Positions 1 to 64,000 of a stretch of 64,000 nt of DNA are shown here, piece after piece. The translations under genes were made by a program, and so were the position numbers. Every line of letters starts with the position of its first letter. Position 1 is the stretch's first letter. Source of the stretch: Octopus vulgaris (taxonomy: Eukaryota); NCBI GenBank assembly GCA_951406725.2, contig OX597832.1, forward strand, positions 23,250,001-23,314,000. The letters are read 5' to 3'. The notes beneath the pieces are model-generated. The model was not told the origin of the DNA, made no database searches, and saw only the letters and a list, made by a program, of their open reading frames with translations.

Positions 1-12848: not shown

Positions 12849-14204
12849 GAACCGAGATTGAGATAAAGAGAAAGTGAGTATGAGACACTGCAAAGAGATA
12901 AATATCAAAAGAGAGAGAGAGAGGGGGGAGAGAAAGAGAGAGTGAGAGGAAGAGAGAGAGGAAGAGAGAGAGAGAAAAAGAGCTATAGCTGCGTTTGTCT
13001 CTCTACGAGGTTATCAGAAGTTAATAACTCCATAAAAAATTCTATTTTGAGTCTTTAACCAGGTTTAAGACTTTTTGGGTTAGTTACAAACGAATCTTTA
13101 CCTACTTATGTGCGTATGTATGCGTGTATGCATATACCATGTATGTGTATGTCATATATGTATATCATTATATACGAGTATATACATATAAATCTATACA
13201 TGTATATATGTATATATATATTGCATATATATATGAGCGTGTGTGCATCTATGTATATATATATAAATCTATACACATACACACACATATATATATGTGT
13301 GTGTGCATATGTACATATATATCAACACATTTATATCTGTCTGTCTTTCTCTGTTTCTCTTCCCCTCTCTCTTTTTCTTTCTCAATATATACATATATAT
13401 ATATATATATATGTGTGTGTGTATTTATATATGCATGTATGTATGTATGTATGTAAGTATGTATGTATGTACGTATGCATGTATGTACAGGCTTGCTTCA
13501 ACTTGATTGGTTCGATAACATGTTATGTAAGTAGAAAAACGTTGTAAAATGGAAAAAGTGTATTTCCAAAACTTTATTAGCCTATATCCGTTTTAATAAA
13601 TGGCTTCCACATATTTTCACCTGTATTTTATTTGATTTTCCAATTCGTTATTGGCGAATGAGTCTTTTGTAAAGTATTTCGCTTTCAAATGTGTTGCTCA
13701 AACCGAAGTAAATTTGAATAAATCGACGGACGCCGAAAATGTTTTGTATATTAATTTCTTTAACAAAATGACTTAAATCCATAAAAGACGCAACTTGAAC
13801 CGACATATAGAAGCCTGAGTGTGCTTGTGTGTGTGTGTCTGTCTGTCTGTCTGTTTGTCTCTCTGTCTGTGTCTCTGCCTGTGAGTATGTGTGTGTGTTT
13901 GTTTGTTCGTGCGTATGTGGGTATATGTGTGTCCGCGGGTAAATAGAAAAGATAAGCGATGTGAGGTTACAGAATAGATGTTTATACCATTCGTTTACAG
14001 CTGTTTCATAATTCTATGAGATATATAATGGATACTACATGAACAAGCGCAGAAATATATAATACTTATATAAACATAAATGCATGTGTAAACCCGTATA
14101 TACAAGTATGCTGAGAAATTAACTAATGGACTAGACTGGTCATAAGAACTATCCATGGTAGTTCAACACATCAACTTTACTACATAGAGTAAGCTGATGC
14201 GATA

Positions 14205-14253
<49 letters not shown>

Positions 14254-14854
14254 ATATAATAAATAAAACAATATAATAAATAAAACATATGCATATATAC
14301 ATACATATATGTACATACTTACATCTATATGTATATATACATGCATATATGTGTACAGGACACCACAAATAAACGTAGAACACAACGAGAAACGAAAACA
14401 AAATCAAACAAGGAAACGAACTTTGTTTTAACAACGAAAGAACAGAGTACAGGACAAACAATACAAGGAAAATTCCCCTTCATCAGCTGCCCCTGGTTCG
14501 ACTCAATGCGTGTTTCGAAGGTAAGGGCAGAACACGACCCGGCCGAAGCAGTCCTTCCTCCAAAAGGAATTAAATATAATTCTTTTGCAGAGTGGTAAAA
14601 CAAGTGACAAGAACAAGACGTAAAATCAATACAAATGAAGAAAAAACAGTAGAAAAAAACAGTACAAATAAAGAATAACAGGACAAGGAAACCAACAATA
14701 AGGGCTTTTTTTAAGCCTAGATGGTGAAAAAATTAGTTAGAACGCATGTGAAAAATCGGCTTGCGGAAGACAGAGAAGTCGATGTTGGCCTGTTGAAAGC
14801 ACGGGCAAAATGAAAGTTTAGTAGCACTCCGGTCAACGGCCAGAGAGAGGACGA

Positions 14855-14895
<41 letters not shown>

Positions 14896-15101
14896 GAAAC
14901 CAGAAAGGGTAAAAAATTAGAAGGAGAGAGACAGATAGAGAGGAAAACAGACAGGTAGAAAGGAAGACAGACAGGCAGGGAGGAAAGGTCAAGTAAAGAG
15001 TTAGAGTGCGCGTCATGATTATTCAAATAAAAACTTACATGGAGAAGAGAAAACAACGCGTGCGTTCGGTCATATAATAACAATATAATAAATAAAACAT
15101 A

Positions 15102-15139
<38 letters not shown>

Positions 15140-15380
15140 AGCGATAGACGTACTCTTGAGGTTACTACTTATGATATGCTTTAAGGAATCAATGAGCACA
15201 TATCAAAGTAAATTCAAAGAAGAAAGTAGAAAATACAGTAAAGTCAGAAAACTTGAAACAAGATCTAAAAATATAACCAAAATTCAAAGCATCAGAATAT
15301 GTAAAAGTCAAAAATGATACAGGATTATCAAAGAGATTCAAAACGATATGTGCGAACTAAGACAGAACTATTTTCTAAGT

Positions 15381-15419
<39 letters not shown>

Positions 15420-15574
15420 TAATATATACATACACACACATACCCATACACATCCCCATTCACACACATATATACACACATATATTTACATATATATACT
15501 TACATATATATATATTTTTTTTTAAATGTGACCTCGTGTGTACCGTTGGAGATTTTTTCCCGTCTTCCCTTCTC

Positions 15575-15725
15575 TGTATCTTTCCTTCTCCTATGTTTCC
15601 GACAAAGAGCTCGAAACGTTAAACCCTCCTTCTTTCCTTCTTTCCTGAGCGTCCAATAATACTATATTTGTTCCACGTCCTCGCGTTGTTGTATTTTTTT
15701 TGTGCTTTCATGTTTGGATTAACTT
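15575..15725 (+). mobile_element. Penelope-like element terminal remnant with a decayed hammerhead
   Basis: GTTT-CCGACAA-AGAGCTC-GAAA-CGTT-AAAC (15595-15624). Downstream CTGAGCGTC...CCACGTCCTCG is shared with 17948-17985. Confidence 0.5.
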
Positions 15726-15785
<60 letters not shown>

Positions 15786-16850
15786 AACGCACACACATTC
15801 TTTTATGATTTCGTCTTTTGTGTTAATGACTGGAATGGGGCCAAGCTAGTGTAACCAATTTCAGGTAATGGAATCAACCAGTTCATATTTAATGTCTGGA
15901 ATTGAATGTATTTGCCATGCTTGCGAAACGAACCGCTGTCACAGAGAATAAGCATCAGCCTGAAAACAGAACAGTTTTATTGCATGGGGACACGCTGACC
16001 GTTTATTGAAGGGCTGCAGTTAGTAAATAATACTGCATGCCCCAGCGCACCGATTTGGCTAGGGGCAGTGACGCCAAGACACATCAGCTTGGAACTACAA
16101 TAAAAGACATAACTCAAAGTACTGCAGTACTTATATAAAAAATTATGTTATTTAATAATCGTATATCCATGCAAATATAACCTTCATGCAAAACTTTCAA
16201 TTCCAAAGTTTCATAGTATAAAATCCAGCATAAAATTCTTTATATACTTTATGTAAACTCATGTTGATATATTTAAACTTTAGCACCGAAAATTTATAGA
16301 GACTCTTTCCCGTCCATTGTGCAACTTTTTCATACTTTTATAATATTTATGGTGATACTAATATACTGATGCGACATGATACGTCGTTTGTATTATTCTT
16401 TTTTATCACCTTAACCAATACCACGTGTCCTAAGCGCTGGTGTTTTACGTCTCGATTATAAAACTTCTTTATTACCAGCTTTACAAATATATTGATTGAG
16501 ACAATGATATCAACAACAAAAGACGGCGTTGTTTATGTTTTAACGACTCTGATGGCAATAATAAATCAATTATGATTAAACATAATGTTTGGTGTGTCTG
16601 TAATACCAATAAGATTTCTTCAGATCGCTTTATGTTTTATATGAATGATCATTCTTCCTGGTATCTCTAATTGATTTGGTATTGTATAGCGCGTCGTTCG
16701 GACATCAGCCATTTTGTTGCCTCGGCTGTATTATGTAACCGTTGTTTTTATTACGCTCACTTAAGCACACGATAATATCAAAAACACGTACGTATTCGTC
16801 TATATGTACGTACGTATTATTGTGCATTGATGCATTACAGAATGTATATA

Positions 16851-16895
<45 letters not shown>

Positions 16896-17086
16896 GTATG
16901 TATATATAATTAATAATAAATATTAGGGAATAAATCCAAACTTACAGGGAAAAATCAGATTTAGGATTAATTATATTTTTTAATAATTGTTACATATTTA
17001 ATAATATAAATTAATTTATGTATTGGCTTAAGTCTTTCATTGTTTGATTTGCCTAATAGTGGTTTTGTCTCTAATTTAATATAATG

Positions 17087-17121
<35 letters not shown>

Positions 17122-17279
17122 TTATTTATATATATGATATATATAACGGGCGTTAAAATGTAAAAGTTTTCTAAAATATATACTCCGCAAGAAAGAATTC
17201 AGTTATCCTTCCGTTTGATGCCAAAACTGTTACTATAATATAACTTGTGACAAAACCAAACATTAATGTGTGTGTGTGT

Positions 17280-17320
<41 letters not shown>

Positions 17321-17323
<3 letters not shown>

Positions 17324-17668
17324 TAAACAGCATGCAGTTTAATGTCGGAAAATTTCAAGCACTGCACTATCAACTCACGAATGCACTACAGCCTGCATAT
17401 AAAGGACCCAAGGCACTACAATCCCCAAGTCACAGGCAGTGAGAAACCGGGAGATCAATATGTGCAATAACGCATCATTTTATATGCACATTAACAAGAT
17501 TGTAGCAAAGTGCAGACAACTGGCCGGATGGATACTGAGGTCCTTCTAGACCAAAAAACTGACCCTGTGGAGTACATTTGTTCTCAGCCTCTTGGATTGT
17601 TGCTCCCCGTTATGGTCACCACATAGTGCCAAACTAACAGCGGAGCTTGAGGCAATCCTGTGCCACCA
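17321..17668 (+). mobile_element. Degenerate internal fragment of the same CR1-group LINE ORF2 (copy 4)
   Basis: Translates as NSMQFNVGKFQALHYQ...KIVAKCRQLAGWILRSF*...LTLWSTFVLSLLDCCSPLWSPHSAKLTAELEAI, homologous to the post-RT region of copies 1 and 2. Confidence 0.85.
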
Positions 17669-17893
17669 CACACGCGTACACAGTTACTGCCACACTCACA
17701 CATGCTAATACACAAGCGAGCGCACACATACCTACACATACAAACAGATACCTTCTTCTCTTACACTCTCCTCTCTTAGAAAGAACTTTGTATTCGTCCA
17801 TTCCTTCCGGTCATTTCAAAACGCAACTACATGAGGATGGTTGGCGATTTCTCTCCTACATCTTCTTTTTCTCTTGGACTTTCTTCTGTCTCC

Positions 17894-17930
17894 TGTTTCT
17901 GAAGAAGAGTTTTGTTCGAAACGTAAAACA
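17894..17930 (+). ncRNA. Minimal type I hammerhead ribozyme (Penelope-type)
   Basis: TGTTT-CTGAAGA-AGAGTTTTGTTC-GAAA-C-GTA-AAACA: 5-bp stem I, intact CUGANGA/GAAA core, GUA triplet, palindromic ACGT stem III. Confidence 0.65.
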
Positions 17931-18059
17931 CCCTTTCTTTCATTCTCTGAGCGTCTTTAAATACTTTGCATGTACCACGTCCTCGTGTTGCTTTTTCTTG
18001 TGATTTCTCTTCCTTTCTTTGGCTGCAATCAAACCACTGAAATAAGTAAAAGAATAAAA

Positions 18060-18116
<57 letters not shown>

Positions 18117-18581
18117 GACCGAATTTGGGTCGGTCGATTCGTATGGCACTATGCACCTGTTCTTGAGAAATTTTAAATATTTAATTCTTTCCTGTATTCA
18201 CTTGATGAAAATAATTTGGTTTGCACGAAGTAATACTTCTGTTCATCAACAAAAAAAAAACACATTTGAAACAGATGTAAGAAACCACAATACATCTTTC
18301 GTTATTTGTTTATTCTTGACTGTATAGTACCCACATGCAACGAGTGAGAACAAAATGCCAAGGAGAATTCAATATATCTAGAGGGATAGCTTTTTTTACA
18401 CCAAGCACCTGAAGTAGCACAGCCTGCACTGATTGAGGAAACACAAGTACATTCACAATATCCTACCCCTAAGGCATAGCTGCAGAATGGGTCGACACGA
18501 TAGTCGTGCTGAATAAAGATTCGAACTAAATCCATCTTCTTCCATTTCCTTCAGCAATTATATATGCATATATATATATAC

Positions 18582-18699
<118 letters not shown>

Positions 18700-20545
18700 G
18701 TATATGTATATATACATACATATGCGGGTGGGTGTGTGCGTGCATGTTTGTGTGTATGTGTGTGAATGGAAAAGAAGAAAATGGAGAAATTGTCTTGAAG
18801 ACATCAGTTTATTTAAAGATATTCAAATCCATTTAATGAAACTCCAGTCCTACAGCCGTTTCTATATCCAATTAATCCAATTATTAAATTGGATTAAATT
18901 AAATTAAATTAATTTGAATTTTTATGTTGAAACTGGTCGATTTGGATTTCATCATGGAAAATTTTCCAAAAGAGAGTCACATTCTCACGTGTTAGTCGAC
19001 CAGCGACTCACTCACATGTTTGCGTTTTAGAATATATGGGTTGTTTTTATAAAAATCGTTACTTTCATATATATACGTATAAACATATGTACATATATAC
19101 ATATAAACATATATATATACACACGTATATATATATGTATATATATACGTATATATATAATATATATATATACATATATACAACATACATACATTCATAC
19201 ATGCAAACATACATATAAGCATAATACATAACTGTATATATATATATGCACACATCCGTGCGGCTTTTGGATTTGTGTTAGTGTTTACTGCTTGATGGGC
19301 GGTTTAAGTCTTAATATTATTAAAGATTTCGCAGAAAAGACCGACAGCATGAGCATCATTCTTCGAAATAACAATTATTGAATTTCATTCGAGCGACTAA
19401 AGCTCTCAATACAGCAAGATAACATGGACGCAGCCCAATGATTGAAACAAGTAAAATAATAATAGAAAAGTCTAAAGAAATGTCTATCTAAGACTACACC
19501 ATCATATATATATATACATAAGTTTTTGTTTAAATAATTTTCTAGTGAATATGTTATTTCGTGGATATGTAGTCGGAGACGGGTTGCTGTAGCGCAAATG
19601 ATTGCTTCGAGATTTCCTTATATAAGTTCTTGAACTATGGTTGGAATATATCGCTTTCTAAAGATTACTTATTGTATTTTATATTAGCTTGAATTTGTAG
19701 ATTTAAAGACATTTTTTCTATTTTCTTATTTACCGTGTCTCAGACACATACATCTTCAATAATATGGCGTCGTACATCCATTAGAAACTTTATTGCTGCC
19801 TTTAACGTTGAATATACACTTTTCATGATTTCATGCTTCGGTTCGACATCTTGACATCCGACATTTATTATTAAAGAAACGGCAATCTAAACGTATTTAT
19901 ATCTTACAATATTTTTTTATGAGGTCGTTATTTGCTGTCTTGCCCTTCTATTGATTTTTTTTTTTCAAAATGTGAAGTGAAATAATAAAGAGATTTTATA
20001 TACAAAATATTTTTTTTATTTGTGTGAATGTTATTACCATACTTACGGAATTAAGGAATAATCATTCGTTTATTTGGTCGTGTATAATGTGATTCCCCAA
20101 TAGATCTCCGTCGAAACGAGCTCATTGACGAATCTAAGGCCATTCGAAATGTCATAAAGCGTTGTTTATCCAACATCAGTGATGTTATTTTTGTCTTTCA
20201 TAACTATTTATTTCGTATGTGCACATAACTGCTTACACGCATCCGAGTATTTATTGTTTATCTGGTGCTTACTGAATTATTACTAATAACATAAATAAAT
20301 TCATATCATTTATAGTTCTTAAATATTGTTGCAAGCTAAATTACACAATTGCTATACGCCCCCACGCACAAACTCCGCACTCACACACACACACACACAC
20401 ACACACTCATACCAATTTATTCAAGAACCGTTCTACAAAGGTTCAAATACATTTTTTCTGCTTATATTCTTTCAAAGAAATACTGAAATACGCTGATTTC
20501 TCCCAGAAATGCTTTCAACACAAAGCAGCAGATACATTGGAATAT

Positions 20546-20920
20546 ATTATGCTGTATCACCGGAAGATCATTACACCAAAACCACAGGTTCTATTTCACT
20601 TCTTTTATGATTACTAGTCAACTAGTTAGCCATTTAACTAAGTTAATGAACAATTGCTTGGTTAATAGTTCCGTAAATCGAATGAGTCATTCAGCCATTT
20701 GTGACCTCATCAATGATATTGGACGATGATGCGATCGCAAATAATAACGAAAGAACTTTGACAAATTTAGCTTAATTATTTCAGCTAACGATTAATCAAA
20801 CAATCGATAAGTTTAGTTGTTAAATGTTTAACTAGTTAAATAGTAATTATAATAGAAGTGAAATAGAATCAGGGCAGGTGCTTATTATGAGTATAATGAC
20901 CCTCCCAAGATACAACAAAA
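20546..20920. mobile_element. Old foldback/MITE-like element
   Basis: TTCTATTTCACTTCT..TATGATTACTAGTCAACTAGTTA (~20589-20630) is the diverged reverse complement of TAACTAGTTAAATAGTAATTATAATAGAAGTGAAATAGAA (~20829-20868). Similarity extends inward and outward. Confidence 0.5.
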
Positions 20921-21570
20921 TCAGTTCCATACACGAGTTCACATCCCGAATCTTGCAAAACAATTATTCGATTATATAAATACACGACTAATGATTGCAG
21001 GGTGACTAAATGTTGACCAAAACATTGTAGTGTTTCAAAATATCATGAAGAAATACCTATTGGTTTTACTGAATAAAGGAATAAATGATTGAACTTCACG
21101 TTAAAGGGGGGTGGCTCACGAATAAGTGACACGATTTCTGTAGCATAGTGATAAAGCAGAAATAAATTTGTACGAAAAATCACTAAGCCTTCCATTTGCA
21201 AATATCGTTTGTGTTATTTCGACAACTTCTTAAATGATGAAGAAAAATGGTGCACCTCTCGACTGTTTGCAACGTTTTCTCCAGCGCATCCTCACCAAAT
21301 TCTTTCATTGTAAGATTGCATTGAGTGAACATTTCTAACTTTTTTGTGCAAGATAACGTACTCAGTGGTTCAGGATGGTTCAGCTCTCCACCCGTTAAAA
21401 GCCACCGTTTACGGAACGAGGATAACAACGTAGCTTTCGCGCCCGTGCAACCGTCAGTCTATCGGGTGTGGTGGGGGTGGATCTTCAAGTTGCCGCACGC
21501 ATTCTTAGTAGCTTAGAGAATGTTCGAATTAGAGATTATTCTTTGTGGCTAATGGCGTCAGTCCTGATTG

Positions 21571-21712
21571 GAAGAAGAAGAAGAAGAAGAAGAAGAAGAA
21601 GAAGAAGAAGAAGAAGAAGAAGAAGAAGAAGAAGAAGAAGAAGAAGAAGAAGAAGAAGAAGAAGAAGAAGAAGAAGAAGAAGAAGAAGAAGAAGAAGAAG
21701 CAGCAGCAGCAG
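21571..21712. repeat. (GAA)n followed by (GCA)n microsatellite
   Basis: Direct reading. Confidence 0.95.
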
Positions 21713-22440
21713 CCGACAGAAAAGAAGAGAATAAACGTACTAGGTCTTCGCATAAATCTACCATTGCAAGGTCAAAGTTGAACTGAGAAGGCCCTTGGTT
21801 AATCGGCTATGGCAGTCACTAACATTTGTGTTATTGTACGTATAATTTTTCCTTCATCTCTAAGATTTATAAAATATGCAACCCGTTTTCTGTAACTTGT
21901 AAGTAACCGAGGGCAAAACACTCGCCTGACGAAACGCTGTTCGTTACAGGTTTTAAAGCCTACAACGTTTACGAGAGAGGACAAAGCTTAGTGTTTGACT
22001 GGTACTTTATTTCACCAACCCAGAAGAGACGAAAGGCAAATTTGACATCGGCAGGATTAGAACTAAGAATATATAGCGGCGGAAGGAAAAATTGATGAAA
22101 ACAAATATCCGCCGTGCTAACGACACAGCCATCTCACTGCCGTATTTTGCAGGTATAAGTAATAAAAAGTTACACTAGTTTAAAGAGAAGACATATGTGC
22201 AATGGTATCTTTTCAAACACGAATCTGTTAGACACAGTTCACTGAAGCAATCGGCCATCCATGAACGTTGATACGATGTTGTTAAACGTGGCATTTGTTA
22301 TTGGTTGTATCAGCACGTTTAGTGAAGCTATTCTCTTTCTGGATGGTTCTATAATATCTCGATTGGGTTATTTTCGGTAATTGTCGATGCTGCCATAAAA
22401 AATCACTCTTTTTTAGGTCTCACTCACAGGAAACGTACTC

Positions 22441-22497
<57 letters not shown>

Positions 22498-22748
22498 TAC
22501 ATACATACAAACGAACATACATACGTTCATACATGTATACACACATATATTTACACACATATATACAAAGATAGATAGATAGATAGATATGCTTGTATGT
22601 ATAAACATCTGCGCATATTTTTATGGAATCGTGTGTATGTGTGTGTGTGAGTGTGTGTGTGTGTGTGTGTATGTGCGTGTGGGTGGGTGTGTGTATGCCG
22701 AAACTCTGAGTAACACTTTTTGTGATATTTCTGCTGCTTTTAAATAAA

Positions 22749-22825
<77 letters not shown>

Positions 22826-22829
<4 letters not shown>

Positions 22830-23418
22830 TATATAAACGGCAGTTTGTCTGTCTGCGTGTCTGCGTGTCTGTGTGTCTGTTAGATTGTACCCTCACCCTG
22901 ACCACGGCTTTCAACCGATTCTGTTGAGACTTGACACACACATAGCCCAATGTCATAATTCAAAACTGACGCAGCGAAATTTTTGAAAAGTTCCTCCAGT
23001 TCTGAAAAAAATTGATAAATTTGACAAGGGGTCAAGAATCAGAAACACAAACCACAGACTGTCTAGGGGACGCGACTCGACCTTTTTAACTCTCAACTCC
23101 ATCCTGCTTCGCAATGTTCATCAATAAATCTCAAAGCCAAACGCTACAAGTCGCTGAGTTACAGTTGGGCGAACAGTGCTTCGCCCACGGTCAACTCTAC
23201 GTGGGCTGTTCACGCGTTGGGAGGCGCAATGATGTTTTCATGTTTTCGCCCAAAGGAACAGCTAGGAACATCGTATACACAGAAGCATTCGAGTGAAGAG
23301 AAGACATTGCAACCTACACATGCACCTTCGTTCCCTAGAGGGAAAGGACTAGATTGGGATTAGTCGTTGCCTACTAGGGGCTCTTCCATACCCGGGCAAC
23401 GCCGGGCTATGCTGCTAG
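22826..23418 (+). mobile_element. Non-autonomous Helitron carrying a RepHel (PIF1 helicase) C-terminal remnant
   Basis: 23105-23296 reads CFAMFINKSQSQTL...CFAHGQLYVGCSRVG...NIVYTEAF (Helitron helicase motifs V/VI). Subterminal hairpin CCCGGGCAACGCCGGG (23391-23406) and CTAG 3' end followed by T (23415-23419). The 5' part has a GTCT microsatellite. Confidence 0.85.
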
Positions 23419-23449
<31 letters not shown>

Positions 23450-23475
23450 TATAAGTATATATATTATACATGAAT

Positions 23476-23526
<51 letters not shown>

Positions 23527-23648
23527 TATACATATTTTTTGTTTATCTTGACTATTGAGTAATTGTAACATATTATTTTATAGATAAATTTCCTCTAGTT
23601 ACATAATATTGAGGTCTCTTTCTTTCTTTTTTTATCTTACCGTTTTTA

Positions 23649-23705
<57 letters not shown>

Positions 23706-24544
23706 CACACGCACAGAATTATCACATACATATATGTTGAATACATGTAGTATGAACACATATACAGATAAATATATTAAGGAAAGCGGTACACACCTTT
23801 TGTTGAATAAAATATATAACTTTTCCCGTAAGTATAATGCTAAGCCCATGACCAACATTTATTTTTCAATATTCTGTTCAGATATTTCTCGCATTCAAAA
23901 CCGAATTCCTGATATTCTCAAAAGCATCAACAATTTTTTCGTGGATTTCTTAAACAGTTATACTTTTAAATTTATGAGTTTTGGCATTCATATTGCTGCA
24001 GTGATAAATGAATTTTGTTGTACTTTCATGTAAGAGTGGCAAAGAGTTTTTAGTTTTTAAAAGAGCGTCCTTCACGGCTCGGTGCAGATAATGATTCTCA
24101 TACATATATGTGCGAGTGTTGTGTGTGTATGTCTGTGTGTTTGTGGTTCTGATTGTGTGGTTCTCTGTGTGTATGGTGTGTGTGTATGAATGTATATATA
24201 TATATATATATATATATACATGCAACTTCCCATCTCTCTCTCTCTCTCTCTCTATGCCTGTCGCAAAGTGTGTTTCGTAAAAGATGGAAGTCTATAGCAA
24301 GTATGTTGCGAGTGAAAGAACCAGTTTAATCAAGAATGTGAAAAAGGAGAAAGCAAAGACTTCAGTGTGAGTATGGGGTTTGTGGGGTCAACCGCGTCCT
24401 CCGCTTCATTTTTTCTTAATCACTCATTCTCATTTAATTGTATATATTTTAATTGTTTGTTTATTCATATGTTTCGTCTCATTCGATATCCTGACCCCAA
24501 CGTTTGTTTTGTCCCCTCTTTTCTCAACCTTATGGTGAATAAAG

Positions 24545-24589
<45 letters not shown>

Positions 24590-24790
24590 TCCCTTCCTCT
24601 GAAACACACATACAAATATATATACGAGTGTTGTTGAAAAGTTCCAGTCTTTAAGGATCTCGGTAAAGGCCTTGTCGGAGACCCAACCTTCCGAGTTCTT
24701 TGGCAAAGAAACTGTCGAATTTAGCCTGAATACCCTGAATACGTAGGCATATATGTGTGTGTTTGTGTGTGTGAGTGTGCATGTGTGTGT

Positions 24791-25208
24791 TCTTTTTATT
24801 CTTTCTTTTATTCTTTTACTTGTTTCATTCATTTGACTGCGGCCATGCTGGAGCACCACCTTTAGTCGAGCAAATCGACCCCAGGGCTTATTCTTTGTAA
24901 GCCTAGTACTTATTCTATCAGTCTCTTTTGCCGAACCGCAAAACACACCAGCATCGGTTGTCAAGTGATGCTGCGGTGGGGGGGGGGGGGACAAAAAGAC
25001 ACACAAACACAAATACACACACAAATATATATATATACATATATACGACGGGCTTTTTTCAGTTTCCGTCTACCAAATCCACTCACAAAGCTTTGGTCGG
25101 CCCGATGCCATAGTAGAAGACACTTGCCCAACGTACGAAGCTGTAGGAATGAACCCAGAACCATGTGGTTGGTAAGCAAGCTACATACCACACAGCCACT
25201 CCTACGCC
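24791..25208 (-). mobile_element. tRNA-derived SINE family A (CORE-like, OR2-like) with LINE-shared 3' tail
   Basis: Minus strand: GGAGTGGCTGTGTGGTA head, TGGGCAAGTGTCTTCTACTAT body, internal microsatellite, tail GGTGGTGCTCCAGCATGGCCGCAGTCAAATGA.TGAAACAAGTAAAAGA. Confidence 0.85.
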
Positions 25209-25615
25209 CATGTGTATGTATAGAGTGAGAAAGAGGGACAGAGAGCTCCTTTTGTATATGTATATATGTGCCTATATGTCTTTATATGTACACATATGCT
25301 TATACGTATAGGTCTCTATACGTATTATGTGCGTGCGTGCACTTTGTGAATGTGTGATGTATAAAAAAACTGATAGTTTTCACGAATTTCCCTTTTGGCT
25401 GATGAGATCTGTCCAGTGTTACTGTCATTTTCCTTTTCTTTTTCTTAATAAACCCACCCTTCCCAATTTACTCGACACTATTATTTCTGTATGCGATGTT
25501 CGCACTTTCTGTCGTATATTTTTACAAATATTTCACAACGCTTACGCTAACTAACACAGACATATATGTACGTTTCTTTATGATATGTAATACACATACA
25601 CACACACATACACAC

Positions 25616-25758
<143 letters not shown>

Positions 25759-25786
25759 TATATATATATATGTGTGTGTATACATA

Positions 25787-25836
<50 letters not shown>

Positions 25837-25972
25837 TATATACAGAGAGAGAGAGATAAAGAAAGAGACAGAGGAGAGAGAGATACACGTACATAAGGAC
25901 CTACACAGAGGAGTATATATTTACATATATATATGCATAAATATATATATACATACACATATATATGCATGC

Positions 25973-26108
<136 letters not shown>

Positions 26109-26263
26109 GTAGATATAATATTTGCGTGAGTATATCTTTGTGAGCGTTTGTCCTTCTCCGTTAAAACGAATCTATTTATTTGCCTAAAGTCCACCAGGAA
26201 AAAATTTATCTTTCATATCATTGTTTACAAACTACAGATGTGTCTGACTGTTTGTGTGTGTGT

Positions 26264-26304
<41 letters not shown>

Positions 26305-26999
26305 AAAGAGAGGGTGATACAGACAAAATGACAGAGAGACAGACAGCGAACGAAAAAGAGAGAAAGAGAGAGAGAGAGAGAAAGGGGCGAAATTTGTGCA
26401 AGTCACATATGTTATTCAATAATAAATGAACGTGTCGTTGCAGTAATATAATATGGTTATCATCTAACAGTATCGTATTTTCTTATCTTTCAAAGAATCC
26501 CGGAGGAACTATCATGATGTTTAAAACCTAATTTGCGAAATAATCATTTTAAAATCTTCGAGATCTTTGTCACTTCATCGGAGACGTGACATAAGCACTT
26601 AAAACGAGAAACATAGATATACACACACATATATCCATTTATTTATTTATTCGTTCGACCAAGTGAACTACCTGATCATCGAACTAGCGTACAAGTGGAT
26701 GAGTAGTCACAGACATTGGTTGACTTGACGCTTGCACGTGACGTCTGTGAGTTTTATTTTTCTGTCGAAACTGGAATCTGGTTTTCAAGTTTTGCCAAAG
26801 TTATTCTTAGTCGCTCGTACACATTGGAAAGTGTTTGGCATTGTTTTGCTTCTGAATTCAATTGTGGAAGCGTTGTCGTGTTTTGGGAGGTTCCTCACGA
26901 TCCATCTGCAGGATAATTAGTTGACAATTTCCTTCAGAATGAGAGAGAGGGAGAGATGTTGTGTGAGTAAAAGAGAGAGAGAGAAGAGAGGCGGAGAGA

Positions 27000-27532
27000 T
27001 ATGAAAGAATGACAGAAAGAAAGGAAGAAACAAACAAACGAAATAGAATGAAAGAAAATAGAAAGAATGAAAAAGAAGGAAAGAAAAAGAAAGAAAAGAA
27101 AGAAACAATGAATGAAAGAATGAAACAAACAAAATAGAATGAAAGGAAATAGAAAGAAGTAAAAGAAGGAAAGGAGGGAAAAGAAAGAAAAGGAAAGAAC
27201 GAAAGAAAGAAAGAAAGAAAGAGTGAAAGAAAGAAACAAACAAAATAGAATGAAAGGAAATAAAAGAATGAAAAGAAAGAATGAAAAAAGAAACAAACAA
27301 AATAGAATGAAAGGAAATAGAAAAAAGAAAAGGAAGGAAAGAAGCAAAAGGAAAAAGAAAGAAACAAACAAAAAATGAAAGAAACAAACAAACAAAATAG
27401 AATGAAAGGAAATAGAAAGAATGAAAAAGAATGAAAGAAGGAAAAAGAAAGAAAGAAGGAAAGAAAGAAAGAATGAAGGAAAGAAAAAAAGAAAGAAAGA
27501 AAGAAAGAAGGAAAGAAAGAAAGAATGAAGGA

Positions 27533-27582
<50 letters not shown>
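27000..27582. repeat. Purine-rich complex minisatellite/(GAAA)n
   Basis: Recurrent AAACAAAATAGAATGAAAGGAAATAGAAAG units grading into (GAAA)n. Confidence 0.85.
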
Positions 27583-27583
<1 letters not shown>

Positions 27584-27929
27584 TGACGAACGGGAAAAGA
27601 AAAAGTGAGCGACGAAACGACAAATTTTGAGCAGTAGCTACTTTATCAACGCAATTTTGAGGAATAAAAATCAAAATCGACTTGGGGGATATTTGAACTC
27701 AAAATGCCGAGAGCCCGGACGACCACAAGAAGGAAAATCTTGCGGACATTCTACCGATTCGATCAATCCACAGGCTTAATGTTATTATTTCATTTTATGT
27801 ATTCCTTCGTTATTTCGGACATCGAATGGAGGTCATGCTGATGAAACACCTTCAAGGGATTAATCGATTATATAGAAGTCCAATAATTATTCCCAAATTG
27901 TAGTATTTGAACGGCTTCTAAGGCCCCGG

Positions 27930-28330
27930 GCTTGGCAGAATCGTTAGCACGCTGCATAAAATGCTTAGCGACATTTATTTCGTCTTTACGTTTTGAGTTC
28001 AAATCCCGCCGAGGTTGACTTCGCCTTTCTTTCTTACGAGGTCGACAGAATAAGCACCAGTTGAATACTGGGGATTGATGTAACCGACTTATACCCCTCC
28101 CCACCACCGAAATTGCTAACTTCAACATTTGAATGGCTTTTAAGGTGGCGAACGGGCAGAAACGTTGGCACACCGGGCGAAATGCAAAACGGTATTTCGT
28201 ATGTCTTTACGTTCTGAGTTCAAATTTCGCCGAGGTCGACTTTACTTTTCATCCTTTCGGGGTCGATAAATTAAGTACTGGGGTTGATCTAATCGACTGG
28301 TTTCCTCCCCCAAGATTTCGAGCCTTGTGG
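27930..28330 (+). mobile_element. Two diverged SINE family B copies
   Basis: GGCAGAA.CGTT.GCAC...GAGTTCAAAT..CGCCGAGGT.GACTT...GGTCGA twice. Confidence 0.75.
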
Positions 28331-28506
28331 AAATATATATGAAAGAAGGTTATATTATATATGTGTGTGTGTGTGTGTGTATGAGTGTCAGTTCGAGTGT
28401 GTATGTATATATATGAATATATATGTATATGTATGTATATATATATATATAACAAAGTAAAGTTGTAAGGTACCGCACGAGCGGAAATATATATACATAT
28501 ATATAT

Positions 28507-28562
<56 letters not shown>

Positions 28563-28564
<2 letters not shown>

Positions 28565-28726
28565 GCCGGGCTTCTTTCAGCTTCCGTCTACCAAATTCAC
28601 TCACAAGGATTTGGTCGGCCCGAGACTACAGTAGAAGACACTCGCCCAAGGTGCCACGCAGTGGGACTGAACCTGGAATCATGTGGTTGCTAAGCAAGCT
28701 AACTTACCATACACCAACTCCTGCGC
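28563..28726 (-). mobile_element. SINE family A, 5' half
   Basis: Matches the head and body of 58560-58725. Confidence 0.8.
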
Positions 28727-29561
28727 AATGTTTATTTTTGTCTTTTTTTTTCTTTGATTACCTCACTTTACTGAACTTTCTATTACATACCTGGTATATA
28801 TCTGTGAAAGCAACGTGAATTTCAAGCATTCATTTTTTTTCTTTCATATTCTTATAACATTCTCATTTTATTTTCTTTGACGCTACAGAATATTAGAACT
28901 CTCCTTCATCATATTTTATTTCTTGATATTCTGAGACTTAATAATTATATTAAATCATTGCATTTTCTTTTTAAATTTTCACTTGCTTCTCTTGAGATTC
29001 GCTCTTTAGCCCTAGGTCATGTTTGATTAAGCAGACTTCTTATAGACGATATTACATTTGTGTTCACCCCATCTTTTCGTCACACAATTTATTAAGCACT
29101 TCCTTATCGAATGATCAGTTTTTCATTTTAAAGTAGATGGCGTTTGATTTCAGTGAAACTAAGCTTTATTTTCAATCCTATTCAGCGTCTTCGAGGTTCC
29201 ATCATGGATTACATTCATGTGAATAAATGCATTTGGGTGTGTATATGCATTTGTATATGCATGTGCGTATATGCATGTGTGTCTCTGTGATAAAGGTGTG
29301 TGAATATGTTGTAATTTCCAAGAGTATGTAGGCGGCTGCGATAATTCCGATTGAGTATGTACAATATATTTGTGTGTAAAGTATGTGACTTGTGTGTGTG
29401 TGTGTATTGGCGTGTGTGTGTGAGTGTGTGTGCTTGTGTGGGTGTTTGGTTGTGAGTCTGTGTGCGCATGCGTAATAGCGAATTATGTGTGATATATAAC
29501 CACGGTATATTCCTTGGCCAATCTTAGCTTCTGAGTTCTATATTTCTTTATGTGTGTATAC

Positions 29562-29597
<36 letters not shown>

Positions 29598-29606
<9 letters not shown>

Positions 29607-29800
29607 ATCCGTTCTGTCTGTCTGTGTGTGTGTCTTCTAGGATCTCGGGCATCCTCCATCCGATTGTGCTCAAATTTGATATGTAGATACCGACGGTATC
29701 AGGGCGTGTATAAGTCTTGAAAAAACTACAAAAATCGATTCCAGGTGTGAATGCGATCGATAAAGCCGTGGGAACGTGCATTTTTCCGCGCAAGTATATC
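29598..29800 (+). mobile_element. Probable non-autonomous Helitron-type 5' fragment
   Basis: TATATAAT..GTTCTGTCTGTCTGTGTG...CCGATT..GCTCAAATTTG layout parallels the 5' part of 22826-22940. Confidence 0.4.
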
Positions 29801-30593
29801 AGTTGTTGCGATGTACTTACTGGTACTTTAAACGCTTCAGTTGCTTATTTGTGTGAATAAAATCGTTTTTCTTTGGAATAGAAAAAAGTCTATCTTTATT
29901 TCTTCTTTTGCTGGTGTCTCAAATTTAAGTTAAATCAGTGTTTCTCAAAGGAGAGGCCTATGGGGCGGTTGGACATGTTGTTTTGAGAAAATTTGGTTTA
30001 AATGTTTGACAACTCATCACCGTCCATTGAACGGAGGGCGTTTTGCTCGTATATATGTGTGTGTGTGTGTGTATGTGTGTGTGTATGTGTGTGTGTGTGT
30101 GTTTGCGTATGTGCTTCTTGTGTGGGCATGTATTGTATGTGTGTCTATGTGAGTGTGTATGTGGGTGGTATATTTGTGTCCCTGTGGTTATATATGTTGG
30201 CAAGCTTCTCCTAAGTTCATATGTGCACATGGGTATACGCAGCAGAATTCTACATCATGTGTGTGCGTGTGCGTGTGCGTGTGTGTGTACGTGTTTTTCT
30301 TTCCGGTTATCAAGTTCATTTGCTAATTTGCATGAACGTTGACCATTAAATTTGTACGCCAGTTTATGGCGTTCTGAGACATATCCTTATTCGATAAGCG
30401 AGCTATTTTCTATAATTACGGCGACATTGTACATAAATAGACACAACACCTGAGACTATACACTTTTGGAAATATATTGTGACACGGGTCGAGTGTACTT
30501 ATATATAATGAAATTCAAATTAATTCTAATTTATTTTCTGTGAATTTTCAACTTCGTTACTTCCTCTGCGCCTTCACATATTTAGCTTAATAA

Positions 30594-30657
<64 letters not shown>

Positions 30658-30750
30658 ATGTATGTATGTATGTATGTATGTATGTATATATGTATGCATG
30701 TATGTATGTATACGTGTGTGTATGTATCTATATATGTGTATGTATATACA

Positions 30751-30976
30751 CTCTTTTACTCTTTTACTTGTTTCAGTCATTTGACTGTGGCCATGTTGGA
30801 GCACCGCCTTTAGTCGAACAAATCGACCCCAGGACTTATTCTTCGTAAGCCTAGTACTTATTCTATCGGTCCATTTTGCCGAGCCGCTAAGTTACGGGGA
30901 CGTAAACACACCAGTATCGGTTGTCAAGCGATATTGGTGGGGACAAACACAGACACACATACATATTCACACACAT

Positions 30977-31017
<41 letters not shown>

Positions 31018-31160
31018 CGACGGGTTTCTTTCAATTTCCGTCTACCAAATCCACTCACAAAGCTTTTCTCGGCCCGAGGCTATAGTAGAAGACACTTGCC
31101 CAAGGTGCCACGCAGTGGGACTGAACCCCGGACTATGTTGTTCGTAAGCAAGCTACTTAC
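30751..31160 (-). mobile_element. SINE family A, full length
   Basis: Head, CCTTGGGCAAGTG body, internal (TA)/(TG), tail GGCGGTGCTCCAACATGGCCACAGTCAAATGACTGAAACAAGTAAAAGAGTAAAAGAG. Confidence 0.88.
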
Positions 31161-32555
31161 CACACAGCCACTTCTACGCCTATATATATATGTGTGTGTG
31201 TGTGTATGTGTGTGTGTGTTTTTTTTGTGTATTTATATATATATATATATATGTGTGTTATGTGTGTGTGTGTGTATTTTCTTGTTCCGTTAAAGTAAGG
31301 TTAACAAGAAAGTACTCCATCCAATGACAGATAAATATAACTTTATGTACACAGTGTCCGTAATAGAGAATAAAATGGTAGAATTTATTCGGCATAATGC
31401 AACTATCGCGCCGAACATATGTAATTTATGAATCTCCAGTAGAACACCAAGTACTGTTTATCTCACGCAGGATGGAGTACCTTTTTTGTTGTTGATTTTT
31501 TCCTTAATGGACCCCTACATTATATGCCTCCAACACGTGGCTTTTAACTGTAAATTAATAGCTTGTGTCAGATCCCTTTCATTTTGTGTTTCCTTCCTGT
31601 TGGTTGGTATTATTTCTTTGTTTTTGTTGATCTCAGTGAAGATGTTTGCCCTGTATTTTTTATACTGCCTATACACTGTAGACGATGATTCTTAGAATAA
31701 ATGCAACCAAAATACCATTCCTTGTTATCACTGATTTAAGAATTAAAATTCTCTTTGATATCGTCTGCAGTAATGACTTTAAAAGAAGAAAGAGGCAATA
31801 TATAAATATTCCAATTGAACTAAATGGATGTAAAACTGTTGCGAGATAAGCAATAGATATATTTTAGGGATTGAAAAGGCACAAATCAGATGTATTTTTC
31901 ATGCCGTTGCACTCAAGCCGAATATAGGATCCACAAGATGAATGAGCATATTTAAATTATGTTTTTATTTAATGAACGCTTTTAATGAACAATTTTAATG
32001 AACACTTTGATCGGATCTGTTATTATTCTCCAGGAATTATCCACGAATCAGAAAAAACGAAATTATTTAACAATTTTTTTTTACAACGCAGTAAACTGGC
32101 AAAATTAACAGCAAATTCTTCGCCAAATTAAGCAATTCGTTTTCAAAAAATATTTAATAATTGGCGTGAATTCGAATTACGACGACAGCACAAATCTGCG
32201 ATGCATCGGTGTGTGGTGCGGCTAAGTTTGCTGACACAACTAAAACCAGGAAACAAATCAAACTAACCCTTGTATATATATATATATATATATAGTTAAT
32301 CCAAACATATATATGTATAATAGGGAGTATAATTTAATTGGAATAAATGTAATTGTAATACGAATTTAATTATAGCCACGAAAGGTACGCAGTTTTTTTA
32401 CTTGTTATATATTGATATTCATTTTTATACTTTTTGTGATCTAGTTATATGTTTTGTGAAAATACATTATATTTGTTATTTATGTTTTGGTTTATGTCTA
32501 TCATTGTTTGAGTTGCATAATAGTGGTTTTATCTCTAATTTATACATATATATAT

Positions 32556-32861
<306 letters not shown>

Positions 32862-32863
<2 letters not shown>

Positions 32864-33085
32864 CGGGAAGGTTTACGAAAATAAACAAAAGACGAAGGCA
32901 AGTTTACGAAAATGAACAAAAGACGAAGGCAGATGGAGTACAAACAAACAATGTATTAGTATGGCGCTCAGGAATATAAATAAAAGAAGTCTTTTACGTT
33001 TCGAGCCTACGCTCTTCGACAGAAAGATACACAGAAAAGAAACAAGGAGAGAAAAAATTGCGTGTAGGGGCTAACGATTCAACAT
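32862..33085 (-). mobile_element. Penelope-like terminal remnant with a variant hammerhead (32990-33027)
   Basis: Minus strand TCTTT-CTGTCGA-A-GAGC-GTAG-GCTC-GAAA-C-GTA-AAAGA, followed by CCTGAGCG.. as in the 15575 and 17894 copies. Confidence 0.6.
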
Positions 33086-33589
33086 GGTAAACAAGCGTTG
33101 GAAGCGTAGAATGTGTTGCGTATTCTTTGTTACCTGTAATATATTTATATATATTTATGTGTGTGTGTATATATCTATTTGTGGGGGTGATAATTAACAG
33201 CGGACCTTTGTCTCCAATACTGATTTCAAATTTAGTCGCACAAAAGTAGCAATCTTAATCGCAGAAGTTAAGTCGGTACCACGAGTTCCATAACTTCACT
33301 GGCATTTTACAGTTTATCGACATTGAATAATTGAATGATGAATTTCACACGGGTGGAATTTAATCTCAGAACGCAAAAAAGGAAACAAATCAAAGCATAT
33401 AACGCAAAGCATTTTGTTCGACGCGCTAACGATTCTGCACCGCCCAGAGTACTAACAAGGCACCACCCTTAGTACTAACAATGAGCATACCTAACATCAA
33501 CACCTATATCATTGGATTTAGTTTTATTTAACTCGGCCTGGGGCATATGTGTATATATGTATATATGTATATATACATACATATATATG

Positions 33590-33659
<70 letters not shown>

Positions 33660-34404
33660 CACATACACACAGACACACAGACACACATAGAAATTAGGAA
33701 GGTGTAACTAATGAAAGGCGTCTGCCAATTAAATTAGATTAATATGAAGTTTGACGTTGTATAATGTTCTATTTAATTAGTAATAACGTTTCACTAAGAT
33801 AACATGATAGAGATGCAATTACGTAACCCCCTCACACTATCACTCTCTTACTTTCACTTTCGCTCTTGCTGACTCTTTCGAATCTTTCCTGTCTGTTCTC
33901 GTGGCTCTCTTTACTTCTACACAATCTATCTCTTACTAAACGGAAACAAATCTTTATTAAATTACCAGTGGAGCGCAGCCGGCGTGTTGGTAATTTTATT
34001 CTTTCACTGAACAATTAAAGCTGGAGAAGGAATCGCAAGAATATTGGACAGCAGCCATGCCAGAGCAAAGCAACGCCTTCAAGGATTTTATACGCAATAC
34101 CACCGCCCTGCTCTTTTACTCAGTGCTAAATCTGGCAGTCAATTTGTCGATATCTATCACTGAATGTCTAAGTTTATTTTTAGTTACATCTGATATTACG
34201 GAATTACCTCTCTTTAGGACGTAAATAACACGTGACATTTAGTCCGTTTTAGGTCCCTATACACGAACACTTACTCATAAATATGCATATATATATATAT
34301 ATATATTCATACATATATACATACTCACACATATATATGAGCATATATATATATGTATATATATATACATATATATATATACATATATATATATGTATAT
34401 ATAC

Positions 34405-34436
<32 letters not shown>

Positions 34437-34443
34437 GTATATG

Positions 34444-34481
<38 letters not shown>

Positions 34482-34494
34482 CATATACACACAC

Positions 34495-34549
<55 letters not shown>

Positions 34550-34929
34550 TATATATGTATATGTATATGTATGTATGTATGTATATAATGGAGTTGTTGA
34601 ACCATTAGGATGTCAGGAACAACGCCCTGCGGTAATGTCTACGGCTCTCAATGTTTAATCATTAAATCTGAAGGCTAAATTATATACTTTATTAATTCTG
34701 GCAGAATCGTTAAGTTACTACAGATAATAACTTGCAGCGTTTGTTCTATTTCCTGTCTGAGTTCCCATCCTACAATAATCAGCCTTGCCTTTCATTCCTC
34801 TGAGATCGATAAAATAAGATACCAGTCAAAACACGGAGGCAATTGTATTGACTAACCATTACCCCGTAAAAGATGGCTAGACTTGAGATTAGATTTTAAA
34901 TCATTGCAATTTTAAATGTTTAAAGTCGA

Positions 34930-35490
34930 TGAACTTGCAGCATCGCTAGAGCGTCAGAAATATATTGTTTACCGGGCGAAATCTTTACCGGTATTTCGCC
35001 TGCCGCTACGTTCTGAGTTCAACTTATAATCGACTTAATCCGTTTGTCTGTACTTGTTCGTTCTCTCTGTGTTTAGCTCCTTGTGGGTAGTAAAGAAATA
35101 GGTATTTCGTCTGCCGTTACGTTCTGAGTTCAAATCCCGCCGAGGTCGACTTTGCCTTTCATCGTTTCGGGGTCGATAAATTAAGTACCAGTCACGCACT
35201 GGGGTCGATGTAATCGACTTAATCTGTGTGTCTGTCCTTGTTTGTCCTCTCTGTGTTTAGCTCCTTGTGGGTAGTAAAGAAATAGGTATTTCAAATTGAA
35301 TCCCCTCTCTGTGTTTAACCCCTTGTGGTTAGTAAAGCAATAGGTTTCAGACACAATATCTCTCATGCTTTGTTCAAATTCCGCCGCGATCGACTTTGCC
35401 TACCATCATTTATCAGTCGATAAAGTGAGCACCATTTGTGTACTGGGGTCTCCTACCCAAAAATTTCAGGCCTGGTGCCTACAGTAGAAA
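34930..35490 (+). mobile_element. Cluster of tandem, partial SINE family B copies
   Basis: Repeated GGTATTTCG.CTGCCG.TACGTTCTGAGTTCAA and CTCTCTGTGTTTAGCTCCTTGTGGGTAGTAAAGAAATAGG blocks. Confidence 0.8.
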
Positions 35491-35888
35491 AGAATATATG
35501 TCACGCTTTTTCGCATTATACTTCTGACAAAAATGAAATTAAATGTTTTCAACTCCGATTCGAAACCACGCATTGGGGTTTCGAATCTGAGAAACCCCAA
35601 GTTTATGATTACTTAACAAATTCATATTAAAACCGTGTTAAAGTCTGCCTTTAGATATAACATATTTTACGATGAGACAAGAAAAATAAAGAATCAATTG
35701 TTCTATGTCCCAGGATATTGGAATCGTTAATATATTGATTTCCAAATATCCAGTTCCATTGATATTTTCAAACGCTACATTAAGCATCAACGATTCCACA
35801 TTAAGTTCGGTCCCCTTGGTTCAAACATCAATAATATCAGATGTTGCTCCCTGAGTTAAATAGATGCATACATATATGTGCATACATG

Positions 35889-36013
<125 letters not shown>

Positions 36014-36549
36014 CATATATATACATATATATAGTCAAACCTAATCTCTTTTATTTCGCCACTACAACGTGATTCTCTGGGTTTTGTCATTTTAAACCAA
36101 AGTCACATTTAATAAAGGTTGTTTTTATTCATTTATACAGGTCGTTCACTCGATCATGTATTTATTTTATCTTTTTCCGGTTACTGCTACCGTATCTAAT
36201 AACTTATTTATAAGATTATTTCAATAAGGGGATTCCATATTCTTCTACTGTACGATCGCATCATCCAGTCCGACGTATGTAAATTCCCAGTTCAATTTTA
36301 CACGCATCGATTTGCATATATATTTCCCTTCCAGTCTTGCTCAGCGCAGTTCTGTTGGGGACACTGAAAAGGAAGAAACATCTCATGAAATCAATACTTA
36401 AATCTAATGGGAAACCTGGTGATGGTTAGTATGAGCGACGTTGCATGCAAGGCATGTTTACTGCGGTTAGAACCAAGGCAAACGACCCACATCCTTCATT
36501 GGAGTCTTAGTAGTGTTATATTCATGATGTGTTCGGCAAAACAGGAACA

Positions 36550-36672
36550 GGCGTGTCTCTGTAGTTAAGAAGCTTGTTTTATAACCACGCAGTTTTCGCG
36601 TTCAAAATGACTGCGGGGTATATTGCGGAAGTTGCCTCTATATAGCCCCAGGCCGAACAATGGCTTGTGAGT
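36550..36672 (+). mobile_element. Degenerate SINE family A head
   Basis: GGCGTG.CT.TGTAGTTAAGAAGCTTG...TATAGCCCCAGGCCGA.CAA..GCTTGTGAGT. Confidence 0.55.
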
Positions 36673-37230
36673 AATGTGTGGAAATTAGTAATGTATGAAT
36701 TTAGCCCGTTTCGGATTGCCTTGATAACGTTAATTTAGCATATATTTTTGGATGTATTTATTTGACTGATATTTTATAGCATTATTCTGTATCTAAATAC
36801 GATATCACAATAGAAACGAGCATCGGTAATGTATGGTGTAATTAGTAAAGGAAGTAAATAAACATTGGATAAATCAAGCCACTGTCTTCAGGATAGAATG
36901 ATGTTAACTATACCACTTTAAAATGTCTCTGTATCATGATATTCAGTATCAGATTTATTTCTACCTCGACGACGGAGCCTCGATTTATCCAACATTTATC
37001 TGCTTCCATTATTGGTTGCCTATTCTGGTGAACTACTTGAACCAACATTATGATGAGCCACCAGAAACAGGTGTCGGGCTGGTAATGCCATACCGTCGCA
37101 GTTTTAGTTTTCTCTCTTGTTTATACTCTGTAAAGTTTGCTCTGTTAATATAGAAACATCTCTCTATATTTATACTTGAATATTCATCATCTGAAATGTT
37201 TTCAGTCTCTACTTTCTCTCTATTTACTTC

Positions 37231-37321
<91 letters not shown>

Positions 37322-38061
37322 ATACACACATATTATATGATTTGAACTGGATGACCTAGGACTTCGAAGAATTTGATAAAGGACACATTTAAGTTCTGAG
37401 TGCAAGCTCTGAAAATAATAGAAAGATGTTAAAAGAAGCATGCAGACTGAGGTTTCAATTTCTGGTTAAGAATTCAGTGACCATTTTGCTACAGATTGTT
37501 ATCTTATGTAACCACAAGGTACCTGCTAAACGGTTCCCAGACATCATATAAATAGTATATAAATATCACAGAACTCACAACATTCTGTTTCAAAAGTAGA
37601 AGGAAATGTTGGATAATTGACTCCCAGATAATTTACTCCCAATTTTCGAAACAGGACAGAGAGAATGGACACTACCTGAACGTCTTTGGGGATATTTATT
37701 ATCACAGAAATATATGATACAAATAAACAAAGAATTATCATAACATGACCCCAGTTATATACGGGAAGTAACGAAGAGATCAACATCAGAAACGAACATA
37801 CGTTATCTCTTGAGAATGTATTGTATATCTTAGACACAGATAATATCTTAGACACAGATTCTCAGACTCTATTCGCGATAGAATAATCAACATAATGTGC
37901 TTAGACACTCCAACAAACCTGATGGTATTTAAAAATGTTTTTAATGTTGTGGTGGTGCTTGATAATTAAAGATACAGTTCTGTCTCAAGAATTTACTTTA
38001 AAAATTTATAGATATCGAACAAAATATAAACTTTCAAAGAATTCTTAACACATTCCATATA

Positions 38062-38096
<35 letters not shown>

Positions 38097-38638
38097 TGTA
38101 TATATTTTATTATATGTAACGGTATTTGTCTTCATATGTATTATGTGACATTTTTCTTTGTTCATATTTCATGATATACTTATATACAGCTATACATGTC
38201 TATATAACTACTTTACTACACAAATTTTATGGTTGATATTAAATATATTTATTTCTTACACACACACATATATATATCATATATTATATTATATTATATT
38301 TTTAAGTTGTTTATTCTACGCATCTGTTTCTGTTGTTCATTGTTTGCCAGTCTCGAACTTTTTCTACAATCTTTCCTAAGTGTTATGAATGAATCCCTAC
38401 GTATTAATCTTCTAAGTATGTTTAAGTGGAATTAAAATATATTCTTATTCTCGCATTCTCATTACACAAAATGTCGCACATTTAAATTGATATGTACGTG
38501 TGTGTGTACGTGTGTACTCACACATATATATGTCCATATACTCGCATTTCTAAACGCAGGCATATATGACTACATAAGTATAAGTACGTATGTGTATGTG
38601 TACGAGTGCGTTTGTATGTGAGTGTGTGTGTATGTATG

Positions 38639-38672
<34 letters not shown>

Positions 38673-39446
38673 TGTATGTATGTATGTATGTGTGTATGTA
38701 TGTATGTATGTATGTATGCATGTGTTTACGTAGCTATGTGTATATATGGATGTGGATGTGTGTGCAGGAACAACAAATGAATATATTTAACAGGCATCAA
38801 GGAGATTAAATATTAAATATTAGTATATGAAGATTCTTTATTTCTTTTAAGTTTCTAAACTTTTTGCAAACATAAAAGTGTGTAAGTTCTCAGGAGGTTT
38901 CGATTCTGGCTAAAAGCAGAGCGGAAAAAAGTCCCTGCAGCGTGTTTACGTCTGTGAATATTTCAGCGATATAAATCTGAGACAGTATTGGATTACATAC
39001 AGACATCTGTGTCCGACGCTCTTGGAATCCGTCTTTCATCCTCTGTGTTCTGAGTAATGCTTTGCTGTATGAGACAATAGGGCGCAGCTGTTTGGACGCC
39101 AGCAGTTTGGCACGACTGTCTGGATAATGTATTTTTTTCAGTGACAGAAATTTTTGGCACTGGAAGCAAATATACACGCATACAGACACATAGACACAGA
39201 CACACGTGCGCGCGCGTACACACACACACACAACACAACACAACACACACACATATATAAATTTACACATATACAGGCAAGTGTGCAGAGGCATATACTT
39301 ACAGAGCGAATGAGAAAGAGCGAGATAGTGAATAAGTGAGAAAGAACATCACAATATATTATGTGAAGGCGATCGACATGAAAACTTTCTCTCTCCTCGT
39401 ATATACAACGAGAGACAGACACACACACAGACATACACACACACAC

Positions 39447-39486
<40 letters not shown>

Positions 39487-40636
39487 ACACACACAAAATG
39501 AAGGAGCATAGAGAACTAGAGAAACATTAAAACGCCTGATGTGAAAAAAAGTGGCCTTTGAATCAGCGACGCCAAAGCGGCAGCGACAAACCGGCTACGC
39601 CAAAATGTGTCACTTGCCTTTATAAATTTCCAAGACGGTTTCAAAATGTCTTAATTAGTTTCCTACAGTTTCCAAGACATGCTATATAGTTCTTAATTTT
39701 CACTTCGTATGTGGGTTTGGGGTACTCATTCTGTTTCGGACTGGTCCTTATGGAAGAAGTGCCTAATTACACTACGCCCACGACGCTACAAGAAACAGTA
39801 GATGGAGAGAGAAGACGGCTAATCGATGGGTTCCCATCATTTACATATCCATATCTCAACCAGACACTCGCCTTAATGGATTCCGTTATTTTTAACAAAA
39901 CTTTAATAATGAGGTCAGGTTCCTTACTTATTATTCCTCTTTAACCTATTCCACTATCGCGTGCAACACCTACAGTCATTAAACTGTCAAAATGTTTGTT
40001 ATCATACCAGAGATTATTTTAAGATTTTTATTACTCCCGTTAATCATTCTATTCCTGCTTCTGTTACGATAAAGATCGTCTATTCCATTTTTATTATATT
40101 TATAGTATTTTTATTGCCTTTGTTTTTGCTACAGAACTTGATTGTTCAGGATTGTGCGGTTTGGTATTTTGTAGCTTTCATTGGAAAGTTGCGGGATTGA
40201 ATATCATTTTGCATTAGGTATGTGTGTATGTTTGTGTGTGTGTGTGTGTGTAGCTGTGTGGATGTAGGGCGTAATTGATAGCTATAGCAACCACCGAAAA
40301 GGACGTCATTGCATTGTTTCAAATATCCTGCTCTCTCCATCGAGAGTGAGAAGCCGATACCGTGACAGCTTAGATTCCAAATGCCAGTAACGTCTCCTGA
40401 CCCTGTCAAAACACCTCAGAGATCTTCGAGGTATACATGTGGATGTGTTCAAAGAAAATTTAAACATTATTTTATGCGATTCCAAATGTATTCATATAGA
40501 GGCAAGAAACACCAAATAGACCAGCTATGTCCAACTCACTCTATCACGAGAACCAATCCGATCAGAGGGTCGTGGAACGAGTTTGCATGAACAAGCAGTA
40601 ACACTTTTGACGGCGCTCGAGCTGGGCCACAGCCTT

Positions 40637-40777
40637 TTATTCTATTATTCTTTTACTTGTTTCAATCATTTGACTGCGGCCATGCTGGAGCACCGCCTTT
40701 AGTTGAGCAAATCGACCCCAGGACTTATTCTTTGTAAGCCTAGTACTTATTCTATTGGGTCTCTTTTGCCGAACCGC
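40637..40777 (-). mobile_element. SINE family A, 3' part
   Basis: Minus strand ends GGCGGTGCTCCAGCATGGCCGCAGTCAAATGATTGAAACAAGTAAAAGAAT. Confidence 0.85.
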
Positions 40778-41389
40778 TGTATTTGTGTGCGTGTGTGTGT
40801 ATGAGGGTGAGCGTGTATCTGTGAGTACACGCGCGTGTGAGTGTATTTGGTGGTGGTTTGTTATTTATATATACGCATAGACATGTGCAGTTCTACCTGA
40901 CCGGCTAAATGGCTTCTTCTACTGTTCGTAACAGTTAGTAAGTGGCACTTGAAGTCCTAACGTGAATCTTACAATAAAGTTGACTCTACTGTCTCATATG
41001 ATTCATGTATGTATGTATGTAGAGGCACGAAGTGTGGTAAGAATTCCCTTTCAAAACTAGGAAAACCCGGTTTCGATGACATTATTTTGTAGCGATGTCA
41101 TGTGTGTGTCGCGTAGGGCATGATCAAACGACATTTATTTTAACTAACATCGTGTAGCGGGAAAATGTGGAGAAGACGGATGCTTAGTGTTTACCAGCGA
41201 TTCAAGGAACCGGATTCTTCGTACTGTTCCACGCTCAGTCACCTTGTGTTCACCCCAATATCATAATCTGCCATTTCTCAACTTAATTCGGTGAGGTGGG
41301 GTGTTTCGGTTCATTTGAGAATATGAAAGATCACATTTTGAATGAATTATACACACACACACACACACACACACATGTACATGGATGTG

Positions 41390-41438
<49 letters not shown>

Positions 41439-41529
41439 TGTCTATGCATGAGAAGGGTGAATACGTGTGTTTATAATTATGCATGTATTGCATATATTCG
41501 TATGTATATATGCATTATATATATCGAGG

Positions 41530-41595
<66 letters not shown>

Positions 41596-41694
41596 AAGTG
41601 AGAGAGAAAAAGAGAGTGACGTTTCTACATATACAAACTTACAAATGCATACATTCAAAATATTATAATAGCATTCGGGTTTGTTTTTACAATA

Positions 41695-41738
<44 letters not shown>

Positions 41739-41764
41739 CATACACATATAGCATATTTGTTTTT

Positions 41765-41818
<54 letters not shown>

Positions 41819-41842
41819 TACATATACATGCACATATAACAG

Positions 41843-41875
<33 letters not shown>

Positions 41876-42682
41876 AATACACATAAAAAAATACATATAT
41901 ATATATATATATATATATACAATTACACATAAATAAATACATACATATATATATATATATGTATACAATTATACATAAATGAATACATACATACATATGT
42001 ATATAAGTATGTATGTATGTGTGTATATATATGTGTATATATATATATTTAATATATTATAGAAACAAACCCAAATGTTATTATAATATTTTGAATGAGT
42101 GCATATGTAAGTTTGTGTATGTAGATATATATATATATATATAAAACATACATACAATTTCATGTATTTGCATACTTACGCGTGTATTGATGCGCACGCA
42201 TTCATGTATACAAACCATTCTATACACCGCACCTGAAACTCTATTCCGTTGCCGAAGCTTTCTCTTCATTAAACGAATTTAATATCACGTCTTTTACATA
42301 GAAACAAATAAAAACAGAAGCCAACATCTCAATTTCTTTATCAAAGCACTGAATAATATCAAAAATATCATTCAAATTCTGACATTTCCCATGTTTCATA
42401 GTTCCTGATATATTATTATTTTAACACGCATTCATTCGCTTTAAAATCGTGTGTTTATTCAGCTTCAGAAGTTTCTTGCATTTTGTTAGTCTTCTCTGTT
42501 CGTATTAATGATAAAAACATAGTTTTCCTATTGTTTTCCTCTACGTAATGCTCTCCAATGACTTTCAACGAAACCTTTCATGTAATTGAGAAGTGTTGGT
42601 TATATATGTTGGAGGGTCTGTAATTTATTCGCCTGTCAATCATCAACTTCATTCATGCACATTTATATAGGCGTGTACAATC

Positions 42683-43020
42683 GTACGAGGCTCTATTAAC
42701 GAGTTCTCGGACTAGTTCTGTGGCGCGCCAACAGATGGCAGCACACGGTTATGTGCGCAGTGAGAGCTAGCAGTGACCTTCATGAGGCAGTGTTCCGAGT
42801 GGCATCGCTGTGTTTACTTCATAAGTTGTTAAATTTGTGAAATTGCGATCACGCGTATGTTTTCTCGTCTGCGATTTCGCTATGGACAGGAAAAAAAGAG
42901 CCAACATGAAAATTTGCATTAGAATTGGGCAGCCTTCTATGGAGACATTGGGAATGTCAAATGCAAGAAGGCACACTTCAACAGCTGGTTCGGAGACGTT
43001 GACTTATATCAACCCCGTGG
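42683..43020 (+). mobile_element. Mariner-type DNA transposon 5' remnant
   Basis: TACGAGG...GAGTTCTCGGACT TIR-like start. MDRKKRANMKICIRIGQPSMETLGM resembles the mariner transposase N-terminus (xRANxKFCxKLGKSATETxxM). Confidence 0.55.
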
Positions 43021-43208
43021 AAGATCTCATATAGATACTCCTAACATAACATCATATTCAGATTGTATGTCATCATGTCTTTTGTGTGGGTCTAATGGCA
43101 AGCTTGTATAATAAATTTGGGGGAAAATGAATGGGCGTTCTTCCAAGTTTTCCTCTGACAATCTGTGCAGAGAGACCTTTAATTTCCACCTAAGTATTTC
43201 GTCAGTGT

Positions 43209-43498
43209 GGAAGCACATGGCCTAGTGGTTACAGCAGCGGACTCGCGGTCGAGGGTTGGCGGGCTCGAATCTCAGACCGGGCGATGTGTGTGTTTATGAG
43301 CGAAACACATAAACTCCACGCGGATCTGGCAGAAGGTAATGGCGATCTTCTGCTGACTCTTTCGCCACAACTTTCTCTCAATCTTTCCTCCTGCATCTTG
43401 CAACTCACCTGCGACGGACCGGCGTCACGTCCAGGTGGGGAACCTATACGCCAAGGAAACCGGGAAACCAGGCATGGCTTGAGAAGCAACAAACAACA
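43209..43498 (+). mobile_element. tRNA-derived SINE (family C-related head, different 3' part)
   Basis: A-box TGGCCTAGTGG, B-box-like GGCTCGAATCTC. CACAACTTTCTCTCA is shared with 55340. CCTGCGACGGACCGGCGTCACGTCCAGG resembles a V-type SINE domain. Confidence 0.7.
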
Positions 43499-43873
43499 GC
43501 ATTTTGTCAGTGGTGGAGGAATTTCAAAGCAATCTACGATCACTCTACCATCTGAGTAGATTGCCCTATCACCTGAGATTATAAATGGCGATAAAAGTAT
43601 CACGCCACAGGACGCTCTGAATGAAGTGGGGACTTACTGGCAGAATATCAATGCCAGGGGCAAGGGAGGGCTTATTTGTTTAAAGAAATCCACGGAAAGA
43701 GCTGCGTATATATGTATAACTACATACAAACACACACAGATTTATATATGTGTATGTATATATGCGTGTATGTATGTATGTATGCATGTAAACAAATACA
43801 GATATAGTGATATATAGCCATGTATACACATACATACACGTAGGTAAACGCATACGATTATGTGTGTGTGTGC

Positions 43874-43926
<53 letters not shown>

Positions 43927-44119
43927 AGTTTATATCAATATTAGATCGCATCAATACTAGATTCTGAAGAACAAGCCTCAAGTGGAGAATGGATTTCCGT
44001 TTATTACCTACGATGCACTGATTGCTTCTTAGGTTTTCACTTGAATACAAGTACACAAATTTAATAATAAATAAGGCATTTCGATATATATATATATATA
44101 TACATATATATACATACAT

Positions 44120-44180
<61 letters not shown>

Positions 44181-44730
44181 CAGATAGATAGATAGATATA
44201 AATATAGATATATACATTATATATATATACACACATATAATTATATACATATAAACATGTATGTTTGTATATATATATATACATATATGTATATATATAT
44301 ATGTATGTATGTATATATATACATTTACGTGAATGAGAAACAATAAAAATATTTGCATATGTATGTAATGTATGCGTGTATGTATATTTTTATATCAATG
44401 TAAATGTGTTACGTTCTCAATTTTCCTTGTGTAGAATCACGTTATAGTACCTGTATGTTTACGTGTGTATATGTGATTGTATGTTTGTGTGTGCGCGTCT
44501 GTGTATGTGTGAGTGCGTGTGTGTGTTTGATTGTCTCTCTATGTCTCACCGTTTATATATATGTACAGACACTCCAAATTTCATCTTCTAGTTATTTCGC
44601 TCTTTCAAAATTGCTTGGTACAAAATACTTATATACACACTTTCTACATAAATGTATACGTACATTTTACCCCCCCACACACACACACCTACGGCCACGC
44701 TGGAACATACACTTGTTTATATATACATGC

Positions 44731-44881
<151 letters not shown>

Positions 44882-44916
44882 TATATTTATATATATACGC
44901 ACATACATATATAATG

Positions 44917-45253
44917 GGACTGCTGTCCCCATTGTGCCGACTGCTTCATCTCGGGCAAGGACGATGTACTGCAATAGCTTGGGTCTCAAGGGCCCACAGG
45001 TATTTAACTGTCTGCCGAAGCCTCTGAGGAGCCTTCATGGAGTACATGTAGACGATTTCAAACGTGAACTTGACCTTTGGCTCCTCGAGATCCCGGATGA
45101 GCCAATATCTAAGCGAGAAACTCAAAAGAGGGCAGTAGCATCGAATTCCGTCCTTCACCAGACGCCGCTCCGACAAAGGTAGAAAGTGGAAAGATGATTT
45201 CAATGGCGGTGCTCCAGCATGACCACAGTTATTCGATTGAAACATATAAGAGA
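44917..45253 (+). mobile_element. 5'-truncated copy of the CR1-group LINE (copy 3): ORF2 C-terminus + 3' UTR
   Basis: [46 protein letters not shown]...[11 protein letters not shown], then GGCGGTGCTCCAGCATGACCACAGTTATTCGATTGAAAC (45205-45243). (TA)n on both sides. Confidence 0.9.
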
Positions 45254-45270
45254 ATATATACATATATATA

Positions 45271-45341
<71 letters not shown>

Positions 45342-45419
45342 TTTACTCTTTTACTCTTTTACTTGTTTCAGCCATCCGGCTGAGGCCATGCTGGGGCACC
45401 GCCCTTGTTGCTACCCTCT

Positions 45420-48400
45420 CTAAGTCCAGTTTGCCGTGGCTGGCCACTGATCTAAGAGAGAGTTTGTAGCTGCTGCCCTTAGGTTACCTTCGTACCTTGC
45501 AGTGGGTTCATCTGGGATCCCGGAAAGCAGCTTGTCTAGATGTTTTTTGAAAATGTCCACATCCGCATCATGTAGATCTCTTAGTTTTCTTGGCAGTTTG
45601 TTGAACAGCTGAGGGCCCCTGAACCCCAGGCTATTACAGTATCTGCTCCTTACCCTGGATGTGGAAGACGGGACCTTTGGCACCACACAGTGACGACCTG
45701 TACGGGGATTGGAACAGCTCTCAATTCCAAAATTTGGTGCTAGTCCCTCCAGGATTTTCCATATGTATATCACTGCATATCTCTCTCGTCTTCGTTCCAA
45801 GGAGTACAAATTGAGTTCCCTAAGCCTCTCCCAATAGTTCTTTTCTTTCATGGTGGAAATCCTCTTGGTGAAATGTCTTTGGATTGTCTCAAGCTCTGTG
45901 GTTAGTTTGACACTATGCGGTGACCACAGTTGGGAGCAGTAGTCTAGGCGGCTTAGGACAAATGTCCTCCATAGTGTCAACATGGTCTCGCAGTCTCTTG
46001 TCCGGAATGTCCTCAGGATCCAGCCAGTGAGTCGTCTGCACATTGTCGCCACCTTCGCGATGTGTGAAGAAAAAGATGCATCGTCACTCATGTCTATCCC
46101 CAGGTCCCGTATTGATTTCGATACTGGGATTTCGATCCCTCCTGGACCAGTATAGTTGTGTTGTAATGTATATGTGTTTACAGCTTGATATTGTAAGGTT
46201 TGAAATTTACCAGCATTAAATTGCATGTTGTTGTCTTCAGCCCATTTGTATATGGCATCCAGATCTTGTTGTAAAAGGTCAGCATCAGCTGGGTTTTTGA
46301 TTGCCTGTGCTACCTTTGTGTCATCAGCATAGCTAGTGAGGGATGTTGTTTGTGCTACCAAGGGCATGTCAGAGAGCGCCACCAAAAACAGCAAGGGTCC
46401 CAAGACTGTGCCCTGTGGCACCCCGCTTGCTATTGGTGTCTTTCCCGAGAGGGCTCCATTGGCTGCAACCATCTGGCTTCTGTCCTTCAGGAAGTCATGT
46501 ATCCACTCACCTACTTTTCCTGTTATGCCGAGTCTGAGTAATTTGTGACATATCACTCCGTGGTCGACTTTGTCAAAGGCCTTCGCAAAGTCGAGATATA
46601 CCACATCCACCTGTGAGCGATCCAGTAGTTGTTTCAGTACCCAGTCGTAGTGTTGTAACAGCTGCGTAAGGCAGCTTCTTCCTGGGCGAAAGCCATGCTG
46701 TGTGTCAGTGAGACGGTTAGTTTCTTCGAGGAACGTGATCAGTTTTTTTCTGATGATTCGTTCCATGACCTTACTTATGTGTGACGTCAGGGAGACTGGC
46801 CTGTAGTTTTTGGCCTCTGCTCTACTCCCTCCTTTGTGGATAGGGCATATGGTGCCTTCTTTTAGCGCCCTGGGCAGTTTACCGTTAGCCAAGGAACCAC
46901 TGAAGAGCATCTTCAGTGGTCCCGCTAGGGCATGCCTGCATGTTTTTAGGAGGACTGCTGGGAATCCATCTGGTCCAGCAGCTGAGTTTATTCTCATTTC
47001 TTCTATGGCAGATATTACATCCCTCTCTGTTATGTCTATGTGGTCGATGGTTGTTGTTTGGTTTTGGAGTGTTGTGGCATCAAAGAAAACTTCTGGGTTT
47101 GTGATTTGCATGTGCCCCAGAGGGGATGTGAACACACTTTTATACTGTTCCTTTAGTATTTCACTTATCCCTTGGGGGTCCTCAGTTAGAGAGCCCTTTT
47201 TATCAAAGAGTGGGCCAATCTTGCAGTGTACCGAGGTGGTTTCTTTCGCAAATTTAAAGAAAGCTTTAGGGTTTGTTTTAATATTCTCTATGGCCCTGGC
47301 TTCTCTCTCTGCCCTCTCCTTCTCATAGGAAAGTTTGAGTGCAGTTTCCGTTTCAAAAAGTTTCAGGTGGAGTCCCTTATTGTTTCTCTGCCGTGCATTC
47401 AGTTGCTTCGAGAGCTTAGCTCTTCGCCTCATAAGTATTTTCCTGTCTCTGGGAATAACGTTCCTATGCCCGCTGGCTTTTTTCTCCGGGACAAACTTAT
47501 GGCATATGTTCTGTATTGTTGTCATGAAATGTTGGAAATGTGTGTTGGTCTCTTGTGTGGTGATGAAGTCACTCCAGTCATGTTTTCGGATCTCTTCGTT
47601 GATCTTCTTCCAGTTTGCCTTATGGAAGTTTAGACTGGATAGGCCTGTGGTATTTTCTAATGGCTGCGTCTCAACTAACTCTCTCATACCATATATCATT
47701 ACCTCTACTAAGTTGTGATCTGAGAGAATTGTAGGTGTTACCATTATGTTGTGGATGAGCATCGGGTTGCTTGTGAAACAGAGGTCCAAGACATTCTCAC
47801 CTCTTGTTGGCCGAAGCACTGCTTGTTCCATGAAAAACTTGCGTGTGAGAGCCAACAAGGACTCTGTCTGTCTCTGTTCAAGTGATGTCATTCCAGGGAG
47901 GAGATGGCCATCTGGCCATTTGACTTTCGGAAGGTTAAAATCTCCCAGCAGTAGAATGGTGTTACCCTGGTCCAGTTTGTCCAGGACTTCTTCTATTCTT
48001 CTGAGGCTATCTTCAAACACTCCTTCATGACTAGGGGTGTCTGGTGGCCGATATGTGACACATATTACTATTTTCGGTTGTTTCATGTGTACTATCAGTG
48101 TGTCACAGACTGAGTTTGAGTGTGTCAACAGTACTATGGGTGTGACATCTTCACGGACGTACAGGGCAACCCCACCATGAGTTCTTTCCTTCCTGTCTGA
48201 CCGAAAAACAGTATACTTTGGTACGTGTATTTCTGCATCTGCTATACTGCTTGACAGGTGCGTTTCAGTCAGCGCTATGCATATTGCATGGTTGCTTGTG
48301 CTTAAGTCCCTAAGGTAAGGAATTTTACTCATATTAGTGGGTTTCACCAGACCTCTGACATTCAGCAGAAGCACTGGTGAGATATTTGGGGTGTCAATAA

Positions 48401-48443
48401 AGGCTGTCGGTGTGGCACCTGGGCTGGTGTCAGTGGTGGCCAC
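45420..48443 (-). CDS. LINE ORF2: APE endonuclease + reverse transcriptase (~1000 aa; true start uncertain)
   Basis: LLLNVRG, LTETHL, YRPP, GDFN, SDH; NYRPVSLTS, YLDFAKAFDKVDH, GVPQGTVLGPLLF, YADD, RDLG, LYSLERRRERY. No stops; frame open up to 48692; first ATG only at 48332. Confidence 0.95.
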   Translation of the reverse strand: MATTDTSPGATPTAFIDTPNISPVLLLNVRGLVKPTNMSKIPYLRDLSTSNHAICIALTETHLSSSIADAEIHVPKYTVFRSDRKERTHGGVALYVREDVTPIVLLTHSNSVCDTLIVHMKQPKIVICVTYRPPDTPSHEGVFEDSLRRIEEVLDKLDQGNTILLLGDFNLPKVKWPDGHLLPGMTSLEQRQTESLLALTRKFFMEQAVLRPTRGENVLDLCFTSNPMLIHNIMVTPTILSDHNLVEVMIYGMRELVETQPLENTTGLSSLNFHKANWKKINEEIRKHDWSDFITTQETNTHFQHFMTTIQNICHKFVPEKKASGHRNVIPRDRKILMRRRAKLSKQLNARQRNNKGLHLKLFETETALKLSYEKERAEREARAIENIKTNPKAFFKFAKETTSVHCKIGPLFDKKGSLTEDPQGISEILKEQYKSVFTSPLGHMQITNPEVFFDATTLQNQTTTIDHIDITERDVISAIEEMRINSAAGPDGFPAVLLKTCRHALAGPLKMLFSGSLANGKLPRALKEGTICPIHKGGSRAEAKNYRPVSLTSHISKVMERIIRKKLITFLEETNRLTDTQHGFRPGRSCLTQLLQHYDWVLKQLLDRSQVDVVYLDFAKAFDKVDHGVICHKLLRLGITGKVGEWIHDFLKDRSQMVAANGALSGKTPIASGVPQGTVLGPLLFLVALSDMPLVAQTTSLTSYADDTKVAQAIKNPADADLLQQDLDAIYKWAEDNNMQFNAGKFQTLQYQAVNTYTLQHNYTGPGGIEIPVSKSIRDLGIDMSDDASFSSHIAKVATMCRRLTGWILRTFRTRDCETMLTLWRTFVLSRLDYCSQLWSPHSVKLTTELETIQRHFTKRISTMKEKNYWERLRELNLYSLERRRERYAVIYIWKILEGLAPNFGIESCSNPRTGRHCVVPKVPSSTSRVRSRYCNSLGFRGPQLFNKLPRKLRDLHDADVDIFKKHLDKLLSGIPDEPTARYEGNLRAAATNSLLDQWPATANWT

Positions 48444-49315
48444 CCTGGGTCCCTTGATTGTGGTGGTCTTGAGTGCTGTTGTGAGTGCCCCTGGCTCTGA
48501 AGACGATGTATCCAGGCCAGTTGTCCCACAATTTTCTCTGCTATTTCCACAAAATTTCTTTGTTCTGCTGCCGCCGTCTGCATTTCCTCTGCAAATGTGC
48601 GCCTTCTCCTTGTTGGGGCATTCCGCACTATGTCTGCATATTTCTGGGGCAGCTTGAATTTGTTCTGGTTTTGGTTTCGGTCTTGGTTTTGGTTAAGGCA
48701 TTTTGGTCGAGTGGGTTTGATGCAATTTCCATAGGGCCTGGGATGAGCGAACCTGCATCCTTCCCCTGTTTCTCCATGCCAGCAGGTTCCATTCCGGAAG
48801 AATTTGCATGTTATCTGGGTTTTCTTGTCCCCAGTTCCTCTCTGTTTTTTCTTCCTCCGTTGGACGGTTGTCCACTGGTTCCTTTCTGCATAGGTCTTTT
48901 CATCCGGCTGGTTATTTTCTGTTTCCCCATCGCCTCCTATCTGTTGTTTGCCCTGCTTGCCTTCTTCGACTGTGGCTGTGGGTGTGTCATTTTTTGACAC
49001 TCTGTGGTTGGTGTTTCCTGTTTCCATCTCTCTCTCTTTGTCTTTATCCACCTTGAGGACTTGGCTTAGCAAAGCCATGTGTGGTGCAATGAGAGTGTAG
49101 GCCCTTTCAACTTCTCTTCTCTTCCTCTCTACCTGCGCCAACGTCCTCATAAAGCCATGGCTTTTCAGGGTCGCCACTATGTTTTTAGTTGGTTGCGATC
49201 TGTCGGCCGAGGTCCATCCTCTGATGAAAACTTCCAGCTCTACTTTCGTCCAGTTACGCTGGCTTTTGTTGACGCCAGTGTTTGCATTTACCTCTAATTT
49301 TTGCATGTTGTCCAT
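48362..49315 (-). CDS. LINE ORF1, 317 aa: Myb/SANT-trihelix-like domain, CCCH zinc finger, YADIVR motif, C-terminal helix
   Basis: NWTKVELEVFIRGW...IVATLKSHGFMRTLAQVERK; CKFFRNGTCWHGETGEGCRFAH (48743-48808); homologous to 4995-5884. Confidence 0.88.
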   Translation of the reverse strand: MDNMQKLEVNANTGVNKSQRNWTKVELEVFIRGWTSADRSQPTKNIVATLKSHGFMRTLAQVERKRREVERAYTLIAPHMALLSQVLKVDKDKEREMETGNTNHRVSKNDTPTATVEEGKQGKQQIGGDGETENNQPDEKTYAERNQWTTVQRRKKKQRGTGDKKTQITCKFFRNGTCWHGETGEGCRFAHPRPYGNCIKPTRPKCLNQNQDRNQNQNKFKLPQKYADIVRNAPTRRRRTFAEEMQTAAAEQRNFVEIAEKIVGQLAWIHRLQSQGHSQQHSRPPQSRDPGWPPLTPAQVPHRQPLLTPQISHQCFC

Positions 49316-49473
49316 TCCGTTGTAGCGGGGAGAGAGAGAGAAGCTGTGAGGGAAAAAGGGAGAAGGGAGGAGAGATGAAGAGATTGTGAGGAAGGGAGGG
49401 TGAGAGAGAGGAAAAGAAGACTGTTTGGGGAAAGAGAGAGAGAGGGGTGAGAGAGAGGCAGGGAAGGAAAGCG

Positions 49474-50042
<569 letters not shown>

Positions 50043-50044
50043 CA

Positions 50045-50361
50045 GAGGGCGTGGCTTAGTCGTTAGGGCATTCGGCTCATGATCGTAAGGTTGAGAGTTC
50101 GATTCCCGGCGACGCGTTGTGTCCTTGAACAAGACACTTTTTTTCACGTTGCTCAGTCCACTCAGCTGGCAAAAATGAGTTGTACTTGTATTTCAAAGGG
50201 TCAGCCTTGTCACTCTCTGTGTCACGCTGATTATCCCCGAGAACTACGTTAAGGGTACACGTGTTTGTGGAATGCTCAGCCATTTGCACGTTAATTTCAC
50301 GAGCAAGCTGTTCCGTTGATCGTATCAGCTGGGACCCTCGTCGTCGTAACCGGCAGAGTCA
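50045..50361 (+). mobile_element. tRNA-derived SINE family C (OK-like), full length
   Basis: A-box TGGCTTAGTCG, B-box GTTCGATTCC, GTGTCCTTGAACAAGACACTTT body; 3' GAGAACTACGTTAAGGGTACACGTG...CCCTCGTCGTCGTAACCG shared with 55440-55555. Confidence 0.88.
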
Positions 50362-50409
50362 TTTAATATATATAACATCTATATATAATAATAATAATAA
50401 TAATAATAA

Positions 50410-50956
50410 CTGATCTTAACTGATTGGAAGTGTTATCACTGAGCTTAACTGATTGGAAGTGTTATCATGTACATTGTTTTGTCTTGGTATAAAAGATGGG
50501 CTACAGTAAATATTCTGCTCAATACCACAGATTTGCTTGTCAGTTGCTTGACCTTAACCAGTTGAGCATGTCCCTTGGTGGCTGACGATACGTGCGTCTC
50601 TGATCACGAGCTGAAGTAGTGGGGGAGCATCATAGCCATGTGTTGAGAGGGATTCTTTGGGGTTTGAATATTTCACCTCTGGAAACATGGGTGGTTCTTT
50701 CAACATCCTTAAACAACACTTATTCAGGGACCGTTTGAGCGGGATGGGCTACTCAACCTGAAGAAAATTCTAACTGGGCCCCACCTGCAAGGTTATGTAC
50801 TGTTTATCTTGATATGAGATCACCATGTCGCGCACATATGGTTGTGATGTATGTGCCTGGTGTGCCCTTATCAGACGGGTAATCATGATGGGTATATTGG
50901 GCTTCGTATATTTTACCCCAGTGTCACTTTGATGGCATGAACTGCTCTCTCACTCA
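50410..50956. mobile_element. Non-coding interspersed-repeat-like segment bounded by (TAA)n
   Basis: More GC-rich than its flanks, (TAA)n on both sides, short internal direct repeat CTTAACTGATTGGAAGTGTTATCA. Family not assigned. Confidence 0.4.
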
Positions 50957-51073
50957 ATGATAATAATAATAATAATATTAGGGAGTATTAATTATATTTA
51001 TTTTTGGCTTTTTATGTTTTGGTTTATGTCTATCACTGTTTGAATTGCCAAATAGTGGTTTTATCCCTATTTA

Positions 51074-51109
<36 letters not shown>

Positions 51110-51583
51110 ATATGCATATTTACACATGCATACATACATACATATGTATATGACTATCTATCCGTGAGAATTTTCTTATTCGTGCTCGATTACGTGTGTC
51201 TCTATCGTACGTGTCGATCTATAAACGCTCACAGATTTTTACGAATTGATAGACAAGAACGACTTGTTCCCTACAAAGCTTACATTATAATTCAATGCAT
51301 GCGGTAATTTCTGGAAGTAGCGGTCAAGACACACTGCAGAAAAGAGTCACTGCTACTGCAGTCAGAATGTATTTTCCATACGTTTCTAAAGAACCTTTGC
51401 TATATCTCTCTCTCTCTGTCTCTTTCTGTCTCTGCCTCTCTGTCTTGTTCCGACATTGCTTTATTGAGCAGAAGGTTAATCGGTGCATGATAAAAGTATG
51501 TATTAACGTAAATGCACCAAGTGTGAACTTAGTGTCAACGACATGAATAGCGGACAGTGTTTCTCTGAAATTGGTTTTAACTG

Positions 51584-51618
<35 letters not shown>

Positions 51619-51842
51619 TTCGGTTCGGTTGATGCTTTTATTTTATTCATCACGTATTCACGTCTGATAGTAGAGCTCTTCTTTCGACGCGGTGCTGCGA
51701 TTAGATCTTTGTAACTTTGTAACCGTGTGTTTACACTTGTATAAACAGACACATTCACACGTATACTTAAGTATAAACATATATACGTATGTATACAGAC
51801 ATATACACAAACACATACACACATATGTATATATATTTATAA

Positions 51843-51878
<36 letters not shown>

Positions 51879-51884
<6 letters not shown>

Positions 51885-51933
51885 TTTATAGAAGGAGCTT
51901 CTACAGGACTAGAACTGTTATATATAAATATAT

Positions 51934-51981
<48 letters not shown>

Positions 51982-52169
51982 TTTATAGAAGGAGCTTCTA
52001 CAGGACTAGAACTGTTTCATTCAAAAGAAATCATCAGGAGCTTCCTGATGATTTCTTTTGAATGAAACAGTTCTAGTCCTGTAGAAGCTCCTTCTATAAA
52101 ATAAATTAATTTACTCTGCTATGTATTGAGTACCTTATTGACTGTGGTTAACCCCGACTCAACCCGGGA

Positions 52170-52170
<1 letters not shown>
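51879..52170 (+). mobile_element. Penelope-like pseudo-LTR remnant with an inverted duplication
   Basis: Perfect 64-bp arms 51976-52039 and 52043-52106, extra partial copy at 51879-51919, hammerhead inside, embedded in (TA)n. Confidence 0.65.
52037..52091 (+). ncRNA. Type I hammerhead ribozyme
   Basis: GGAGCTTC-CTGATGA-TTTCTTTTGAAT-GAA-ACAG-TTCTAGTC-CTGT-A-GAAGCTCC: 8-bp stem I, intact core, 4-bp stem III, GUA cleavage triplet (52081-52083). Stem II is weak (U-U closing, TTC/GAA). Confidence 0.75.
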
Positions 52171-52251
<81 letters not shown>

Positions 52252-52298
52252 CATGTATGTATATATATATAGCTTTCACGTTACGTCTCTACACCCAC

Positions 52299-52329
<31 letters not shown>

Positions 52330-52810
52330 TGTGTTTGTGTGTGAGTATGTATATTTATATATATGTATGTAAGTATGTAATTATGTAAGTATATATTTGT
52401 GAATATTGATAAATATATATTCTTGCTTATGTAAATCTGAATACCGTGTATCTTAATTCAAAATTTTTATTCGCACATAAATGCATGCATACATACACAC
52501 ACACATACACAAACACACACATACATACAGAAACACACACACTCGTTTATATATTTATGCTGTAATATATATATATTGAGAGGCAGACGAATGTTTGTAT
52601 CTCTCTCACATCACGTGCTAAACAACAGCAGCTAAAATATATACATTAACTGTAATGGGCAGAAACAGCAAGAGGCTGGCTGTGAAACTTCGCCATCCCT
52701 CGTCATGCAATTACAAAATTTCTGATCTAATCTCCTAATTAAAAACAAAACACAGCGCAAAAACAAAAAGAACGTAAATGGGATTCCTTCCCACAAAATT
52801 AAAAATAATA

Positions 52811-53042
52811 CTTATTTCTTTACTACCTACAAGGGGCTAAACACAGAGGACACAAACAAGGACAGACAGACGGAATAAGTCGATATCGACCCCAGTGCGT
52901 AACTGGTACTTAATTTACCGACCCCGAAAGGATGAAAGGCAAAGTCGACCTCGGCGGAATTTGAACTCAGAATGTAACGGCATACGAAATACGGCTACGC
53001 ATTTCGCCCGGCGTGCTGACGTTTCTGCCAGCTCGCCGCCTT
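52811..53042 (-). mobile_element. SINE family B, full length
   Basis: Minus strand GGCGGCGAGCTGGCAGAAACGTCAGCACGCCGGGCGAAATGC...GAGTTCAAATTCCGCCGAGGTCGACTTTGCCTTTCATCCTTTCGGGGTCGGTAAATTAAGTACCAG...GTAGTAAAGAAATAAG. Confidence 0.88.
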
Positions 53043-53654
53043 AAAAATAATACTATTAACATCATCCCTTGTACTTCTCTTGGACACAAGAACATTACAT
53101 TACTTTATATTTCATCACGTTATATGTTACGTCATGTTGCATCACGTTACGTCATGTTGCATTTCACGTTACATTACATCACGTTTCATTTCAGAGAATC
53201 TAGCTACGAAATATGAATTTTACTTATGATATACTGAATCGCATCAAACGCCGGGATGAATCCGTAAATGGCGGCTAAGTTACATTACCTTCAAGAGAGG
53301 CTACAATAATGGCGGCGTGTCGATATTTGCCTTCAGATATCACACAGAAGTATGCTTCTCTACCTTCGTATTATTTCGAAGAATTCTATATTTCCACTTT
53401 TACTTTTCTAATAATTCTCTGCCATTTTTCTTACACATAGGAACGCCTTCTTTCGTACGTAGTTATAACAAGGCTGTTATCTTCCTTTTCAAAGGTTTGG
53501 CTTAAGCAAATAGAGTTGTATCACTTCCTTGGTGTTAGATGTTTAAAGAATGGGTTTCTATTTCCCTAATTGAAAGTTTACACTCAGGATAAATTACTAT
53601 CAACAACGCCTTCATATGCAATGGCATATGGGCAAACATGTGGCAGTTTATATA

Positions 53655-53719
<65 letters not shown>

Positions 53720-54178
53720 ACTTACATATGCATATACATATGGGTGTGTTTATGTGTCTGTGTGTGTGTATAATCGCTAATGTGTGTTTGCGTCTCTGTT
53801 TGTATGTTTAAGTGAGTTTGTGTGTATCTGTATGCGTGTACATATATATACATATGGATTGATAAATAGATAGATAGATAGAAAGATTGACAGACAGGCA
53901 GGCAATAAGATAGAAAGATAGATACATACATACATACAAACATACATACATACACACATACATACATACATACATACCTACATACATACATACCTACATA
54001 CATACATTCACCCATACGTACACACACATACATAACATACATTCACCCATACGTACACACACATACATAACATACATTCATCCATACGTACACACACATA
54101 CATATATACACACATGCAGAAATATTTAGGTTAATGAAAATAATATATGCGTGTAGGAATATGTGTGAGCAAATATAT

Positions 54179-54228
<50 letters not shown>

Positions 54229-54268
54229 TTGTGCATGTGTGTGTGTATGTGAGCATGTGGGCTTGTCC

Positions 54269-54300
<32 letters not shown>

Positions 54301-54515
54301 ATAATACATATGCACAACCAATCGAGCACGTACCATCGCTCATAAATATAAAAGCAACGAAATATGTATTCGCTGAATGCATTTAGCAAAAAATTATATT
54401 TCTGCTAATATTCTATATTAATTGCATTTCAGAAAACAATTGAATTTTAGCGAGATCTTTCTTCTCATTCTAACTACACATTATGGTTATGGTAATTAGC
54501 TCATATCGATATATA

Positions 54516-54564
<49 letters not shown>

Positions 54565-54899
54565 GCAATGTACGTCTAGCACCGAGTCTTTCGTTTATAT
54601 CCCACTCACAACTTTTATTTCTCATTAATTTCTATGTTTTATGCATCAGAGCATTAAACATTTGCAGTATTAAATAAGAAAAATACACCCACGTGATTTA
54701 GATGCATACGTGTGTACGTGTTTGCGCGTGCGCCTGCATGTGCGCGTGCGTATGTGTGCTTTTACATACATATATACATGCATACATACATATACACGTA
54801 TGTACATGCATGCCCTGCGTATGAATATGCCTATAGTCATGTATACATTAATAACTTACGTATATCATTACACATACGTGCGTATATACACACACACAC

Positions 54900-54955
<56 letters not shown>

Positions 54956-54956
54956 G

Positions 54957-55007
<51 letters not shown>

Positions 55008-55012
55008 GTATG

Positions 55013-55086
<74 letters not shown>

Positions 55087-55244
55087 TGTACTATGCAAAT
55101 ACATAATGCTATATCGAAAGTCAGAAATAAAGGTTAATTTATTCGCACTTTTAATTCCTGGTTAAAACAATTGACTTATTCTTAAGGGAAAAAATGGTAT
55201 ATTTGTTTGTATTCATTATTCATCGACCTATTAATCATCATTGT

Positions 55245-55568
55245 GGGGACGCAATGGCCCAGTGCTTAGGGCAACGAAATCGCGGTCATAGGATTGCAGT
55301 TTCGATTCCCAGAGCGGGTATTGTGAGTGTACTCTTTCACCACAACTTTCTCTCTCACTCTATCTTCCTGTTTCTGTTGTACCTGTATTTCAAAGGGCCA
55401 GACTTGTCACACTCTGTGTCACGCTGAATCTCCCCCCGAGAACTACGTTAAGGGTACACGTGTCTGTGGAGTGCTCAGCCACTTGCACATTAATTTCACG
55501 AGCAGGCTGTTCCGTTGACCGGATCAACTGGAACCCTCGTTCGTCGCAACCGACGGAGTGCCAACAAA
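55245..55568 (+). mobile_element. SINE family C variant
   Basis: TGGCCCAGTG head, TTTCGATTCC B-box, 3' half matching 50185-50350. Confidence 0.82.
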
Positions 55569-56631
55569 AATCTCCATTGCAATAAGTTGTTTTTTGTTTG
55601 TTTTTTAGAGTAAATGTCAGTCTGTATCGTTCGAACCCAGGTTCGAATCCAGTGACATATGAGAATTCGCTTTTACACATAATAGTATAAGTATAATAAA
55701 TTGGATGCTGCAGAAAGGCCAGAACTGCATCAAATGAAAACATTTTAATATAAGTAAAAGCATTATTTCACAGTTCATTGTACAAATAAAATATGAAAGA
55801 CTGCAGAGTAACTGTGTGTCGAGCTCATGAGAGATAAGCACACAGAATAGAAATTTAATTTTCTGTAGATTTGAACGAAACCTGGGAGCTCAGAATGCAG
55901 ATTAAAACGGATGATGGGAGCATAATAAATGCTTTTCTTACAAGCAATGTAGGATATTAAGTTTTAACTGGATTCGAACTCTTTGGCTATGGGTTATGTT
56001 AATCAATAAACAATTTCTTTTATTTCCGAAATAAATTTCGGGATGAAGTGGTGGTGGAGGCATCGACTGAGAATAGAAACGTGGCTAGAGAGCCGTGTTT
56101 TTTTTTTAATCAGTCGGAGTAAATTAATAGAAGGTTGAAAGCAGCGGAAAGGAAATGTAGAAAGGTGTTTCTTTAGGCGGTGGTGAAGGTGGTGTAGGAA
56201 TGATTTGTAATCGGGCATTCTGTAAAAAGAAGAAAAGGAAAAAAGTAAAAAGGTGAAAAGTAGAGAGAAATGCAAAGTAATGACGTACGGAGTATAAAAA
56301 GTTCAAAAAATTCAAAAGTCACGAAGAGAAGAAAATACAGGAAGAAAAGGAGAGAAAAGGAAACGAAAAGAAGAGAAGGAGAACCAGTGGCTAAGTAACA
56401 ACGTACGGAATAAGAAAAAAAAAACAGAAGGGTCAAAAAAGTTCAAAAGAGTTTCAGACATCGTGATGTATTGGAGGGATGTTACATCAATGGAAGAGTC
56501 CAGTGAAATCCATAAATATATCTAGTGATAATCCGGATGGAGTGCTACTATGTAGATGAGAGAAATGCAGAAGATTCAGACAGTAGTTCAGACAGTAGTT
56601 GAGTAGATGATACATATATGTATATATATGC

Positions 56632-56712
<81 letters not shown>

Positions 56713-56912
56713 CATATATACATATACATACATATATAGGTAGATAGATAGATATACATATACATATATATACATATATATACATACATACACATATATA
56801 TATACACACATATATGCATATATATTTGTTTATGTTTGTGTTGTGTGTGTGTGCGTGTATGTATGTGTGTGTGTCTGTGTGTGTGTATGTGTGCGTGCGT
56901 GTGTGTGTGTGT

Positions 56913-56970
<58 letters not shown>

Positions 56971-57792
56971 GTGTGTATGGGTTGTGTCTCTACGTTGTTT
57001 TCTGCACCTCATAATTCAGTGATTCGAAACGAAAATATGGTTAGTATCAAATTTAAGAAATAAGTTCAGGGATCGATTTGTTCGAGCAAAATCCCCTTGA
57101 AAGAGGCACCCCAGCGTAGCCACAGTCCAATGAGTGAAATAAAGAAGATGCAAATGATGAAGGATAAACATTTCCCCTATTCTTTTGAGAGGAAGTTTCC
57201 TAACGCCTAATGAATATGCATTATTTACTTTCCTCAAAATGTGCGTGGTTGACGTTGAGGCTTGATGATTCTCATTCCATATTCTTCATGATTCCTTTAC
57301 TTTAGTTCTGCTATTTCTTGCTGTCAGCTTTCTGCTTCCTGAATACCATTCTATGTGAAATTGGCTTGTCTATTTTTCTGCAATATCTAGCTTGCAGCAT
57401 TTGCGAATCAACTTGAGGAAATTTTTTTTTTCTTTAAAATTTTTTAATCAAATTATCTTTCGAATGTCCGTCACGATAATGAGAAGCCTGAAGCCTAAAA
57501 ACTACACACAATTGTCACAGTGAAGAAAAAAAATTAATTCGGATTATCTGCTGTGTATCGCTAATCACGTGCTTTGTTTCACGTGTGTAAAGGATATTAT
57601 ATGTATATATATATATATGTATGTATATAAATGTATATATATAAATATATGTGTATATATATGTGTCGACGGGTTTGTATATATTTGTATGTGTAATTGT
57701 ATATATACATATATCTATGCATGCAAATATGTACAACTGTAAACACATAGACACATATCACACATACATAGACACATATCACACATACATAC

Positions 57793-57823
<31 letters not shown>

Positions 57824-58010
57824 CATACAAACATACATATATATATATATATGAGTGTGTGTGTGTGTGTGTTTGTATAAGTATATATGTATGTATATAT
57901 ATATACATATAGATATAGATATATACATACATATATGCTTATACACATACGCATATAAATATATATGTATGTATGATATGTGTCTATGTGTGTATATGTA
58001 TATATATATC

Positions 58011-58389
58011 ATGGCACTCTGTTGGTTACGACAACGAGGGTTCCAGTCTTTTCTCTTTCCGATCAACGTGAGATTAACGTGCAGTTGGAGAAGACGGATG
58101 CTCACTACAGACGCCTGTGCCCTTAACGTACTTCTTGCGGGGTTTTCACCGTAACACAAAGTGTAACAAGGCTGGCGCTTTGATATACACGTACAACAGA
58201 AACAGGAAGAAGGAGTGAGAGAAAGTTATGGTTCACCACCAGCAGGTTTCACCACCAACCCCTGCCTGAGCCTCCTGGAGCTTTAGGTGTTTTCCCTCAA
58301 TAAACACTCTCAACGCACGGCCTGGGAATCGAAACCGCGATTCTACGACCGCAAGTCCGCTGCTCTAACCCCTGGGCCACTGCGCCTCC
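58011..58389 (-). mobile_element. Diverged SINE family C variant
   Basis: Minus strand GGAGGCGCAGTGGCCCAGGGGTTAGAGCAGCGGACT...GGTTTCGATTCCCAGG...CCCTCGTTGTCGTAACC. Confidence 0.75.
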
Positions 58390-58412
58390 ACATATCTCTC
58401 TCTCTCTCTCAA

Positions 58413-58515
<103 letters not shown>

Positions 58516-58559
58516 ATGTATATATAGTGTACACCTCATAAAATATATACATGTATATA

Positions 58560-58972
58560 GGCGCAGGAGTGGCTGTGTGGTAAGTAGCTTGCTTACCAAC
58601 CACACAGTTCTGGGTTCAGTCAAACTGCGTCGCACCTTGGGCAAGTATCTTCTACTATAGCCTCGGGCCGACCAAAGCCTTGTGAGTGGATTTGGTAGAC
58701 GGAAACTGAAAGAAGCCCGTCGTATATATGTAGATATATATGTGTGTGTGTGTGTATGTTTGTGTATCTGTGGTTGTCCCCCTAGCATCGTTTGACAACC
58801 AATGCTGGTGTGTTTACGTCCCCGCTACTTATCGGTTCGGCAAAAGAGACCGATAGAGTAAGTACTAGGCTCACAAAAAATAAGTCCTGGGGGTCGATTT
58901 GCTCGACTAAAAGGCGGTGCTCCAGCATGGCCGCAGTCAAATGACTGAAACAAGTAAAAGAGAGTAAAAGAA
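58560..58972 (+). mobile_element. SINE family A, full length, LINE-shared tail
   Basis: GGCGCAGGAGTGGCTGTGTGGTAAG head, GGGTTCAGTC B-box-like, CCTTGGGCAAGT, tail GGCGGTGCTCCAGCATGGCCGCAGTCAAATGACTGAAACAAGTAAAAGAGAGTAAAAG. Confidence 0.9.
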
Positions 58973-59048
58973 AGTATATAAGCTATATATATATATATAT
59001 GTATGTATGTATATAATATATATAAATATATATATATATGTTTGTATG

Positions 59049-59119
<71 letters not shown>

Positions 59120-59304
59120 GCAAATGGCTACCGACTGAAAAAACACGTTTCATTTCGGCGCCGCTACTGCCCCTGCACATGTTGCTACTCCGTTGCAGTT
59201 GGTTGTTATCATTACCTTTGATGTTATTAATAACTCTTCACGGAAACACACAAACTCTCTCTCACACACTCACACACACCAGCGTAACTTTCTCACACTC
59301 TGTG

Positions 59305-59372
<68 letters not shown>

Positions 59373-59476
59373 GTCTGTTTTCCATAATTCGGCTAATTAT
59401 GAAATTATGTTCAAACACACATAAGCACACCCATAGATGTATATATATATATATATATATCCAATACAGAAATATG

Positions 59477-59562
<86 letters not shown>

Positions 59563-59638
59563 TGTGTGTGTGTGTGTGTGAAGTATAATATTATATATAA
59601 TATAATATATACATACATATATACATATGTATATATAC

Positions 59639-59681
<43 letters not shown>

Positions 59682-59696
59682 TATTTATGTACGTAC

Positions 59697-59727
<31 letters not shown>

Positions 59728-59939
59728 GAGAGAGACATATACGCATATATATGCAGACGCTTGTGTGTATATGTGTGTGCGTATATATTAATATGTGTGT
59801 ATATATATACATATGTATATACATGTATGTATGTATGTAATTGTTAAACAGGACGTCAAACATTAAGGCGAGGCAAACATTTCTTCCTGTAATAATATTG
59901 TACATCACTTGAGATGTTTGCCTTGCCTTAGTATATGTA

Positions 59940-59981
<42 letters not shown>

Positions 59982-60076
59982 CAAATATACGAAAGTGTAT
60001 AGCTATATTTGTGTTTGTGTATGCATATCTATATATACATCTATATGAAAATGTATAACAATATATATATATATGT

Positions 60077-60112
<36 letters not shown>

Positions 60113-60529
60113 GTATATATATACATGTGTGTAAATATATATATATATATATATATATTCATATATATGAATGTGCATAACTTTATATATACGTGGAGGA
60201 TGTATATGTATAGAGAGAGAGAGAGAGAGTGAAAGAATGAGAGAGAAAGAATGTGAGAATGAGTGGGGGAAAGGGGCACAGGGGGATAAGTAGATATATA
60301 TGGAATCAATGAAGTTGAAAATGTACGTACGTATTTATGAAATGAAAAGTAGTACAATTAACGAATCTGTATGCTTTTTTTTTGTATTTAAAATCATACA
60401 AATGTGAAATCATTTAGCAGTTCTTTCATCACTGTTTCTGTGAACTTTTCAGCGATCAACCAAATGTTATATATATGTATACATGTGTGTAAGTATATAT
60501 GTGCATATATACATGTGTGTAAGTATATA

Positions 60530-60583
<54 letters not shown>

Positions 60584-60589
60584 GTATGT

Positions 60590-60852
60590 GAAGGTAAATG
60601 GCTCACTAATTAGATTGTTGGGCTCATAATGATGAGATAGTGAGTTCGATTCCGAGACGGGATTATGCATTGTGCCGTTGTGTATTCTGCCGTTGACAGT
60701 GTATGTCATGCGCCAGTTCTTTCAGCTATATAAATGACTTGCGACATCACTTGTTCTAAACTGTGCGCAGACTTGTGCTAAGGAGGGGAACTTTTTAGGC
60801 GCAGTCCCATCGCCATTCATGACCGGAGTGGGTCGTTACCCTTTTTACCCTT
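60590..60852 (+). mobile_element. Degenerate tRNA-derived SINE
   Basis: TGGCTCACTAATTAG..., GAGTTCGATTCC B-box, (TTACCCT)-type tail. Confidence 0.5.
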
Positions 60853-61427
60853 ACATGTAGTGATCCTTATGATGACAATCATGGGAATAAGGAGGCCAAA
60901 AAGTGGAGCCAGTCAAGTCGTAGAAATTTTCCAACAACTGCTTTGATTATTTTCAGGGTACGGCAAGGAGCGGATCCCTGCTGCTACACATATGATTTTA
61001 TAGCAGCAATCCTTTGCAAGCAGCTGTTCGTCATAGTCCCCAGCATTTTCACATAGCCGTCTGAATTAAAGATGCGGACATTAATTGTGACATGCAGACG
61101 CAGTAAGGATACCAACTGCGTCTTTTCCATCTGGACCCGATTTTGTAGTCTTCGTCGCAACAGCCCATACCACGTTTTACAGCATTTACAGTGTTCAAGG
61201 AGCATTTAACAGCACTTCCGATGACGCCATTTTGATACCCGGCGGGAATCATCATGATAAACGTATATTGTTTCCTGTATTCAGATATCTTCCAGTCTTC
61301 CACGTCAGCAAACGTTTTCTCAACTAGAGCGTAAGGCTTTGTGCTCTCCAACGCCGTTGACAACCGTTGGCTCTTCTTGAAAAAAAATGAGACATAACAT
61401 ATTGTCAAATTTATTCCGATCACCCTG
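60853..61427 (-). mobile_element. Decayed Tc1/mariner-superfamily transposon (maT-like)
   Basis: Left end CAGGGTGATCGGAATAAATTTGACAAT. Frameshifted remnants YV*QQGSAPCRT, ENFYD and FWPPYSHDCHHKDHY correspond to the QQDSAPxH and WPPNSPDxNPLDY catalytic motifs. Confidence 0.7.
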
Positions 61428-62018
61428 TGTATTCATATATCATCGCTGCTCCTAATTTTTTCTGCAACATTGTAGAAACCAAGCAGGTTTTCTTTGAAGA
61501 CTTGATGGAATCAGTAAGTCAGTAACAGAAGAGTCTTGGAAAATCTTGCGTGGGTGAAATATACGAGCAAAATTATTTCACTGCCGCCTCTCGCTCCTGC
61601 TTTCTTTTTAAAGCGCTCTCCATCTTCTAAGACTCTCTAACTCTCCATCTCTATCTCCTTCCACTCTTTCTCCATTTTTTTTTCTTATTTTCTTTTTTAT
61701 TCAAATATTTCTTCTGAATTCGCATGAATTATATAACTTGGCAGTATTTTCACATAACTTGCAATGAAGCAATACTAACGCCAGATAAAATGTAAGACTT
61801 TTAATATATAGCTCTTGAATATCAACTGGATCTTCAACAGAAAGAACCGGAAGGATTAAGGACTGCTTAAAATAGTGATGCGTTTATCATCATCCTCATC
61901 GTCATCCTCCTCCTCATCATCGTCATCACCGTCACCTTCGTCATCTTGATTATCCTTATTCCTTATGTATGTATGTATGTATGTATGTATGTATGTATGT
62001 ATGTATGCATTATTATTA

Positions 62019-62067
<49 letters not shown>

Positions 62068-62635
62068 TGTTGTTGTTGTTGTTGTTGTTATTGTTGTAAA
62101 TTCTTCATCAACAAACAAATTGACTACCTTCGATTATTATTTTTTAATACAAAACTCCTAACATTTCTAAAAGTCGTTTCTGCTTCCAATGTCCGTCAGC
62201 GCTGCCAAAGAAAATTCTGAGAATAATATTCGTCATATTCTATAGCGTATCAATCTGGAGTGAAGAAAGGCACATAAAATAAAAGAGGCTTGATCCCAGT
62301 GAGGGTCAGATATGTGCACAATGATGCCGTCAAGAGAAAGATCGCCAAAGAGTGCGCATTCCCTGCTGATGACGCCATAAGCTTCCTAGCATCCAATATG
62401 GCGGTATGCGAAGCAGTCAACTGGTAGCACTTGCATCTGCAAATTGTTTCTAAATGACACACACACAAACAGACACACACACAAACATACACACAAACAT
62501 ACATACACACACAAACATATACACACAAACATACAGACACACACTGTCACACACACAGACAAACATACACACGCAAACACACACCCACATATTACGTATG
62601 TATATTTTAGTATATACATACATATAAGTTACAGG

Positions 62636-62696
<61 letters not shown>

Positions 62697-62699
62697 AGG

Positions 62700-62797
62700 C
62701 TGCGTGGCACCTTGGGCAGGTGTCTTCTACCATAGCCTCAGGCAGTTCGAACATTGTGAGTGGATTTGGTAGACGGAAAGTGAAAGAAGCCTGTCGT
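62700..62797 (+). mobile_element. SINE family A internal fragment
   Basis: CTGCGTGGCACCTTGGGCAGGTGTCTTCTAC...TGTGAGTGGATTTGGTAGACGGAAA. Confidence 0.8.
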
Positions 62798-63003
62798 GTG
62801 TTTGCGTATAGGTGAAAGAGTTCGTATGTGAAACCACGTGATTGGATGTATAAATGACAGAATGGTAGTTAGTGGTGGCACTGCTTACGGTTCATGACCG
62901 GAATCTTCCGAGGTTTCAAAGAAGACGAACTGTTTATGTTTATCCGCCAAAAGAATCAGCAAGTTAGATATATCTCTCCACCCAGGACCATTTCCTTCTA
63001 TAG

Positions 63004-63370
63004 AAGAAGTTTACGAAGATATCAATGATGACTTCACGGACAAACAACGCCATTAATTGAAGCACAGAGAATTCTTCTTGTCAAGACAAGTTGAGACTTT
63101 ACCTGCAACCGATATTCGAGACAAATGTGTTGTCACACTTTTAAATGAAACAGAATCTTTATTATCATATTTGAACAAAGAGGATAAATCTTTTCATTCG
63201 TTAGTATATGATCCACGATAGAAAACATTGTTGGCAGGCAAAGGTGAAATTCGTGTTGCTTCAAAATATCAAGCAGAAATCACTCCTTTACTTAAAAATG
63301 GTGAAAAAGATGGAAGAAGCTTGGATGAAGTTCAGCAGTTAATTTGGCTGCCTGAACCTGATGATACCTT
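63004..63370 (+). pseudogene. MTA1: Metastasis-associated protein (MTA1/2/3 family, NuRD subunit) pseudogene fragment: BAH C-terminal part + ELM2 start
   Basis: [78 protein letters not shown] matches the MTA signature [33 protein letters not shown]...[22 protein letters not shown]. Stops TAA 63054-63056 and TAG 63219-63221. Confidence 0.92.
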
Positions 63371-63507
63371 AACAACAGAAGAAATATTTCTCCAAAAACA
63401 ATGTTATTTACACAAAATATTATAAATTTTTCCTAACATAACGATTTAAATATATTTTTTAACCATATAAAACAAGTCTTCTGTAGTTTTTTCCCTCTAT
63501 TTTGTCT

Positions 63508-63540
<33 letters not shown>

Positions 63541-63590
63541 GTATATATATATATATAGATATATAGATATACATATATATATATATATAC

Positions 63591-63652
<62 letters not shown>

Positions 63653-63665
63653 ATATATATATACA

Positions 63666-63706
<41 letters not shown>

Positions 63707-64000
63707 TATATAAATATTATATATTTGTATATGTGTTCGGTTGCGAGTGTGCGCGTGTGTGCTTGTGTGCGTATATCTGTATACGTGTGTGCGCGCGCGC
63801 TCGTTTCAATAAGTCAGACATCAATTTACTTCGGAAATTTGTTGCAAGACATGCGACTTACCTCCACAACCCATGTAATACGAAATAGGTATTAAAAAAA
63901 AACAAAACATTAAAAAGATTCCTTAGCTTATATCGGTTTTAATAAACGGTTTGTACATATTTTCACGTACTATATCGGATTTTCTATGTCAGTCTTCGTT

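What the first reader, a model, noticed from the sequence alone, without database searches (positions are those of the whole stretch)
45337..49473. Intact LINE that appears to be the mobilising partner of SINE family A (LINE/SINE system)
Seen: the last ~65 nt of this LINE (GGCGGTGCCCCAGCATGGCCTCAGCCGGATGGCTGAAACAAGTAAAAGAGTAAAAGAG) match the tails of SINE A copies at 24791, 30751, 40637 and 58913-58972 (GGCGGTGCTCCAGCATGGCCGCAGTCAAATGACTGAAACAAGTAAAAGAG...), including the 8-nt AGTAAAAG repeat. Differences concentrate in a covarying stem-loop. The motif follows the ORF2 stop in three different LINE copies, so it is LINE-borne and not an adjacent SINE insertion. Knowledge: SINEs borrow partner LINE 3' ends. 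Inference: an autonomous, possibly active element with an atypical ORF1, overlapping ORFs and a parasitic SINE. I do not know of this pairing being described but cannot check.
Basis: partly seen in the sequence, partly recalled or inferred. Interest (0 to 1): 0.82.

Follow-up and report, generated by a model that had tools for sequence, protein, structure and literature searches.

The report
LINE with virus-like ribosomal frameshift signal
A young jumping gene (a LINE, likely from an octopus) shares its tail with a very abundant SINE, which is an ordinary kind of pairing, but it and its distant relatives also keep a virus-like slippery sequence between their two genes that likely makes ribosomes slip back one base and build one fused protein.

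Summary
The tail match is real. The element is a young, 5'-truncated copy of a CR1-like LINE family: 12 of 40 copies examined keep both ORFs open. It is not clearly the SINE's partner. An older sister family (a fragment lies at 44925-45262) fits the SINE hairpin better (57 of 63 tails), and also its age and insertion context. This family fits only the end repeat better (52 of 63). The SINE borrows from the lineage, a known kind of pairing.

The unexpected part is the ORF junction. ORF2 has no AUG before its first endonuclease motif and overlaps ORF1 in the -1 frame. An in-register slippery heptamer (A AAT TTT, 48557-48551) sits at a site where 10 relatives, down to 36% identity, have T TTT TTA/G, 1-4 codons after the last -1-frame stop. 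Among non-redundant LINEs with a -1 overlap, 24 of 27 have one (4.9 expected). ORF2 is therefore likely made as an ORF1-ORF2 fusion by -1 frameshifting; this is untested. A review states this mechanism for Dictyostelium TRE elements, and this scan noted a similar junction on other DNA. I found nothing in print for CR1-type LINEs.

The parts
45337..49474 (-). 5'-truncated copy of a young CR1-like LINE family (family 1), both ORFs open
49316..49474 (-). remnant of the pyrimidine-rich 5' UTR; longer copies extend at least 1.1 kb further, and a second 5' UTR type exists
48362..49315 (-). ORF1, 317 aa: weak Myb/SANT-like N-terminus, one CCCH finger, then a segment conserved across families that lies after the slip site
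   Evidence: (both Pfam hits below cut-off)
48551..48557 (-). in-register -1 slippery heptamer A AAT TTT (ORF1 codons R-N-F)
   Evidence: unchanged in 34 of 39 family copies
48479..48531 (-). predicted hairpin starting about 19 nt after the heptamer; possible stimulator, not conserved in relatives
   Evidence: z -4.0; z -2.2 on a longer stretch
48441..48443 (-). in-frame GTG in good Kozak context, a rival non-AUG start for ORF2
   Evidence: sequence; (38 of 39 copies)
45420..48692 (-). ORF2 frame (APE endonuclease + RT), -1 to ORF1; first motif Asn at 48362-48360, first ATG only at 48332
45337..45403 (-). 3' tail: two hairpins and 8-nt AGTAAAAG repeats, followed by (TA)n
58560..58972 (+). full-length SINE A copy (tRNA-like head by eye, internal microsatellite, LINE-like tail)
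24794..25222 (-). SINE A copy
30743..31189 (-). SINE A copy
40634..40778 (-). 5'-truncated SINE A copy
44925..45262 (+). 3' fragment of an older sister LINE family (family 5) whose tail stem equals the SINE's
4995..8925 (+). copy of a second young sister family (family 2, about 65% ORF2 identity), broken ORFs, with T TTT TTG at the homologous slip site
49474..49750 (-). SINE B lacking its 3' end, fused to the LINE's truncated 5' end (1-nt microhomology)

Best explanation
This is a recently active CR1-like LINE whose second protein is likely made by a -1 ribosomal frameshift at A AAT TTT, which would give an ORF1-ORF2 fusion of about 1,298 aa, and whose 3' hairpin-plus-repeat tail is shared with SINE A, which was likely mobilised by this LINE lineage rather than mainly by this young family. 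Shown: open ORFs, -1 overlap, no AUG before the first endonuclease motif, heptamer conservation and position, tail sharing, ages and flanks. Inferred: most ribosomes read ORF1 to its stop (317 aa). A minority slip after codon 255 and continue 1,043 codons through a linker into endonuclease and RT, so that the ORF1:ORF2 ratio is set as for Gag:Gag-Pol. ORF2 then binds the 3' hairpin for target-primed reverse transcription, mostly into (TA)n in this family, and SINE A RNA mimics that hairpin.
For: The first ATG lies 12 codons after the start of the LLNVRG motif. The motif's Asn sits at the position of L1 residue 14 (that N14 is essential is recalled). All 11 members of the window's RT clade for which junction DNA was held have an in-register heptamer at the homologous F-L/F-V site with an open -1 frame after it (SH-aLRT 100, quick tree). 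In 10 of 11 it lies 1-4 codons after the last -1-frame stop, and 7 of 11 have no ATG before the endonuclease. Chance codon choice for the ten T TTT TTA/G cases is about 1e-15 by each element's own codon usage (without L206). Across 27 non-redundant elements with a -1 overlap, 24 have an in-register heptamer, against 5 and 5 in the other two phases and 4.9 expected from upstream ORF1. 15 of 27 lie within 8 codons of the stop, against 0.7 expected. The motifs include A AAA AAC, G GGA AAC, T TTA AAC and C CCT TTA, not only homopolymer runs. Tail evidence.
Against: No conserved 3' stimulatory structure: mean z -0.33 downstream against -0.17 upstream over 27 sites. Four of 11 clade members have an in-frame ATG after the heptamer, family 2 has one just before the first motif, and family 1 has GTG/CTG codons there. 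In old copies L203 and L206 the site is T TTT TTT followed at once by a -1-frame stop, so slipping there would be sterile. L208, L229 and L230 have damaged sites. Three of 27 -1-overlap elements have no heptamer, and 22 of 49 elements were classed otherwise: 8 as +1, 8 same-frame, 6 without ORF1, among them three octopus copies with broken ORF1. The elements are related, so the probabilities are overstated. No protein or ribosome data. In the window copy the heptamer is 45 codons from the last stop (21 in many other copies).
Confidence: 0.78

Rival explanations
1. ORF2 is made as a separate protein by termination-reinitiation or leaky scanning at an AUG or near-cognate codon close to the ORF1 stop, as in L1 or SART1, and the heptamer is a by-product of a conserved F-L peptide.
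For: ORF1 stops within about 30 nt of the first endonuclease motif in most clade members. Family 2 has ATG four codons before the Asn; family 1 has GTG there and a Kozak-context GTG at 48443. Reinitiation is the demonstrated route in SART1 (PMC3708506).
Against: It does not explain why the -1 frame opens 1-4 codons before the heptamer and stays open for 40-137 codons, nor the fixed codon choice. No start codon is shared among L226, L228, L243, L244, L245 and L248. Both routes could coexist.
Confidence: 0.15
2. An extra base is added by polymerase slippage or RNA processing at the U-run, so that some transcripts have ORF1 and ORF2 in frame.
For: The commonest site is a run of six T. One genomic copy (L060) has an extra A at the site and fused ORFs.
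Against: Family 1 and distant relatives use non-homopolymer heptamers that fit tRNA re-pairing. The L060 indel may be an assembly error.
Confidence: 0.05
3. One reading: family 1 itself is the main mobiliser of SINE A.
For: The terminal AGTAAAAG repeat matches family 1 best in 52 of 63 SINE tails, and the loop ends in ATG in both. Family 1 is the only family seen with this repeat among the eight or so families inspected.
Against: The hairpin core fits family 5 in 57 of 63 tails. SINE copies are older. (TA)n flanks: 45 of 51 for family 1 against 12 of 62 SINE ends (Fisher p 6e-14) and 6 of 30 in a young SINE subfamily. Age and selection on long insertions could bias the flank comparison.
Confidence: 0.25

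Closest known systems
CR1-clade LINEs, including the 13 recently active CR1 families (787 insertions) listed for Octopus vulgaris in PMC13282606
   Same: APE + RT ORF2, two ORFs, short 3' end with hairpins and a tandem-repeat tail, 5' truncation; the RT motif DFAKAFDKV falls in CR1-labelled references in 7 of 8 occurrences
   Different: It sits in a distinct long-branch clade; ORF1 has CCCH fingers with PHD or Myb/SANT-like heads; no frameshift signal is described in the papers I saw. Whether this family is among the 13 could not be checked.
Mollusc SINE/CR1 pairs: BivaV-SINE2 and BivaCORE-SINE1 with CR1-14_CGi (PMC4824008); Vhc_1 SINEs with CR1 LINEs (PMC4758252)
   Same: A tRNA-type SINE carrying a CR1-derived hairpin tail with compensatory change
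   Different: Cephalopod-type host; several sister LINE families share the tail and split the match
Octopus SINEs OK, OR1, OR2 (Ohshima and Okada 1994; seen only as citations in PMC4824008, PMC4758252, PMC3531059; the name OK is recalled)
   Same: tRNA-derived octopus SINEs; OR1 or OR2 is listed as a CORE-SINE, and SINE A has a CORE-like stretch (recalled motif)
Dictyostelium TRE5-A and TRE3-A
   Same: APE-type non-LTR elements stated to need a -1 frameshift for ORF2 (PMC5911963, figure legend)
   Different: Different lineage (zinc-finger C-terminus, oligo(A) tail, tRNA-gene targeting); no conserved heptamer across families is given in the passage seen
Retroviral gag-pol -1 frameshift sites (HIV-1 U UUU UUA, MMTV A AAA AAC; recalled)
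   Same: Same heptamer classes, same structural-gene / enzyme-gene layout
   Different: Non-LTR element, no protease seen, no conserved stimulatory hairpin or pseudoknot detected
SART1 UAAUG coupling and L1 reinitiation (PMC3708506 introduction)
   Same: Bicistronic LINE RNA that needs a low-level route to ORF2
   Different: Those give a separate ORF2 protein; here ORF2 overlaps ORF1 and often has no AUG

Membership tests
CR1-clade LINE | ORF2 with APE endonuclease and RT | tested here: met
   Pfam PF14529, PF03372, PF00078; best PDB match L1 ORF2p
CR1-clade LINE | separate ORF1; no RNase H or C-terminal zinc finger; 3' hairpin with short tandem repeats instead of poly(A) | tested here: met
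   (no such domain hit); the feature list is from general knowledge
CR1-clade LINE | RT phylogeny groups with named CR1 references | tested here: inconclusive
   No named references were available to the tree. One motif occurs in CR1-labelled RTclass1 entries in 7 of 8 cases, but five longer motifs of this element had no hit
CR1-clade LINE | ORF1 with PHD and/or esterase domain (typical, not universal) | tested here: not met
   Window ORF1 has neither. Clade relative L243 has PHD above cut-off and L226 weakly; L244 and L248 had no hit
Programmed -1 ribosomal frameshift site | X XXY YYZ heptamer in register with the upstream ORF, conserved beyond protein need | tested here: met
Programmed -1 ribosomal frameshift site | downstream ORF in the -1 frame, open from the site, without its own start | tested here: met
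   7 of 11 clade members and 16 of 27 overall lack an upstream ATG
Programmed -1 ribosomal frameshift site | 3' stimulatory structure 5-9 nt downstream | tested here: inconclusive
   Not conserved; family 1 has a hairpin 19 nt downstream; pseudoknots and protein stimulators were not tested
Programmed -1 ribosomal frameshift site | measured frameshifting or transframe protein | not testable with these tools
   needs a reporter assay, ribosome profiling or mass spectrometry
SINE/LINE partner pair (SINE A with family 1) | shared 3' terminal sequence and structure | tested here: met
SINE/LINE partner pair (SINE A with family 1) | best match among the genome's LINEs | tested here: inconclusive
   Tie over 50 nt: family 1 best in 28, family 5 in 19, both in 15, family 5 with another in 1, of 63; not all families were sampled
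SINE/LINE partner pair (SINE A with family 1) | same age and same insertion signature | tested here: not met
SINE/LINE partner pair (SINE A with family 1) | trans-mobilisation by ORF2 | not testable with these tools
   needs a cell assay
tRNA-derived CORE-SINE (OR1/OR2 type) | tRNA-related head with A and B boxes, CORE domain | tested here: inconclusive
   Box-like motifs by eye; ARAGORN and Rfam found no tRNA; reference sequences unavailable

The most novel reading that the evidence does not exclude
A large part of the CR1-type LINE radiation makes its enzyme as a Gag-Pol-like ORF1-ORF2 fusion by programmed -1 frameshifting, with a whole PHD/CCCH-ORF1 clade fixed on the HIV-type U UUU UUA site and no conserved RNA structure behind it. 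This would be a general third answer to how LINE ORF2 is translated, and it would mean that ORF2 starts are mis-annotated across the group.
Probability: 0.6. Interest if true: 0.78.

Novelty: new variant of a known kind. Interest (0 to 1): 0.62.

Why it matters
How ORF2 is translated from bicistronic LINE RNA is called unclear in PMC3708506, and the worked examples are reinitiation types. A conserved, positioned slippery heptamer turns the question into a short reporter test and predicts a new protein form, an ORF1-ORF2 fusion that would tether RNA-binding fingers to the RT. It also predicts that proteins called from the first ATG lack the first endonuclease strand; several database hits do start after it. 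The SINE side is ordinary in kind, but it names the likely LINE lineage behind roughly 300,000 SINE copies (63 tails in 600 kb) and shows that tail identity alone picks the wrong family or ties.

Tried and rejected
Proto2, RTEX or RTE identity was considered from memory and dropped: there are two ORFs and CR1-type motifs, and PMC10294476 finds Proto2 and RTE-X nearly confined to bivalves. RTE-2_OV (PMC9115989) is a single-ORF element and not this one.

The ESM Atlas gave no usable hit for ORF1. A single-sequence PDB search of the endonuclease found nothing. Pfam did not extend its match over the first strand (profile position 22 against 24), so that point rests on the L1 alignment. ARAGORN and Rfam found no tRNA in the SINE head. 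No paper held the tail motif as text.

Expression: no RNA holder is on record. Contigs from four runs guessed to be RNA cover the element, one in a single piece, with no joint and no indel at the slip site. This is not evidence of expression, and contigs drop rare variants.

The careful tree did not finish; the quick tree is used. A genome-wide screen for a LINE with the exact SINE tail was not achieved, and the ORF junction of family 5 was not seen. Target-site duplications could not be read inside (TA)n. Any of these may already hold both elements.
Full report
Setting. The window lies in G000, a 2.80 Gb assembly with about 30 large contigs, rich in microsatellites. From this and from recalled octopus repeat content I infer an octopus-like host; this was not tested.

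The element. 45337-49474 (minus strand) holds ORF1 (48362-49315, 317 aa) and an ORF2 frame open from 48692 to 45420, with endonuclease and RT domains. A search with its 5' part gave 40 scored places, the window included; I fetched the other 39. The best are 99.7-99.8% identical over 4.1 kb, and 12 of the 40 keep both ORFs open. These are top hits, biased to young copies. Longer copies share at least 1.1 kb more 5' sequence, and a second 5' UTR type joins upstream of 49399 in L050-L061, so the window copy is 5'-truncated. RT motifs point to the CR1 group: DFAKAFDKV occurs 8 times in the RTclass1 supplement of PMC3708506, 7 times in CR1-labelled entries. O. sinensis has many CR1 clusters (PMC10294476 file 19, first 15 rows seen), and 13 recently active CR1 families are listed for O. 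vulgaris (PMC13282606). No named references could be put in a tree. In a quick tree of 63 RT segments the element falls in a 25-row clade with SH-aLRT 100. ORF1 has sub-threshold Myb/SANT and CCCH hits. Of 5 clade relatives scanned, one has PHD above cut-off, one weak PHD, one Myb/SANT and two no hit.

The tail and the SINE. The tail motif occurs 7 times in the window against 0 expected. It was found in 30 of 39 family copies and folds as two hairpins. In 60 evenly chosen 10-kb stretches (600 kb) there were 88 motif hits: 63 SINE A, 2 LINE and 23 unclassified, mostly older SINE variants. That gives roughly 300,000 SINE A copies by extrapolation. About eight LINE families carry related tails. 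The family of the 44925-45262 fragment (family 5) has the same second stem as the SINE. Over the first 39 nt it scores best alone for 57 of 63 SINE tails; over the repeat, family 1 does for 52 of 63; over 50 nt they tie. Distance to column majority: SINE median 6.8% (0 of 63 at 2% or less; subfamily structure inflates this; nearest-neighbour median also 6.8%), family 5 3.6% (20 copies), family 1 0.3% (29 copies). A young SINE subfamily is at 2.5% (30 copies). Ends followed by at least four TA units: family 1 45 of 51, family 5 5 of 20, SINE 12 of 62, background 428 of 5000; the young SINE subfamily 6 of 30 and the 58913-like set 4 of 30. So the SINE tail derives from this lineage, but age and insertion context fit family 5 or an unsampled relative better than the present family 1 copies. 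CR1-tailed SINEs with compensatory stem changes are described in bivalves (PMC4824008; PMC4758252). I found no statement of an octopus pair, but could not see Ohshima and Okada 1994, Albertin 2015, Repbase or Dfam.

The ORF junction. ORF2 is in the -1 frame of ORF1, and its first ATG (48332) lies 12 codons after the start of the LLNVRG motif. A profile alignment puts that Asn at L1 residue 14 (its catalytic role is recalled). At 48557-48551 ORF1 reads A AAT TTT, unchanged in 34 of 39 copies. At the same E-x-x-[SN]-F-[LV] site, sister families read T TTT TTG (family 2, L237) or T TTT TTA (L211; L226 at 42% and L228 at 38% ORF2 identity), each 2-4 codons after the last stop in the ORF2 frame. 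A metagenome scan (best 80 of 433 relatives, from 3 of 64 parts of the collection) gave five clade members with the junction (L243-L246, L248; 36-43% identity). All five have T TTT TTA 1-3 codons after that stop, and four have no upstream ATG. For statistics I used 49 elements (7 from G000, 42 of the 80 metagenome loci with enough upstream DNA), none above 75% identity. An automatic rule classed 27 as -1 overlap, 8 as +1, 8 as same-frame and 6 as lacking ORF1; three G000 copies with broken ORF1 fell outside the 27 and were read by eye. Of the 27, 24 have an in-register heptamer in the overlap, against 5 and 5 in the other phases and 4.9 expected from the upstream ORF1 rate (26 in 8,209 codons). 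15 lie within 8 codons of the stop (0.7 expected), and 16 have no ATG. Given the amino acids, the codon choice in the ten T TTT TTA/G clade cases has a joint chance near 1e-15 (-15.9 in log10 with L206, which I drop). Shared ancestry makes these numbers too small, but the elements are 25-65% identical. The predicted product is 255 + 1,043 = 1,298 aa.

Against. No conserved downstream structure (27 sites, mean z -0.33); only family 1 has a clear hairpin, 19 nt downstream. Four of 11 clade members have in-frame ATGs, and family 1 has GTG and CTG candidates. Old copies L203 and L206 have a -1-frame stop right after T TTT TTT, and L208, L229 and L230 have damaged sites. Three of 27 have no heptamer. 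Nothing here measures translation.

Literature on the mechanism. PMC3708506 (passages) calls ORF2 translation unclear and cites SART1 stop-start coupling. PMC5911963 (passages) states that TRE5-A and TRE3-A require a -1 frameshift. PMC5405496 suggests +1 shifting, reinitiation or readthrough for Paramecium elements. The frameshifting review PMC5009743 (passages; first 300,000 of 449,034 characters) mentions only HeT-A and TART among non-LTR elements. Searches found no report of slippery heptamers in CR1-type LINEs; most subscription papers and Repbase Reports are outside this library. Also seen as passages only: PMC9115989, PMC3531059, PMC7846101, PMC7175516; PMC10294476 passages and section 9; PMC13282606 parts 1-2 of 3. 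This scan earlier noted a similar heptamer junction in another genome (e1-7350016), unchecked by me; it supplied the TRE lead.

Verdict. The main result is a likely programmed -1 frameshift shared by this LINE clade and many CR1-like relatives: a new variant of a known mechanism, directly testable.

Noticed in passing
window 49474-49750 (-) joined to 45337-49474 (-): A SINE B copy lacking about 55 nt of its 3' end is fused head-to-tail to the LINE's truncated 5' end with 1-nt microhomology, and the whole unit is flanked by (TA)n on both sides. It may be a template-switch chimera of the U6/L1 type. An intact twin (97%) lies inverted at 50044-50370.
   Followed up: partly
L031-L049 versus L050-L061: Family 1 has two unrelated long 5' UTRs, each with internal tandem duplications, on a 98% identical body, which suggests promoter replacement. 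An 18-nt indel in ORF1 (317 against 311 aa) largely tracks them.
   Followed up: partly
family 1, family 2, L237 and L228 families: Nearly all young copies end in, and many start from, (TA)n tracts; possible microsatellite targeting or tail-seeded microsatellites. Several loci hold two different LINE families in one TA tract (L046, L056, L040, L062, L218).
   Followed up: partly
window 4995-8925 (+): Family 2 has many copies 100% identical over 1 kb, several sharing the same ORF1 break; it looks at least as young as family 1.
   Followed up: partly
L251-L318 (metagenome loci): Distant CR1-like elements use other junction types: same-frame ORFs split by one stop (8 elements, possible readthrough) and +1 arrangements, which cluster in the tree.
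   Followed up: no
L070-L129, unclassified hits: Older SINE variants with the same tail but CCAATG or CTAATG loops and GATAAAA repeats, suggesting successive SINE waves on successive LINE families.
   Followed up: no
L060 (junction): One extra A at the slippery site puts ORF1 and ORF2 in frame; a natural indel or an assembly error.
   Followed up: partly
window 10358-10773, 28127-28298, 35025-35450, 52807-53046: A further dispersed repeat family with 85-90% identical copies, not examined.
   Followed up: no
window 17320-17675 (+) and 40274-40474 (+): Additional degraded fragments of the same LINE group.
   Followed up: no
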